64,000 bases of DNA from positions 672,001-736,000 of the forward strand of contig CAWCKJ010000004.1 in assembly GCA_963796105.1 (NCBI GenBank). Reading direction: 5' to 3'. This DNA comes from a candidate division FCPU426 bacterium. Its GTDB lineage: Bacteria; Oederibacteriota; Muellerivitia; Muellerivitales; Muellerivitaceae. Position 1 is the first letter of the stretch; every line of letters starts with the position of its first letter. Position numbers and translations under genes: made by a program. Shown here piece after piece: positions 1-64,000 of this stretch. A model generated the notes under the pieces. The model was not told the origin of the DNA, did not search any database, and saw only the letters and a program-made list of their open reading frames with translations.

Positions 1-811
1 TGTAAAGCCAATTGCCGTTACTGTCGAATACTTGGACGTTGTTAACCTGGTCGCTGACGGCGATAAAACCGGCCCCCGCGGCGACCCCGACGGGACATCT
101 CCCCCCGATATAAGGCGTGAGGGTGGCCCGCAAGGTATAGGGCACGAATGGCGTGATAAAAATGCTGGGTGTCGAAGGGAGGGTGGGGATTGGTGTCATG
201 GAAGGTGTCGAAGTGAAGGTGGCCGTGCCGAGGATCACGGCAGTAGGCGTATCGGTGACATGGAACCTGGGCGTGTAAGTCAATGTCGCCTCGGGGGTAT
301 CCGTCACGGTACTGGTATTGGTGATCGTGTCTGTATAGGTGATCGTGGGCGTAAGGGTGGGGGTGGCTGTAGGGGTGCAAGTGGGGGTATTTGTAAACGT
401 CCCCGTGACCAGGACCGTTACGGGCGTATCGGTCGGCATGGGCGTGTCCGTGGAGGTCCGGGTGGGTGTCTGTGTATCCGTCGTGGTGCTGCTCGCCGTC
501 TCGGTGGCCGTCAAGGTGCCTGGCGGGAAAGTGGGCGAATCGGTGGCCGTAACCAGGATCGTCACGGGCGTGTTGGTAGACAGGGGGGTATAAGTAAAGG
601 TGGGAGTTAGGGGTGGGAAGGTTGGGGTTGAAGACGCGGTGGCGCTAAATGTGGGAGTGAGAGATAAGGAAGTAGGCGTGATAGTGGGAGTCGCGGTGGC
701 GATTTCGGGGCTGGATGGGGTTAATTTGGAACCACAGGCCAGGTTGAGGGCCACAGACGACGCGAGAATGAGTAAGAAAAGCCGGGTGGATTTGTTTTTA
801 AAACTGTTCAA
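1..811 (-). CDS. Lipoprotein with long Thr/Pro-rich stalk followed by NHL-repeat beta-propeller; runs off the window's left edge
   Basis: Manual translation from TTG at 811 (GGAGG upstream): MNSFKNKSTRLFLLILASSVALNLAC (lipobox), TPT repeats; at the window edge the same frame reads IAVSDQVNNVQVFDSNGNWLY (NHL-like). Absent from the ORF track because it has no stop in the window. Confidence 0.8.
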   Translation of the reverse strand, partial: MNSFKNKSTRLFLLILASSVALNLACGSKLTPSSPEIATATPTITPTSLSLTPTFSATASSTPTFPPLTPTFTYTPLSTNTPVTILVTATDSPTFPPGTLTATETASSTTTDTQTPTRTSTDTPMPTDTPVTVLVTGTFTNTPTCTPTATPTLTPTITYTDTITNTSTVTDTPEATLTYTPRFHVTDTPTAVILGTATFTSTPSMTPIPTLPSTPSIFITPFVPYTLRATLTPYIGGRCPVGVAAGAGFIAVSDQVNNVQVFDSNGNWLY

Positions 812-874
812 GGGAGCCTCCAAAATAACATCCGGACAGCCTAAGCCCGCGGGCCCCAGCCTTTCCGCTCCCCC
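812..874 (-). promoter_or_regulatory. Conserved GC-rich hairpin leader, copy 1
   Basis: Near-identical to 2611-2675; folds into a long stem upstream of the RBS. Confidence 0.5.
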
Positions 875-1118
875 GTCAACGTGGCGAATAGTAGTTTATA
901 TGCCGGGATTAAAGTGAAGAAACTTGGATAAATCTTCGCGGGCGGGACAAAGGGTAAGTTTTCCGGGTGGAAAGGCTGAAAAATAAAAAATGTTCGTATT
1001 TTGTCGGTTGATTGGCCCCGGAAGACCCGCGCTTCACGTATTTTGTCGCGCGAGGGATTTTTTAACAGCCATCCATCACGGAACGTTTAAAAATATCCCG
1101 CCCCGCGGGAAACGGTTT

Positions 1119-1898
1119 TTAGTGGGTAGTGACCGCGATGGAATAATAATTCTCGGCCTGTAAACCGTTGCCGCTGCCGTCGATCCCGTGGGTGATGACA
1201 TGGTTGGCGTTGGCGAGGTCGATCCAAAGGACGTAAGTGCAAGGCGCGGCGTTAGGATAGGCGTTGCTCACCCCGCTGTCGGGGATATCGACGGAAAGAG
1301 CCCCGGCCGGGAAAATTTGGGTCCAAAGCACGCTATTGCCTGCCGAATTTTCCATTACTGCTCCCCCCGCGGATGGGTTGAAGTTCCAGCCCGCCTGGGT
1401 GATCGCTCCGTTTGTTGAGTCATAGGTGAAACTGGGATTTGGCCCCGGAGCCACGACGCTGGAAGTGGCTGTGACCCCCAAGGCCGCCGTCGAGAAAAAA
1501 TAAGTCGCGCCGGCCGTATAGGTGAAAGACGACGTCCTGTAAATCCCGAATGTGACCCCGTAATCGGCGTAAGTCTGCGTGAAAGGGAGCGCGAAGGTCT
1601 GGCCCCCGCCGGATACCGTGACCGCCGCGATCGAGCAGGGCTGGCCGTTCGCCTGCATGCCGATGCAGGCGTCAGTCACAGGGGAACTGACGAACACGTT
1701 ATGTTCCTCCTTGACCCAGGCGTAGTACCAGGCCAGTTGGGCCGTGGGAGTAGCTGTGCAGGTGATGGTTGGTGTGCTGGTGGCTGTGGCGTTGGTCTTA
1801 GGGGGGCCCGCCGGGTTATTGCTGTTGGAACTACAGGCCCCTGTCAGGACCATGACCGATAAGATGATTAAGGCGAAAAGCCAAATGGATTTTTTCAT
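1119..1898 (-). CDS. Lipoprotein, short TPT stalk plus beta-rich domain of unknown function (paralog of 12961-13959 and 14166-15254)
   Basis: LTGAC lipobox; shared motifs QANGQP.S.AAV, GVTA..S..A.G, P.SG.SNAYP. Confidence 0.8.
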   Translation of the reverse strand: MKKSIWLFALIILSVMVLTGACSSNSNNPAGPPKTNATATSTPTITCTATPTAQLAWYYAWVKEEHNVFVSSPVTDACIGMQANGQPCSIAAVTVSGGGQTFALPFTQTYADYGVTFGIYRTSSFTYTAGATYFFSTAALGVTATSSVVAPGPNPSFTYDSTNGAITQAGWNFNPSAGGAVMENSAGNSVLWTQIFPAGALSVDIPDSGVSNAYPNAAPCTYVLWIDLANANHVITHGIDGSGNGLQAENYYSIAVTTH

Positions 1899-1920
1899 CC
1901 TCAGAAACTCCTTTATTGGA

Positions 1921-2610
1921 TTACTGGATAGTGACGTCGTCTATATAAAGGTTTACGGTGTTAAAGGGACCTGTCGCGGTAGAACTGGCACCAAGCACGA
2001 ATCGAATCCCATTCACGGCCGAAGGTGTGGTCTGTCCCATTAGGTAAGTGATCGCCCAGGTCGCCTGCGTCCAAGCGCCAACGGTCACCGAGGACATAAG
2101 GCCGCCCCCATTCCCGTATAAAGAATCCGCCTCGACCCAAATCTGGTTTCCGGTGGCTGCCGGAAGCTGGTCGATGAAGTACCAGAAGGAGATCGTCTCA
2201 CCGGTCAAGTTGACGGGCGGGTTGATAAAATAATAGAACCCCCCATATTGGTAGGCGCCGGTAAAAGTGATGCTCGATGCAAGGGATTGGATCTCCGTGT
2301 GCGCCTCGGCGGTGGAAAGCTCCACAGCGCTCTGAAGGCTTGGGAATTCAGTATACCAACCAGCAGGGACTGAAGAACCCTCGAACCCTTGGGCCGGGAA
2401 AGTCGTATCGATCGTTGCGGTGACCGTGACGGTTGGGGTGATCGTCGGCGAATTTGTGATAGTCGGCGTGATCGTGGCGGTCGGCGTCGCGGTCGCCTTA
2501 GGGGGGCCTACCGGATTTTCCGTGTTGGAACTGCAGGCACCTGTCAGGGCCATGACCGCTATGAGGATGAAGGCCAAGAACCAAAAGGATTTGTTTTGAA
2601 ATGTTTTCAA
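1921..2610 (-). CDS. Lipoprotein, TPT stalk plus carbohydrate-binding-module-like beta-sandwich
   Basis: LTGAC lipobox; FE..S...GW, LST.EAH....SL, NLTG.TISFW, WTQ, LYIDDV pattern typical of CBM-like jelly-rolls. Confidence 0.7.
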   Translation of the reverse strand: MKTFQNKSFWFLAFILIAVMALTGACSSNTENPVGPPKATATPTATITPTITNSPTITPTVTVTATIDTTFPAQGFEGSSVPAGWYTEFPSLQSAVELSTAEAHTEIQSLASSITFTGAYQYGGFYYFINPPVNLTGETISFWYFIDQLPAATGNQIWVEADSLYGNGGGLMSSVTVGAWTQATWAITYLMGQTTPSAVNGIRFVLGASSTATGPFNTVNLYIDDVTIQ

Positions 2611-2675
2611 AGGAGCCTCCGAAAATAAATATTCCGGACAGCCGCGCCCGAAGGCCCCGGCCTTTCCGCTCCCCC
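2611..2675 (-). promoter_or_regulatory. Conserved GC-rich hairpin leader, copy 2 (UUCG-capped)
   Basis: Minus strand GGGGGAGCGGAAAGGCCGGGGCC-TTCG-GGCGCGGCTGTCCGGA; matches 812-874. Confidence 0.5.
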
Positions 2676-2782
2676 TTTATTAATGACTATGTTAATTCCC
2701 TTCCGGGAAAAAAGAGGTTAAATCTTCGTGTCGAGATTGAAGAGAAGGGTTAAACGGATGACCATCCGGATTTGAAATAATC

Positions 2783-3023
2783 TTTCACCACAGAACTCTT
2801 CACACCGCAGTGAAGAGTCGTGTCAGAGACCCAGAGAAAGACATTTAACCGGGTACAACTTTTCACCACAGAGTTTCACCACAGGGACACAGAGACACAG
2901 AGAAAGACATTTTCCTGGGTACTGACAAAATCAATTTTCGCCATGGATGTGCCAATCTTCCATAAAACTTATAAGGAGATTGGTACGATACCAGCCCCCC
3001 TATTGGACTTATGGAAGGCTGGC
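2783..3023. repeat. Composite intergenic repeat cluster (TTTCACCACAG...CACAGAG units, ACCGCA-loop hairpin, TACCAGCC...GGCTGGCA hairpin)
   Basis: Units recur at 5747-5817, 11814-12037, 12826-12865, 57944-58077 and 58560-58879. Confidence 0.7.
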
Positions 3024-3040
3024 ATGCATGGGATGCATGG

Positions 3041-3192
3041 GATTTAAAGCGCATTTTGATCATGATCTGAAACCCTTTTGAATCAATATCAACATCCCCT
3101 GCTTTCGATTCATCCAGCAAGCCTGAAAAAAGCTAAAATAAGGCCAATTCAAAAAGGATATTTGGCCGGTTCGAGTACAGCCTGGGGAGCCA
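3041..3192 (+). repeat. ~150-bp direct repeat copy 1, ending in a tRNA-3'-end-like sequence
   Basis: About 15 mismatches over the first ~126 nt versus 5868-5993 (hand alignment); ends GCCGGTTCGAGTACAGCCTGGGGAGCCA. Confidence 0.8.
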
Positions 3193-3511
3193 TTTTAGAA
3201 CACCCAGTACCTCGGAAGCCTCAAGAGGTAACGCTGGGGTAACGCTCAAAGGGTCGATCCTGACATGGGATCAGGCCCTTTTGCATTCTTTATATGAACT
3301 ATCGCGGACAAGGTTCAACTTTTCTAACCTTATTTATAAGACCGTCACACTTTCGGATCAGCGTTTACAAGGTAAGAGCATTTAAAAAACCACGCCCTGA
3401 AAATCTATTGAAAATGTATTTCCGCGTCAAAATTAAGGAAAACAAGCGGGATCAAGTGAAAGCCGCAGTTTGAATATTTTATCGAACGTTGCCCCTTTTC
3501 GAGTTCCGACT

Positions 3512-5572
3512 TTATTTTTGTAACACCTTTTCCGGGACGGGCCAGGGAATCAAGTTTTCATTCTTGAATACCTGGGTCAATAACTTCCCGAAAAAGATGG
3601 CGCCGTTGGGATCCAAATGGCCGGGGCCGGTCGTGGGATAAAAGGAAAGATCCAGGGCATTCAGGTAGGGGCCAAGGTCAAAATAAGGGACATTGTACTT
3701 CTGGGCCACTTCCTTATAAAAATCTGGTTGATAGTAATCAGCGGACACTGCGTTTATGTAGCCAAAGAGAATTAATAGCCTCACGGGTTTGCCGCTGGAT
3801 GTTCTCATGTTCGAAAGCTTGCGATTGAGCAATTCCCAGGGGTACCCCCAAAACTCCAGGCTCATCTCGCGCGCTTTCGGATCGGAATTGATGTCGTTTA
3901 CCGAAAATTCAAAATTATTTCCGTTAATCTTCACATATTTATGCTCTTTGCAATATTCATAGAATCTCCGGGGCATACCATCCGGGATCCTCTCCTGGGG
4001 AGGCTTTAAAATATATTCCATATCCGGGTTAGAAGTTAAAACGCCGTTAGCGTGGGGAATGCCGTCGGGGGTCAAATTATAACGGTAATAATAACAATAG
4101 GCCGGCAAGTCAATCTGCGGGTTGAAGATGACCACCAGATCGACATCGAGTTTTTTGACTTCGTCGGGCACTTCAATGGTAGGCCAAAAGAGAAGGTCCC
4201 CATGGCGGCCAAAACTTAAAAACTCATAATTCATGGGATTATCATCTAGAGCGGCCTGGAAATTCAGTTCATGTTCCACTTGGGGAGCGATAGCCAAGTT
4301 CTCCGGGTATTGCTTGCCTGTGACCACGGGGTGGGTGTCGGTGGGAAGAAGAAAATCGTCGGTGTCCGTTGTCCCGCAGTTCCCGCATAACAATATCCGA
4401 TAGGTGTTTTTGGGCTTTTCGGCCGGGTATTCAGCGCCATTTAATCTTACGCTGTTATGGCCCATATTCCAAAACAGGTCCCGAATCGAAACGATAACGT
4501 TCACATTAGGAATGGTAAAAAAGAACTTTCGTTTACCTGAGGGATCAGGGACAAAACCCACCCAGGGGCTTATAGGCTGGATCGATTCATAAGGATATTT
4601 ATCCGGGGGTATAAAGTCACCCCATGCATTATTGAATTTTACCACTCCGTTGCTCGAGCCGTACTGCGAGTAACGCTTGTCTAAAATAAACCGCTCGGCC
4701 GGATACCCATCCTTTTTCAACAGGCCATAAAGGATTTGGTCGCTCGAGCAAAGTGAAATCACCTTATCCGCCGGGTTCCCCGCCGGCTGCATATTCGTCA
4801 CCGCGTTATTCTTCCAGTCCAACGAGAAAACACTTTGCAAATCCCTGTCGGACACGTAGATCGTGTTTTCCTGGATCCATAGGGCCGACGGATGGGGAAG
4901 TTGAACATTATCTTTCAGGATCGCCGTTATTTGACCGGTCCCCAAATTCAACGCATTCAAAACACCCGCGTCTGGCTGGGTAAACAGGATCGAATTGGCC
5001 GTGGGAAGGTAGACCATATCCTTGATCCCAATCAACAAGACCGGCGGCTTGACGTCAGGGGAAGGCATGGAGTTCGGTTTTGGGGAATCGGACCCATCCA
5101 GCTGGATAGGTCCGCCCCGATAGGTCGTCACCGTCCCCGCTTTTAGGTTCACAAAACGAAGACTTTGGCTCAAAAAATCGTTGACCGCCAAATAATCGCC
5201 CGGAAGATAAAGGACCCCTCGGGGTTCGTGGAATAGGGCCAGAGTCAATGGACCGTCCAAATTCCCGGGCGCGTCCTGGCCAGCAACGGTGCCAACCTCA
5301 TTGTTTTGGTCAAGGTGGATAATGCGGATTCGGTTATTGAGGGAATCGGCGACGAAAAGGCGGGTCCCATCATCGCTCACCGTCAAACCCAGGGGCTGGT
5401 TAAATAGGGCAGTGTTAAAACTTCCATCCCTATAACCGGCGTCGTATTGACTTCCCGCAACCACGGCAAAGGGGGAATACAAGGGACGAATCGTCCCCGC
5501 CGCTGGAACGGCCAGTAAGCTCAAGAGCGTTATTAAAAATACCGTCATAAGTGAAACAAGATACCGATTCAT
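3512..5572 (-). CDS. Secreted NHL-repeat protein with C-terminal SGNH/GDSL-like domain
   Basis: Signal peptide; DG....A.FNQP.GL...DG..LFVADS.NNRIR NHL repeats; KPKNTYRILLCGNC and late GH..P.G motif at SGNH block positions. Confidence 0.75.
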   Translation of the reverse strand: MNRYLVSLMTVFLITLLSLLAVPAAGTIRPLYSPFAVVAGSQYDAGYRDGSFNTALFNQPLGLTVSDDGTRLFVADSLNNRIRIIHLDQNNEVGTVAGQDAPGNLDGPLTLALFHEPRGVLYLPGDYLAVNDFLSQSLRFVNLKAGTVTTYRGGPIQLDGSDSPKPNSMPSPDVKPPVLLIGIKDMVYLPTANSILFTQPDAGVLNALNLGTGQITAILKDNVQLPHPSALWIQENTIYVSDRDLQSVFSLDWKNNAVTNMQPAGNPADKVISLCSSDQILYGLLKKDGYPAERFILDKRYSQYGSSNGVVKFNNAWGDFIPPDKYPYESIQPISPWVGFVPDPSGKRKFFFTIPNVNVIVSIRDLFWNMGHNSVRLNGAEYPAEKPKNTYRILLCGNCGTTDTDDFLLPTDTHPVVTGKQYPENLAIAPQVEHELNFQAALDDNPMNYEFLSFGRHGDLLFWPTIEVPDEVKKLDVDLVVIFNPQIDLPAYCYYYRYNLTPDGIPHANGVLTSNPDMEYILKPPQERIPDGMPRRFYEYCKEHKYVKINGNNFEFSVNDINSDPKAREMSLEFWGYPWELLNRKLSNMRTSSGKPVRLLILFGYINAVSADYYQPDFYKEVAQKYNVPYFDLGPYLNALDLSFYPTTGPGHLDPNGAIFFGKLLTQVFKNENLIPWPVPEKVLQK

Positions 5573-5867
5573 ACGCGCCTCCTAATATATATTGGGCCAA
5601 AATAGGAAAAGGCGGGCTTAGGTACAAAACCCTCGCACTTTTCCTACCCTATAGACGGGAAAAGGCCGATTTATTTCAAATTTTTTTTAAATAGCCAAAA
5701 ACCCTTTTAATGAAGGGGTATTGGGGGGTTCTTGAGGGCCCTTTAACTGTGCCTCTGTCCCACATCCCCATAAATCCATAAAAGAATTTAGCTGTGCCTC
5801 TGAGTCCCTGTGGTGAATATTAAGGTTTTACGGGTTTTAGGCAAAAAATTCGCGCTGGCATTCAGGT

Positions 5868-6017
5868 GATTAAAAGCGAACTTTAATCATGATCTGGAAC
5901 CTTTTTGAATCAATGGCATCATCCGGCGCTTTCGATTTATCCAGCAAGCATGAAAAAAGCTAAAATAAGGCCAATTCAAAAAGGATGTTTGGCTAATTTG
6001 ACCTAACTAGGGGAGTC
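5868..6017 (+). repeat. ~150-bp direct repeat copy 2 (3' end more degenerate)
   Basis: Aligns to 3041-3190. Confidence 0.8.
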
Positions 6018-6044
6018 TTAATTTAAATGCTGAAGGAAAATTAA

Positions 6045-6392
6045 ATGACGGATGAAGAGTATTTGCGGATTCTGAAGAAAAAAATGAATTTTAGGGGTAT
6101 AAGAGTTTTAATTGTTTTTTTGCTCTATTTACCCCTAATGAGAGGCACTGTTTATTTATCGAATTTAATGGGGTTTAAAAACAATAACTTTTTTCCAGCC
6201 GTAGCAATCGCATATATGATTTTTTGGCTTTACTGTATTTTATCTTACAAATTCATGAAGTGCCCTAAATGCGAAAATTATTACTATTGGGGCATTTATC
6301 GAAAGCCTATAAGCCAAATTTTCAATCTCAAACTTTTAATGGGTCGAAAGTGCTCTTCCTGTGGATTTGAATTAAAGAAATCTAAAAGTTGA
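6045..6392 (+). CDS. Small AT-rich membrane protein with CxxC...CxxC zinc ribbon
   Basis: Two hydrophobic segments; CPKC and CSSC; AAGGA RBS. Confidence 0.7.
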   Translation: MTDEEYLRILKKKMNFRGIRVLIVFLLYLPLMRGTVYLSNLMGFKNNNFFPAVAIAYMIFWLYCILSYKFMKCPKCENYYYWGIYRKPISQIFNLKLLMGRKCSSCGFELKKSKS

Positions 6393-6513
6393 CCTTTTCG
6401 GCATAAATCCGAAGGTTCGAAAATGGATCGACAAGCTCAACAGATACTCGTCATGAATGTGGAGGAAGGAAGTCAATTCTCAATTTTGAATGTTAAATTT
6501 TGAATTAGTAGGC

Positions 6514-6530
6514 TTGTCCACGATGGGGAG
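6514..6530 (+). repeat. TGTCCA element left arm; overlaps RBS of next gene
   Basis: TTGTCCACGATGGGGAG immediately before TTG 6536. Confidence 0.7.
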
Positions 6531-6535
6531 GCCAT

Positions 6536-6985
6536 TTGAAAAGGGATACTGAAAATTCAGTTAAACGGCTTGATTTAATCTGGTATTCCTTCAGTTTTGT
6601 TTTTTTGGCAATTGTTACCGGCTTTTTTAAGTTTTCCGCGCTCAGTCATTTGCTTTTTACCCCCTATATTTTTTTGATGGGATTTTTTTCATTTACGTTC
6701 GGAGTTTTAAAAGTTGTTTTTTTCAGAAGCGGGAAATTCCTTCAATTAACCACGTCAGTGAAAATCAGGGGTTGGTTCGCCTTCCTTGCCTCAATGACCG
6801 CCGCCTTTTGGTGTCTATTCAGTTTTAATTTTCCTTGGTTTTATCGTTTGGCCTATTTTCTGTTCTGTTCATTCTTCGGCTTCCTTAACGGCCTAAGCCT
6901 ATATAAGGGTGTGAGCCTTGCCTTTTTTCATTGGGTTGACCAAAAGTACGGAGAATCCATCCGGAGGTTAATATTAAGAAAATAA
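6536..6985 (+). CDS. AT-rich hypothetical membrane protein (about 4 TM)
   Basis: Phe-rich hydrophobic segments; GGAGG RBS. Confidence 0.65.
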   Translation: MKRDTENSVKRLDLIWYSFSFVFLAIVTGFFKFSALSHLLFTPYIFLMGFFSFTFGVLKVVFFRSGKFLQLTTSVKIRGWFAFLASMTAAFWCLFSFNFPWFYRLAYFLFCSFFGFLNGLSLYKGVSLAFFHWVDQKYGESIRRLILRK

Positions 6986-6996
6986 TGCTAATTCCC

Positions 6997-7051
6997 TTGT
7001 TCACGACTGGGAGATCCTCGTTCCACAACGAGTATCAGTGGGATTGGACAG
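6997..7051 (+). repeat. Complete TGTCCA...TGGACA hairpin element
   Basis: TTGTTCACGACTGGGAG...CTCGT-TCCACA-ACGAG...GGGATTGGACAG. Confidence 0.7.
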
Positions 7052-7160
7052 GGAGTAACCCCTGATTCAGCCCCGAATCGATGGAACTTTCACCCCCTTT
7101 GTTTCGTCCTATAATTGTTCCAGCGCTTTGTGATCTTGTTTTCAAGAAAGAGGTAAAGCT

Positions 7161-7976
7161 ATGAAACCAACCCCTGGTTTTCCGGTTCTGTTAAAAACGG
7201 CGTTGACCTTAATAGTTGTCTTTTTATTCAGCGGATGCGCGCAACAGCCCCTGCCGCCCCTCTTCAGCCTTTACGGCTACCAGCGCCTCGCCGTCATTCC
7301 CTTTGACAACAATACGCAGGACCCGGCCTTGGCCACCGCACTGCAGGATGAATTGACCAGTGAGATCGTGAGCCTAAACGCCCTTCCCGTGATCGAGGCG
7401 GGCCAGGTGGCGGCCTACCTGAAGTCCATCCCCGCAAAAGCTTCCGACGTACTGACGGACCAGGGATTGCGCCAAAATATCGTCCAACATTTCAAATGCG
7501 ACATCCTATTAGTGGGGTCGGCGGAGGGATACAACGAGTTCCTCAAGGATGAATCGCCTAATAGGTCGGGTTCAGGGTGGGGCTTTTACACGGATCGCAA
7601 GGTCGTCGTCACTAACAGCGCCAAGCTGATGGACCCTGCCAGCGGCAGTCTGCTATGGTTCCGGAACAAGAACTGGGGCGCAAGTTGGCACAATACCTGG
7701 AATCCCCTTCCCGTTCCGGAAACCGTGTTCCTTCCGGGCCTGCTAGGGCAGTTTGTCGATTTGGTTAATTTGGTGAAATACCGGCTGGACCAAAAAGTGG
7801 ATGTTGAGCCTCCCTTTGCCGACGAAACCTATGGTGGCGGCCTGATCTATCCCCAAAGCACCGCATTTACCCGGCTTCGCCAGAAGGCCATTGTGTCCGC
7901 GGTGGGTTCCATGGTGGATGACTTTCAGGGCCATTACAACTGGACGCCAGGGTTAAGGACAAACAACGGCCAATAA
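7161..7976 (+). CDS. Lipoprotein of CsgG/LpoB/GNA1162-like fold
   Basis: FSGC lipobox; RLAVIPFDN; DILLVGS; AKLMDPASGSLLW. Confidence 0.7.
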   Translation: MKPTPGFPVLLKTALTLIVVFLFSGCAQQPLPPLFSLYGYQRLAVIPFDNNTQDPALATALQDELTSEIVSLNALPVIEAGQVAAYLKSIPAKASDVLTDQGLRQNIVQHFKCDILLVGSAEGYNEFLKDESPNRSGSGWGFYTDRKVVVTNSAKLMDPASGSLLWFRNKNWGASWHNTWNPLPVPETVFLPGLLGQFVDLVNLVKYRLDQKVDVEPPFADETYGGGLIYPQSTAFTRLRQKAIVSAVGSMVDDFQGHYNWTPGLRTNNGQ

Positions 7977-8045
7977 GGCCGGAAGTAAAAAATCCGCTAA
8001 TTATCAATTTCCTTCGGTTAAATAATGAAAAGCAATGGTTTTGAA

Positions 8046-8122
8046 TTGTCCACGACGGGGAGGGTTGTACAACAATTATGAATTTTGAATTAATAGACTT
8101 GTCCACGACGGTGAGGTGGAAA
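8046..8122 (+). repeat. Two minimal TGTCCA elements
   Basis: TTGTCCACGACGGGGAGGGTTGTACAA (8046-8072) and TTGTCCACGACGGTGAGGTGGAAA (8099-8122). Confidence 0.7.
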
Positions 8123-8160
8123 GAACAAATTTTTGGTTGATATTTGTATCCTTCCTTGCC

Positions 8161-8191
8161 AAAAGGTATATACTTTAGGTATATACCTTTT
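8161..8191. promoter_or_regulatory. Palindromic operator of the TA pair
   Basis: Perfect 13-bp inverted repeat AAAAGGTATATAC-TTTAG-GTATATACCTTTT directly before the RBS. Confidence 0.7.
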
Positions 8192-8203
8192 AGGAGTTGA
8201 AAA

Positions 8204-8443
8204 ATGACCAAAGTCCTGTCACTTAAAATAAAAGGCGAGATTTTCGAGGATGTGGAATCCATAACCAAAATCCTTCAAATGCCCCGGAACGCCTATATCA
8301 ACGAGGCGTTGAATTTTTACAATGAGTTCAACCGCCGAAAAGGGCTCAGGAAAAAACTGCTGAAGGAATCCCTGCTCACACGCAAGAACTCCATGGACGT
8401 CCTGAGTGAGATGGAAAAGCTCGAGGAAGCCACCCTCGAATGA
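8204..8443 (+). CDS. Ribbon-helix-helix antitoxin
   Basis: LSLKI...IFE......MPRNAYINEAL; overlaps the mazF start (ATGA). Confidence 0.8.
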   Translation: MTKVLSLKIKGEIFEDVESITKILQMPRNAYINEALNFYNEFNRRKGLRKKLLKESLLTRKNSMDVLSEMEKLEEATLE

Positions 8444-8850
8444 AGATCAGGAAATTTAATATTTACCTGGCCGATCTAAGCCCGCGTTTCGGCACAGAGC
8501 CGGGAAAAACAAGGCCGGTCGTCGTTCTCCAAACCAACCTTTTAAATGACGCTCAACACCCCAGCACCATTGTTTGTCCTATCACCACTAATGTTATCCG
8601 TGGGGCTGAAATACTTCGGGTGCGCCTTTCCAAAAAGGGAGTGGGTCTCCCTGGGCCGAGGCCACGAGCCGAAGCCCGAGGTTTGGGTGTGCCGGTTCTT
8701 ACAGGAACCGGCCTTAAAAAAGATTCCGATGTATTGGTCGATCAAATACGCGCTATTGATAACCGCCGGTTCGTAAAACAGTTGGGTGAATTAAACCCGA
8801 TGGATAAGGCAAAGTTGATTGAAAACCTTAAGATTATCTTATTCGAATAG
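8440..8850 (+). CDS. mazF: PemK/MazF family toxin with an in-frame insertion
   Basis: LADLSPRFGTEPGKTRPVVVLQ...CPITT...DQIRAIDNRRF. Confidence 0.9.
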   Translation: MKIRKFNIYLADLSPRFGTEPGKTRPVVVLQTNLLNDAQHPSTIVCPITTNVIRGAEILRVRLSKKGVGLPGPRPRAEARGLGVPVLTGTGLKKDSDVLVDQIRAIDNRRFVKQLGELNPMDKAKLIENLKIILFE

Positions 8851-8888
8851 TCGAAAAAATCGATTCTCTTTCCCTCGGATCTGGCGCT

Positions 8889-9149
8889 TTGGTGATTGGG
8901 GTTATATCTGGGGTTTTAGCTCTTTTGTTTTCTTTTATTAAGAGAACACGTATTAAATGGCTACTCGTATTATTAGCCCCTTTTATTCTGACTGAATTCA
9001 TTTACTGGACACCTGTTTGGTTTGCCCACCAACCTTCGGGGGAATATTCATCATGGGAGGGTTTGTTTATTGTGCCCTGGTATGGGGTAGGTGCTTTTGC
9101 GTCTGCTTTGGTTTGTTACTTGGTTGAAAAATTGAAAAATAATAACTAA
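8889..9149 (+). CDS. Small AT-rich membrane protein (start uncertain)
   Basis: Three hydrophobic segments; frame is open back to ~8833 without a good start or RBS. Confidence 0.55.
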   Translation: MVIGVISGVLALLFSFIKRTRIKWLLVLLAPFILTEFIYWTPVWFAHQPSGEYSSWEGLFIVPWYGVGAFASALVCYLVEKLKNNN

Positions 9150-9203
9150 GCGATGAAGTGGATAAAACTATTTACCCCAAAGGTTTAAAATTGACGTTAG
9201 AGG

Positions 9204-9233
9204 TTGTTCCTTATGGGGACCCGTCGTGGACAG
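9204..9233 (-). repeat. TGTCCA element, reverse orientation
   Basis: Reverse complement CTGTCCACGACGGGTCCCCATAAGGAACAA. Confidence 0.65.
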
Positions 9234-9267
9234 TTAACTGGTAACCGAATTGATGTGTTGGTGATTT

Positions 9268-9648
9268 TTACGAGACAATCTTTTTACGATATTTGACTTC
9301 CGGTAAACCCTCAAAATCAGCGTCTTGAGTCCAAATGACCGCGCCATGGGATTTCGCAACCGCCAATATGATGCTGTCGGCCATGGGAAGCCGGTGTTTT
9401 AAACTTAAGGATGCGGCCCTAAACGATAGGGCGGCGGTTAAATCCACCACCAACCCCTGGCGCATAGCGGTGGTTTTCTCCAAGGCTTCTTTTTTGCCTT
9501 CTTGCCGAAGTATGGACTTAAAAACCTCATACAGGCAAATCGAGGGGACAATGAGCCGTTTTTGGTCCTCGATGGCTGGGGCAAAGAATCCCGCGTTAGG
9601 CCCCCCCGCGAAATATTCCAGCCAAGCGGAGGAATCAACAACGTTCAT
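9268..9648 (-). CDS. vapC: VapC PIN-domain toxin
   Basis: MNVVDSSAWLEYF...LYEV...ADSII...TQDADF. Confidence 0.92.
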   Translation of the reverse strand: MNVVDSSAWLEYFAGGPNAGFFAPAIEDQKRLIVPSICLYEVFKSILRQEGKKEALEKTTAMRQGLVVDLTAALSFRAASLSLKHRLPMADSIILAVAKSHGAVIWTQDADFEGLPEVKYRKKIVS

Positions 9649-9854
9649 GCGCGGTCTTTCTTATCGCGCGGAACATCCGTGTCCAACCCCTTAAGGGATC
9701 CGCGGAGGGTTCGCATTTCCTTGACCGGAACCAATTCGACGCACCCCTCGAATTCGATGACGTCGAATTTTTGTCCGGGTTTGATGTTCAACCCTTTTCT
9801 GACATTTTCCGGTATAACAACCTGAAATTTAGGGGAGACGGTTACGGTGCTCAT
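9645..9854 (-). CDS. AbrB/MazE-family antitoxin
   Basis: MSTVTVSPKFQVVIPENVRKGLNIKPGQ; GGAGG RBS supports ATG 9854. Confidence 0.9.
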   Translation of the reverse strand: MSTVTVSPKFQVVIPENVRKGLNIKPGQKFDVIEFEGCVELVPVKEMRTLRGSLKGLDTDVPRDKKDRA

Positions 9855-10035
9855 GGGTCCTCCATCGATAAGGTTATAGTACAACAATATCACTATCGAT
9901 AAAAACATTCAAGAAAGAGGCTCCAGACTCCTTTTGGGGCAAAGAATGAAGGGGTTTTTGGTCCCCTTGCGGGAATAGCAATCAATTGATATCATGATAT
10001 CGAATTTAAACTTACCATTCATTATGGAGGAACCC

Positions 10036-10287
10036 ATGGCCCAACTCATCGTCCGGAATTTAGATGACAGCGTGAAGATGAAACTGAGCCAAAGGGCCCG
10101 GAAGAATGGGCACAGCACGGAGGAAGAAGTTCGGAATATCTTGAGAAACGCGGTCGGGAAGGCCGGGAGCCGCGCCCCCGTGCCTTTAGGCGCCAGGTTC
10201 AAGGCGCGGTTCAGCAAGATAGGGCTGACCAGGGAAATCCCCGAATTGCGCGGGCAACATGCCAGGCCCGCCGGCCTGGTCCCATGA
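10036..10287 (+). CDS. FitA-like ribbon-helix-helix antitoxin
   Basis: MAQLIVRNLDD.VK..L..RA..NGHSTEEEVRNIL; GATATCATGATATC palindrome upstream. Confidence 0.9.
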   Translation: MAQLIVRNLDDSVKMKLSQRARKNGHSTEEEVRNILRNAVGKAGSRAPVPLGARFKARFSKIGLTREIPELRGQHARPAGLVP

Positions 10288-10703
10288 TCCTGCTCGATAC
10301 GAATATCCTTTCCGCATTGATGCTTCGAAAACCGGATCCTACGGTTGTTTCATGGTTGGACCGCCAGCCCATTGAATCGGTCTGGACTACGACCATCACG
10401 GTATTTGAAATACGCTTTGGCATTGAGGGCATGGCGGAGGGGCGTAAACGGCATCAGCTGGAGGGGATTTTTAACCAAGCTTTGGAGGAGGATTTGGAAG
10501 GCCGTGTCCTTCCATTTGACTTGGATGCGGCTCGGGCATCCGCCTTGATCGCAGCCCAGCAAAGAAAAATTGGGCGTCCGGTTGAGATCCGGGATGTCCA
10601 AATCGCCGGGATCGCTTTAGCCCGCAAGGCCGCATTAGCCACCAACAATACCAGGCATTTTCAAGGGCTTGGGATCCATCTGATTGATCCCTCGAAAACC
10701 TAG
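10284..10703 (+). CDS. vapC: FitB/VapC PIN-domain toxin
   Basis: MILLDTNILS...EIRFGI...DVQIAGIA...ATNNTRHF. Confidence 0.92.
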   Translation: MILLDTNILSALMLRKPDPTVVSWLDRQPIESVWTTTITVFEIRFGIEGMAEGRKRHQLEGIFNQALEEDLEGRVLPFDLDAARASALIAAQQRKIGRPVEIRDVQIAGIALARKAALATNNTRHFQGLGIHLIDPSKT

Positions 10704-10770
10704 CCCTGGGGGCGGGGTTGGAATGACCCCGCTCCCTAGGCCGCTTCCCCGCCGCCTGGGCGGCGTGGCC

Positions 10771-11655
10771 TTAATGGCCGATATGCACGTTGACGTCCAC
10801 GCCGCCGCCCACGTTCAAGTTCAGGTTGGCGCTGCCGTCCGTGGCCAAATAAGTCCCGCCGTTGTTCACGTAGAGGACTCCCGAGTTTGGATCCTGCGCG
10901 TACCAGGCCCCGTCGTTCCAGAACACCCAGCGGCTGGCGGCCGGGTCATACCACCACCAATGGTCCTGGTAGCGGCGGGTGAAGAAATAACGGTCCCCGA
11001 TGTAAAAGCCGTACCAGTGGTAGCCGTAGCTGTCATAATAATGGTTGTAGATGAACCCTTGCGGGTCGTAATGCCAATAGTAGCGGTTCGGCTCGTTCTC
11101 ATTGGGATAGTCATAGGCGAAATTCCCCCCGTCAATGTAGGCCATGTGGTCGTGGATGTAGGGGTCATGGTAAAAACTTTCCCGGTCATATTGCCTTTGG
11201 CTTAGGGCATAACCGTCGGGCCCGCGATGGGGATAGACGATCCGGTCATGCCGCCTGTCCGCGACCATCAATTGTTTGCGCTCGAACCGCTGGGGGAAAT
11301 GCTCCACACCCATCGACTTGAACTTCGGGGGAACGGGATGGGGATCGCAGTAGCGCTGGACCGGACGGGGTGCCGCGGCATGGGGGGCGGCGGCGGATTG
11401 CGCGGCCCATTTGGGGCGCGGGGCGACGGGCCTGGCGGCGGCCCTGGGGGCCGGCTTCGCCATGGCATTGAGCGCGGGCTTGAGCGCCGGTTTCGCCATG
11501 GCCTTGGGAGCCGGCTTCGGCGCGGGCTTAGGCGCGTGCTTGGGCGCGGGTTTCGGCGTGGGTTTTGGTGAGGGGCCCGCCAAAAGCAGACCGGGGATCG
11601 ATAACCAAACTGCAGCTAGGAACAAACCGCTCTTATGACTCCAAAAACTTTTCAT
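10771..11655 (-). CDS. Secreted protein with PAPK repeats and Tyr/Trp/His-rich C-terminal region
   Basis: Signal peptide, PKPAPK repeats, YYWHY/YHWYGFY/HWWWYD/RWVFW segments; GGAGG RBS. Confidence 0.7.
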   Translation of the reverse strand: MKSFWSHKSGLFLAAVWLSIPGLLLAGPSPKPTPKPAPKHAPKPAPKPAPKAMAKPALKPALNAMAKPAPRAAARPVAPRPKWAAQSAAAPHAAAPRPVQRYCDPHPVPPKFKSMGVEHFPQRFERKQLMVADRRHDRIVYPHRGPDGYALSQRQYDRESFYHDPYIHDHMAYIDGGNFAYDYPNENEPNRYYWHYDPQGFIYNHYYDSYGYHWYGFYIGDRYFFTRRYQDHWWWYDPAASRWVFWNDGAWYAQDPNSGVLYVNNGGTYLATDGSANLNLNVGGGVDVNVHIGH

Positions 11656-11813
11656 CCCATCCTCCTCGATATAAAAATTTAATACGGCGAGCCAAGAAAA
11701 AATCCGGATTCCCCGGATCGCCTGATCCAGAAAAGCCGCCTGATCATTGAGTGTGTATTATAGGTTATCCGGCAATGATCAAGCGCATGAAAAGGGGGGC
11801 CAAAATGGGGTAA

Positions 11814-12037
11814 TCACCACAGGGGCTCAGAGACCCAGAGAAAGGACTATCCCTACACACCTGTCCAAAACAATCTTTCGCCACGGATGTGCCGATTCTC
11901 CATAAATCTATAAAAGAATTTAGCTGTGCCTCTGTCCCACATCCCCAAAGATCCTTAATTGAATTGCGGGACTATACCAACCTCCTAAATAGTTTTATGG
12001 AAGGTTGGCATGTGCGGCGTGAAGCGCCACTGTGGTT
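11814..12037. repeat. Composite intergenic repeat cluster
   Basis: CACCACAGGGGCTCAGAGACCCAGAG, GCCACGGATG, CTGTGCCTCTG, TACCAACC...GGTTGGCA, CTGTGGTT. Confidence 0.7.
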
Positions 12038-12058
12038 AAACTTTTTTTGTCCGGAGTT

Positions 12059-12697
12059 TTAAGGGTTTTTGGGCAAAGACTGCGCGCTGGGCACACTACT
12101 ATCTTTACGCATCTGGGGCATCTGCATTCCCTGCGGCATTTGCACCCCGCTGGGTATCTGCATCCCATTCGGCATTTGCATCCCGCTGGGCATGGCCATT
12201 CCCGGGGGCATTCCCTGGGGCCGGTTTAACTGCGCCTGAGTCAGGTTGGGCTTCTTGCCGTTTCCCAAGGCCGTTTGGAACTTGGTGACGTGGTCCTTCC
12301 ACATGGGGCAGTTAAGGTCCCGGATGATGCATTCCGCCACGCTCATCTTGCACCCGCAGGCGCAAAGTTCCGTGTTGAATTGCGCCATGACGGAGGCCTT
12401 CTTTGCCGCGGAGACGCCCGTGAAATTGATGACCTTCAAGGCATCCTCGGTGACGGGAACCGGCGTGGTGGCGGGGGGAGGCGTCATCTGCATATTGGCT
12501 TTCAGCATGTCTTCCATGCTCGGCTGGCCGTTATTCACCGGCCGGGCGAACCATCCCGCCGCGAAGGAGATGACCATCAAGGCGCCTACGATGACGCCAT
12601 AGGTGATTTTTTTGCGGGTTTCCGGGGACAGGGATGGCGGTTCCGGCGTATTTTCTTTCGTATTTTCACTTTCAGTCGTCTGGTTTTCCTCGTTCAC
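12059..12697 (-). CDS. Single-TM protein with CxCxC-x6-C-x6-C motif and GMQMP repeats
   Basis: ELCACGCKMSVAECIIRDLNCP; repeated GM(Q/A)(M/I)P pentapeptides. Confidence 0.75.
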   Translation of the reverse strand: MNEENQTTESENTKENTPEPPSLSPETRKKITYGVIVGALMVISFAAGWFARPVNNGQPSMEDMLKANMQMTPPPATTPVPVTEDALKVINFTGVSAAKKASVMAQFNTELCACGCKMSVAECIIRDLNCPMWKDHVTKFQTALGNGKKPNLTQAQLNRPQGMPPGMAMPSGMQMPNGMQIPSGVQMPQGMQMPQMRKDSSVPSAQSLPKNP

Positions 12698-12960
12698 GCT
12701 TCCCCCTTGGTTTAAGACGTTTCAGGCCTAGGCGGTCATCATACCTTTTTTATTCTCCAAAACACAAACATCTCTCGTATTAAATTCGTCGGATTAAAGA
12801 AAAAACTTCCCTCAAAAATCTTCTTTTCACCACAGTCTGCCTTCGGCAGAGCACAGAGGCACAGTAGGGAAAAACTTCAGTATTTTAACGGCTTGAAATC
12901 TGCGACAACTAGCATTGGCGCGAAGCGCCACAGTTTTAAAGGGACAACCCTTCGGTGAAT

Positions 12961-13959
12961 TTAGGGCAGGGTCACGGATTGGTTCCAGGAATCCAATGAC
13001 TCGAAAGTGCAGCCCGCGGCGAAAGCGCCGTTCGTGATGCTGGTGGTATTGCTTTGGACCTGGGTGGAAACGGTATAGATGCTTCCCGATCCCGCCGGGT
13101 AGGCGTTCGAGGCACCGCTATCGGGAAGATTCACCGGCGAGGCCGCTGTCGCGTAGGCTCCGTTAAAAGTGTAGGTGCTGCCCGGGTAAGTTTCCAGGAC
13201 CGTCACCAACCCGGTACTGGCCGGATATAACCAGCTCACCTGGGTTACCGCGTTACCGTTGGTTGAATCGGCCGCGAGGGAAATGCCCCCCGCGGCGGTG
13301 ATGGAGGCCGAGGCCGTCACACCCTCAAAACCCGTGGATAACACGTAAACGTCATTCGCTTGGTAAATAAAAGTTGATGTGTAGTAATAACCGTAATACT
13401 GGCCGGAATAAGTGACGGGACCGCTGTAGGGTATCGGAACAGTGACCCCCGCTCCGGCAAGGGAGACGGCGGCGGTTGAGACGGGTTGGCCGTTAGCCTG
13501 GACCGCGACATAGGCCTCTATGGCGGCGACATTGTAAGGCGCTTGGTTGTTATCACGGATCAGTCCCGCGTTGTACCAAAGGATGCTGACTGTCGGGGTA
13601 GTCGTGAGGGTAACTGTAGGGCTTGCCGTTGGGGTGCCGGAAAAAGTTAAAGTGGGGGTGGAAGAAAAGGTAAGAGTCGGGGACGGAGTATGAGTGAAAG
13701 TTTGAGTCGGGGTCATGGTCTTCGTCGAAGTTGGGGTCGGCGAAAAGGTCATCGTGTTCGTAACGGTCTTGGTTGAAGTGGAGGTGCTAGTAAATGTAAA
13801 GGTGGAAGTCAGGAGTGATGAGGTTGGGGTTGTGGATGGCGTCGCCGTGGGGGCCGCTGGGGTGGGCCCCGATGAGTTGTTGCTGGAACTGCAAGCGCCG
13901 AAGAGGCCGGCTGTCGCCGTGAGGATGGAAATGAACAACCAAATATTCCTGTGACTCAT
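12961..13959 (-). CDS. Thr/Pro-stalk lipoprotein (paralog of 1119-1898)
   Basis: LFGAC lipobox, TPT repeats, VQANGQPVSTAAV...PDSGASNAYP. Confidence 0.85.
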   Translation of the reverse strand: MSHRNIWLFISILTATAGLFGACSSSNNSSGPTPAAPTATPSTTPTSSLLTSTFTFTSTSTSTKTVTNTMTFSPTPTSTKTMTPTQTFTHTPSPTLTFSSTPTLTFSGTPTASPTVTLTTTPTVSILWYNAGLIRDNNQAPYNVAAIEAYVAVQANGQPVSTAAVSLAGAGVTVPIPYSGPVTYSGQYYGYYYTSTFIYQANDVYVLSTGFEGVTASASITAAGGISLAADSTNGNAVTQVSWLYPASTGLVTVLETYPGSTYTFNGAYATAASPVNLPDSGASNAYPAGSGSIYTVSTQVQSNTTSITNGAFAAGCTFESLDSWNQSVTLP

Positions 13960-14165
13960 CGGAAACTCCCTAAAACATATTCGTACGGCCTTACGACTGT
14001 TTTTCCACTACCTGAAAACGGGGATTATCTTAAGGGAAGTTGCCTAGATTCAATAAAAATAATCTTTCCCACAAAACTTGGAATTTGCGGGATTTCCTGA
14101 AATTCGAAATTTAAAGTTTCCGCCGTCAATTCCTAACTCCAAACTCCTGATTCCTAATTGCTGGC

Positions 14166-15254
14166 CTATCTGTAGACCGTTTCTTCGATCCCGTCCATGA
14201 ACCAGCAGAGGGAGCCGGCGCTCGCGTTGGTGAGGGACAAGGAATTGCCGACCAGGACCTCAAGGGTGTAGGGGCCGCAATGGGGATAAGCCGTGGACGG
14301 GATATTAAAAGGGGAACTCATGGACGCGGGACCGTCCAGAAAGGTCGTGTAAGAGTTGCTGTCAGACACTATGATCTCGTTGTAATTCCCTCCCCCCGTC
14401 CAACTGAAGGAGGAACCGTCCGGCGCCACGTTGAGGTTTCCCGGGTAAACGCCCGAGCCCGTGACGGTGCCGGCCGTGGTCACTATTTTGAGGCTGTAGG
14501 ATTGGCCTGCCGTCATGCCGATTCCGCCCGAATAGGATGCCAGCGTATAGCCGTTGTTCGTGACGCTTCCCGAATAGGTCAAGGGTGCCGACCCCCCCGT
14601 CCAGGACAAGGTGATGCCGGCGTCCGACACAGGAGATTGGTTGACGGCCAAATCGACAAAGGCGGCGTTGACATTAAAACTGATCCCCAAAATGCTCCCA
14701 ACGAAGTGGCCGAAGGATCCCTGGACATAAATCCCGCTGGGCAGGGCAAAAGGCGTGGGGCTCAGCGTCGGGGTGTAAGGCACCGAGGGGGTCCAGGGGC
14801 AGGGACTTGGGGTGATCGTGGGTGAATTCGTGATGGTGGGGGTAGCCGTGGGAGTGCCGGTGATCGTGGGAGTTCGGGTCTGGGTGGACGAGAGAATGTT
14901 GGTGGGGGAGTTCGTGATGGTCGGCGAGTAGGTGGCGGTAGGGGAGGAAGTGATCGTCGGCGTCAGGGTGATGGTGGAGGTGTTGGTGATTGTCGGGGAC
15001 AAAGTCTCGGTGGGGCTGTTCGTAATGGTCGGAGTGGGGCTGGCTGTGGCAGTGTCGGTGGAGGTGAAGGTGTCGGTCGGGGTGCAGGTATGACCGCTTC
15101 CATCCGCGCAGGCCGTGCTGGTCAGGGTCGGAGTGGGAGTGTGGGTAGCCGCGGGGGGAGCGGGGGAATTGGGACTGCTGGAGTTACTGCAAGCGCCGAT
15201 TAACGCGGCCGTCACCGCGAGGATGAAAATGAAAAGCCAAATATTCCTATTCAT
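14166..15254 (-). CDS. Thr/Pro-stalk lipoprotein (more distant paralog)
   Basis: LIGAC lipobox, PTITNSPT repeats, AVNQSPVSDA...IPSTAYP. Confidence 0.85.
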   Translation of the reverse strand: MNRNIWLFIFILAVTAALIGACSNSSSPNSPAPPAATHTPTPTLTSTACADGSGHTCTPTDTFTSTDTATASPTPTITNSPTETLSPTITNTSTITLTPTITSSPTATYSPTITNSPTNILSSTQTRTPTITGTPTATPTITNSPTITPSPCPWTPSVPYTPTLSPTPFALPSGIYVQGSFGHFVGSILGISFNVNAAFVDLAVNQSPVSDAGITLSWTGGSAPLTYSGSVTNNGYTLASYSGGIGMTAGQSYSLKIVTTAGTVTGSGVYPGNLNVAPDGSSFSWTGGGNYNEIIVSDSNSYTTFLDGPASMSSPFNIPSTAYPHCGPYTLEVLVGNSLSLTNASAGSLCWFMDGIEETVYR

Positions 15255-15390
15255 CGCAAACCCCCAAAATCATATTCGTTCGGCATTGTACCGATCTCAA
15301 TGTGGTTTTATGGATGATCGGCACAACTGGTCAAATATTAAGTGAAGGGAGAAAGTTTTAAAAGCAAATTGGGCGGTATTGCGGGTAAAT

Positions 15391-15423
15391 AAAAAACCCC
15401 GCCCCACGAAAGTGGAACGGGGT
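15391..15423 (-). terminator. Intrinsic terminator
   Basis: Minus strand ACCCCGTTCCAC-TTTC-GTGGGGCGGGG-TTTTTT after the Xre gene. Confidence 0.7.
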
Positions 15424-15480
15424 CGAGTCCGGGCTACATCACCTCAGGAACGAACGGCGTTCCTTCCCCCGGAAAAATAC

Positions 15481-15705
15481 TTAAATGCCCTCAAATAAAT
15501 GATCCACATTGCAGCCCAGGGCTTTTTGAATCCTGACGATTTTATGGATCGTGATATTCCTTTTGCCTTCCTCCACGGAGCAGATCACCCTTCCGGACAA
15601 GCCGGATTCTCGAGCCACCTTTTCCGGCGATATCCCGTGCTTCTCACGGATTTTTTTGATGTTTTTCCCGAATTTTTGGTAGATACGAGTTTCTGTCGTT
15701 GCCAT
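15481..15705 (-). CDS. Xre/Cro-C1 HTH regulator
   Basis: FGKNIKKIREKHGIS.E.VA..SGLS...I..VEEGKRNIT; GGGAGG RBS supports 15705. Confidence 0.9.
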   Translation of the reverse strand: MATTETRIYQKFGKNIKKIREKHGISPEKVARESGLSGRVICSVEEGKRNITIHKIVRIQKALGCNVDHLFEGI

Positions 15706-15908
15706 AACCATCCTCCCATACATATTTTCCAATCACAGGTTTCATATTGTTTTCCTAAAGAGAATTTTTGTCTTATACCAAAGGTATATAAACGCGGGTA
15801 AATTTTCGGAAATTCGGGAAGGTTCACGGAATGGTTTAGGCTTCAGGAAAATATTTTTCTTGGAAAATATCCGGGTGCCGGAAGGAATAGGCCGCGAGGC
15901 CCGGCTTC

Positions 15909-16874
15909 TCAACCGGAAGTGATGGCGGGCCAGAGTTCCTCGGAATGCTCGCGGAGATTTTTCAATAGGAAGCGACGCCTTTGCCGCGTTTTCCCACCGT
16001 CCCCTTTCTCCCGCGAGGCTTCCCCGAGAATTTCCTGGTCCGCCGATTCCACCTTGTCGTAAACCGCCTGCCAGCGTTTCTTGATGGTGATGGGGGACAA
16101 ACCCAGGGCTTTGGCGATTTCCTCGTCAGTCTCCCCCGCGAGGGCCCGCTTCAGGACTTCCTGCTCCGCGCTGTTGAAATGAAAGCGGGGAGGGCCCATG
16201 AAAGCGATCGCCGCGGTGGTGGTGCCTGTTTTCTTGAGGGCGTCTTTCGTGGTGACCCCCACCAGGTAGGGATGGTTCTTTCCCGCGGTTTTGGGAAGAT
16301 ACTTGGTCCCCAGGAATTCCTTGTAATCGCGGTAGAGGTCGCAACCCATGTGGAGGATCATGTCCCTTTCCTGAGCGTCATAAACCTCCTCGGCGAAATC
16401 CTTGCAGCGGAAACCCCTCAAGAGGGTGACGAAAGCCTGGATGTGGAATTGCCGGATCTTATTGAACCCTTCCTGGTTGTACCTTTGGCCGTCCCATCCC
16501 ACGTGCAGGACCAGCACGTTCAAGCCCGCGCCGGCCTGGGCGTTGTAAACCTCGTTCTTTTTCAGGAAAGGGCGGGTTCCCCTTTTCCATTTCTCAAGCA
16601 CCCTTAAGGGGAGGAAAGGCGGAAGGGTGGTCTTGGCCTCCTCCATGAAACGGTCGGTGGCGAAAAAGGTGAGACCGAAGCCCACATGCCTTTGTCCCGC
16701 CGGCTGGTCGCGGTCCTCAATCACGTGGGAGACACAGGCGCGCTCCTCGAGGAGGGTTTTCCAGAGTGAAAGAACATCCTTCTCCATTTCCACGCCGTAG
16801 CGGTAGCGGGCGCGGATGAAGGGATAAGAGGGCTCCAAGTCGGCCATTTCGGTCAATCGGTAGCTCAGGTACAT
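15909..16874 (-). CDS. Transcriptional regulator with C-terminal LuxR-type HTH and uncharacterised N-terminal domain
   Basis: FNSAEQEVLKRALAGETDEEIAKALGLSPITIKKRW. Confidence 0.8.
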   Translation of the reverse strand: MYLSYRLTEMADLEPSYPFIRARYRYGVEMEKDVLSLWKTLLEERACVSHVIEDRDQPAGQRHVGFGLTFFATDRFMEEAKTTLPPFLPLRVLEKWKRGTRPFLKKNEVYNAQAGAGLNVLVLHVGWDGQRYNQEGFNKIRQFHIQAFVTLLRGFRCKDFAEEVYDAQERDMILHMGCDLYRDYKEFLGTKYLPKTAGKNHPYLVGVTTKDALKKTGTTTAAIAFMGPPRFHFNSAEQEVLKRALAGETDEEIAKALGLSPITIKKRWQAVYDKVESADQEILGEASREKGDGGKTRQRRRFLLKNLREHSEELWPAITSG

Positions 16875-17061
16875 GGCGTACTTCCCGTCTTTAATTCATC
16901 CATCGGCGAGAGGCGGTCCAACCTTCTATGTTTCCAGGAGAAAATTCCAGGGGATAAAACTGTTTTATTGGGAGAAAAAATTTCACGGGTACGTTTAAAT
17001 ACCAGTGTTTGGCCGCGGCTTCCGACTCCCGGACCCAGGGCCCGTTGATACGGCCACTGGA

Positions 17062-17292
17062 TTAAATATTCCCAAAGAGTTTGCCGAAAGGACACCGCAA
17101 GGCCTTTTGCAATTTGACGACATTTTTCAGAGTGATGCTTCTTTCGCCGCGTTCCACGAACCCCACGAAATTGCCGGCCATATCCGCCTTCTCTCCCAAC
17201 TCGGCCTGGGTCCAACCCCGCTTCTTGCGGATGTCGCGGATGTTCGCGCCGAATTGAAGGAGAGTTTGCTGATCTTTTTTATTCCTTGGCAT
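17062..17292 (-). CDS. Xre/Cro-C1 HTH regulator
   Basis: FGANIRDIRKKRGWTQAELGEKA...VERGERSITL; GGAGG RBS. Confidence 0.9.
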   Translation of the reverse strand: MPRNKKDQQTLLQFGANIRDIRKKRGWTQAELGEKADMAGNFVGFVERGERSITLKNVVKLQKALRCPFGKLFGNI

Positions 17293-17383
17293 GTGAACCT
17301 CCAGAAGTGTTTCCAAAATCAGCGGGACTTCCCAACAAATCCCGCGTTATTCAATTAAGAGCACCTCTAAATATTCATTTAGA

Positions 17384-17476
17384 CCCTCGCCCCATGAGGG
17401 AGAGGGTAGGGTAAGGGGTATTTATTCAAAGCATTTCCACCCTCATCCCAACCTTCTCCCCTCCAGGGAGAAGGAG
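17384..17476. repeat. REP-like palindromic element (CCCTCATCCCAACCTTCTCCC...GGGAGAAGG type)
   Basis: Two inverted hairpin units: CCCTCGCCCCATGAGGGAGAGGGTAGGGTAAGGGG and CCCTCATCCCAACCTTCTCCCCTCCAGGGAGAAGG. Confidence 0.65.
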
Positions 17477-17906
17477 CACAACAATTTCTAGAGGCTCCTT
17501 TAATATTATGTTAAAAATTTGAATTTGAGGAGATTCTTTTGCAACGAATGGTCAAGAATCTCAATAAGCAATGACTATTGGGTGTTCCTTTTGTGATCAT
17601 TTCCCCGGAAAATTCACTGCCGATCAGATTACTTTTCATCCAAATATTGATAAGGCCCGTTCAGTGAGTGGAGGCGATTCACCCCACCAGCGGAATTTAG
17701 GCTTGAGAATCAAAAAAAATTTATTTCCTCCAGCCGTCTTTTGGCAGGACTTATGCTTCCACCTTCCTCCAAGCCGGCTCGGACCCTTTTCGCCGCTCCC
17801 CTTGCTTTCCAAAGGACACCTCCCGTAAGGTAAAGGTGAGAGGTTAGGCCACACACCTTACCCCCCGTTCAGCGGCAGGTTCTCCCTGCCGGGAATCGAG
17901 AACGCG

Positions 17907-19202
17907 ATGGAAGACCTCGTGATTCTGGATGGCATACGAACGCCCTTCCTGAGGGCCGGGACCCCCGGGCACCACGCCTCGGCCCAGGAGCTGGCCCGCC
18001 AGGTCCTGGTGGCCCTGCTCAAGAAGACCTCCGTTCCCCCCGGCGAGGTGGACGAGGTGGTCCTCGGGTGCGTGGAACAGCCGGTGGACGCCCCCAACCT
18101 GGCCCGGGTCACGGCCATCCAGGCGGGTTTCCCCCTCCAGGTGACGGCCCAGACCGTCCAGCGCAACTGCTCCTCCTCCATGCAGTCCGTCACCACCGCC
18201 TGGGACATGATCCGCTCGGGAAGGGCCGAGGTGGTCGTGGCGGGTGGCGCGGAATCCCTCTCCAACAGCCCCCTTCTCTTCAACGACGCCTTCACCGGAC
18301 TCTTCAACCGTTGGGTCCACGCCAAGACTCCCTCCGCCAAATGGAAAGTCTTCTCCTGCTTCCGTCCCAAGATGCTCGTTCCCCGCGTGGCCTTGGCCGA
18401 GGGCCTGACCGACCCCATCTGCGGGTTGAACATGGGCCAGACGGCGGAACTGCTTTCCCGCGAGGTCGGAATCAGCCGGAGGGAGCAGGATGAATTCGCC
18501 CTGGAATCCCACCGCCGGGCCGGCCTTGCCGCCCAAAGCGGCCGCTTAGCCAGGGAAATTTCACCGATCTTCCCTCCCCCGGATTTCGAGCCCATCACGG
18601 CCGACAACGGCATCCGCCCCCAGGGGACCCTGGAGGCGCTCGCCAAACTCCCCCCCCTCTTCGACAAGCACCATGGAACGGTCACTGCGGGCAATTCCAG
18701 CCAGATCACGGACGGTGCCGTAGCCCTCCTGATTACAACCCGCTCCCGCGCCCAAGCCTGGGGGGTGAAACCCCTGGTGAAAATCACGGGTTTCGCCTAC
18801 GCCGGACTGGACCCCAGGCATATGGGCCTGGGGCCGGTCACAAGCACCGCCAAACTATTGGAGCGCCTGGGGCGCCCCCTCTCCGGCATGAGTCTTATCG
18901 AAATCAATGAAGCTTTCGCGGCCCAAGTGCTATCCTGCCTCCGGTTGTTCGAGTCGGACGCCCTGGCCTCCAAGTTCCTGGGGCTCTCCCGGGCGCCGGG
19001 GGCCATCAACCGGGATATCCTGAACGTCAACGGGGGTGCCATCGCGCTGGGGCATCCGGTGGGGTCCAGCGGGGGACGATTGCTTCTCACCCTCGCGCTG
19101 GAGCTGTCGGAAAGAAACCTGGAGACAGGCCTCGCCACCCTCTGCGTGGGCGGCGGCCAGGGGGCTTCCTTCGTTTTGGAGCGGACTTCATACACCAGGT
19201 AA
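17907..19202 (+). CDS. Acetyl-CoA C-acyltransferase (thiolase, FadA/FadI type)
   Basis: TVQRNCSSS catalytic Cys, EINEAFA, GHPVG, LCVGGGQG. Confidence 0.95.
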   Translation: MEDLVILDGIRTPFLRAGTPGHHASAQELARQVLVALLKKTSVPPGEVDEVVLGCVEQPVDAPNLARVTAIQAGFPLQVTAQTVQRNCSSSMQSVTTAWDMIRSGRAEVVVAGGAESLSNSPLLFNDAFTGLFNRWVHAKTPSAKWKVFSCFRPKMLVPRVALAEGLTDPICGLNMGQTAELLSREVGISRREQDEFALESHRRAGLAAQSGRLAREISPIFPPPDFEPITADNGIRPQGTLEALAKLPPLFDKHHGTVTAGNSSQITDGAVALLITTRSRAQAWGVKPLVKITGFAYAGLDPRHMGLGPVTSTAKLLERLGRPLSGMSLIEINEAFAAQVLSCLRLFESDALASKFLGLSRAPGAINRDILNVNGGAIALGHPVGSSGGRLLLTLALELSERNLETGLATLCVGGGQGASFVLERTSYTR

Positions 19203-19214
19203 AGGAGGATACGC

Positions 19215-21341
19215 ATGGATCAAATGATCCGCCTTGAAATGAACCCTCCCGTGGCCCACCTGCTCCTGGACGATCCAAGCCGGAAGGTCAACACTCTCAA
19301 CCACCAGGTTTTCCTGGAGCTCAATGAGGCCCTGGATTCACTCGCTTCCGATCCCTCCGTCAAGGCGCTCGTCATCCGTTCCGCCAAGCCGGGCGTCTTC
19401 CTGGCGGGGGCCGACCTGCGGGAGTTAAAGAATCTCGCAGGCTCCCCTTCCAAAGTCCGCGAGGGCTACCAAGCGGCCCGAACCGGGCAGGAGCTGATGG
19501 ACAAGATCGGGAAATTCCCCAAGCCCGTCGTGGCGGCCATCAACGGGGCTTGCATGGGCGGGGGGCTGGAACTGGCCCTGGCCTGCACGGCCCGCGTGGC
19601 GGCCAAGGACCCTTCCACCCAACTGGGGCTTCCGGAGCTGAAGCTGGGGATCATCCCCGGCTTCGGGGGCACATACCGGCTTCCAAGACTCATCGGTCTC
19701 GTCCGGGCCGTCGAGGCCATTTTGTCCTCCCGAACCTACGGAGCCAGGCAGGCCCTGAAGCTGGGACTGGTGGACGACATTTGCGAGCCGGAGCAATTGG
19801 CGCGGGTCTCGCAGGAAACAGCGCTGGGACTGGCCGAGGGACGGCTGGGCGAAAAATTCGCCAAGAGGAGAAAAAAAGCCCTCCCCTGGTACCTTCGCGC
19901 CCTCCAGCTTCCCATTCTCCGGCGGATTTTTTTCCAACTGGCCATAAGGCAGGTCCTGAAAAAAACACGGGGCCGGTACCCCGCCCCCCTTCGCCTGATC
20001 CGGCTCTTGTCGGAAAGCTATGGCGGGGACGGGGAAAAACACCTCGAAGCCGAAGCCTTGGCCCTCGCGGACACCCTGGCCACCCCTCAAGCGGAAAACC
20101 TGGTCCGGCTATTCCTGGCCTCCCAGGACGCCAAGCGTCCCGGCTCCTTGGCGCGGGAAATCAAAGCCGTGGGGATCGTGGGTTCAGGCCTGATGGGCTC
20201 GGGGATCGCTGTCAATCTCATCCACAAGGCGGAAGTAGAGGTTTCCCTCAAGGACACCGACTTGAAGATGCTGGGCAAAGCCTTGAAAAAAACATGGGAT
20301 TTTCTGGAAAAGCGCTCGAAAAGGGGCGAGATGGACCACGCCGAGGCCCTGCGGCGTTTCCACCGGCTTTCAACTTCCACCGGCCTGGAGGGCTTCCAGA
20401 ACCTAGATTTCGTCATCGAGGCCGTGCCGGAAATCCTGGACTTGAAGAGGAAAATTTTCGCGGAGGTGGAAGGGGCCGTATCGCCGGGGGCGGTTCTAGC
20501 CAGCAACACCTCCAGCTTGAAGGTATCGGATCTCTCGGCCCTGGCCTCGCGCCCCGAGAGGTTCGTGGGCATGCATTTCTTCTCCCCTGCCGAAGTCATG
20601 CCCCTGGTGGAGGTGGTCCGGGGGCCGAAGACCCTTCCCGAAGCCGTCGAGCGGACCGTCGCCCTGGCCTTGAAAATGGGCAAGATCCCCATCGTGGTGA
20701 AGGACACGCCAGGGTTCCTGGTCAACCGAATCCTTCTTTCCTACGCCCTGGAATCAGCCCTCATGGTCCAGGAGGGGGTGCCGGTTTCCAGAGTGGACGG
20801 CGCCGCTTTGTCTTTCGGTATGCCAATGGGCCCCATCCGGCTCATCGGGGAGGTGGGCATCGAGGTCATGCGAACCGTCATCCGCCGGATCCAGGAGGCC
20901 TACGGGGACCGCTTCCCCTCCCCTTCCTGGCTGAATCGTGAGGATCTGCGGATGGCCTTCCGCAAGGGAAAAGACGGCAAGTGGAAAGCCGATGGAAAAC
21001 TGATCGATGGCTGGACCGGCTCCCCCGACCCCGGCCTGTCGGCCAAGGAAATCCAGGACCGCTTCTTCCAGGCCATGCTGGGTGAAAGCGTCCGCTGTCT
21101 GGAGGAGAATGTCGTGGAGACGCCGGAGCTCCTGGACCTGGCCATGGTTTACGGGATGGGTTTCCCCCCCGAAAAGGGAGGGCCCTTGAGGGAAGCGGAC
21201 GCCAGGGGGCTGGAGATCCTGGTCAACCGAGGCCGGGAATATTCGAAAAAATTCGGGGCGCGTTTCGAGCCGCCGGCCCTGCTCGTTCAAAAGATGGAGA
21301 CGCGCGGAAGTTTCACCCGGGGCGCTTCGGAGCAAGGATAA
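19215..21341 (+). CDS. Enoyl-CoA hydratase / 3-hydroxyacyl-CoA dehydrogenase multifunctional enzyme (FadJ/FadB type)
   Basis: FLAGADL, GGGLELALAC, PELKLGIIPGFGG; GSGLMGSGIA; SNTSS; GMHFFSP; PGFLVNR. Confidence 0.95.
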   Translation: MDQMIRLEMNPPVAHLLLDDPSRKVNTLNHQVFLELNEALDSLASDPSVKALVIRSAKPGVFLAGADLRELKNLAGSPSKVREGYQAARTGQELMDKIGKFPKPVVAAINGACMGGGLELALACTARVAAKDPSTQLGLPELKLGIIPGFGGTYRLPRLIGLVRAVEAILSSRTYGARQALKLGLVDDICEPEQLARVSQETALGLAEGRLGEKFAKRRKKALPWYLRALQLPILRRIFFQLAIRQVLKKTRGRYPAPLRLIRLLSESYGGDGEKHLEAEALALADTLATPQAENLVRLFLASQDAKRPGSLAREIKAVGIVGSGLMGSGIAVNLIHKAEVEVSLKDTDLKMLGKALKKTWDFLEKRSKRGEMDHAEALRRFHRLSTSTGLEGFQNLDFVIEAVPEILDLKRKIFAEVEGAVSPGAVLASNTSSLKVSDLSALASRPERFVGMHFFSPAEVMPLVEVVRGPKTLPEAVERTVALALKMGKIPIVVKDTPGFLVNRILLSYALESALMVQEGVPVSRVDGAALSFGMPMGPIRLIGEVGIEVMRTVIRRIQEAYGDRFPSPSWLNREDLRMAFRKGKDGKWKADGKLIDGWTGSPDPGLSAKEIQDRFFQAMLGESVRCLEENVVETPELLDLAMVYGMGFPPEKGGPLREADARGLEILVNRGREYSKKFGARFEPPALLVQKMETRGSFTRGASEQG

Positions 21342-21351
21342 AGGAGGGCTT

Positions 21352-23223
21352 ATGGACGGCATCGACACGAGCAAGATGACCTCAGGAAAGGCAGCGGCCC
21401 TGGAAACGGCTGAGGCCGCCAGGGAAACCGAGTGGAAAAACCCCAGCTTCATGGCGGAAATTTTCATGGGCCGGTTCCGGGAGGAGTTGTTGTGGCCCTT
21501 CCCGGCCCAGAGCGCCGAGGAAGAGGCGGTGGGCGGCAAGCTCCTGGAAAAAACGCGGGACTTCCTGGTAAAAAACGTGGACCCTGACCGGATCGACCGC
21601 GAGCAGGAAATGCCGGAGGAAGTCCTGAGGGGCCTGGCGGATCTGGGCCTCTTCGGCATGAAAATCCCCAGGGAATACGGCGGACTCGGCCTCTCCCAGG
21701 TCAACTACAACCGTGTGATCTCCCTCACGGCCACCCATTGCGCCTCGACAGCCGTGTGGCTTTCAGCCCACCAATCCATCGGGGTTCCCCAGCCCTTGAT
21801 GCTCTTCGGCACCGAGGAGCAGAAGAAAAAGTGGCTCCCGAAGCTGGCCCAGGGGCTGGTTTCAGGCTTCGCCTTGACCGAGCCGGACGTCGGCTCCGAC
21901 CCGGCGCGCATGGCCTCCACCGCGGTCCCCGCCCCCGACGGCAAGAGCTACCTGCTCAACGGCGTGAAACTCTGGTGCACCAACGGCCTCGCGGCCGATT
22001 TGCTGGTGGTGATGGCCTGTACGCCCCAAAGGGACCCCTCGAAAAGCGGCAGAAAAAGCATCACGGCCTTCGTGGTGGACGCGAAAAGTCCCGGCGTCAA
22101 AATCCTGAGCCGATGCCGGTTCATGGGGCTTCACGGCATCCAGAACGGCCTGATGAAATTCACCGACGTCAGGGTCCCCTCGGAGAACATCCTGCTGGGC
22201 GAGGGCAAGGGCCTCAAGCTGGCCCTCACGACGCTCAACACCGGGCGCCTCACCCTGCCCGCCGCCTGCGCGGCCACGGCCCGATCCTCCCTGGGCATGG
22301 CCCGCCGCTGGGCCGCCAAACGCTCGCAGTGGGGGGACCCTGTCGGCAAGCATGACGCCGTGGCCCAGAAGCTTTCCCAAATGGCGGCCTCATCCTTCGC
22401 CATGGAGGCGGTTTCCCTCTACACGGCCGGCCTCGCCGACTCTCACCAAGCCGACATCCGCCTGGAAGCTGCGGCGGCGAAGCTCTTTTGCAGCGAGGCC
22501 GCCTGGAAAATCGCCGATGACGCGGTACAGGTCCTGGGCGGAAGGGGCTATGAGACGGCCGAATCCCTGAGGGAGAGGGGCGAGACGGGGTACCCCTTGG
22601 AGCGCATGATGAGGGACCAGCGAATCAACCGCATCATCGAGGGCACCAGCGAGATCATGAGGCTCTTCATCGCCCGGGAGGCCCTGGACCGCCACTTGAA
22701 GGCGGCGGGCTCGCTGGTCAACCCCAAGCGCGCGGGATGGAAGCGGCTCGCCTCCGACGCCGTGAGGGCGGGGATTTTCTACGCCATCTGGTACCCGAAA
22801 CGCTGGCTTCCCCACGGCCTTCCAGGGACCCGCTCTTCCTGGGGAAAACTGGGAAGTCACATGGCCTGGATCAGCAACTCGTCCAACCGCCTGGCCCGGC
22901 GGTTGTTCCACCTGATGATCCGGTTCGGACCCGGACTGGAAAAGAGGCAGGCGCTCCTGGGACGCGCGGTAGATATCGGGACTGAATTGTTCGCGGCCTC
23001 CTGCGCCTGCTCCTACGCCCGGCACCTGGGGGAAAAGGGGAGGCAGGACGCCTTGATCCTGGCGGAAAGATTCTGCCAGGGGTCGAGATTCCGCGTCGAG
23101 ACCCTCTTCAGGGAGCTAGCCCGCAACGGCGACAAGGAAAACTACCGTCTCGCGCGCCGGGTGCTGGAGGGGGAGTTCGCCTGGATGGAAGAGGGCATCA
23201 TGCCCATCGAGGATTACAAGTAG
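21352..23223 (+). CDS. Acyl-CoA dehydrogenase (VLCAD/ACAD9-like)
   Basis: FALTEPDVGSD, NGVKLWCTNG, GGRGYE, RIIEGTSEI. Confidence 0.95.
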   Translation: MDGIDTSKMTSGKAAALETAEAARETEWKNPSFMAEIFMGRFREELLWPFPAQSAEEEAVGGKLLEKTRDFLVKNVDPDRIDREQEMPEEVLRGLADLGLFGMKIPREYGGLGLSQVNYNRVISLTATHCASTAVWLSAHQSIGVPQPLMLFGTEEQKKKWLPKLAQGLVSGFALTEPDVGSDPARMASTAVPAPDGKSYLLNGVKLWCTNGLAADLLVVMACTPQRDPSKSGRKSITAFVVDAKSPGVKILSRCRFMGLHGIQNGLMKFTDVRVPSENILLGEGKGLKLALTTLNTGRLTLPAACAATARSSLGMARRWAAKRSQWGDPVGKHDAVAQKLSQMAASSFAMEAVSLYTAGLADSHQADIRLEAAAAKLFCSEAAWKIADDAVQVLGGRGYETAESLRERGETGYPLERMMRDQRINRIIEGTSEIMRLFIAREALDRHLKAAGSLVNPKRAGWKRLASDAVRAGIFYAIWYPKRWLPHGLPGTRSSWGKLGSHMAWISNSSNRLARRLFHLMIRFGPGLEKRQALLGRAVDIGTELFAASCACSYARHLGEKGRQDALILAERFCQGSRFRVETLFRELARNGDKENYRLARRVLEGEFAWMEEGIMPIEDYK

Positions 23224-23270
23224 CCGTTTTTCAGCCGCAGCAGGGGAAGAACCGCCCCGGGGCGCCCCTG

Positions 23271-23747
23271 TTAGGACCGAAAAAGAAACCCAATGGGCAA
23301 GACCGCCGGGACCCTTTTCCGGTACTCCTCATAGGGAGCGCCGAATCTTTGGAGTAGATATTCCTCCTCAGCCCGCCCGCAGCGTTTCACGATGCCCATC
23401 AGTACGACGGCAGCCACCAGCGCCAGCCAAGTGTCCAGCCACAGCAATAATCCGGGCAAAACAAAGACGGCGAAGCCGGCGTAAAGGGGATGGCGGCAAA
23501 ACCGGTAAGTCCCGGTCGTGCAAAGGTTGTCGAGCTTGTAGGCCCTCATGACCGTCACCGCGCTCCAAAGCCAAAAAACCAGGCCGAGCCCGATCCAGAT
23601 CAAGGCGACCGGCTTGATGAACGGCTGGAAACCAAACAGCGAAAAATAAGCGGGGAAATGTTTCCTCAATCCCGCCATCAATCCCGTGACCCCGATGGAA
23701 TACAAGGCGATGAGCGGGCCCGCCCCAAATCTCGACATTCTTTCCAT
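23271..23747 (-). CDS. Isoprenylcysteine carboxyl methyltransferase/PEMT-family membrane protein
   Basis: TGTYRFCRHPLY...EEEYL..RFG..YEEYRKRVP. Confidence 0.85.
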   Translation of the reverse strand: MERMSRFGAGPLIALYSIGVTGLMAGLRKHFPAYFSLFGFQPFIKPVALIWIGLGLVFWLWSAVTVMRAYKLDNLCTTGTYRFCRHPLYAGFAVFVLPGLLLWLDTWLALVAAVVLMGIVKRCGRAEEEYLLQRFGAPYEEYRKRVPAVLPIGFLFRS

Positions 23748-24013
23748 AGTTTTTACCTCCCGACCAATGAAAGGCCTTCACCCGGATTTTACAGTTGTTG
23801 GAAACTCCCCATTTCTCATTGCGGCCTCCCGCTTTCCCGCCTTGGAAAACAGAAGGCCCTGTATTATTCCCTAGGCTCAGGGTATCAGGGGCCCAACCGG
23901 AACGCGCATAAAAAAACCCGCCGTCCCAACCCTTTTACCCCCTTTCCCTCGTCAAATGACTGGCATTTCCTTCATTGGCTAATAGGGCCGTTTCCCTGTA
24001 GGATAACTTCGAA

Positions 24014-24958
24014 ATGAAAAAACATTCCATTTGGCTTTGCGCCGCCTTGCTGGTCGTTCTCGCCCGCGTCCTGGCCTCCTGCGGCATGAGCGGCGGCACT
24101 TCCGCCCCCTTCTCCCCGGCTCCCGTTCCCCCTGCCGGTCCCCCTACATTCACTGGCACCCCGACCCCCTCGCCCACCATCACCAATTCCCCGACCATCA
24201 CCTGCACCCCCACTATTACCAACACTCCCGCCGCGTACCTGAACGGCTCCGTGACTTACACCGGAAACCTGAACGGCGGAAGCGTGAACGCGGAGCATCC
24301 CATCGGCGTGGAGGTTTACGGGAATGACGCCCTGTCTGCCGAGGCTGGCCAGGGAATCGCCGGTTCCGCCGCCGTCACGGTGAACGGAGGCGCCTTCAGC
24401 GTCCCCCTTGAAACAGCCGGAACCTATTTCGTCCTGGTGAACTATGACTGTTTAGGCGCCACCACGCCCCTGGGATGCGTGGATGAGTCTGGGCCCCTTC
24501 CCGGGGAGCCTTACGCCCTGGCGGTCTCCCCGGCCGTAACCACCGGCTCCCTGCCAGCACCGCCCGTCACGGTGAACGCCGGATCCAACAGCCTGGGCGC
24601 CTTGACCCTCAATGACTCGGATATCGCGGGGGGCGTCACGGGCACCATCAACTTTAAGGATTCCAAGAAGGTCGCCGGCAGGAAAGAGATCCATATCCAG
24701 GCCTATGTATCCGGAACCAAGCATGGAACCTTGCTCACTGGGGATAAAGTCGCGAAATCGCCCGGCAAATATTATTTGACCTGTCTGGGAAAAAACGCCG
24801 GAGTGAGCCTTGACCTGGTGGTTTTTTATGACGCGGTGGGGGGCGCCCCCCTGACCGCCGTGCCCTTGCTTAACGACCCTGTGACCCTCATCAACAACGT
24901 TCCCACGACTCTCAACGGCCCCGGAAAGCCGCGCAACTTGTCCATCGACTTCCACTAA
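24014..24958 (+). CDS. Lipoprotein, TPT stalk plus two beta-sandwich repeats
   Basis: LASC lipobox, PTITNSPT; two G.V/I.Y/F...I...Y...G.Y...V.YD units. Confidence 0.75.
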   Translation: MKKHSIWLCAALLVVLARVLASCGMSGGTSAPFSPAPVPPAGPPTFTGTPTPSPTITNSPTITCTPTITNTPAAYLNGSVTYTGNLNGGSVNAEHPIGVEVYGNDALSAEAGQGIAGSAAVTVNGGAFSVPLETAGTYFVLVNYDCLGATTPLGCVDESGPLPGEPYALAVSPAVTTGSLPAPPVTVNAGSNSLGALTLNDSDIAGGVTGTINFKDSKKVAGRKEIHIQAYVSGTKHGTLLTGDKVAKSPGKYYLTCLGKNAGVSLDLVVFYDAVGGAPLTAVPLLNDPVTLINNVPTTLNGPGKPRNLSIDFH

Positions 24959-25050
24959 CCGGCAACACCCGCAAAATAAAAAACCCCGCCCCGAAACCAC
25001 AAGTTGAGGGGCAGGATTTGGTTGTGCCCATTTCAAAAAAAGAAATGGGT

Positions 25051-25081
25051 ACCCCGCCCCGCGAAAACGGAACGGGGTTTT
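25051..25081 (-). terminator. Intrinsic terminator-family hairpin between convergent genes
   Basis: ACCCCGCCCCGCGAAAACGGAACGGGGTTTT. Confidence 0.6.
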
Positions 25082-25102
25082 AAAGAGCTATTCCAGTTCA
25101 GC

Positions 25103-25342
25103 TTAACGGACGATGATCTGTCCGGTTGGGGCCTGTTGGGTCCCAGTTTGAGGCTTGGCCTTCCCCTTGGGCGGCAGGGGCGGGCGTTTCATTTTGCTCT
25201 TGTCCACAGCCTTCATCGGCCCCGAGTAGGGCGGCCGGGTGTGAACCCGTTTGTGCTTTACCGTCGGCGTGGCTTGCTGGGCCAACGCCAGTGACCCGGC
25301 TATCCACAACCCCGCAACCGCCATCGCGATGATTCTTTTCAT
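25103..25342 (-). CDS. Small secreted basic protein
   Basis: Signal peptide MKRIIAMAVAGLWIAGSLALA; AGGAGG RBS. Confidence 0.65.
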   Translation of the reverse strand: MKRIIAMAVAGLWIAGSLALAQQATPTVKHKRVHTRPPYSGPMKAVDKSKMKRPPLPPKGKAKPQTGTQQAPTGQIIVR

Positions 25343-25403
25343 ACATCCTCCTTTATTTTAATTAATGTTTCGCGTCAACCTTGAAAGTCTTTTCACGAAT
25401 AAA

Positions 25404-26381
25404 CTATATCGGCAAATTCAAGCCGACTTGCAGGGGTAAAAAAATATAGGTTACATAGCCGAACTCAACCGCCAACTTGGCCTGGAAAAAAACATCCATG
25501 TTTTTCCCCGCGGAAAAGGTGACTCCCAGTCCCGGATCCACCTCGAGATTGGTGGAGACCGAGTTGTTGGTGGGATAGCTCGTCGCCACCCCGTTCACCA
25601 CCTGGACGAAGGCGCCGCTGGCAAAATCCAGGGACATTCCCAAACCCCAGGTGAAATAGGGTTTCACCGAGGGGTCCCCCACGTCGAAATGGTACTGGCC
25701 TACCAACTCCACGGGAATATGATTCTTGGCCGCGTAAGTCACTTCCCCAAAATCGACCTTCACGCTGTTTCCCGGAAGGTAGTAATAACCCGTTTCCAAG
25801 CCGAAGATGATCTGGGGCGTAATGGGATATCCCGCCATCAATTCCCCGCCGTATCCCACGCACAGGACATTGGAAGCCTCACTGCTGATGGGAATGGGCA
25901 CCAAGCCGCTGATTTGGACCACCCATTTCTCCTTCGGACGGTCGGTCTTGATCCAGGCGACTTCGCCCTCGGGGATGGGCCCATTGGGGGTCGTCGTGAC
26001 GGGAGCCGTGGCTGGAGGATTCTCGGCCGGGGCTTCCGCCGGAGCGGTGGCAACAGGAGATGCCACAAGGGGAATGGTCGAAGCCGGGGGAGCCGCTGCT
26101 GGTAAAACCAAAGCGGGTGAAACCGCCAAGGGAGTCGCCGCAACCGGGGAGGCAGTGATTACCGGAACCCTGGCCGCCGCTGGATTCGTATTCGTGGCAC
26201 CCGCTGCGGAAGTGCTTGCCTGAGGGATGGGGGTAGGGATAACCGCCGGATTGAACGCCGTCGGGACTGCCGTCGGGGCATTTATTGCCGACAAGGTTGC
26301 CCCAGGAAGCACCGCGTCCGCGGCGAACGAAACAGAGGCAATCAAAGCCAAAACAAAAGCCGGGAACAAAACTTTATTCAT
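25404..26381 (-). CDS. Outer-membrane beta-barrel protein with Ala/Pro-rich N-terminal linker
   Basis: Signal peptide; GYGGE..GY, GLETGY, IPVELVGQY, PY...GLG, DPGLG, P.QVGLN. Confidence 0.8.
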   Translation of the reverse strand: MNKVLFPAFVLALIASVSFAADAVLPGATLSAINAPTAVPTAFNPAVIPTPIPQASTSAAGATNTNPAAARVPVITASPVAATPLAVSPALVLPAAAPPASTIPLVASPVATAPAEAPAENPPATAPVTTTPNGPIPEGEVAWIKTDRPKEKWVVQISGLVPIPISSEASNVLCVGYGGELMAGYPITPQIIFGLETGYYYLPGNSVKVDFGEVTYAAKNHIPVELVGQYHFDVGDPSVKPYFTWGLGMSLDFASGAFVQVVNGVATSYPTNNSVSTNLEVDPGLGVTFSAGKNMDVFFQAKLAVEFGYVTYIFLPLQVGLNLPI

Positions 26382-26504
26382 ATCGCCCTCATCTCCATAT
26401 CCGTTCGCTGGTATTTCGGGAAAGCAATCTCATTCCTTATCTTATAAGGGCTTTTCCGGGAGCCTTCAACCAATAAAACCCGTTTGATTCCCTGCCCCAA
26501 CAAC

Positions 26505-26540
26505 AAAAAACCCCATTCCACATAAATGGAACAGGGTTTT
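26505..26540 (-). terminator. Intrinsic terminator
   Basis: AAAAAACCCCATTCCACATAAATGGAACAGGGTTTT. Confidence 0.6.
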
Positions 26541-26561
26541 AAAATCCTAGAACGGGAATGA

Positions 26562-27536
26562 CTAATTCAGGGGCAGGAGATCGGGCACCTCATAGGCTTG
26601 GATGACGTGCTGGCTTCCGGCGCGGCAGACCCAGGTGGCGGGTTTCACGAATCCCTTTTGGCGGAGCTGGAGGGGGGTGAAAGGTCCTTCCCATTTGTCC
26701 TCGCGGTAAACCATGAAGGCGGTCCCCTCGTCGAACAAACCGGAAGAAGGGGTGAGCTTGAAGAAATCCTCTTTCTTCCCTTCCTCAGGCAGGACCAATG
26801 TCCCAACATCCCTTTTTAAAGGCTCGAGCATCGGCTCGGAAGCCGTTGGGGTGGAGCGGCCGCCTTCGGGTTTTGAAAAAACAAGCTCCAATACTTCCGG
26901 CTCCTTGCGGGCGGTTTTCACGGGCTGTTCCTTCGGAGTCACCAGGGATATCAGCTCCTCGTCGTCCTTGAGCCTTCGGATTTCATCCGTCAATTTATCC
27001 ACGCGCGACTGGTCGGGAACGGGTTTGGACATCTCGTTCTCCAGCTCGATACGCTTGACGTGGAGGGGGTATGACTTGCGGAGGATCTTGAAGCATTTTT
27101 GAAGTTCCGGATCCGCCGGCGTCGCCTGGAGGGTTAATAGGTTCAAGGCGATGGAATAGGCCAGCTCCGCGTTGTCCGACCTGAGGTTGGGATTCTGCCC
27201 GATACTGCGGTTGAAAAGCTTGATGGCTTCCTGGTAAACCCCGTAGGCTTTTCGGGCCTCCTTTTCCTCCTGGTAATACTTGCCCACCAGGTAATGGCAT
27301 TGGAGGTCAAAAATATCCGAGGCGGAAAGGGTCTCAAACAAGGCCAGGGCCTCGTCGATGTAATTTTCCTTGATCTTGGGGTTCGTAAAGCGGTTCAAAA
27401 GGCAAAAGTTGATGAACTGGGTCTTGAGGCCGTGGTCGTTGGGGTTCCGTTCCATGGCGGTCTTGAACCGCTTGTACTCGGCGGCGGGATTCACGTCGCT
27501 CCCGAAAAGGGATGTCAGTTTCTCAAAAATTGCCAT
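26562..27536 (-). CDS. TPR-like protein with C-terminal GYF_2 (DUF4339)-like domain
   Basis: Helical TPR-like N-half; EGPFT..QL...G.V.P.TWVCR.G. Confidence 0.7.
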   Translation of the reverse strand: MAIFEKLTSLFGSDVNPAAEYKRFKTAMERNPNDHGLKTQFINFCLLNRFTNPKIKENYIDEALALFETLSASDIFDLQCHYLVGKYYQEEKEARKAYGVYQEAIKLFNRSIGQNPNLRSDNAELAYSIALNLLTLQATPADPELQKCFKILRKSYPLHVKRIELENEMSKPVPDQSRVDKLTDEIRRLKDDEELISLVTPKEQPVKTARKEPEVLELVFSKPEGGRSTPTASEPMLEPLKRDVGTLVLPEEGKKEDFFKLTPSSGLFDEGTAFMVYREDKWEGPFTPLQLRQKGFVKPATWVCRAGSQHVIQAYEVPDLLPLN

Positions 27537-27554
27537 AAAGCCTCTTCCTTAAGA

Positions 27555-28124
27555 TTAAAACCACCGCCAGGGTTTCAGGATTCTCTTGAACCAATGGGGT
27601 TTCTGGGGTTTCCGGAAAGTCAAAGTCTCCTGCAGGGCCGGTTCCACCCACTGTTCCATAGGCATTTCCTGGGCCTGGAACTGATCAACGTCCTTCTTCG
27701 TCCTGCGTTTCCCGTTCCCTTTGTCCGCCCTGGTTTTTCCGAAACCATTGAGGACCGCCTGCTCCACGTCCGGGAAGGATTTCAAGATGGTGTGAAATTC
27801 CAATAGGTGGAAAGTATCCGTCACCGAGGGGGTCATGGAAACCAGGAAAAGATTCCCCCTTTGCGCCCGGATGCGCTTCAATTCCGCGATGAAAATGCCC
27901 CAACCCGCGCTGGAAATGTAGTTGACGTCCTTCAAGTCGACGATGAGGTTGAATTTTTTCTGGCTTAGGACTGTTTGGAATGTCTTGTCGAATTCCGACG
28001 CGGTCACAGTGTCGATGATCCCCTTGGCCGAGATCAAGGTGATGTCTTTGTGATGTTGGTGAGCCGAAGCGGTTACCGTTAAATTGGGCATGAGGCCTCT
28101 AAATAATTTAAGTAGTGCCCGCAT
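27555..28124 (-). CDS. STAS-domain anti-sigma-factor antagonist with C-terminal extension
   Basis: KGIIDTVTA...DLKDVNYISSAGWG. Confidence 0.9.
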   Translation of the reverse strand: MRALLKLFRGLMPNLTVTASAHQHHKDITLISAKGIIDTVTASEFDKTFQTVLSQKKFNLIVDLKDVNYISSAGWGIFIAELKRIRAQRGNLFLVSMTPSVTDTFHLLEFHTILKSFPDVEQAVLNGFGKTRADKGNGKRRTKKDVDQFQAQEMPMEQWVEPALQETLTFRKPQKPHWFKRILKPWRWF

Positions 28125-28251
28125 TATTAGGCTGTAATGGAACCCGTTTCAAGCCCTTGGCGAAAATAGAAAAACGATTTTACATTGATTTTCAATTGTA
28201 AAACGGCAATCCCACGTCTAAAAAATCATACGTTGAATAAACCTGGAAAAC

Positions 28252-28291
28252 AAAAGGACCCCGCCCCACGGAAGCGGGACTAGGTCCTTTT
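28252..28291 (-). terminator. Intrinsic terminator
   Basis: AAAAGGACCCCGCCCCACGGAAGCGGGACTAGGTCCTTTT. Confidence 0.65.
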
Positions 28292-28346
28292 GGCTTGTGA
28301 CGAACTAGCCAATCCATTTTCGGAAGTAAAAGTCCAGGGACGCCTT

Positions 28347-29276
28347 TTAATGAAAGGAGTAATTCAACCCCGCCTGGAAGGGGGCGAGAACCATGATATT
28401 GTCCGTACCTTGCGTAGCGGCGCTAGTCTTCGACAGCATGAAATTCATAGCCACCCGCGCTTGGACGAACAGACTGATGTTATCCAGGGCCGCGAAAGAG
28501 ATTCCAAGGCCAGGATCCACCACCAGGTTGGTCCAGCTTTCATTCAGCATGGGGTAACTCGTTGAAATCCCGTTGCTGGTGACGGAGTAAGGCCCGATGA
28601 CAGAATCAAAGGACAATCCCAACCCCAAGAGGACATAGGGCCTCGCGGTGGCGTCAACCGTGTTGATGTAGTATTGGCCGGTCAATTCCACTGGGATATG
28701 GGTCATAGGAGGGTCTTTCCTGGTCCCGCTCACGAGCGGGGTAAAAATCGTGTAGGAATTCGTGTCCAAACTGAAATAACCGCCTTCCACCCCCAGGGTG
28801 AGTTGGGGCGAGCAAGTGTAACCCACCAGGATTTCTCCACCGTAACCCAAGTCATATTCGGTGGCGGCGTTATCGCTCATAGGAGGGGCGATTCCACCCT
28901 GAAGCTGGACGATCAGATTCCCATGAGAGACGGCAGAGCTTACAGCAGCGCTAGCCGCCGGGATGGAAGCAGTCGGGACGGGAGAAACCGGGGATCCTAT
29001 TCCCACGATGCCAGCTCCTGGGGTGACAGTTCCGGTGACTGCGGGTTGAATGCTCCCGGCCTCAGGAGTAACAATACTTGTCACCGCCTCATGGATGCCC
29101 TCGACTTGCGGGGTGACGGCACTCTTGACTCCCACTTCTGGAGTAACGGTTTCCAGAACAGTCACGTCTGGAATAACGGTTTTTACTACCCCTGAATCAA
29201 TAGAATCCCCTTCCGCCGCGAAACTCAACGAGCTGGTCATCGTTAAGACTAAGACAAGGAGCAATGTTTTTTTCAA
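28347..29276 (-). CDS. Outer-membrane beta-barrel protein, paralog of 25404-26381
   Basis: GYGGEILVGY, HIPVELTGQY, PYVLLGLG, DPGLG, C-terminal YSF; VTPE repeats. Confidence 0.8.
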   Translation of the reverse strand: MKKTLLLVLVLTMTSSLSFAAEGDSIDSGVVKTVIPDVTVLETVTPEVGVKSAVTPQVEGIHEAVTSIVTPEAGSIQPAVTGTVTPGAGIVGIGSPVSPVPTASIPAASAAVSSAVSHGNLIVQLQGGIAPPMSDNAATEYDLGYGGEILVGYTCSPQLTLGVEGGYFSLDTNSYTIFTPLVSGTRKDPPMTHIPVELTGQYYINTVDATARPYVLLGLGLSFDSVIGPYSVTSNGISTSYPMLNESWTNLVVDPGLGISFAALDNISLFVQARVAMNFMLSKTSAATQGTDNIMVLAPFQAGLNYSFH

Positions 29277-29569
29277 TTTTTATCACCCGTTAAATATTTT
29301 TTGTTCCCAACTAAAAGAAGTGAATATCCCATACTTTATAAGTGCTTTTTAAAAACGGTTCAACAAATAAAACCAAGACTGATAGCGAATCAATAATAGG
29401 GGCAAGCACCCCAATGCCTTGAAAATTCCCGTTTTCTAAGTGCATTTTTTGCAATTATTCGAAAATGGCTTCTTCCCAAGCCGTCAAGCTTCACTTGAAA
29501 CACCCAAGGTAATCGCTGAGAATCGGTACCTTAAGGATCACTAGTTCATTTTCGAGGTTGAGAATATCC

Positions 29570-31843
29570 ATGCCTAGCTCCGGAAAAAAATCATTTACCG
29601 TCACGGTCAAGGGAGTGGTGCAAGGAGTGGGTTTCCGCCCCTACGTGTACCGCCTGGCGGAGAGATATAATCTAGCGGGCTGGGTGAAGAATTCCTCCCA
29701 GGGAGCCGAATTGGAAGTTGAGGGCGCCGAGGCGGACCTGGAGGCTTTCCTCCAAGCCCTCCAGAAAGAGGCCCCTCCCGGAGCCATTCTCAGGGACCTG
29801 GAAGTCCGGCGGGGCGGGCCAAAGGGCTTTTCTGGTTTTGAAATCCTTCAAAGCCGGGAGGAAGGCGGAAAGGAAGCCTGGATCCTCCCCGACTTGGCCT
29901 CCTGCCCCGAGTGCCTGGCGGAGCTGTTTGATCCCAAAGACCGGCGCTACCGCTATCCTTTCCTCAATTGCACCCACTGCGGGCCCCGCTTTTCCATCAT
30001 CGAGAGCCTTCCCTATGACCGTCCCCATACCACCATGAAGGTTTTCCCCCTCTGCGGGGATTGTCGGAAAGAGTACGAGGACCCCAAAAACCGGCGCTTC
30101 CACGCCCAACCCACCGCCTGCCCCCAATGCGGGCCTTTGGCCTCTATATATAGTAATGATGGAACATACCAAGGGGAGGGGGAGAAAGCCCTCCAACTCT
30201 CTATTCAAACCTTAAAAGACGGGAAAATATTGGCGGTCAAAGGCCTGGGCGGATACCACCTTTTGTGCGACGCGCGGAACGAACAAACCATCCAGGAGCT
30301 TAGGCGCAGGAAAAAACGGGAGGAAAAACCGCTTGCCCTCATGGCCCCCAGCCTGGAATGGATTAAAAAAGCCTGCGAAGTTTCCCCTGAGGAGGAAAAG
30401 CTTCTGGTTTCCCCCCAGGCACCCATCGTCCTGTTGAGGAAGAAGCCTGAAACCGATATCGCTGGGTCTGTTGCTCCCGGCAACCCCTACCTGGGCGTCA
30501 TGCTTCCCTACGCCCCCCTGCACCACCTGTTATTGAGGGATTTTGGATACCCGGTCGTGGCCACCAGCGGAAACCTCTCGGACGAGCCCATTTGCGTCGA
30601 CGAGCCGGAGGCGTTCGAGCGCCTCGGCGGCATCGCGGATTTTTTCCTGGCCCACAACCGGCCCATCGCCAGGCCCGTGGACGACTCGGTCTGCCGGATT
30701 TTGCTGGGAGAACCCCAGGTTCTTCGGCGGGCCCGGGGCTACGCCCCCCTGCCGGTGGAAATAGCTTTTACCGGAAAACCCCTCTTGGCTTTCGGCGCCC
30801 ACCTGAAAAACACCGCGGCCCTTTATGAGAACGGCAAGGTTTTCCTGAGCCAGCACATCGGCGACCTCGACACTCCCGAGGCCCTGGCCCACTTTTCCCG
30901 CGTCGTGTCGGACCTTCCCCGCCTTTATGAGGTGGACCCTCCCCGCGTGGCTTGCGACCTGCATCCCGATTACGCCTCTACCCAGATGGCCGAGAAAACC
31001 GGCAAGACCCTGCAAAGGGTCCAGCACCACATAGCCCATATCTTCGCCTGCGCCGCCGAGAACCAATTATCCCCCCCTTTCCTGGGAGTGGTTTGGGACG
31101 GGGCAGGCCTGGGCGAGGACAACAGCATCTGGGGAGGCGAGTTCTTCAGGGTGGAAAATTCACAGGTCAAAAGGGTGGGCAGGCTCCTTCCCTTCCTATT
31201 GTTAGGTGGCGATAAGGCTGCATTGGAACCCCGGCGGTCCGCCCTGGGGGTTCTTTATGAAATTTTCGGGAAGGAAGTCTTTGACAAGAAAAACCTTCCG
31301 TTGTTGGGCCTTTTCACCGAGCCGGAATTGAAGCTCTTGAAATCCATGGCTGAGAAGGGACTCAATACCCCCAGAACCTCCAGCGCAGGGCGTTTGTTTG
31401 ACGCGGCGGCTTCCCTGACAGAACTTTGCCAAATTTCCCGTTTCGAGGGCCAAGCCGCCATGAAAATGGAGTTCGCCCTGCCTTTAGAACCTGGCCCCAG
31501 GACTTATCCCCTGGAATTCCAGGAAGGCGGAAAACTTTGGGAATTGGATTGGCGCCCTTTGATCCGGCAGCTTGTGAAGGAAGCCGCGTCGGGAATTCCC
31601 GCGGCGGAGCTCTCAACAGGCTTCCATAATGGGCTTGCGGAGGGTATTGTGAAGGCGGCCCGCCGGGAGGGTTTGGAGCGGGTGGTCCTTTCCGGGGGCT
31701 GTTTCCAGAATAAATACCTCTCGACCCAGGTCATTCAGGAATTGAAAAGCGCGGGTTTCCAGCCCTATTGGCACAAGCAAACGCCTCCCAACGACGGGGG
31801 AATCGCGCTGGGCCAGGCCGCTTACACGCTTTGGAAAGGTTGA
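29570..31843 (+). CDS. hypF: Hydrogenase maturation carbamoyltransferase HypF
   Basis: GVVQGVGFRP acylphosphatase domain, two Zn fingers (CPEC/CTHC; CGDC/CPQC), DLHPDY, QHHIAH, PPNDGGIALGQ. Confidence 0.97.
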   Translation: MPSSGKKSFTVTVKGVVQGVGFRPYVYRLAERYNLAGWVKNSSQGAELEVEGAEADLEAFLQALQKEAPPGAILRDLEVRRGGPKGFSGFEILQSREEGGKEAWILPDLASCPECLAELFDPKDRRYRYPFLNCTHCGPRFSIIESLPYDRPHTTMKVFPLCGDCRKEYEDPKNRRFHAQPTACPQCGPLASIYSNDGTYQGEGEKALQLSIQTLKDGKILAVKGLGGYHLLCDARNEQTIQELRRRKKREEKPLALMAPSLEWIKKACEVSPEEEKLLVSPQAPIVLLRKKPETDIAGSVAPGNPYLGVMLPYAPLHHLLLRDFGYPVVATSGNLSDEPICVDEPEAFERLGGIADFFLAHNRPIARPVDDSVCRILLGEPQVLRRARGYAPLPVEIAFTGKPLLAFGAHLKNTAALYENGKVFLSQHIGDLDTPEALAHFSRVVSDLPRLYEVDPPRVACDLHPDYASTQMAEKTGKTLQRVQHHIAHIFACAAENQLSPPFLGVVWDGAGLGEDNSIWGGEFFRVENSQVKRVGRLLPFLLLGGDKAALEPRRSALGVLYEIFGKEVFDKKNLPLLGLFTEPELKLLKSMAEKGLNTPRTSSAGRLFDAAASLTELCQISRFEGQAAMKMEFALPLEPGPRTYPLEFQEGGKLWELDWRPLIRQLVKEAASGIPAAELSTGFHNGLAEGIVKAARREGLERVVLSGGCFQNKYLSTQVIQELKSAGFQPYWHKQTPPNDGGIALGQAAYTLWKG

Positions 31844-31847
31844 AACC

Positions 31848-32096
31848 ATGTGTCTCGCCATGCCGGGGAAAATAGTCAGCATCCAGGGCCAGGATAACCT
31901 GGGCCTCCGCGCTAAAGTGGATTTCGGGGGGGTGCTCAAGGAAATTTCCCTGGCTTGCCTGCCGGACGCCAAGGTGGGCGAGTACGTGATCGTTCACGTG
32001 GGCATCGCGCTGAGCAAACTGGATGAGGAAGAGGCCACCCGGACCCTGGAGCTTTTTTCCGAGATGTCCAAGCTGGAACTCCAAGAAGGCGCATGA
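31848..32096 (+). CDS. hypC: HypC chaperone
   Basis: MCLAMPGKI...YVIVHVG. Confidence 0.97.
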   Translation: MCLAMPGKIVSIQGQDNLGLRAKVDFGGVLKEISLACLPDAKVGEYVIVHVGIALSKLDEEEATRTLELFSEMSKLELQEGA

Positions 32097-32169
32097 CCAC
32101 CAACTTCGGCATTAATCCTTAAAAACCGGCAACGATTCAACAGCCTTCTTCTCGGTCCGATCCCTAGTT

Positions 32170-35100
32170 TTATCCCCTCCTAGCCTGCTTCTTTTTGGCC
32201 CTGCGCCTCGCCGCCCGGCTTCTTTGCGATCCCGGCCTGGGTTTCATTTGAAGGGCGGCCTTTCTATTTTTTCCCTTTCGTTTTCGTGCCGCGGCGGATT
32301 TTCGGAAAGAAACCCATCTCATGGCCGCTTCCTCCAGGTTCCCGGTCTTGCCCCATTCCCTGGCTCCCTCGATTTCCTCGGGTGAAAAATGCGGTTCAAT
32401 TTCTTGGATCAAAGCCGTAATCATATCCCTGGTCTGCTGGCGGCACAGGGGATGGCCGAAGGCCAGCATATACAAACCAATGGCATCTCTCTCTTCCCCC
32501 TTAAGCTGAAAAATCCGTCCCATGGCAACAACCGCATCCGCGAGAAAAGGCTTGTGATTACCCCGGATCGCGATTTGGATGACATGGGAAAGATGATCTT
32601 CCGCTTGCTTTAACTCACCGAGGCGGGTGGAAATTTCCCCTAATTTGAGCAAGGTGCCCATCAAGCCAATATCGTCCTGAAGGCGTTCAAAACACGTCCG
32701 GCTTTTTAAATAACATTTTCTCGCCTGTTTCAAATGGCCGCGGTAACAAGCCAAATCCCCCAGATGGAATTGATACCAGGCGATGTTCTGGGTCAATGGG
32801 CCCACTTTTTCCAGGAGGGAATAGGCTTTCTTGTAATTACTTTCGGCTTGGCGGTCATTTTGATATTCCAAAGCCAGGTTGCCGTGCAGGTCTAAGGCCC
32901 AGGCCTGGCCCCTGAAATCCCCCACCAAGCGGAAAAGACCCAGGCCTTTCTCCAGAAAGCCGGCGGCTTCCGGATAATTTCCCTCTTGCCAGCAAATCAT
33001 TCCTAACTGGGTCACGGCGATGGCCACACCCATTCTGTCGCTGATTCCATCGGAAATACCCATGGCCTGCTGGTACAACGCAAAGGCGCCTTTATAATCC
33101 CCTGCCTTGTCCGCCACATTGCCCAGATTCACCAAGCACCAGCCGATTCCCCTTTGGTCTTCCGTTTCCACGTAGATGGACAAGGCTTTTTGATAGCTTT
33201 CTTTACCCTCTTTAAAACGCCTCAAATTGCACAAGACCTCCCCAAAAACGTTGTAGGCGAAGGCCATGGCCCGCCGGTCCCGGTTCGCTCTCGAGTACCT
33301 CAGGCTTTGCAGGACCAGGGTCCTGGCTTTTTTAAATTCCCCCATGCGGCAGGCGAGGAATCCCAGGCGGTTGAGAGCCAGGGAAATTCCCGGTTTATCA
33401 TTGGCCTTGCGGCAAGAGGCCAGGCTTTTCGCATAAAGGGTCATGGCTTTTTCATAATGGCCCTCCCTTTCTGTGACAAAACCCAGTTCACACAAGGAAA
33501 AGCCGGCTTCCCGGATGCCGGAAACAGAGGACAACAAACTGAGATTTTCCTCAAACAGTTTTCGGGCGTTTTTGAGGTTCCCTAAATCCCTCTCGAAGGA
33601 TGCCCACCGTGAAATGAGCCTGGCCAAAAGAAGGGTATAGGGCTTGGGGCGCGGGGAGGATTCTGGATATTTCTCCCTCAGGGTTTGAACTGCGGCTTTC
33701 ATAAGATCCCGGCCCTGCTCGAACTGCCCTTTGATCTCGTAAATGACACAGAAGCCCTTCATGAGCTGGTTAATCTCCTTTTTTTCGCAGGTTCGAACAG
33801 CCCGATTCCAGGCTTCCTGGAGATTTCCCAATTCTTCCACCAATTCTTCCTGGGCCTCTTTTTCTTTTGGGCCGTACAAAGCCTTTTCCCTGGCTTGGAG
33901 GAAGGACGCGAAATAACCGCAATGGGTATCCAGGATTTTTTCGCCCTCGGCGGGATTTTCGAACAATTTTTCCTTGGCGTAAAACTTGATAAGCTCATGG
34001 AGGTCAAAACGTCTTTTCACTTGCCGGGTCAGCAACGATTTGTTTTCCAGTTGTTCGAGAACCGCCAGGGTGGCGCCCGCCACCGAGCGCGCCGCCTGGA
34101 TGTCGAACCCGCCCTTGAAAGAGGAAAGGGCCTTGAGAACCTTTTTTTGCGGCTCGCTGAGAAGGATCCAGGAATACTCGAATACGGCCCTCAAGGAACG
34201 GTGCCGCGGGGAAAAATCGGGCATGGAAGTCGCCAGGAAATCCTTGCTGGTCGTGATTTTTTCGGCTATTTCCGAAAGGGGGTGGATTCCCACCCAGGTG
34301 GAAGAAAGCTCCAGTCCTAAGGGCATGCCTTCCAGGACCCGGCAGATGTCCAGCATCCCCTGCCGCTCCCCAGGGATGAGAACAAAGTCGGGTTTGGCCC
34401 TTCGGGCGCGCATGAGGAAAAATTGGATGGCGCTGTAGGCTTCCATATCCGGGGTGTCCGGGTCCTCGGGAAAACGCAGGCCTTTCACCTCAAACGTCTT
34501 TCCTTCCGCCGCTCTCAGGGGTTCCCGGCTGGTCACGAGGATTTTCACTCCCGGCGCGGCCTTGAGGATGTCCGAAACCAGTGAGCCCCCTTCAATGATG
34601 TGCTCGAAATTATCCATGACGAGAAGCATTTTCTTGTCTTTCAGGTGGTTCAGAAGCTGGGTCTTGGAATCTTCAATGCCGGTGAAGAAAAATTTCAGGA
34701 CCCCGGCGATGTTTCCCACGATCATCTGGTCGGACAATAAGGGCGCCAGCACCACCATGTAAACGCCGTTCGCGAAACGACCCACCAGTTCCGCGGCGGC
34801 CTGCAAGGCCAGTCGGGTCTTGCCATACCCTCCCGGCCCCGCGAGGGTCAACAACCGGATGGAAGGGTCCTTCAGCAAGCCGGTCATTTCGGCGATTTCC
34901 TCCTCGCGGCCGAAAAAGGGGGACGCTTGAGGAAGAAGATTTTGCGGGTATTGATTAAGGGCCCGCAATGGCGGAAGCGTTTCTTTTTGAAGGTCCGGAT
35001 GCTCCAAGGCATAGACGCTGGAAGGTTCGCTCAAGTCCTTCAGGAACTGGGGACCCAGGTCGAGGAGCCGCGCCTCGGGGGGCAATGGCACGAAATGCAC

Positions 35101-35481
35101 CGCCGGCACAGTCATGAGGATTTGCCCGCCCCAGGCCGCCTCCAGGAGAACCCTGGTGTGGGTGACCCCGGGTCCCACGTAATCCTGGCCGAATGCCTCG
35201 GCTTCCCCCGAGTGCAGCGCCACGCGAAGCCCGGCTTTTTGGTAATCGCCCCAAAGGTGTTTTTGGAATTCCTTTTGCAGGTCCAGGGCGGCCCGGGCGG
35301 AGTCCTCTTCCTTGAATAGGCTGTACAAGCCGTCCGGGGTTCGTTTAGTCCAAGTGGCTTTATGGGACGAAAGGATTTCCTCAATGAGGTATATTTGGCA
35401 GGAGATGACGTTGTCGGCTGAGGGAGAGCCCCGTTGTTCGTATAGGGCCGGATGGTCGATTTTAGTGAAAAGAAAAATCAT
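32170..35481 (-). CDS. Degenerate class III cyclase-like domain + STAND (NB-ARC-like) ATPase + TPR repeats
   Basis: LRVALHSGE, GGQIL; Walker A GPGGYGKT, Walker B LLVMDNFEH, TSRE, GMPLGLEL; many TPRs; basic tail. Confidence 0.88.
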   Translation of the reverse strand: MIFLFTKIDHPALYEQRGSPSADNVISCQIYLIEEILSSHKATWTKRTPDGLYSLFKEEDSARAALDLQKEFQKHLWGDYQKAGLRVALHSGEAEAFGQDYVGPGVTHTRVLLEAAWGGQILMTVPAVHFVPLPPEARLLDLGPQFLKDLSEPSSVYALEHPDLQKETLPPLRALNQYPQNLLPQASPFFGREEEIAEMTGLLKDPSIRLLTLAGPGGYGKTRLALQAAAELVGRFANGVYMVVLAPLLSDQMIVGNIAGVLKFFFTGIEDSKTQLLNHLKDKKMLLVMDNFEHIIEGGSLVSDILKAAPGVKILVTSREPLRAAEGKTFEVKGLRFPEDPDTPDMEAYSAIQFFLMRARRAKPDFVLIPGERQGMLDICRVLEGMPLGLELSSTWVGIHPLSEIAEKITTSKDFLATSMPDFSPRHRSLRAVFEYSWILLSEPQKKVLKALSSFKGGFDIQAARSVAGATLAVLEQLENKSLLTRQVKRRFDLHELIKFYAKEKLFENPAEGEKILDTHCGYFASFLQAREKALYGPKEKEAQEELVEELGNLQEAWNRAVRTCEKKEINQLMKGFCVIYEIKGQFEQGRDLMKAAVQTLREKYPESSPRPKPYTLLLARLISRWASFERDLGNLKNARKLFEENLSLLSSVSGIREAGFSLCELGFVTEREGHYEKAMTLYAKSLASCRKANDKPGISLALNRLGFLACRMGEFKKARTLVLQSLRYSRANRDRRAMAFAYNVFGEVLCNLRRFKEGKESYQKALSIYVETEDQRGIGWCLVNLGNVADKAGDYKGAFALYQQAMGISDGISDRMGVAIAVTQLGMICWQEGNYPEAAGFLEKGLGLFRLVGDFRGQAWALDLHGNLALEYQNDRQAESNYKKAYSLLEKVGPLTQNIAWYQFHLGDLACYRGHLKQARKCYLKSRTCFERLQDDIGLMGTLLKLGEISTRLGELKQAEDHLSHVIQIAIRGNHKPFLADAVVAMGRIFQLKGEERDAIGLYMLAFGHPLCRQQTRDMITALIQEIEPHFSPEEIEGAREWGKTGNLEEAAMRWVSFRKSAAARKRKGKNRKAALQMKPRPGSQRSRAARRRAKKKQARRG

Positions 35482-35674
35482 CCGGTGTTGCCCCTTTCCT
35501 TTTCGAGTGGCTAAAGCGGGTTACAACACCATACATTATACCTTCCTTTGTTTGACGATATTGGACCCCGTTTCGTGAGTTTAACAAACTTCTCATGCGT
35601 TTTATTTAGGTTGTAACCTCTGTTGGTCGCTTATTAAAAGTTTTTCAGAGGTTTCAGGTTGTTATAATCCACAG

Positions 35675-37585
35675 ATGATTTCCAACCCCTCCCGCTACCC
35701 GGACAGCCCGGCAAATACCAAATCACCCTCATCCTGGTCCGAACCCTGGCTTTATCCCCTCCTGGCCTGTTTCCTTTTGGCCCCGCTCCTGGCCTCAAGG
35801 CTTCTATGCGATCCCGACTTGGGTTTTCACCTCCGAGCCGGCCAATGGATTTTGCAAAACCACGCCTTTCCCTCGAAGGACACCTTCACCTACACCGTGA
35901 CTAGCCATGATTACCTCGATATCCATTGGCTTTACCAGGTCCTTCTTTATACTTTCTACCGGCTCGGCGGTTACAGCCTCATTTCCATTTTGAATATCGG
36001 GTTGATAGGTTCGCTATTTTTCCTGACTTACCTGCGCCTCAAGCTGGCCCAAGCCCCGGCCTGGTTATCCGTTATTTTGCTGGCGGCGGTTCTCTTCACC
36101 ACCGAGAACAGGTTCCGGGCCAGGCCCGAGACCCTGAGCTGGGTCCTCTTGAGCCTGACCCTATGGGTCTTGGAGTTAAGGGCCCAGCGCAAGAAGGATC
36201 TTCTTTTCCTTTTGCCGCTCATTCATCTTTTCTGGGCCAACGTGGAGGGCCTTTTTCCCCTCGGCTGGTTCTTGATGGGTCTTTACTGGTTTTCAGCTTT
36301 CATCCAGGACCGCGCGTCGGATAAAAAACTCCTGGTTTATTCCCTGGCTTCGGTGGCGGCCTGCCTGTTAAACCCTTATTTCCTCCGCGGCTGGCTTTTT
36401 CCCCTCACCCTCTGGGCTACCGTGGGAACCTCCAACGTCTTCAAACGCAATATCGACGAGTTCCAGCCGACCTGGGCCTACCTTTCCAACCCCACCCACA
36501 TGATGATCACCTTTTTCTATGAGCTTTTCTTCATCCTCCTTTTGATCCTGATCCTGGCGACTTTTAGGAAAAGGAAAATCCACGAGTACCTCTTGTTCGC
36601 GGTTTTTCTCGCCATATCCCTTGCCGCTTTCCGGAATATCGCCCTTTTCATGATCGCCTGCGCCCCCCTGGCCGCGTTCTCCTTGAGGGATTTGGATTGG
36701 TACCGGTTGACTAAACTTCAGCGGGACTTCCTATCAAAGCCCCTTTGCGCCTGGATTTTAACTGTCATTCTCCTGCTCCTCGGCCTCAGGGTCGCCTCGG
36801 GGGTTTATTACATCCAGGACCGCAGGCCGGAGCATTTTGGAATCGGCTTGGACAAGAAAATCCAGCCGGTCCAAGCCTGCCTGTTCCTCAGCCAAAACAA
36901 GCTGGAGGGCAAAATCCTGAATCAGTTGGGTCTCGGAGGCTGGCTGGATTGGCAGGGACCTCCGGGCAAGACCTTCATCGACGGGCGTTTGGAAACGATG
37001 GGAAGTGAATTTTTCTCGGAATATACCGCCTCCTTGGGCCCTGGGAAGCTGGGGCCGCTCCTGGAAAAATACCAGCCTGAAATCCTGGTCCTGAAACCCC
37101 AGGCTCCCTTCCAATGGATCATGGACCTCCGGCGGATGCAGGATTGGCGTCCGGTTTACCTGGACGGAGTCGCGGTTGTCTTCTTGAAAAAGGGACTCGG
37201 CGATAACATTCCAACATTGGATTACAACAAATTGATGGCGGATAACGGCATCAACAAGGACCTGATGACCGAGGCGCCCTCCCTGATCCAATTGCCTTCG
37301 TATCCCATCTGGAAAAGTTTCCGGGATCATTTCACGGGAGTCCCGCCTTATCCCTTCGGCCTTTACAACATGGGCTTCTTTTTTACCGTTTACACCGGCC
37401 AAACAGGGATGGCGGAGCCCCTTTTCCTGGAGGCCATCCGCCGCACTTCCGGAAAATATCCAGAGTTTTATTACTACCTCGGCGGGATTTATTACTCCTC
37501 CAAAAGGTTCAACGAGGCGTCTCTCTGTATGAAACATGTTCCAGGGGAAAACCCCAAACAGCTGCAAATGGGGTCGGGCCAGTAA
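35675..37585 (+). CDS. Polytopic membrane protein (GT-C glycosyltransferase-like) with C-terminal TPR
   Basis: DPDLGFHLRAG, RPE, WANVEG, LLNPY, FIDGR motifs; about 11 hydrophobic segments. Confidence 0.7.
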   Translation: MISNPSRYPDSPANTKSPSSWSEPWLYPLLACFLLAPLLASRLLCDPDLGFHLRAGQWILQNHAFPSKDTFTYTVTSHDYLDIHWLYQVLLYTFYRLGGYSLISILNIGLIGSLFFLTYLRLKLAQAPAWLSVILLAAVLFTTENRFRARPETLSWVLLSLTLWVLELRAQRKKDLLFLLPLIHLFWANVEGLFPLGWFLMGLYWFSAFIQDRASDKKLLVYSLASVAACLLNPYFLRGWLFPLTLWATVGTSNVFKRNIDEFQPTWAYLSNPTHMMITFFYELFFILLLILILATFRKRKIHEYLLFAVFLAISLAAFRNIALFMIACAPLAAFSLRDLDWYRLTKLQRDFLSKPLCAWILTVILLLLGLRVASGVYYIQDRRPEHFGIGLDKKIQPVQACLFLSQNKLEGKILNQLGLGGWLDWQGPPGKTFIDGRLETMGSEFFSEYTASLGPGKLGPLLEKYQPEILVLKPQAPFQWIMDLRRMQDWRPVYLDGVAVVFLKKGLGDNIPTLDYNKLMADNGINKDLMTEAPSLIQLPSYPIWKSFRDHFTGVPPYPFGLYNMGFFFTVYTGQTGMAEPLFLEAIRRTSGKYPEFYYYLGGIYYSSKRFNEASLCMKHVPGENPKQLQMGSGQ

Positions 37586-37697
37586 ATTGCTTTTGGATAC
37601 CCTCAGGACCCATTTGGGGTGTGGTATTTCAAGCCTCCGGCGTGGAATAATGCAGGTGCAAATGAATCCCTCAAAGGACAAACCAGTCAGGTGACTC

Positions 37698-38804
37698 ATG
37701 AAATACATCGATGAATACCGGGACGGTGCCCAGGCCAGGAAATGGCAGGACGCCATCGCGCAAACCGTCAAGCGGCCTTGGACTATCATGGAAGTATGCG
37801 GGGGTCAAACCCACTCCATCGTGAAATACGGCCTGGAGGACCTCTTGCCCAAGGGGATCGAGCTCGTGCACGGTCCGGGATGCCCGGTCTGCGTCACGCC
37901 CATGGACGTGCTGGACACTGCTGTTGCCATCGCCTCCCTTCCGGAAGTGATCTTCTGCTCATTCGGGGACATGCTGAGGGTTCCTGGCACCTCCAAGGAC
38001 CTCCTGTCGGTCAAGGCCGAGGGCGGGGACGTGCGCATCGTTTATTCCCCCTTGGACGCGGTGAACCTGGCCGCGAAAAATCCCGGACGCCAAGTGGTTT
38101 TTTTCGCAGTGGGATTCGAGACCACCGCTCCCGCCAACGCGCTTTCCGTGCTCCAGGCCAAGGCCCGGGCCCTGGAAAATTACTCGCTTTTAACTTCCCA
38201 GGTCCGGGTGCCCCCAGCCCTGGAAGCCATTCTTTCCTCGTCCCAAAACCGCATCCAGGGTTTCCTGGCGGCAGGCCACGTCTGCACCGTGATGGGTACG
38301 GGCGAGTATCCTCCCATCTGCGCCAAATACCACGTTCCCATTGTCGTGACCGGATTCGAACCCGTGGATATCCTCCAGGGCGTTTATATGTGCCTCAAGC
38401 AGTTGGAAGAGGGACGCTTCGAGGTGGAAAACCAGTACAGCCGCTCGGTGAGGCCCGAAGGCAACCCCCAGGCGCGCAAGATGATGGAGGAAGTGTTCGA
38501 GATCGGCCCGAAGAATTGGCGGGGCATCGGCTGGATCCCGGAAAGCGGGCTGGCCCTGAACAAGTCCTTCGCCCCCTTCGACGCCCTGCGGCGTTTCAAC
38601 GTGAAGGTGGAGGAATCCCATGAGTCCAAGGAATGCATCAGCGGTCAGATTCTCCAGGGTTTGAAAAAACCGCCCCAATGCCCGGCTTTCGGGGTGCGCT
38701 GCACCCCGGAGCGGCCCCTGGGAGCCCCCATGGTTTCCTCCGAGGGCGCCTGCTCGGCCTATTACCAATACCGCCGGGCCGAACCGGCGGATAACATTTC
38801 ATAG
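37698..38804 (+). CDS. hypD: Hydrogenase formation protein HypD
   Basis: [31 protein letters not shown]. Confidence 0.97.
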
Positions 38805-38855
38805 TTGGTTCTTTTTCGGATTTTTAATTAAGTCGCTTTAACCTATTATTCAAGA

Positions 38856-39085
38856 TGTCATTGCGACGAGTTGCCGCCGAATAGGCGGCTGGTAACGAGG
38901 AAGCAACCTCAGTTTAGATAAGCCAAATGTGTAACCTAAATCGAACAACGAACTGGGGTCGCCATGCCGACTTTCCATTATATTTTTGAAGGACGTTGGT
39001 ATTGTCCCGATATCCTATTATGGTTCATAGGATAATCGGGACACGTCGCAAACCGCTCCGATTTGGGCTGCTTCTCGCGATGACA
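38856..39085. repeat. TGTCATTGCGA...TCGCGATGACA-bounded palindromic element
   Basis: Terminal inverted repeats at 38856-38866 and 39075-39085; internal GAAGCAACCTC and hairpin TGTCCCGAT...ATCGGGACA. Confidence 0.7.
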
Positions 39086-39130
39086 AATTTAAAATTATTG
39101 AAAAATATTTTCATTCTAAAAAGGAAACAA

Positions 39131-40183
39131 ATGGTTCCAATCGATTTCCAACTAAACTGTCCCCTCCCCTTCAACGGCTACGACCGCGTCCTCTTGGCGC
39201 ACGGCGGGGGGGGGCGCCTGACCCAGGATTTGATCGAGAAATTTTTCATGCCGGCCTTCGGCAACGGCCCCCTCAACAAACGCCATGACGCCTCGGTCAT
39301 GGATCTCCCCGCCGGCCCCGTGGCCATGACCACCGATTCCTACGTGGTGAAACCCCTGTTTTTCCCCGGTGGGGACATCGGCAAGCTCGCGGTCACTGGC
39401 ACTGTCAATGACTTGTCCATGGCAGGCGCCAAACCCCTTTACTTGAGCGCGGGCTTCATCCTGGAGGAAGGCCTGCCCCTGGAAACCCTTTGGAAGATCG
39501 TCTTATCCATGAAAAAAGCGGCTGAAGAGGCCGGTGTTTCCATCGTCACAGGCGACACAAAGGTGGTGGACAAGGGCAAGGGGGACGGGGTCTTCATCAA
39601 CACTTCCGGGGTGGGCGTGACGAAGCCCGGCCTGGACATCTCCCCTTCCTCGGTAAAACCCGGGGATGTTGTCCTTTTAAGCGGGGATGTGGGGCGCCAC
39701 GGCATCGCCATCATGGCCGCGAGGGAAGGGCTGGACTTCGAGACGAAGCTAGAGAGCGACTGCGCCTTCCTGCATAAGCCGGTCCTTGACCTGCTGGAAG
39801 CCGGGGTGAAAGTCCATTGCCTAAGGGATCTCACAAGGGGCGGTTTGGCCTCAGCCTTGAATGAGATTGCCCAGAGCTCGGGCCATCCCATGCTGGTGAC
39901 GGAAGAGGAAATTCCCGTGATCGAGGAAGTCAAAGCCGCCTGCGAAGTCCTGGGCCTCGACGCCTTCTACGTGGCCAACGAGGGCCGGTTCGTGGCGATC
40001 CTTCCCGAGGAGGAAGACTTGAAAGCACTGGACATCCTCCGCAAACACGAGGTCAGCCGCGGAGCCCGCATGATCGGCAGAGTCCTTCCTGATGCCGGAA
40101 AATCGGTCCGTTTGAAAAGCCGCACCGGGGCTGTTCGCATCATGGACCTCCTCAGCGGAGAGCAGCTTCCCCGGATATGTTGA
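39131..40183 (+). CDS. hypE: Hydrogenase maturation protein HypE
   Basis: LAHGGGG, TTDSYVV, GDTKVV, RDLTRGG, C-terminal LPRIC; AAGGA RBS supports 39131. Confidence 0.97.
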
Positions 40184-40382
40184 ATCGGAAATAAAAACCA
40201 CTGGAGAGACGAACCTATTCCGGCTTTTAATTTAGCCTTTAAATTTTGCCATTTTCATGGTTTTAATCCATCCGAATGGGCGATTCCTTGCCCCGGTTGG
40301 CCCTTAAATTCCTTGATTCGTCCGGCATTTGAGGGCAAAATAACCGTCACACAAGTCGGCAATACATCAAGGAGTTGAAAAT

Positions 40383-40808
40383 ATGAAGGGAACAAAAATA
40401 GTTTTGGCTATGTCCTTAGCGGCCGTCATCACCCTGAATTTTGGCTGCGGAGCCCCCAAAAGAATTGAAGGCACTGAGGTTCCATCGAAGAAAGCCTCGC
40501 ATGAAGGGATTTCGGTCAAGGGAAAGAAGGTCCCTTCCGGCCAGTATTTGGTGGTTGCCCACGATACCCTCTGGGGCATTGCAGGGAAGTCTGATATCTA
40601 CAATGACAATTTCCAGTGGCCTTTGATCTTCAAGGCCAACCGCGACACCATCAAGGACCCGGATTTGATCTATCCCAAGCAGGACTTCAAGATCACGAAG
40701 GGCGCCAGCAAGGAAGAGATTGCCCATGCCAAGGAGTTGGCTTTGAAAACCCCGAAGTATGTGGCTCACTCTAAACCCCGCCCGACCCTGCCGTTGGATT
40801 ACTTTTGA
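40383..40808 (+). CDS. LysM-domain lipoprotein
   Basis: NFGC lipobox; YLVVAHDTLWGIA...WPLIFKAN...DPDLIYP.Q. Confidence 0.9.
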   Translation: MKGTKIVLAMSLAAVITLNFGCGAPKRIEGTEVPSKKASHEGISVKGKKVPSGQYLVVAHDTLWGIAGKSDIYNDNFQWPLIFKANRDTIKDPDLIYPKQDFKITKGASKEEIAHAKELALKTPKYVAHSKPRPTLPLDYF

Positions 40809-40822
40809 TCTTTAGATGAACC

Positions 40823-40855
40823 AAAGCCCGTCCTTTTAGGATGGGCTTTTTTTTT
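40823..40855 (+). terminator. Intrinsic terminator
   Basis: AAAGCCCGTCC-TTTTA-GGATGGGCTTT then a T run. Confidence 0.8.
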
Positions 40856-40870
40856 GAGCGGAGGCTCTAG

Positions 40871-41107
40871 ATGGATTCCTTCATTTCCCAGGAAAGCGAC
40901 AGTTTCCAAAAAAAACTTCAAAAAGACACCTTGGAAGCGGTTCTCAAATCCATGCAAGAACGGGTTTCCCACTTAGAGTGCCCGGAACACCATCAAAATC
41001 CACGGCTCAAATTCTCCGAAGACTCCGGCCCCGGCCAGCAGAAAATGGCTTTCGATTGCTGCTGTCAAGTCCTGGCGAAAATGCTGGAAGAAGCCTTGAA
41101 AACTTAA
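40871..41107 (+). CDS. Small hypothetical protein with CPEH and CCC motifs
   Basis: GGAGG RBS; clustered Cys/His. Confidence 0.65.
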   Translation: MDSFISQESDSFQKKLQKDTLEAVLKSMQERVSHLECPEHHQNPRLKFSEDSGPGQQKMAFDCCCQVLAKMLEEALKT

Positions 41108-41160
41108 GGATTCTTTTCAAACGCAAGTCTTTGAAAAAACGGTTATTAAAGGATTAATTC

Positions 41161-42183
41161 ATGATTTCCACAAAGGTGAATTGGGGCATCCTATCCACAG
41201 GGGTCATCGCCAGGGAATTCGCTGAGGCTTTGAAGCACACTCAAACCGGGAAATTGACCGCCGTGGCCAGCCGATCCCGCCCTTCGGCTTTGAAATTCGC
41301 CAAGGCATTCTCAGTTCCCCGTCCTTACGGCTCCTATCAGGCCCTGTTAGAAGATCCTGAAGTGGATTCCGTTTATGTCGCAACCCCTCACCCTTACCAC
41401 GCTGAATGGTCCGTCCGGGCGGCCAAGGCAGGCAAACATGTCCTCTGCGAAAAACCCCTGACCATGAATTTCCCCCAAGCGTTGAAAGTCGTCCAAACCG
41501 CCAAAGCCAAGCGCGTTTTTCTCATGGAAGCATTCATGTACCGGTGCCACCCTCAAACCACCCGGCTGGTAGAGTTAGTTAGGAATAAAACCGTCGGGGA
41601 AATAAAGCTGATCCAGTCCCATTTTTGCTTTGAGAGACCCGTTGATCTCAAGCACCGGCTTTTTAACAAGAAACTGGGGGGCGGGGGCATCCTGGATATC
41701 GGCTGTTACCCCGTATCCATGGCCCGGCTCTTGGCAGGCGCGGCCTCGCGCAAACCTTTCCTCGATCCGGTGAAGGTTTCTGGAACCGGCGTCATCGGGG
41801 AAAAAAGTGAGGTGGACGAACTGGCTTTGGCCTCATTGCTGTTTCCCAACGGCGTCCTGGCCGAGGTCGCTTGCGGCATCCGTCTGGATCGGGGAGTGGG
41901 TGTGACGGTTTGGGGCACGAAAGGGAAAATTCATGTCCCGAATCCCTGGCATCCGGGACGCTGGTCCAAGGGTGTTTCGGAAATCCTGATCTACCGCGAC
42001 GGACAAGCCAAGCCCAAGCGGTTGAGGCTGGTGGAAAAAAGGATGGCCTTCACGATCGAGGCGGACATCGCCGGAGACGCGATTCTAAAAGGCCGGAAAG
42101 AAGCCTCTCCCATGCCCTGGGCCGATTCCCTGGGAAACATGAGGACTTTGGAATTGTGGCTGGGGCAGTTGAAAAACCGTTGA
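41161..42183 (+). CDS. Gfo/Idh/MocA oxidoreductase
   Basis: WGILSTGVIA, GKHVLCEKP, MEAFMYRCHP, GGGILDIGCY. Confidence 0.95.
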   Translation: MISTKVNWGILSTGVIAREFAEALKHTQTGKLTAVASRSRPSALKFAKAFSVPRPYGSYQALLEDPEVDSVYVATPHPYHAEWSVRAAKAGKHVLCEKPLTMNFPQALKVVQTAKAKRVFLMEAFMYRCHPQTTRLVELVRNKTVGEIKLIQSHFCFERPVDLKHRLFNKKLGGGGILDIGCYPVSMARLLAGAASRKPFLDPVKVSGTGVIGEKSEVDELALASLLFPNGVLAEVACGIRLDRGVGVTVWGTKGKIHVPNPWHPGRWSKGVSEILIYRDGQAKPKRLRLVEKRMAFTIEADIAGDAILKGRKEASPMPWADSLGNMRTLELWLGQLKNR

Positions 42184-42250
42184 AGAGCAAGCATTAACGA
42201 AAGCCCCTATTTAGATCAATAAAGAATTCATAATTCAAAATTGTTTTTAT

Positions 42251-44776
42251 TTAACGTCCGTTCAACAGGATGATCTTTCCTTTTAGCAGGACGCTTCCCC
42301 CAGATTGGATCAAGTAAAAATAAAGTCCGGATGCCGTAGGCGCGCCGTATTGGTTTAGCCCGTCCCAGGCCGCCATTCCCCCTTTTTCCTCCACTCGCCT
42401 CACTTTCTCGCCCGACAACGTGTAGAAATCCACGGTCGCGCCAGCGGGGAGGCAGGAAACCTTCAAGACTCCCCCGACCGCCGTGTCCGGATCAAACGGT
42501 ACCGGCCAAACATGTATCTCGCAGGGGGCGGAGGATAGATAAGTGTAGGTAGGCGTGGGCGGGACCGAAGGCGCAGGGGTAGGGCTATCCGTCGGGGAAT
42601 AGGTCTGGGTTTCAGTGGGAGTCGGGGACGCGCTGGGGCTGGGGGTATTTGTGAGTGTGTCCGCGGGGGTCGTTGTGGGAGTTCCCGTGAAAGTGGTGGT
42701 ATCGGTTGGCGTTGGCGTTAGTGTGGGGATCGGAGTTGGGGAAGCCGAAGGCGAGGCGGTGGGGCTATCAGCCGGTGAAGGGGTTGAGGTTTGGGTAGGC
42801 GTTGAGGATGGACTGGGTGTCTGGGTCGGAGTCAGAGACGGCGTCGGGCTGGGGGAGAGGGTCCAAGTAGGGGTTAAAACGGGGGTAAGAGTACCTGTCG
42901 AGGTGGGGGAAGGCGTGGGCGTGTTTGTAGGCGTCGGGGTGACGGTGGAAGTCGGGGTATCGGTGGAAGTGGACGTGGGACTTGGCGTATCCGTGTCAGT
43001 GGGGGTTGAAGTCGGGGTAGGAGTCTGTGTGGCCGTATCCGTGGGGGTGTTTGTGGGAGTAGGGGTTGAGGTGGGTGTGTAGGTGAAAGTAAAGGTTGGT
43101 GTTGGTGATACGGATGACGAACCCGTTGGGGTGGATGTCACGGTGGGGGCCGGTGTGTCCGTGGGAGTCGGTGTGTTGGTCGGGGTAGGAGACATTGTCG
43201 GAGTGGGGCTGTTCGTGGGAGTCGGGGATTCGGTGGGGGTAAATGTGTTAGTCGGTGTATGAGTGTTGGTGAGGGTTGGGGTGTTGGTGGGGGTTTTAGT
43301 AGGGGTCGGGGTGGAAGTAGCCGTGGGTGTTTTCGTGGGTGTCCGGGTGAAAGAAGGTGTGGGCGTCGGGGTTATGGTCGGGGTATTCGTAAAAGTCCTG
43401 GTGTTGGTTTGGGTCGGAGTGGGGGTGGGAGTCAAGGTGGGACATGCTCCGCCTGGGGTGTTGGTGGGAACCGGCGTGTTAGAGCTGAAGGAAACACCCG
43501 CCGGGTAGCCATAGGCGTCCGCGTTGCCGAACCCATAGGCGATGACCCCGAATGGCGCGGAACCTGTCAAATAATGGGGGCCCGTTCCCGTCCCGGCCTG
43601 GAACCCTGAATAACCGCTTCCTGGAATGACCGTCCAACCGGAGGCCGCGAAGCCCGCGCCGTCCAGGGAAACCGATCCCGTGGCGGAGGTTGGCGCGATG
43701 ATGTTCTCGTAATTCCCCAAGAAACCGGAGGATGGGGTTTCTAAAAAATAATCGGAGGCCAATTCATTCAGGGGCGGGATGGATATCATCGTCGGATCCG
43801 AATTGGGGTCGTTGTCATAAGTCTGGCCGTTGGCGTACTGCATGACGTAGATGGGGTTGTTGGAAGTGATATAGAGGGGAGAGGCATATATGTTTTCGTA
43901 AAACTGGCCGTGGTTCAGGGAGGCCGCTACGGAGCCGTTCACCATGACAGTCGTGGAATCATCCGAGGCCAGGAAGCGCAGGGTGTCCCCGCCGGTTCTC
44001 GTGGCCAGGGGCATGGTGGCGAACCGGGTACCCCACCATTGGAGCGGCCAGTACTGTTCCACCAGATAGTTGCAGGACGCGTAGGTCCGGGGCACATAAT
44101 CGCAAAGATGGCCCCCAATGACCGCCGCTGGTTTGTCGGTGGTAATGAGGGTCCCTGTCAGGTCCGCCCCGCCATCCAAATCCTGAAGCTGGTAAACCTC
44201 GCCTTGGTTGAGCGTCATGGTAAAGGGCACGTTGGCGGCGTGTCCGGTCATGTTGATGGCCGGCGTGACAGTCACGCGGGTGCAATCCTGGGTTGCCACG
44301 ACCGCTAACTCGCTCCCCAGCAAGTTCTCCTGGTTGAAGTAGGAATAGGCCATGTAGCTTTCGCCCAAGGCCTCCACCGGCAGGGCCAGGTACCCGTCGG
44401 AGGCCTGCGGGGTGTAGTTGAGGCCGTACACAGAAACCTGACTCTCCGCCGTGACATGAATTCCGATGTCCTGGATTCCATCCTGGGAAACCGCCTGGGC
44501 CCCGGTAGGCACGTCAATTTGGGTAGCTCCGTAAGCAGCCAGGGTGAAAGGAGCGCTGAATCCCAGGCCTGGAATTTGCACCAAGCCGTTGGTATCGGTT
44601 TCACTCGTGATAAGAACCTGTAGGGAGTAGGTGGTATTACCCTCGGGGAAGGACATCCAAAACTCGGTCCCTTTGCTGGTAATGCCGGCCCGCGCTGTCG
44701 TCGCGGTTTCCAAGAAGAGCAAAACCAAAACAGCAAGCAAGTATAGTTCATTGAAGCGGGGGAATTTCTTCGACAT
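42251..44776 (-). CDS. Secreted IgGFc-binding-protein N-terminal-like domain, ~300-aa Thr/Pro linker, FlgD/T9SS-CTD-like C-terminus
   Basis: [38 protein letters not shown]-terminal WPVPFDP...[10 protein letters not shown]...WDG.N..G...ASGLYFY. Confidence 0.85.
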
Positions 44777-44945
44777 ACTAAACCTAACGGCAAAAACGAG
44801 ATTATCCGTAGAACCTTTCGTAAGTATGCCTCAAATCTATCGACCTCACGGTCATGTCGGTTCAAGTCCGACCTCAGCACCACTTTTCTCCATTGATATG
44901 CATTAATAATGTTTAATGAGGTTGTATCCAGACGAAGCCTGGGCC

Positions 44946-44963
44946 CTGTCCACAACTGAGAGG
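44946..44963 (+). repeat. TGTCCA element left arm
   Basis: CTGTCCACAACTGAGAGG. Confidence 0.55.
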
Positions 44964-45022
44964 CTTTTCAATTATGGGAAAACCCGCCTTGACGATCCCT
45001 ATTTATTGTATATACTAAAATT

Positions 45023-45304
45023 ATGAGATTTGATTGGAACCCCGCCAAGGACGAAGTTAACTTTAGGAAACACGGTGTTTCATTCAAAACAGCTATCACG
45101 GCCTTTGATGATCCCTGGGCCTTGGTGGCCGCTGACCCTAAGCATTCAACCACGGAGTCCAGGGAATGGTTGATTGGGGAAGCTGATGGTGGAAGGGTTC
45201 TGGTGATAGTTTTCACCAAACGCTCACAAGGCCAGGTCTGCCGCATCATCAGCGCAAGGCCGGCAAGCCGTCGGGAAAGGAACCGTTATGAAGAGCTCAA
45301 ATGA
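45023..45304 (+). CDS. brnT: BrnT family toxin
   Basis: RFDWNPAK...N.RKHGVSF..A...F.D...RIISARPA. Confidence 0.92.
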   Translation: MRFDWNPAKDEVNFRKHGVSFKTAITAFDDPWALVAADPKHSTTESREWLIGEADGGRVLVIVFTKRSQGQVCRIISARPASRRERNRYEELK

Positions 45305-45578
45305 ATTTCCGTTTCACAAAGCAAGAAGGTTGACTCCCGGAGAAGTGGAGAAGAACAGCCGGGCAATCGAACATCACACTGGCAAACCACGCCGTCCACG
45401 CGGCCGGCCGGCTAAAGAGCCTCATGAGCTTTATTTCCCGGTTTCCATCCGCCTCAATCCGAAAGCCTTGGAATGGGCCAAGAAAATTGGCCGGCAAAAA
45501 GGCATTGGATACCAAACAGTCATCAACGAAGCCTTATTGAGTGTTGCTGAAGAAAAGAAACTTTCTCACGCGCATTAA
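45288..45578 (+). CDS. brnA: BrnA family antitoxin
   Basis: RGRP...VSIRL...LEW.K...GIGYQTVINEAL. Confidence 0.9.
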   Translation: MKSSNEFPFHKARRLTPGEVEKNSRAIEHHTGKPRRPRGRPAKEPHELYFPVSIRLNPKALEWAKKIGRQKGIGYQTVINEALLSVAEEKKLSHAH

Positions 45579-45590
45579 GGATGTCCAGGG

Positions 45591-45692
45591 CTGTCCACGA
45601 AGGGGAGACCATCGCACCGCAGCGATGGTTCGTTGCCGCCCATAGCTTGGTGCAGGCCTCGCTCCGCAGTGCAGGGCAGGGGTCGTGGACAA
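45591..45692 (+). repeat. Long (~100 bp) TGTCCA...TGGACA element
   Basis: CTGTCCACGAAGGGGAG-ACCATCGC-ACCGCA-GCGATGGT...GTCGTGGACAA; inverted copy at 48635-48736. Confidence 0.85.
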
Positions 45693-46033
45693 AAAAAGGG
45701 GGGTTTATAAAAGACGCGAATTTTCAATAGTTATCCTGGTTGAGTTCAAAATGGAAATTGGTTGAGGGATGGTTTTTAAGTCCATTGACAAATATTGGAC
45801 AAGTGGATTTTTAAAACCGAAGGCGGGGTTAGAAGAAATTATTTTTTCGATTCAACTGAATGGGTTTTAAAAATTTTCGTTCGAGCAAATTTTTGGTTGA
45901 CGGGGACTCTCAAAATCAAGCAGTTAAATCCCTAAAAATGCCTGTTTCTATTGGCAAGTAGAGAAGCGGACGCATATAATTCCTCCTCGCCCTTTAGGAA
46001 GTTAGGAAGTGCCCGGCGTCCCATGAGGAAAAA

Positions 46034-47599
46034 TTGATTCAATCATTCAAACGTTACTTAAAAGTCATTTCCTTTTTATTTGCAATCTTCATCACCCTCC
46101 CAATCTTAGCCCCTCATCAATTGCTTGCTAATTCGCTTCCTCTTTCGATTTCAGGTAACCAAATCGTCACGAGCGAGGGCTGTACCCTGCGCTTAAGGGG
46201 GGTGGATGTCTCCGGTTTGGAATATAGCCCTTACGGGGATACCGGCACGGGAGCGCCCACGACCAACATCAACGGCACGACCATGACCGATTACGTGGCT
46301 ATCGCGGCGGAGGCAGTCACAGCCTGGCATTGCAATATCATCCGCCTTCCTTTTAACCAGGACTTTTGGTTCGGCTGCTCGAACTCCAAGGGAACGCCCG
46401 ACCAAACCGCCTACCAATCCGAAATTCAAGCGGTCGTCAATTACTGCTCCCAAAACAACGCCTATGTGGACCTGGACCTTCATTGGTCCGGTAACTACAT
46501 AGGTACCTCCCCCACAACCCCCTGCTCCGGAGGAGGATGGGGCTCAGTCACTGCCCAGCAAATGATGCCGGACTGGAATTCGGTCACCCTCTGGGCCTCG
46601 GTGGCTTCGCAATTCGCCAATAACCCGGCGGTTCTATTTGACCTCTTCAATGAGCCTTACTTCGTCACCTGGGATGTTTGGCGAAACGGAGGCACAACAT
46701 CTTGGTCCTTCGTCTACCAGGGCGTTACTTATTCAGGAACCTTCAATACACCGGGCCTTCAAACCCTCCTCACAACCATACGAAACACCGGGGCCAACAA
46801 CGTTGTGGTGGCAGGCGGGTTAAACTGGGCCTATGACTTAACGGGAATAGCCAATGGAAGTACCAGTTGCAACGGCAGCAATTGCGCCCTGACCGATACC
46901 ACATCTGGGAACGGCGTCCTTTATTCGGCCCATGTCTATTCCAGCAAGGGTTCCACAACCGGTTGGGACACCTACGTCACATCCGCCAGTTCCTCCAACG
47001 CGGTCATCATTGAGGAATTCGGTGCCTCCGTAACGGACGCGGCCGGTTGGGATAATACCGCGATTAGCTGGTTCAACGGTTCGAACGCCAACAACTATGT
47101 TTACTCCGCCATGGCCTGGGCCTTCAGCCCCGATGTCAGTCCTTCCCTCATCACGAGTTTCAACGGGTATCCCACGACTTCCTACCACGGCGTCCCGGTC
47201 TCAACCTGGCTCGCGAACATCAGCTCCACCGGCACCTGCCCCACCTGGACCCCCACGCCCTGCGGATATCCCGGCCCCACCTGCACCCTCACTTTCACTC
47301 CCACCCCGACCGCGACACCCCTCCCCGGAATCGGCCCCGCGAAAGCCCTCCCGACTATCATCAAGGGCGCCCTAAGCTGTTGCGCCTTCAAGGTGCCGGA
47401 ATTGAATGCCACCTTAAAAGCCAGGGTTTATACCCTGACCGGCGAACTGGTCGCGTCAATCAATGGGACCCCCGGGACCAGCCAATGCGTCTGGTGCCCG
47501 AAAGGAAGCGCCAGCGGGCTTTACCTGTCGGTGGTGGATGAGACGCAGTCCAATGGGAATTTCAGCCGGGAGAAACTGAGGGTTTTGGTCATCCATTAA
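46034..47599 (+). CDS. Secreted glycoside hydrolase family 5 (cellulase-like) with Thr/Pro linker and CTD-like C-terminus
   Basis: LRGVD.SGLEY, NIIRLP, DLHW, FDLFNEP (acid/base), HVY, IEEFG (nucleophile), AWAF. Confidence 0.92.
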   Translation: MIQSFKRYLKVISFLFAIFITLPILAPHQLLANSLPLSISGNQIVTSEGCTLRLRGVDVSGLEYSPYGDTGTGAPTTNINGTTMTDYVAIAAEAVTAWHCNIIRLPFNQDFWFGCSNSKGTPDQTAYQSEIQAVVNYCSQNNAYVDLDLHWSGNYIGTSPTTPCSGGGWGSVTAQQMMPDWNSVTLWASVASQFANNPAVLFDLFNEPYFVTWDVWRNGGTTSWSFVYQGVTYSGTFNTPGLQTLLTTIRNTGANNVVVAGGLNWAYDLTGIANGSTSCNGSNCALTDTTSGNGVLYSAHVYSSKGSTTGWDTYVTSASSSNAVIIEEFGASVTDAAGWDNTAISWFNGSNANNYVYSAMAWAFSPDVSPSLITSFNGYPTTSYHGVPVSTWLANISSTGTCPTWTPTPCGYPGPTCTLTFTPTPTATPLPGIGPAKALPTIIKGALSCCAFKVPELNATLKARVYTLTGELVASINGTPGTSQCVWCPKGSASGLYLSVVDETQSNGNFSREKLRVLVIH

Positions 47600-47655
47600 G
47601 GCGGGGGCGGCAACGAACCATCGCTGCGGTGCGATGGTTTCCCCGTCTTGGACAG
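47600..47655 (-). repeat. Half TGTCCA element, reverse orientation
   Basis: Reverse complement CTGTCCAAGACGGGGAAACCATCGCACCGCAGCGATGGTTCGTTGCCGCCC. Confidence 0.85.
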
Positions 47656-47772
47656 CCAAAAGTAGGTTAATGGTCACTGCTTCCCGCTGACCTGTCGCCC
47701 GAAGCCCTTTGGGCGCAGGGTGAGGAGCGGGAAGCCAGACCCCGTTTTCTCTTCTTTATTCCAAGAATGGGT

Positions 47773-47982
47773 TCAGGCCCACTTGAGGACGGGTTTCTTG
47801 CGGGACTAAACGCAATCCCGCAAGTACATATTGATCAGGTTTTGGTAGGGGATACCCTCCGTATTGGAAAGCTTTTTAAAATACTCTATAGTTTCTTCCT
47901 CAATGCGGATGGTAACCTGTCTTTTCAACATTTTAGTGTATGGATTTTGTTTGGATTTTGAAAAATCGTATTCTTCCCTCAT
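47773..47982 (-). CDS. brnA: BrnA family antitoxin with in-frame TAG at codon 59 (47806-47808)
   Basis: Manual translation MREEYDFSKSKQNPY...VTIRI...YFK...GIPYQNLINMYLRDCV*SRKKPVLKWA*; ATGA overlap with brnT. Confidence 0.85.
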
Positions 47983-48269
47983 GTTCCCCCTCCATATTGT
48001 TTTCGCTCGTTTTTGGACGCCTTTCTTGCCGAGATAATCCGTATGATCCTGTCATTGGAGCGATAACAATGGCAAACCAGGAGCATATGTAGTTTCGAAC
48101 TTATCCCCAGAAGGATGAAGCGGTCTTCCTCATCTGAGTGATCAGGATCCCGGATCAACCGCGCGTTATCATCATAAAAAACAGATTTGGCTTCCTCAAA
48201 AGAGACACCATGTTTCTTTTGATTGGCCCTATCTTTTATGGCATCCCACCTAAAAACGAGTGGTGTCAT
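47979..48269 (-). CDS. brnT: BrnT family toxin
   Basis: FRWD..K..ANQKKHGVSFEEAKSVF.D...DPDHSDEEDRF...IRIISARKA. Confidence 0.93.
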   Translation of the reverse strand: MTPLVFRWDAIKDRANQKKHGVSFEEAKSVFYDDNARLIRDPDHSDEEDRFILLGISSKLHMLLVCHCYRSNDRIIRIISARKASKNERKQYGGGT

Positions 48270-48376
48270 ATTTACACTATAATTATATTATAATTATAAA
48301 TCAAGGGCTGTGGATAGAGCGCGAAAATCGTCAGGAAAATCAGGTAGAAATTATTGTTCTCTTTTTTCAATCCGAC

Positions 48377-48430
48377 CTGTCCACGATCCCTGCGCCAAGC
48401 CGGGGGCTTGACGCTCCCCAGGCTGGACAG
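48377..48430 (-). repeat. Complete short TGTCCA...TGGACA element
   Basis: Reverse complement CTGTCCAGCCTGGGGAGCGTCAAGCCCCCGGCTTGGCGCAGGGATCGTGGACAG. Confidence 0.85.
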
Positions 48431-48438
48431 GCAACGGC

Positions 48439-48615
48439 TTAAGGTTTATAAACGAGCTTCGCTTTTAGGTACATGGCGATCGCTCCGACAACCCAGCCCG
48501 CGAAAAATATAGCGACGGGCTTGGCTTTTTCTTTACCGCCCATGAGCCAAAATCCGCCGAGAACGACGGCCATCACGATGACGACCGCGATCCCCCAACT
48601 TACGAATGGATTCAT
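48439..48615 (-). CDS. Small two-TM protein
   Basis: GGAGG RBS before ATG 48615; two hydrophobic helices. Confidence 0.7.
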   Translation of the reverse strand: MNPFVSWGIAVVIVMAVVLGGFWLMGGKEKAKPVAIFFAGWVVGAIAMYLKAKLVYKP

Positions 48616-48634
48616 ATTGCAACCTCCAATTTCA

Positions 48635-48736
48635 TTGTCCATAATCCCTGCACTACGCCGCAGTGCGAGCCCTGCACCAAGCTATGGGCGGCAACGAAAC
48701 ATCGCTGCGGTGCGATGGTTTCCTCGTCGTGGACAG
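48635..48736 (-). repeat. Long TGTCCA...TGGACA element, reverse orientation
   Basis: Inverted near-copy of 45591-45692. Confidence 0.85.
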
Positions 48737-48755
48737 CCTCAAGAAGGTCGCTCCT

Positions 48756-49484
48756 TTAATTCGTTAAATGAATTCTTTCCATCGCCACCTTAGGAAGATT
48801 TTGATAAAAATTAATTGTACATTCTATTTGGCCATTGCGGTTCAATAGCCCTACACGCCCCAAAGCGAAGGTTGACTCTTTAGCAAAAGTAAAAAAAGCA
48901 TAATTGTCCACTTCAACCTCTACGCTTTGACTGTTTAATTTCTTTAGGTGAAAATCCCCACCAGAATAAATCGATTTATAAATAAGTACTTTTGGTTCTG
49001 AAAAGCCTTCAGAAAACACACCCAAAGCCGAATCAGGTGCTAAGTCCGAAGGTATTCTCCGCACAAATATTAGTTCTTTCATTCCGTCTTTATTTAAATC
49101 TACAAGGCAATATTCCATAACATTAAATCCAAGATAATAAACTTTCATATCTTTTATAAGAAAGGTATTGCCTGCGTTTAATTGCATATTTTGTTTCTCA
49201 TCGACTACAAATATCTGGCCTTTTAAACCCTTCCAAACTTCCTTAGGCGTTACTTCTTTGACAGGAAATTTTTGACCCTTTTCAATTAGGTGGTAATTCT
49301 TATCCCCGTTAAAAAACCATGCCTCAATTAGTTTTTCTGCTTTTAAATTTGAAATTAGTCCTGATTCAATCCTACGAGAAGCGACTTCTTCTGCGTTGAG
49401 TTTTCCTGTAAACAAATCATGATTGGAAAAAATCAATAATGCCATACCCAACCCAAGCAAAAGACTTTTCTTCATAAGTTTCAT
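48756..49484 (-). CDS. AT-rich secreted hypothetical protein
   Basis: Signal-like N-terminus; DLNKDGMKEL Ca-binding-like loop. Confidence 0.7.
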   Translation of the reverse strand: MKLMKKSLLLGLGMALLIFSNHDLFTGKLNAEEVASRRIESGLISNLKAEKLIEAWFFNGDKNYHLIEKGQKFPVKEVTPKEVWKGLKGQIFVVDEKQNMQLNAGNTFLIKDMKVYYLGFNVMEYCLVDLNKDGMKELIFVRRIPSDLAPDSALGVFSEGFSEPKVLIYKSIYSGGDFHLKKLNSQSVEVEVDNYAFFTFAKESTFALGRVGLLNRNGQIECTINFYQNLPKVAMERIHLTN

Positions 49485-49661
49485 TAGGGTCTCCAGGCTG
49501 GGCTCCCTTCGTTACACTCAGGGCAAGCTCACCTTCACGGTCACTACGATTTTATATCCAATATTTAAATCCTCCGACTTATAAAACCCTCGCGAAATCC
49601 CATTAGATTTAACGGAATTAGCCATTGAATCCCCCCATCTTTTCGGGCAAAGTGGGAAAAC

Positions 49662-51725
49662 ATGGAACCCAACACGTCTCATAAACACACCAACCGGCTC
49701 ATCCACGAGAAGAGCCCCTACCTGCTCCAGCACGCCCACAATCCCGTGGATTGGTATCCCTGGGGAGAGGAGGCCTTCGGAAAGGCCAAGCGGGAAAACA
49801 AGCCCCTGTTCCTTTCCATCGGCTATTCCACCTGCCACTGGTGCCATGTCATGGAACGAGAATGTTTCGAGAACGAGGAAATCGCCCGGTTGATGAACGA
49901 GCTTTTCATTTGCGTCAAAGTGGACCGCGAGGAACGCCCCGATGTGGACAAGGTTTACATGAACGCTGTAATCGTCCTGACCGGCCAGGGTGGCTGGCCC
50001 CTTAACGTTTTTTTAACTCCCGACCAGCGGCCATTCTACGGGGGAACCTATTTCCCCCCGGATGAGCGCTACGGACGGCCTGGGCTTCCCTCCGTGCTGA
50101 ACGATGTGGCCCGTGTTTGGAGGGAAAAATCAGGAGAGGTGGAAAAAGCCGGACAACAATTAACCGGTTTGATCTCCCCGCCTGTACTGAAAGCGCCCGC
50201 AAGCCTTCCGGGAGATCGGGTCATCAGCGAGGCCGTCCAGGCTTTCACCCGCATATTCGACCCCAATGAGGGCGGCTTCGGGAGCGCTCCGAAATTTCCC
50301 CAGTCCATGGTCCTGGGTTTTCTCCAGCGCGCCACCTGGGGAGCGACAGATACCACGGGATTTTCCAGGGTGGAATTGACGCTGGACAAGATGTCCCAAG
50401 GCGGGATTTACGACCAGGTCGGCGGGGGTTTCGCCCGCTATTCCACGGACGAGCAGTGGCTGGTTCCCCATTTTGAGAAAATGCTCTACGACAACTCCCT
50501 TCTGGCCCGGACCTATCTGGAGGGATACCAGGCCGTCCGCAAGGCGGAATACGCCAGGATCGCCCGCGAGATTTTCACCTACTTATTCCGGGATATGGCC
50601 GATCCCGCCGGGGGCTTTTACAGCGCCGAGGACGCCGACAGCGAGGGCGAGGAGGGCAAGTTCTACGTCTGGAAGCCGAAAGAGCTGAGGAATATCCTCG
50701 GTGAAAAAGATGGAGAGGCCTTTTGCTCGCTATACGGCGCCACCGAAGCCGGAAATTTTGAGGGCCATAACATTTTGCGCCTGAAATCAGATCTTCCTTC
50801 CGCCCTGAAGGCCCTGGGAAAAGACCAGGGCTGGTGGAAGGCCTCAAGGGAAAAAGTGCTCCAAGCCCGTTCCAAGCGCGTCCGGCCCCACCGGGACGAC
50901 AAGATACTCATGTCCTGGAACAGTCTTTTGATTTCCTCGCTGGCTTACGGCTATCAGGTACTGGGGGAGAAAACCTACCTCGATGCCGCTGAAAAGGCCT
51001 CGGATTTCCTGAGCCGGAACCTGATCCGTGGCGGCCGCCTGTTGGTTTCCTTCCGGGGAGGCCCCTCGAAAGCGGAAGGTTTCCTGGATGATTACGCCTT
51101 TTTCCAGGCCGCCCAACTGGACCTATTCGAGACCACCTTCAAGAAACAATACCTGGAAGAGGCCCTCCGGCTTTGGGACGGGATGAAGAGGCTCTTTTGG
51201 GATGAAAAGGAAGGGGGCTTTTACTTCACGGGTTCCGACCAGAAGGACGCCCACCGGCTCCTGACCCGCCTTAAGGAGGCCCATGACGGGGCGATCCCAT
51301 CGGGCAATTCCGTGGCGGCCATGAGCCTTTACCGGCTCGCGGAACTCACCGGCCGGAAGGATATCCGGGATGACGCTGAAGCCGTGGTGAAATGCTTCTC
51401 AGGACACTTAATAAAATCCCCGCCCATGTATCCCCAGATGCTCCAGGCCATCCAGTTCACAACCATCCCCCCCGCCGAGATCCTCGTGGTGGGCCCGCGC
51501 ACCGAATCCGAGGGCATGATCCGCGCGGTTTGGAAAAACTTCGATCCCAATAAAGTCCTGGTGTTTTGCGAGGAAACCCAAGACAAGGACCTAGCCCCCC
51601 TGGTTCCTTGGCTGGAAAACCGCCCTTCCCAGGATGGTAAACCCACCGCCTATGTCTGCAAGAATTACCAATGCCAATTGCCCACCACTGACCCCCATAA
51701 GATGCTGGAACTTTTAAGCCAGTAG
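49662..51725 (+). CDS. YyaL/SSP411-family thioredoxin-domain + alpha/alpha-barrel protein
   Basis: [47 protein letters not shown]. Confidence 0.95.
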
Positions 51726-51882
51726 TAAGCTTAAATTACTGGAAAAAGCGGTGAACCTGCCGGATACCCGTCGGAATCGGACCCCTACCGGCATTTCCGT
51801 CGGAACTCGGGATACCCCTATGCTGAGTCCACAAGGCGAAGCATGAGAATTGGGTGTGTTGGCGCCAAGATAATGGGCGCCA

Positions 51883-52289
51883 ATAACCTGGTGACACCCA
51901 CCGGCATTTCCGTCGGTAAACCAGGATAACCTGGTGACACCCACCAGCATTTTCGTCGGCAACCCAGGATAACCTGGTGACACCTGCCGGCATTTTCGTC
52001 GGCAACCCAGGATAACCTGGTGACACCTGCCGGCATTTTCGTCGGTAACCCAGGATAACCTGGTGACACCCACCGGTATTTCCGTCGGCAACCCAGGATA
52101 ACCTGGTGACACCCACCGGCATTTCCACCGGCAACCCAGGATAACCTGGTGACACCTACCGGCATTTCCACCGGCAACCCAGGATAACCTGGTGACACCT
52201 ATCGGCTTTTCCACCGGTAAACCAGGATAACCTGGTGACACTTGCCAGCATTTTCGTCGGTAAGCCAGGATAACCTGGTGACACCCAGG
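51883..52289. repeat. Tandem array of 43-bp units (9 full + 1 partial)
   Basis: ATAACCTGGTGACAC starts at 51883, 51926, 51969, 52012, 52055, 52098, 52141, 52184, 52227 and 52270; degenerate units at about 51755-51817. Confidence 0.95.
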
Positions 52290-52385
52290 TGGCTTTTGGA
52301 CAATAATCAGTAAAAATATTGACAGAAATCATACTTCTTTGGGCCGGTTTTTATTAATTTTATCCCCTGAAGCATATGAGAATCC

Positions 52386-53063
52386 ATGGAGGTTGCCATG
52401 GCCGATATTGAAAATGAATCTTTGAAATGGCTGGATAACCTAGCCGATTTGTCCAATTTCCTGAAAAAGCACCCTTCCGCCACCAATTCCGAACTGGCCC
52501 TAGAATTGGGCATCCATCGTGGATCGGTTATAACCCTGAAGGCCCTCCGGCCCCTGCTGGACCCCTCCGCCATTCATAAGATCCGTCAAGCGGCCAAGAG
52601 GGAATATCCCTATACCCTTTATAACCTTTCTTTTAACCGCGCCGAATGCCTGGCCGGCTTGGATAGGAAGGTATCGGACAATCCCAAGTTAGTGCATGAG
52701 GTTTTAGATAAGGTTATCGCCCGCTTTATGATCCCCCTTCAAATCAAAGCCTTCGTGAACCACGTCAACAGCGGCAAACCCATCGAGGATTTCAACCACA
52801 CCCAGATCAAAAGAAAGACCCGGTCCGATAAAAAATCCCGTATCCAATCAAATGGACCGGTATCCGAACCAAAGAAAAAGGAGGTTAAGGATAATCAGCA
52901 AGACTCTCCGTCAGACGCTGTTGCCGGGTGTTTAGCCATTCTTTTCATAATTGGGTTATTGTGGATCGGGGTTTCATGCGTAAAGCACTTGTGTTGTAAT
53001 TCCCAGGCCTCGTCGGCGGCCTCAAGTACCCCTGCGGTGAGCAGCTCAAGTTCCTCGCCATAA
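52386..53063 (+). CDS. Hypothetical protein with N-terminal HTH-like motif and C-terminal TM helix
   Basis: ATNSELALELGIHRGSV; AVAGCLAILFIIGLLWIGV; true start may be ATG 52398 after GGAGG. Confidence 0.65.
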   Translation: MEVAMADIENESLKWLDNLADLSNFLKKHPSATNSELALELGIHRGSVITLKALRPLLDPSAIHKIRQAAKREYPYTLYNLSFNRAECLAGLDRKVSDNPKLVHEVLDKVIARFMIPLQIKAFVNHVNSGKPIEDFNHTQIKRKTRSDKKSRIQSNGPVSEPKKKEVKDNQQDSPSDAVAGCLAILFIIGLLWIGVSCVKHLCCNSQASSAASSTPAVSSSSSSP

Positions 53064-53279
53064 GTCTTGGCGAATTCTCATGGCAGTTCCCTTTAAGCAC
53101 CCCGCCTAGACCCCTAATTTTAATTTCCTTGGTGATTTTTATGGTTTCCTTCACTGTTAATTTATCTTAGGCAAAATTTAAGGCATAGCATAATTTATTG
53201 TACAGTTATAATGACTTGGCTCTTCTGGAAATAACCGATCTGTGGAACGTGAAGACAGCCATTAGAGGATTTTTAAAAA

Positions 53280-54107
53280 ATGCTTAAATATGACGAGATT
53301 GGTTATTGGACTGAAATTAAACTTGAAATAATCAAAAGATATGCGACTGAGTACTCAAAAATAATCACAAAGAATCCTTTTCAAGTCCATGAACATGTTT
53401 ACATTGATGCTTTTGCTGGACCTGGGGTCCATATATCCCGTGCAACAGGTGAATATATTCCAGGAAGCCCGCTTAATGCGCTTTCCGTTACGCCGCCTTT
53501 TAAAAAATTTTATTTAATTGATGTAAATGCTGAAAAAACACATGAATTAAAGCAGTTAATTTTGGATCGCCGAGATGTTGAAATATTTACGGGTGATTGC
53601 AATCAAGTTCTTCTTCAAGATGTCTTTCCAACGGTCAAGTGGTCCGAATACAAACGCGGTTTATGCATACTTGATCCTTACAACATTAATTTGAATTGGG
53701 ATGTCATGTTTCAAGCGGGACAAATGAAAAGCCTCGAGATATTTTTGAATTTTATGGTAATGGATATGAACCAGAATGTTTTGAAACATAACTTTGATTC
53801 CGTTGATCCAACACAAATTCTACGCATGAATAATTTTTGGGGGGATGAGTCTTGGAAGGATGCTGTTTATCAGAAAGATTTATTCGGCGAGCCTGATAAG
53901 GTAATTGATGCTAATGAAAAATTGGCTAAGGCTTTTCAAGAACGTCTTAAAGAAAAAGCTGGATTTAAATATGTCCCAGATCCATTGCCCATGCGAAATT
54001 CAAATGGCGCTACAATATATTACTTATATTTTGCATCGCATAAACCGGCTGCGAGTGGCATTGTCGAATATATTTTTAACCAATACAGAAAACGAGGCAT
54101 TGTTTAA
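53280..54107 (+). CDS. tcmP: Three-Cys-motif partner protein TcmP (methyltransferase-like fold)
   Basis: [40 protein letters not shown]. Confidence 0.88.
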
Positions 54108-54838
54108 TGTCAACTAATTCTTCCATTGAATGGACACAATCCACCTGGAACCCGTTGACTGGCTGCAATAAAGTCAGTCCTGGATGCGCGAATTGTTATG
54201 CGGAACGAATGGCAAAACGTCTCCATGCCATGGGCGTTTCACAATATTCCGACAATTTTAAATTAACTCTCCACGAGAAGTCGTTGGAACTTCCATTGTC
54301 TTGGAAAAAACCACAGATTATTTTCGTTAATTCAATGAGTGACCTTTTTCACAAGGAAGTACCAAAAGATTTTATTAAAAAAGTTTTTAATGTCATGAAT
54401 AGAGCCCATTGGCACACATTCCAAGTGCTTACGAAGCGGGCGGAACGATTGGAAGAAGTAAGCCCTAAGGTTAATTGGTCGAAAAATATTTGGATGGGTG
54501 TAAGTGTTGAAACAGAAAGATTTACCTTTCGAATAGATCATTTGAGACGTACTCAAGCCTTTGTTAAGTTTCTCTCACTGGAACCACTTCTTGGGCCTTT
54601 GCCAAAATTAAACTTAAAAGGCATTGATTGGGCTATTGTCGGCGGGGAATCCGGCCCGGGTGCCAGACCCATGGATGGTTCTTGGGTACTTGAAATAAAA
54701 AAACAATGTCAAAAATCAAAAGTCCCATTCTTTTTCAAGCAATGGGGTGGCGTGTGGAAGAAAAGAGCGGGTCGTTTGCTGCAAGGTCGTACATGGGACC
54801 AGATGCCAAAAAAGAGTGAAATAAAAATTCTCGCTTAA
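54107..54838 (+). CDS. DUF5131 (phage Gp37/Gp68) family radical-SAM-like protein
   Basis: [55 protein letters not shown]. Confidence 0.92.
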
Positions 54839-54855
54839 TTTAAAAGGTTATTTGT

Positions 54856-54929
54856 GGACCAGAAACTCTTTGACGGGGTGATCACAGAAACCCTGGAAGG
54901 CTTATCCCCTGACCTAAAGGCCGTGCTCG
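54856..54929 (+). repeat. Degenerate copy of the metallopeptidase gene 5' region
   Basis: 59/74 identical to 57551-57624 (hand count). Confidence 0.85.
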
Positions 54930-54985
54930 ATCCTATAACCGACCCACGCCGGTTCATCCCATAACAAGTCGCTTTTCAATGGAGT

Positions 54986-55014
54986 TTGACCACATGTACG
55001 CTATCACGTACACT
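54986..55014 (+). promoter_or_regulatory. Sigma70 promoter with overlapping operator palindrome
   Basis: TTGACC-17-TACACT; TGTACG-CTATCA-CGTACA. Confidence 0.75.
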
Positions 55015-55031
55015 TATGGACGGAGGCTGGC

Positions 55032-55274
55032 ATGACCACATTAACCGCAACCCAAGCAAGGGCAAACCTGTTCAAGCTCCTGGACCAGGCGGCCCAATCC
55101 CATGAACCCATCCAGATCACCGGCCGCCGTCAAAACGGCGTATTGATCTCGGAGGACGATTTTCGGGCCATGCAGGAAACCCTCCATCTCTTGAGCGTCC
55201 CAGGAATGAAGGAATCCCTGCTCAAGGCCAAAAAATCGCCCCTTAAAACCTATTCCAAAAAGCGCCCTTGGTAA
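55032..55274 (+). CDS. yefM: Phd/YefM antitoxin
   Basis: TATQARANLFKLLDQ...HEPIQIT...VLISEDD...MQETLHLLSVPGM. Confidence 0.93.
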   Translation: MTTLTATQARANLFKLLDQAAQSHEPIQITGRRQNGVLISEDDFRAMQETLHLLSVPGMKESLLKAKKSPLKTYSKKRPW

Positions 55275-55533
55275 CCTGGCAGCTTTTTTTCAGCAAAGCC
55301 GCCAAAAAAGACGCCGTTAAATTGAAACGTTCGGGGCTTCAAAAAAAGCTGATGATTTGTTGGATATCCTGGAAAAAGATCCCTTTGCGCCCTATCCCCC
55401 CTATGAAAACCTGGTGGGTGAACTCGAGGGGTTCTATTCAAGGCGTATCAATTTCCAACACCGTCTGGTCTATCAAGTCGATAAGAAAAATCACCGGGTC
55501 TTTGTCGAGCGAATGTTGACTCATTATGAATAA
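55268..55533 (+). pseudogene. yoeB: Txe/YoeB toxin split by a frameshift at an A7 run (55341-55347)
   Basis: Frame 0 gives WQLFFSKAAKKDAVKLKRSGLQK; the -1 frame continues ADDLLDILEKDPF...YENLVGELEGFYSRRINFQHRLVY...THYE*. Confidence 0.85.
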
Positions 55534-55592
55534 AATTTTTTCTTGGCCCTCTCTCAATATTCTATTCTTTACCCATCTATAACCTTCTCTGA

Positions 55593-55673
55593 GCGCCAGG
55601 GAATAGAGCCCAACAGCAGTGACAAAAAAGGAAAAAACCAGCGGGACCAGTAGCTCTTTGACGGGGTGATCGC
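55593..55673 (+). repeat. Second degenerate copy of the metallopeptidase leader and 5' end
   Basis: Matches 57499-57580; GAG codon changed to TAG. Confidence 0.85.
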
Positions 55674-55810
55674 ATGAACCGGAAACTGCCGAGGATCATT
55701 GAAGACAGCCAATTTAGTCAAGGGACGACCCTTCGGGTCGCCGGTAAATAAAGGATAAATGTTATCGGGGTTGCCTAATTGAAAATACTTTGTTTGGGTA
55801 ATGAATATTT

Positions 55811-56796
55811 TATGCTTATGCACAAAGTGACCGTGCTGTAATGGGTTTTGCTAAGGCACATGCGGTCAAAGCACGGTGAAATAAGGAATCGGGATCATGA
55901 CGACGGTTGAACCGATAGGCATATTCACTTAGATACCGGCCTAAATACTTAGCATCAACGCCATGATGAGTTCCAATGATCCAGGCCTTGGCGTTGGAAA
56001 TGAACCGGTGTACCCAGGGCAACCAACTTTCCAACTCTTTCGGGTCATTGGCCATCACCCGGTAGTCTGCCTCCACTCCTTTGAGTTCACGCAAGGCTGG
56101 CGAAGCATCTGTGTTGAGGAAAGAGCCTTTTTCCATAGTCTGATTCACGAATTCCTGGCTCTCCCACTTGGTTTCCATAGCTACCTTCACCTTGGCAAAA
56201 CCCGCTTTTTCCTTCTTGCAACCATTCTCATCCACCCATTCCTTGCTTTCCACCGCCACCAAGACTTCCACTTGGTTTTCCTTGGCCTTTTTCCCAAAAA
56301 CCGCCCCATCCAACTCAATGACGCCCTTTAGAGTATAGCTTTCGTCCTTTTGCCTAAGACCTTCCCGGATCTTATGCAATAGAAGCCATGCCGAATGATC
56401 CGAAAGATTTAAATGCCGCTTCAGTTCCAGGGCCGAAATACCCCGTTTGCCCTGCATCATCAAACTGATGGCCCTGACCCAGGTTAAAAGAGGCAGCTTG
56501 GAGCTTTCAAAAATCGTCCCGGCGCGAAGCCGAAGACGTTTCCGGCAATAGTCACATTCCCTCACTTCAGGCTTGGCCTGGTGTTGCCAGAAGCTTTCGC
56601 CCTCACATTGGGGACAAACAAAGTCTTTCCCGCCGAAACGGCATCTCCACACCCATTGGCGGGCTTCTTCTTCCGTGTGGATTTTCCTCAGAATTTTAAT
56701 GCTTTTCATCCGCTGGTAGCTCATGTACCACCTCCCGTAGCGGACAGTATACCTATGTATTCCTTTATTTCAAGGGTCACTTAATACAGAAGCATG
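55811..56796 (-). mobile_element. IS1595-family insertion sequence
   Basis: Imperfect 22-bp TIRs (TATGCTTATGCACAAAGTGACC / CATGCTTCTGTATTAAGTGACC) and 8-bp TSD GAATATTT at 55803-55810 and 56797-56804. Confidence 0.92.
55816..56724 (-). CDS. IS1595-family transposase
   Basis: CPQC/CDYC ribbon, AGTIFESSKLPL..W, GISALEL, IELD, TD, YLSEYAYRFNRR. Confidence 0.93.
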   Translation of the reverse strand: MSYQRMKSIKILRKIHTEEEARQWVWRCRFGGKDFVCPQCEGESFWQHQAKPEVRECDYCRKRLRLRAGTIFESSKLPLLTWVRAISLMMQGKRGISALELKRHLNLSDHSAWLLLHKIREGLRQKDESYTLKGVIELDGAVFGKKAKENQVEVLVAVESKEWVDENGCKKEKAGFAKVKVAMETKWESQEFVNQTMEKGSFLNTDASPALRELKGVEADYRVMANDPKELESWLPWVHRFISNAKAWIIGTHHGVDAKYLGRYLSEYAYRFNRRHDPDSLFHRALTACALAKPITARSLCA

Positions 56797-57162
56797 GAAT
56801 ATTTAATTCGAATTTCTCAAGAAAATGTTTTACGCCTAAAAGAGGTATATGAAGTCCGGGCATATAATCAACAATTACATTAGTTATGGTAAACAACAAA
56901 TCGCCAGATCTATGGTCATAAATTTCAATTGTTGTTGTATGACCAAATCCAGTTGCCGGGCCGCCCGCCGTAGCCGCGGTTTTAGGGTTCCCCATCGTTA
57001 GATTATGTCCTAGAAGTGGAGCGTATAAGGCGGGAATAGTGCATTCATCAGCACCAGTATCCACTAAACCAAATAATTTTTGCTCTAAGCCTGTATGTGG
57101 ATTAATTATTTTTATTGCTAGGTATGGGTGTTCATTTAGAAATGGAATATTTTGGATGGGCA

Positions 57163-57357
57163 TTAATAGACGTTAAGCATTCCCTTTTCTGGAATGAACA
57201 ATAAAACGGGTTCTTTACATCCTTTTTCTTTTGCTTCTGTAACTACATCCAAGGGTATCTCACCGTGGCTGATGACTTCACGGTCTGTGAAAGACCTTAC
57301 GGCAACGTATTTACCGGAATATAGGTCTGCGTTGTTCACTAAAGCCGTGGGTGTCAT
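57163..57357 (-). CDS. DUF5678-like small protein, partner of the aspartyl protease
   Basis: YSGKYVAV....VISHG......AKEKG..EP; GGAGG RBS supports ATG 57357; stop overlaps the protease start. Confidence 0.8.
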   Translation of the reverse strand: MTPTALVNNADLYSGKYVAVRSFTDREVISHGEIPLDVVTEAKEKGCKEPVLLFIPEKGMLNVY

Positions 57358-57524
57358 GTAATTCCTCCCGGAATCCAGTGGAGAGCAGGTAAAGTATAAT
57401 GGAAAAATCGCTGAAATATACAGTTGTGGCCAATGGTAATCAATTAAATATACGTTAAATTGTAGATTACTAAAACAATCTCCCCATGGGTTGAGGTTGC
57501 GCCAGGGGAGGGAGCCCAACGGCC

Positions 57525-57917
57525 ATGGCAAAACAGGAAAAAAACCAGCGGGACCAGGAGCTCTTTGATGGGGTGATCGCGGAAACTTTGGAAGGCCTGC
57601 CTGCCGACCTGAAGGCCGCGCTCGGCACAGTGCAAATCGTGGTCCAGCCCCGGCCCAGCGCGGAGCAGTTAGGTGATTCAGACCCGGAAACCGAGGATGG
57701 CCTGCTGGGCCTGTTCGAGGGCTTCAGCCTGAGGGAAAGGCCCCTGGGGCAGGACCGGGAATTCCCCGACCGTATCATCCTCTTCGAGGAATGCCTGAGG
57801 GAGAGTTGTAGCGGGGAAAAGGAACTCAAGCGGGAAATCCGGAAAACCCTCCTGCACGAGCTGGGCCATTATTTCGGGTTTTCCGAGGAGGAGTTGGAAG
57901 CCCGGGGTTTGGAGTGA
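57525..57917 (+). CDS. Zincin-like metallopeptidase family protein (DUF1025 type)
   Basis: LLGLFEG, PDRIILF, TLLHELGHYFG. Confidence 0.9.
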   Translation: MAKQEKNQRDQELFDGVIAETLEGLPADLKAALGTVQIVVQPRPSAEQLGDSDPETEDGLLGLFEGFSLRERPLGQDREFPDRIILFEECLRESCSGEKELKREIRKTLLHELGHYFGFSEEELEARGLE

Positions 57918-57943
57918 AGGATTAAGGCCTCTAACAAAAAAAC

Positions 57944-58077
57944 TTTCACCACAGGGCCATTCGCACCGCAGCGAATGGCAGGGCTTCGGTAGCGCACAGA
58001 GTCACAGAGTTAAATCATTGATTTTTAAAGAAATTCTTGTGCTTTTTTCTGTGTACTCCGTGTACTCTGTGGTTCAA
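57944..58077. repeat. CACCACAG/CTCTGTGG inverted repeat element with ACCGCA-loop hairpin
   Basis: TTTCACCACAG-GCCATTCGC-ACCGCA-GCGAATGGC...CACAGAGTCACAGAG and CTGTGTACTCCGTGTACTCTGTGGTT. Confidence 0.75.
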
Positions 58078-58114
58078 ACTTTGATTTTATATTAGAAGTT
58101 CTAAGGAGGTAGTT

Positions 58115-58525
58115 ATGGGTTTGATGAAGGAGTTCAAGGAATTCGCGGTCAAGGGGAATATGGTCGATCTGGCGGTCGGGATCATCATCGGCGGGGCCTT
58201 TGGAAAAGTAGTTTCCTCCATCGTGGCCGACGTCCTGATGCCGCCCCTGGGGTATTTGATCGGCGGGATTAATTTTACCGACATCAAGATCCACCTCAAG
58301 GCACCGGCCCTGGACCTGGCGGGAAAAGCCGCCCAGGAAGTCACGATTAACATCGGCAACTTCATCCAGTCCCTCATCGATTTCACCATCATCGCCTTTG
58401 CGGTCTTCTTGATGGTCAAAGCCATCAATACCCTCCATCGCAAGGCCGAGGCGGCGGTGCCGGCCGCTCCCCCCAAGCAGGAAGTCCTGTTGGAGGAAAT
58501 CCGGGACCTGCTGAAAAAGAAATAA
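58115..58525 (+). CDS. mscL: Large-conductance mechanosensitive channel
   Basis: [26 protein letters not shown]...LLEEIRDLL. Confidence 0.97.
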
Positions 58526-58977
58526 AAAACAAGCCCACTCTTGTCCAAAATAGACTTTAGCCACGGATGCATAGGATACATGGGATTTAAAGAAACTTCA
58601 GATCGTGACAAGAGCATAGCTCTTGCGCCCTTGGGGCGTTATGGCCCTGCCTGCGGACCTCGGAAAAATGGATTTTTCCAGAGGCCGTCGGCTGGGCCAT
58701 ATAACACGATCGATAAGCAATCCTTCATTTAAAACTTAAAATTAATAATTTAAAATTCTTCCTGTAAAGAATGCCTTGCCATCCCCCTGCATCCCCTTAA
58801 TCCGTGCCGATCATCCACAAAAATATATTGAGATCGGTACTGTACCAGCCTCCTTCAACTGCCTTATGGTAGGCTGGCACGTGGCAAAGGACTTGGTTTT
58901 GTTTAACGCCTTTTAGAATTTAAAATTTCGTTGCTGGTTTTTCCCCCTCTAAAAGAGGGGGGAGTCGCTGATACATT

Positions 58978-59877
58978 TTGCACTATGATTTAATGAAGCC
59001 GAGCAAGGCACAAGATGTCCAAATCTTTTATAGGGAAAACCGCTTGAGTCCTTTTGACCTTCTTTTGGAAGGCCCACAGAAGCGGCAGCTTTGGGCCACC
59101 CTGGAATTGCCGGAAAAAATCACAGGCCCTGCCATCGTGATGGCGCACGGCTTTCTCGGTTTCAAGGACTGGGCCTTTTTCCCTTGGCTATCCTCTTTTT
59201 TCGCCCAGGCGGGTTTTCCCGTTTTACGCTTTAATTTCTCGGGCTCCGGCATGGGAAACGCCAAAGACGGGCCATTCCAGGAATTGGAAAATTTCGAGAA
59301 AGATACCATCACCCGGCAGGTGGAAGACCTCCATGTGGTAGTGTCCCGCCTGGAGCAAGGGCAATTGAATCCCAATCTTCCCCCGCAAAAGGATTTATTC
59401 CTTTGGGGCCATTCCCGGGGCGGCGGGGTCTGCCTCCTGGCCGCTGGACAATGCCCCCCGGTCAAGGGTGTGGCGACCTGGGCCACCATCTCCCGCGTAA
59501 ACCGTTATTTCTTTGAGGCCAAACAAGCCTGGCGGAAAGATGGGTATTCAGTGATTGAGAGTTCCCGGACCGGCCAGGCCTTGAGGTACTCCCTGGATTT
59601 CCTGGAGGACGCTGAGAATTGGGGAAAGGAGGGGGATGTCCCGGCCTACCTGAACCGTCTGGGGATACCGGTTCTTTTCGTCCATGGTTCCGAGGATAAG
59701 AGCGTCCTTCCGGATGAGTCCGAAAGCCTGGCCGCCATCCATTCCCAATCCCGCTTAGCCATCCTGGCCGGGGGCGACCATAAGTTCATGGCGTCCCACC
59801 CCTTCACCCAAGCATCCCCGGTCCTGCTGGAAGCCGCCCAAGCTACCGTTAAATTCTTCTCAGAACTCCTGGACTAG
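58978..59877 (+). CDS. Alpha/beta hydrolase (start uncertain)
   Basis: HGFLGFKDW, GHSRGG, HGSEDKSV, GGDHKF. Confidence 0.9.
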   Translation: MHYDLMKPSKAQDVQIFYRENRLSPFDLLLEGPQKRQLWATLELPEKITGPAIVMAHGFLGFKDWAFFPWLSSFFAQAGFPVLRFNFSGSGMGNAKDGPFQELENFEKDTITRQVEDLHVVVSRLEQGQLNPNLPPQKDLFLWGHSRGGGVCLLAAGQCPPVKGVATWATISRVNRYFFEAKQAWRKDGYSVIESSRTGQALRYSLDFLEDAENWGKEGDVPAYLNRLGIPVLFVHGSEDKSVLPDESESLAAIHSQSRLAILAGGDHKFMASHPFTQASPVLLEAAQATVKFFSELLD

Positions 59878-59924
59878 TCTTTCGTCCTTTGCTTTAAGTC
59901 GGCTTCAACGGATACAATAAAGCA

Positions 59925-60623
59925 ATGAAACCACCGGCTTTCCGGAACTTGAAATTCCTGCCTTTGGGCCCCAGCCCCGCAAGGGTTGGCGCTTTCCATC
60001 TCGCGGATTTTCCGGGTTTTTCCGCCGAGGACTTGAGATCCCTGGAGCTTTTTTATTCCTCCCAACTTTCCCGCTACCAGTCCCCCGAACAGCGGGTGGG
60101 GTGGCAGACGCAGGAAAGCCAGCGGGTTCGTTTCGAGGCGCTTTCTTCCGTCGCCCCCCTGACGGGAAGCAAAATCCTGGATTTGGGCTGCGGCTTGGGA
60201 GCCTTTTGGGGTTATCTGAAGGAAAAAAGCTTGTCCTTGGATTATACAGGAGTCGATCTTTTTCCCAACGTGATCCGGGAAGCCAGGCAATATTATCCTG
60301 ACGCGAGGTTTGAATCCCGGGTGATCCTCTCCAAACCTTTTCCGGTGAGGACTTTTGATTATTCCTTCCTGTCGGGGGTCTTCAATGTGCGGGTATGGGA
60401 CAATTGGAAATACATGAGGGAGCTTCTTTCCTGCGTCCTGAGGCAAACGAAAAGAGCCGTGGCTTTCAACGTCTTGAACGCCGAGGCGGGATTGCGCGAA
60501 CCGGACCGCTTCACGGCTCGGGCGCGGGACCTGGCCTCCCTCGGGCGGAGGCTGGGAGTCTCAAGAGTCCACCTCTTGGATCATTACCACCCCCTGGACC
60601 TGACCCTGTTCCTCTACAAATAG
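59925..60623 (+). CDS. Class I SAM-dependent methyltransferase
   Basis: SQRVRF, ILDLGCGLG, YTGVD, FDY..LSGVFN. Confidence 0.9.
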   Translation: MKPPAFRNLKFLPLGPSPARVGAFHLADFPGFSAEDLRSLELFYSSQLSRYQSPEQRVGWQTQESQRVRFEALSSVAPLTGSKILDLGCGLGAFWGYLKEKSLSLDYTGVDLFPNVIREARQYYPDARFESRVILSKPFPVRTFDYSFLSGVFNVRVWDNWKYMRELLSCVLRQTKRAVAFNVLNAEAGLREPDRFTARARDLASLGRRLGVSRVHLLDHYHPLDLTLFLYK

Positions 60624-60671
60624 TCCTAAAAATAGCTGGAAATAAACGGAGGGGTTTTCTACACTCGGCCT

Positions 60672-61496
60672 ATGACTTCAAACACCCCTCAACGCATAGT
60701 CTCTTTCGCCCCTCCCGTGACTGAGATCCTTTCCTTTTTAGGCCTGGAGGAGCGGGTCACCGCGGTTCCCGAGTTTTTCGAGAACCTCCCGCCCGTGTCC
60801 GACCGCCAAAAACCCGAGTACTGGTTTTCCATGGGCGTGAAGCGGGCCAAAAGCCTTTGGGCGGACCTGGTTTTGACCTATTCCATCGCCCAATTGGATC
60901 TCCACAACCGCCTGAAGGAAAACGGGTTGAACGCCTTTCACCTGGATATCCGCTGTCTGCGGGACGCCGAGGAAGCCTTTCATTTGATAGGAAAGGTCAC
61001 CGGCACCCAGGAACGGGCCCGCCAATTGGCGGGTGATTTCACGGGCGGACTCGCCGCCCTCAGGGACAAGGTGCCGCCCGGCGGCTACCGGCCCAAGCTC
61101 TATTGCGAGGAATGGAACAAGCCCCCCACCGTCGCGGGCAGTTATTGGCCTGAACTCATGGCCGAGGCCGGGGCCCATTATTTTCCTATCCTGCCCCGCG
61201 AGATCAGCCGTCCGGTCAAGATTGAGGAACTCGTGCATTTTGATCCAGAAATCATCGTTTTCTCCATATACAGTGCCGGGCTGGATTTCAATCCCGAGGA
61301 AGCCCTGAAGCGGATCGGCTGGGAGAGACTGACCGCTGTCAAAAAACGAAGTGTTTTCAGTGTGGATTCCTCGCTTCTGAACCAGCCTGGACCCCGCCTC
61401 ATCGAAGGAGTTAAACCCATCCAAACCATCATTGGGGAAACTTACTGGGGCTGGCCTCTTACTAAATCCGGGCAAATACGCAGGGTCATAAGTTAG
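60672..61496 (+). CDS. BtuF-like helical-backbone substrate-binding protein
   Basis: PQRIVSFAPPVTEIL..LG, EEW..P, DPEII, NQPGPRL; no obvious signal peptide. Confidence 0.85.
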   Translation: MTSNTPQRIVSFAPPVTEILSFLGLEERVTAVPEFFENLPPVSDRQKPEYWFSMGVKRAKSLWADLVLTYSIAQLDLHNRLKENGLNAFHLDIRCLRDAEEAFHLIGKVTGTQERARQLAGDFTGGLAALRDKVPPGGYRPKLYCEEWNKPPTVAGSYWPELMAEAGAHYFPILPREISRPVKIEELVHFDPEIIVFSIYSAGLDFNPEEALKRIGWERLTAVKKRSVFSVDSSLLNQPGPRLIEGVKPIQTIIGETYWGWPLTKSGQIRRVIS

Positions 61497-61729
61497 CGGT
61501 ACGTTTTTGTGCAAATTCCCTGTTACAGCGTCATGTTTCTATTGTTAACTTGAAGGTTTCATTGAAAAATCCCATCGAAGATGGGTTTTTCAACACTTCC
61601 AACTTTCTTTCTGACAAGATACTTGATCATTCCCTCCCCATGAGGAACCCTGGATTTTTCCGGTGAGCCGAGATAAATTAATGCAATGAAAACCTTTACC
61701 TTTAAATTTTCACAGAGTAAAGAGTCCCA

Positions 61730-62407
61730 ATGATCGATCCGCCCTCTTCATCCCCACTCTCTGACGATGCCCTTTTTTCCGAGCAATTGGAGCAGGAGAT
61801 GCCTTCCTCAAAGGAACTTTTCGAATTCCTCAAGGATTTCCTGACCCGAAGATGCAACCTGCCCGCGGAGCCGGTGAATTGGGAACCGGAGGGACTCGCT
61901 GACTTGCCCCTCGAAAAGAGCATCCTGTTTTCGGAGCCTTTCCCGGGACTTTTGGCGGTCCGTTCCGACCGGAGGTTCGATGACTTCCTGGAGGAAAGCG
62001 CCCATTCCGGCAAGCTTCCCCCGGTCCGGAGGGATGTTTTCCTTGAAATGACCGTCTTGATCTGGCATTTTTTCATCCAGAAATTCTGGAAATTGGACAG
62101 CCGAAAGATCACTCCCGCCAGCATCCAGTCCAGCGTGCCCATTCAATGGCCGGACCGGCAACCCCAATCAGCCTGCATGGCCTTCGTCAAGTCCCATCCT
62201 TTTGAGATGCGGTTGTGGAACCGCCTGACGGAGGAGGAGATCCGCCGCTGGAAAAAGAAGAATCTAACCCGAATTTCACCCATTTCAGGTGATAAAACCC
62301 TCAAGTCCTGTCGATCCTTCTTTTTCTTTGTTAAAATAATCCCCTCTTATTCCAAAACAGGACAAAGCCATTGGCCCTTTCAACCCCTAAAACCCCTGAA
62401 CACTTGA
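61730..62407 (+). CDS. Hypothetical protein (3' end uncertain)
   Basis: Protein-like to about residue 180; the tail runs into the next gene. Confidence 0.6.
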   Translation: MIDPPSSSPLSDDALFSEQLEQEMPSSKELFEFLKDFLTRRCNLPAEPVNWEPEGLADLPLEKSILFSEPFPGLLAVRSDRRFDDFLEESAHSGKLPPVRRDVFLEMTVLIWHFFIQKFWKLDSRKITPASIQSSVPIQWPDRQPQSACMAFVKSHPFEMRLWNRLTEEEIRRWKKKNLTRISPISGDKTLKSCRSFFFFVKIIPSYSKTGQSHWPFQPLKPLNT

Positions 62408-64000
62408 ATCCTTTGGTTTTCCGTTTCCAGGATTTGATCGACAGTTCCGAGGACGGTGTCATCGCTTTTGACAGCGAATGCCGTTACACCCTCTGGAATC
62501 CCGCCATGGAGGCATTCACGGGTTATTCCCGGGACGAGGTCGTCGGGAAAATAGCCTTTGAGATCTTCCCCTACTTGAAGACCATGGGACTGGACAATCC
62601 CTTTTATGAGGCTTTGAAGGGAAACACCGTCGAGGTCAAGGAAACCTACTTCAAAAATGAAAGGGGCAAGGAGGTTTACCTGGAATCCAGGAATTTCCCC
62701 ATCCGAAGCGCCTCAGGAGAGGTGGTGGGAGGCTTCGCCATCATCCATAACGTCACATCCCGGAAAAAAACCGAGGAGGCCCTGAGGAAAAGCGAGGATA
62801 AATTCAGGAAGGTGTTTGAGGAAGCCCCCATCCCCATGCTCTTGATGCAACACCGCAAGCTGGTGGAAGTCAACAGGGCCCTTTGCGAAATGCTGGGATA
62901 TATTCCCGGGGACATGTTGGGAAGAATGCTTCACGACTTTATCCACCCGGACGATCATTCCCAAAGTGACGAGAAGGGCCAAGAACTAGCGGAAGGAAAA
63001 ATCCAACGCTTTCAGATGATGAAGCGCTATCTCCACAAGGACGGCCGTGTGATCTGGGGCAACGCCACCGCGACCGCGCTTCCCGATGGCATGAACGGGC
63101 AACCCATGGCCTTGGCCATGATCGAGGATGTAACGGAGCGGAAAAAATTCCAGGATGCCCTCCAAAGCTCCGAATCCAACCTCCGGGCCGTCTTCAATAG
63201 CGGCGCGCAAATGCTCGCCTTGATCGATAAGGATGGATTCCTGCGCGAGTACAACCACAACGCGGACGAATCGACCCGCCTCATGACCGGCCGGGGCTAC
63301 GAGAAAAACCATCTTTTCCTTGAATATGTCCCGCAGGACCTCCACCGCGCCTTTCAAGAGAGTTTTAAAAGGGTCCTGGAAGGAGAAACTATCACTGTGG
63401 AAAGATGCCTGCCCGACCGGGAAGGAAAACTCAAGTGGTTCGAGTTCACTTACCAGCCCATTCAAGACGGAAACGGCGGGATTACTGGCGTGTGCTTGAC
63501 GGCATTGTTGATTGATGAGCGGCGCCAGGCCCAACAGGCCCTCCAGGAAAGCGAGGAGCGCTACCGCCTCCTGGTGGATGTCCTGCCGGAGGCGGTGGTG
63601 GTGCATTCGGACGGAAAAATACTTTTTATCAACTCCTCGGGCCTCAAGTCCCTGGGGGCCAGCCAGCCTGAGGAAGTGGTGGGAAAATCGATCCTGGAAT
63701 TCCTCCATTTCGATTCCAAGCAAACGGCTCTCGCCCGGATCCGGGAAATCCAGGAGAAGGGCGGCACTCAGGATTTTATTGAGCAAAAAATAGTCCGGCG
63801 GGACGGCCAGGTCCTGGATGTGGAAACCAAGGGCGTCTCCCTCATCTACCAGGGGCGCCCCAGCGTCCTGACCATCATCCGGGATGTCACCGAGCGCAAG
63901 AAGAACCAGACCTTGTTTTTAAGATATGAGCGCTTGGCCGCGGTGGGCAAGGCGATCGCCGCCATCGCCCATGAGGTCCGCAACCCCCTGGCGGTGGTGG
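62371..64000 (+). CDS. Multi-PAS sensor histidine kinase; runs off the window's right edge
   Basis: Manual translation: DGVIAFD...WNPAME..TGY, further PAS repeats (FEEAP..., IHPDD, EERYRLLVD), H-box IAHEVRNPL at the edge; TTG 62371 or 62404 start. Confidence 0.9.
   Translation, partial: MALSTPKTPEHLNPLVFRFQDLIDSSEDGVIAFDSECRYTLWNPAMEAFTGYSRDEVVGKIAFEIFPYLKTMGLDNPFYEALKGNTVEVKETYFKNERGKEVYLESRNFPIRSASGEVVGGFAIIHNVTSRKKTEEALRKSEDKFRKVFEEAPIPMLLMQHRKLVEVNRALCEMLGYIPGDMLGRMLHDFIHPDDHSQSDEKGQELAEGKIQRFQMMKRYLHKDGRVIWGNATATALPDGMNGQPMALAMIEDVTERKKFQDALQSSESNLRAVFNSGAQMLALIDKDGFLREYNHNADESTRLMTGRGYEKNHLFLEYVPQDLHRAFQESFKRVLEGETITVERCLPDREGKLKWFEFTYQPIQDGNGGITGVCLTALLIDERRQAQQALQESEERYRLLVDVLPEAVVVHSDGKILFINSSGLKSLGASQPEEVVGKSILEFLHFDSKQTALARIREIQEKGGTQDFIEQKIVRRDGQVLDVETKGVSLIYQGRPSVLTIIRDVTERKKNQTLFLRYERLAAVGKAIAAIAHEVRNPLAVV

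Follow-up and report, generated by a model that had tools for sequence, protein, structure and literature searches.

Rows of swappable gene cassettes split by a single 28-bp palindromic site and likely built by a shortened serine recombinase

Introduction

Integrons and CALINs, as described in the parts of PMC4889954 drawn on here, carry rows of co-oriented single genes and toxin-antitoxin pairs at spacings below 4 kb, with a site just past the stop codon and a very diverse cargo. Many of their rows lack a nearby enzyme, and group II introns are found at their sites. The locus described below is alike in all these respects. It differs from integrons in having no IntI and no attC ends, and in using a single fixed 28-bp palindrome where integrons use attI and a variable attC. 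Moreover, the candidate enzyme here is a serine recombinase encoded at the 3' end of the row and facing it, and no conserved leader was found at the row heads by BLAST. The mechanism by which integron cassettes originate is given as unknown in the same parts of PMC4889954.

Large serine recombinases such as LI/A118 Int (4KIS), Bxb1, and phiC31 share with the candidate enzyme a catalytic domain, a long helix, and a recombinase domain, and their sites likewise have a central asymmetric dinucleotide, according to the portions of PMC3783163 and PMC5499577 that we used. These portions also report that the contact area of the recombinase domain spans 13 bp and that the coiled coil belongs to the zinc domain (PMC3783163), and that an integrase without its coiled coil turns promiscuous and is inefficient, above all between molecules (PMC5499577). 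Unlike these proteins, the candidate enzyme is short and has neither zinc ribbon nor coiled coil; its sites would be identical 28-bp sequences instead of a 40–50-bp attP and attB, and multi-cassette rows are found in place of one integrated element.

In the pdif and chromosomal dif module islands of Acinetobacter, again as portrayed in a part of the source (PMC12907356), 28-bp sites bound accessory modules in chromosomal rows without an enzyme of their own, as they do here. In Acinetobacter the sites are copies of the XerC/D dif and alternate in orientation, whereas the sites here have identical arms, are direct repeats, and are unrelated to the host dif-like site.

Here we analyze a 64-kb stretch of DNA (the window) from a candidate division FCPU426 bacterium (genome G000), together with related genomes. 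The window holds two short rows of swappable cassettes split by one 28-bp palindromic site, and these rows were quite probably built by a shortened serine recombinase that is now lost from this genome. In the literature, mostly open-access main texts, we found no description of such a system.

Results

Cassette rows in the window

All coordinates are positions in the window. An earlier note on this DNA had described a set of hairpin elements next to small genes, and every one of these elements is present. The plus-strand row starts with a degenerate site (44947-44974), which has a partial left arm, a GA core, and a poor right arm and heads a brnT-brnA toxin-antitoxin pair (45023..45578; PF04365, PF14384). 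In genome G023, the homologous unit is likewise headed by a degenerate copy similar to this one. This first brnT-brnA cassette has seven homologues in other genomes (79–93% nucleotide identity). Four of them have a full 28-bp site 13–15 nt past the stop codon, and the remaining three have a degenerate site, a site split by an intron, and only a partial left arm, respectively. The pair is missing from the corresponding locus in the same-genus genome G001. In the window it is followed by a 100-bp long site on the same strand (45592-45691), in which the left arm and GA are separated from the right arm by about three hairpin inserts (28+72 bp).

The minus-strand row is headed by a degenerate site with a GA core (49477-49504). 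Its degenerate left arm is common to G001, and homology to G001 stops within the right arm. The first cassette is a 242-aa orphan gene (48756..49484), whose one homologue in the genomes compared (G022, 78% nucleotide identity) is flanked on both sides by 28-bp sites. It is followed by a 100-bp long site (48636-48735; 28 bp plus about three hairpin inserts) and a gene for a small membrane protein (48439..48642). Seven of the ten homologues of the latter have a site exactly 9 nt past the stop codon with different DNA beyond, and one further homologue (L039) has a site with a 1-nt insertion. Next come a 52-bp long site (48378-48429; 28 bp plus one 24-nt hairpin insert) and a probable cassette, the second brnT-brnA pair (47806..48269; PF04365, PF14384/PF12441), whose sole homologue in the genomes compared (G009, 75% nucleotide identity) has no adjoining site. 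The row ends in a tail half-site (47605..47654), made of the left arm, GA, and one hairpin insert without a right arm, which runs into the 3' end of the neighboring GH5 gene. Both brnT-brnA assignments of the earlier note are thus borne out by Pfam, and the 242-aa protein, which it had called an orphan, and the small membrane protein have no Pfam match. Three of the four window cassettes are found again next to 28-bp sites elsewhere, in other genomes, and the 44946-49503 locus is occupied by different cassettes in G001.

The GH5 cellulase-family gene (46034..47599, plus strand; PF00150), previously counted as part of the cassette row, lies between the two convergent rows. It is a resident gene and not a cassette, because it is syntenic in G001 (77% nucleotide identity) and, of its six homologues, just one is followed by anything resembling a site, and that match is loose. 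A second row of the same system lies elsewhere on the plus strand (6515..9232). Its sites, at 6515, 6998 (a 53-bp long form), 8047, 8100, and 9205, alternate with orphan genes and a PemK/MazF-type pair.

The conserved unit is a 28-bp palindromic site

The basic site is 28 bp long, TGTCCACGACGGG-GA-CCCGTCGTGGACA, with 13-bp inverted arms around an asymmetric GA core (13-2-13 layout). The 54–102-bp hairpin element, earlier taken as the unit, is therefore replaced by this site, of which the long forms are a minority. Across 562 unique sites, pairing between position i and position 29-i is seen in 82–89% at positions 1–6, 51–64% at positions 7–10, 82–90% at positions 11–13, and 1% at position 14. 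The GA core is present in 545 of the 562, a count that is partly circular because the picking profile included the core. A single 28-bp consensus with identical arms is obtained, and there is no distinct attP and attB pair.

G000 contains 65 copies of the site; profile hits above 17 bits number 68 across the genome, compared with 5 in a single block-shuffled copy. Motif hits number 63 in G006, 51 in G023, and 9 in G024. Hits are found in 24 of 24 family genomes, a figure that overstates the carriers of rows because the hits in G017 and G020 are isolated ones that may be fortuitous. On viral contigs, 25 matches to a 17-mer were found, none with the right arm or a second site, and we read these as chance. 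As anticipated from the window, the site is not attC: the consensus of 224 sites from relatives has no RYYYAAC/GTTRRRY ends, and neither attC ends nor any Rfam family is matched in the 64-kb window.

The sites are strongly polarized. Specifically, 37 of 38 neighboring pairs at most 4 kb apart in G000 are co-oriented, i.e., direct repeats. In row-final sites the right half is less well preserved than in other sites (median 15.1 vs 21.7 bits; n=46/140, p=0.002), and right-half-only matches lie upstream of 6 of 47 row heads, compared with 0 on the opposite strand. Comparison of 45 row heads by BLAST revealed no shared gene or leader.

Long forms carry secondary hairpin inserts

The long forms (52–100 bp) consist of the 28-bp site with 24/25-nt hairpin inserts placed three bases past the core, and their lengths cluster at 28 + n × 24/25. 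In a reading along the lines of the earlier note, they would be folded single-strand substrates like attC (or the attP of CTX-phi), which some as yet unknown tyrosine recombinase would join to the 28-bp form. The layout of outer stem, small internal loop, and inner stem does recall attC, and the inner stems differ in sequence yet pair across five genera. However, G000 has 10 full long forms against 65 sites, long forms occur in only 6 of 31 genomes, and identical downstream cassettes are found with a short or a long site. The same 24/25-nt inserts also occur outside the sites: an IS-like end unrelated to them has an insert in 17 copies and none in 25, and inserts lie at 8 further places (9 rows, one of which is the inner insert of a long site). 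On folding of three long forms against shuffles, one is clearly more stable on both strands (z −3.8/−3.1) and the other two reach z −1.0 to −1.8; the three have no common fold and no favored strand. G000 has no IntI, the best match to TIGR02249 scoring 67 bits against a cut-off of 265. We consider a folded attC-like substrate highly improbable.

The variable interiors are secondary inserts, and the conserved unit is a fixed 28-bp site of the double-strand type; the apparent attC analogue in the window is a composite of two separate repeats. The inserts are likely to weaken the right half-site of the long forms. What stands of the original proposal is an integron-like cassette system with its recombinase outside the window, while the variable-length single-strand hairpin site does not.

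REP/BIME-type repeats are short hairpin repeats. The 24/25-nt inserts resemble them as short hairpins scattered in the intergenic and mobile DNA of a Y1 HUH-rich genome. Such repeats would account only for the long-form interiors, and no Rfam family is matched.

Cassettes are exchanged between loci and genera

In G000 and its relatives, 329 units lie between sites (median 768 bp). Most contain one co-oriented gene or a toxin-antitoxin pair. The orientation of single-ORF units agrees with the polarity of the site in 237 of 248 cases, extending to many genomes what had been noticed in the window, and the stop codon lies a median of 22 nt from the site. The flanking proteins comprise 662 distinct sequences in 510 clusters.

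Site pairs with a common flank share the upstream flank only (103), the downstream flank only (111), or both (4). Site variants at positions 16–28 track the downstream flank, and the switch between flanks maps to site positions 1–15. The geometry of the site fits a crossover at the central dinucleotide, and its letters can also be read as an 11-6-11 layout of the tyrosine type. Units have moved between loci and between genera, and the breakpoints at sites that the earlier note suggested looking for across genomes are found. Several apparent secondary-site crossovers at 11|12 are explained by the ends of group II introns or, probably, of IS elements, and they were not used to place the crossover. 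The sole DNA read run gave four 151-bp pieces and no joints, which is too little for circles.

The 28-mer is palindromic and intergenic, and G000 contains Y1 HUH transposases (16 matches) and other hairpin repeats, which fits a MITE/REP-like element without a transposase of its own, or a regulatory site present in many copies, settling past the stops of horizontally acquired genes, with the swaps as homologous exchange between copies. We regard this as very unlikely. The polarity of the site is near-fixed relative to genes and neighbors, half-sites travel with different flanks and not as a whole element, and 28 bp is short for homologous recombination. Y1 is found in 22 of 31 genomes and not in the other 9, including G004 and G019 (both 99% complete), and IS110-family recombinases are found in only 6 of 31. 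As movers, neither of these nor proteins with a resolvase domain (12 of 31) are universal.

A short serine recombinase is the likely mover

The enzyme that we consider likely to move the cassettes, judging from sequence comparison, is a short serine recombinase. It forms 19 clusters of 275–283 aa with 68–100% identity, the next hits being at most 59% identical. PF00239 and PF07508 are present without PF13408 in five of five short proteins, and PF13408 is present in two of two long controls. All 19 clusters stop right after the recombinase domain, and zinc ribbon and coiled coil are absent. A predicted model matches serine integrase–DNA structures. Residues Y14, R16, S19, D87, and R88, which we take to be catalytic after the resolvases, are invariant. 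The short proteins form one clade (SH-aLRT 99, quick tree) and are under purifying selection, with dN/dS of 0.07–0.16 in 7 of 10 pairs and dS saturated in the other three. The nearest relatives are 510-aa enzymes with ~55% identity, whose genes end in tRNA-/tmRNA-like sequence (by eye). No relative was found among viral sequences, and the 121 plasmid records are all below 60% identity, with the top 10 at 27–32%.

A recombinase gene co-occurring with the sites had been proposed as a check, and one is found: a site follows the stop codon in 12 of 12 scorable short-clade gene ends from seven genomes (one site split by an intron), compared with 0 of 18 long relatives. The 12 copies are from one clade and thus are not independent, and may share one founding event. 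The gene ends 21–47 nt from the site, at the 3' end of the row and facing it. It is intact in 5 of 31 family genomes, and G006 and G023, which have many motif hits, contain no match to it. G000 keeps only a 67-bp remnant. The earlier suggestion of a recombinase acting in trans is right in that none lies in the window; the best candidate, though, is lost from the whole genome and not merely from the window.

A solo Xer-like tyrosine recombinase fits the site distribution better than the short serine recombinase does. Of the 25 genomes from the order, 24 have it as a single copy, it was not found at E<1e-30 in 15 others, and in G024 (94% complete) it is the sole PF00589 match. Dif is also 28 bp long. 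Such an enzyme could move the cassettes on an 11-6-11 site, as in chromosomal dif-module islands, with the short serine recombinase as a passenger or acting elsewhere. We judge this unlikely. The promoter of the solo Xer gene has its own unrelated palindrome, TATAA-N6-TTATA, in all 15 genomes examined, with one mismatch in two of them, which lowers the candidacy of this enzyme; this palindrome is single-copy in G000, where no cassette site lies near the gene. Furthermore, Acinetobacter dif islands alternate C/D and D/C sites, according to the part of PMC12907356 considered, whereas the sites here are direct repeats. The solo Xer-like protein scores below the XerC, XerD, and XerA cut-offs, and G000 has no match above the XerD cut-off.

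Other tyrosine recombinases were set aside. A tandem xerC/xerD-like pair on contig C8 lies near the contig end, next to an ATPase-like ORF, and resembles a mobile element. None of the rest, recombinase trios included, is common to the genomes: PF00589 is matched just once in G024, and only one match is intact in G025.

Discussion

In the mechanism that we propose for the short serine recombinase, a dimer would bind the two 13-bp arms, cut at the GA core, and exchange strands by rotation, and the asymmetric GA would fix orientation. As the enzyme lacks both zinc ribbon and coiled coil, pairing would be possible between any two sites. A gene flanked by sites would leave as a circle, which would re-enter at a different site or at a chromosomal sequence that resembles one and thereby seed new rows. 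The enzyme likely comes on a mobile island and later decays, leaving orphan rows as in the window, and the 52–100-bp forms would be sites hit later by 24/25-nt hairpin inserts.

On balance, we lean towards a broader scenario, in which a large serine integrase, stripped of its zinc ribbon and coiled coil, became the stand-alone, direction-free recombinase of a single symmetric 28-bp site, from which a second kind of integron arose independently. Single-gene cassettes would have been captured, excised, and reordered across the whole order; orphan rows would be left after island decay, three families of group II introns would parasitize the sites, and the 24/25-nt hairpin insert would lock them.

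If the enzyme assignment is true, integron-style gene collection evolved a second time, with serine instead of tyrosine chemistry and with a plain double-strand site in place of the folded attC. It would also provide a natural compact serine recombinase without a zinc domain, informative on the contribution of that domain, and possibly a small genome-engineering tool. Rows of this kind would escape searches built on IntI and attC. The 28-bp site and the 275-aa enzyme make a much simpler system for studying the first formation of cassettes.

Group II introns target the 28-bp site. Separately, its left arm resembles DnaA boxes and the 5' ends of tRNA-Glu.

Cassettes are parted by a 28-bp palindromic site

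Full long forms of the site lie in the window at 45592–45691 (plus strand), 48636–48735 and 48378–48429 (both minus strand). A minus-strand half-site at the tail ends at 47654, and two degenerate sites occupy 44947–44974 (plus) and 49477–49504 (minus). The positions of elements and genes in an earlier note, which described an array at 44946..49503, are borne out. The repeated site of that note is present in many oriented copies, but its basic unit is 28 bp, not 54–102 bp. Specifically, a 13-bp arm, a GA core and a 13-bp inverted arm most commonly read TGTCCACGACGGG-GA-CCCGTCGTGGACA. Among 562 unique sites, arm-to-arm pairing is kept to position 13, and position 14 pairs in 1%; a GA core is present in 545, a figure that is partly circular because the site profile includes the core.

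A profile scan of G000, the genome holding the window, gave 68 matches above 17 bits versus 5 in one block-shuffled copy, and 65 sites once reverse-strand echoes were dropped. Neighbouring sites within 4 kb are co-oriented in 37 of 38 pairs, the sole exception being the pair around the GH5 gene. GH5, previously counted as an array member, is instead resident; it is found in synteny in the same-genus relative G001 and sits between two cassette rows facing each other. Rfam had no matches within the 64-kb window.

With one mismatch allowed, a 16-mer site pattern matched 24/24 family genomes (3–114 copies; the low counts in G017 and G020 may be chance) and the one other genome of the order, while a reversed control gave 0–3 matches. 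In more distant genomes, 7/15 had 1–11 matches, all mismatched. The exact 28-mer pattern occurs in 54 stretches of a species-genome collection, all from a few uncultured MAGs, and at 152 or more metagenome loci.

Three further elements were seen in the window: a weak site-like stretch (GACGGG-GA-CTC; 45884–45911) between the 100-bp element and GH5, a GC-rich hairpin-like element (47680–47735) between the stop of the second brnA and the tail half-site, and a long tandem repeat (51714–52330; ~41-bp unit) directly 3’ of a DUF255 gene, with repetitive ORFs in several frames.

Cassettes are exchanged within the site

The cassette system is real. The 329 inter-site units have a median length of 768 bp; 248 hold a single ORF of ≥90 aa, in line with site polarity in 237, and the median distance from stop codon to site is 22 nt. 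The flanking proteins (662 distinct) fall into 510 clusters. When 45 hand-picked genes from G000 rows were scanned, 16 matched toxin/antitoxin families and 18 had no match.

Site pairs share the upstream flank only in 103 cases, the downstream flank only in 111 and both in 4, although the pairs are not independent. Variants at site positions 16–28 go with the downstream flank and variants outside the left end go with the upstream flank, which locates the switch in positions 1–15. In G001 the first brnT-brnA unit is missing, and the stretch from the same head site to GH5 holds genes of 531 aa and 273 aa. Flank swaps and this different cargo support the expectation that genes between sites are variably present or reordered, with breakpoints in the site.

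Of seven homologues of the first brnT-brnA, four have a full 28-bp site where G000 has the 100-bp form; the others have a degenerate site, an intron-split site and a partial arm. The small membrane gene has a site 9 nt past its stop in 7/10 homologues, and the single homologue of the window orphan gene is flanked on both sides by 28-bp sites. The single homologue of the second brnT-brnA has no site.

Long forms contain a probable second repeat

The 22 unique long forms measure 51 (1), 52 (5), 53 (11), 76 (2), 84 (1) and 100 (2) bp, mostly 28 bp plus multiples of 24–25 bp, and occur in 6/31 genomes under a strict pattern. The insert starts past the third base after GA and folds into a hairpin together with these three bases; its last bases are AG(T/G)G. 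An unrelated IS-like end carries the same inserts (25 plain copies, 17 with insert), as do 8 other places, and one downstream cassette may have either the short or the long site. Folding of long forms revealed neither a common structure nor a preferred strand. The long forms are composites, and we infer a separate small hairpin repeat that strikes the sites. What the window adds is this explanation of the long hairpin forms; the proposed variable-length hairpin site is not supported, and its variable interiors probably belong to the second repeat.

IS-like ends adjoin Y1 transposase genes in several cases; in G000 (for example C11:133291, C12:332332 and C4:1410107, by contig) these are Y1 HUH genes of ~318 aa. 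In inserted ends, the insert tail pairs with the three preceding host bases. One of the 8 other places is in the window (57961–58000; C4:729961), and several share a CAAGGGACG-like 5’ side and a CTTCGG 3’ side.

A short serine recombinase is the candidate mover

The earlier note suggested looking for a recombinase or nuclease gene co-occurring with the sites, and relatives contain such a recombinase gene. Several row tails share DNA coding for a serine recombinase end, and an intact gene of 275–281 aa, pointing toward the row, is present in 5/31 genomes (G045, G042, G002, G001 and G018). The protein contains PF00239 and PF07508, without the zinc ribbon PF13408. The 19 short clusters (275–283 aa) are 68–100% identical, next matches being ≤59%, and form one clade (SH-aLRT 99) in a quick tree of 52 rows, each trimmed to 285 residues. 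In 7/10 pairs dN/dS is 0.07–0.16; dS is saturated in the other three. The predicted structure (pLDDT 79, pTM 0.52) best matches serine integrase-DNA complexes.

A site follows the stop in 12/12 scorable short-recombinase gene ends (G045, one; G042, four; G002, two; G001, one; G019, two; G046, one; G018, one, split by a group II intron), two 5’-only fragments in G001 being left out, and in 0/18 long relatives, one more without flank being left out. This link may reflect one inherited event. Motif matches number 43–114 in the four 16-mer-survey genomes that carry the gene or a large piece of it and 3–63 (median 8.5) in the remaining 22 of the order; related genomes here are not independent. All that G000 carries is a 510-aa long relative plus a 67-bp remnant within its C6 row. 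The window also adds this case of rows orphaned in a genome with no more than a remnant of the enzyme gene.

ArdC lies near the gene in 3/5 genomes, RadC in two and a TraG-like ATPase in one; this setting suggests a mobile island. In G018 (locus L419), defence-island-like WYL, helicase, MrfA zinc-binding and C5 methylase genes lie past the recombinase, ArdC and RadC. G042 (L389, L409, L414, L416) has one intact and three 5’-truncated copies, a site behind each, suggesting that the platform arrived and decayed more than once. Rows at G000:C3:17779–19301 and in G002 (L380) adjoin the same ABC-transporter genes in opposite orientation, with the recombinase in G002 only.

A solo Xer-like gene is a less likely mover of the cassettes. 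It tracks the order (24/25 genomes), but has its own TATAA-N6-TTATA promoter palindrome in 15/15 genomes, and this palindrome is single-copy in G000. That palindrome is dif-like (G000:C3:369920–369945, L035; also L073–L083, L328, L331, L334), with outer arms that co-vary between genomes around a constant core. IS110, resolvase-domain and Y1 genes were rejected as movers, each being present in only part of the genomes. No IntI was found in G000, and nothing scored above the cut-off for XerD. Tyrosine recombinase gene trios occur in G000 at C4:40640–43922 and on C1, C14, C15 and C16; one is directly upstream of the C4:35–39 kb row.

Proposed mechanism

The short serine recombinase probably moves the cassette rows, acting on the 28-bp site. 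Its recombinase domains would bind the 13-bp arms, 13 bp being the contact area of such a domain in the available text of PMC3783163. Strands would be cut at GA, the asymmetric core setting orientation; the crossover is bracketed to positions 1–15, wider than GA. Without a coiled coil, site discrimination would be lost, as it is in a coiled-coil-less integrase mutant that is also inefficient, above all between molecules (available text of PMC5499577). Cassettes would leave as circles and then reinsert, and new rows would be seeded at look-alike chromosomal sites. Such seeding is supported by the poorer right site halves of row tails (p=0.002) and by right-half-only matches at 6/47 row heads versus 0 in the control.

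Relation to known systems

The rows work like those of integrons and CALINs, as far as the accessible part of PMC4889954 describes them, but are not members, having neither IntI nor attC. The earlier proposal of integron-like gene capture with another recombinase and site is supported in its mode of working, with the 28-bp unit as the site. The short recombinase is derived from large serine integrases; their zinc domain is missing from it, and so are separate attP and attB from the system. Acinetobacter dif islands, in the portion of PMC12907356 available, differ in site sequence and orientation. A literature search covering few subscription papers and no supplements found no description of a serine-recombinase cassette system; if the enzyme is confirmed, the system would be categorically new.

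Three group II intron families target the 28-bp site, at fixed points in or beside it and oriented as the cassettes. The first inserts after position 11 (5/6 unique copies), the second near position 19 (4/9; one more at 26) and the third ~2 nt beyond the site (16/18). Group II introns likewise target attC sites. Copies are found at G000:C7:118505, C4:35675, C4:39583 and C4:832468 and at L383, L060, L173 and L366; those at C4:35675 and 39583 are ~0.7 kb without an RT gene, and that at L383 has one.
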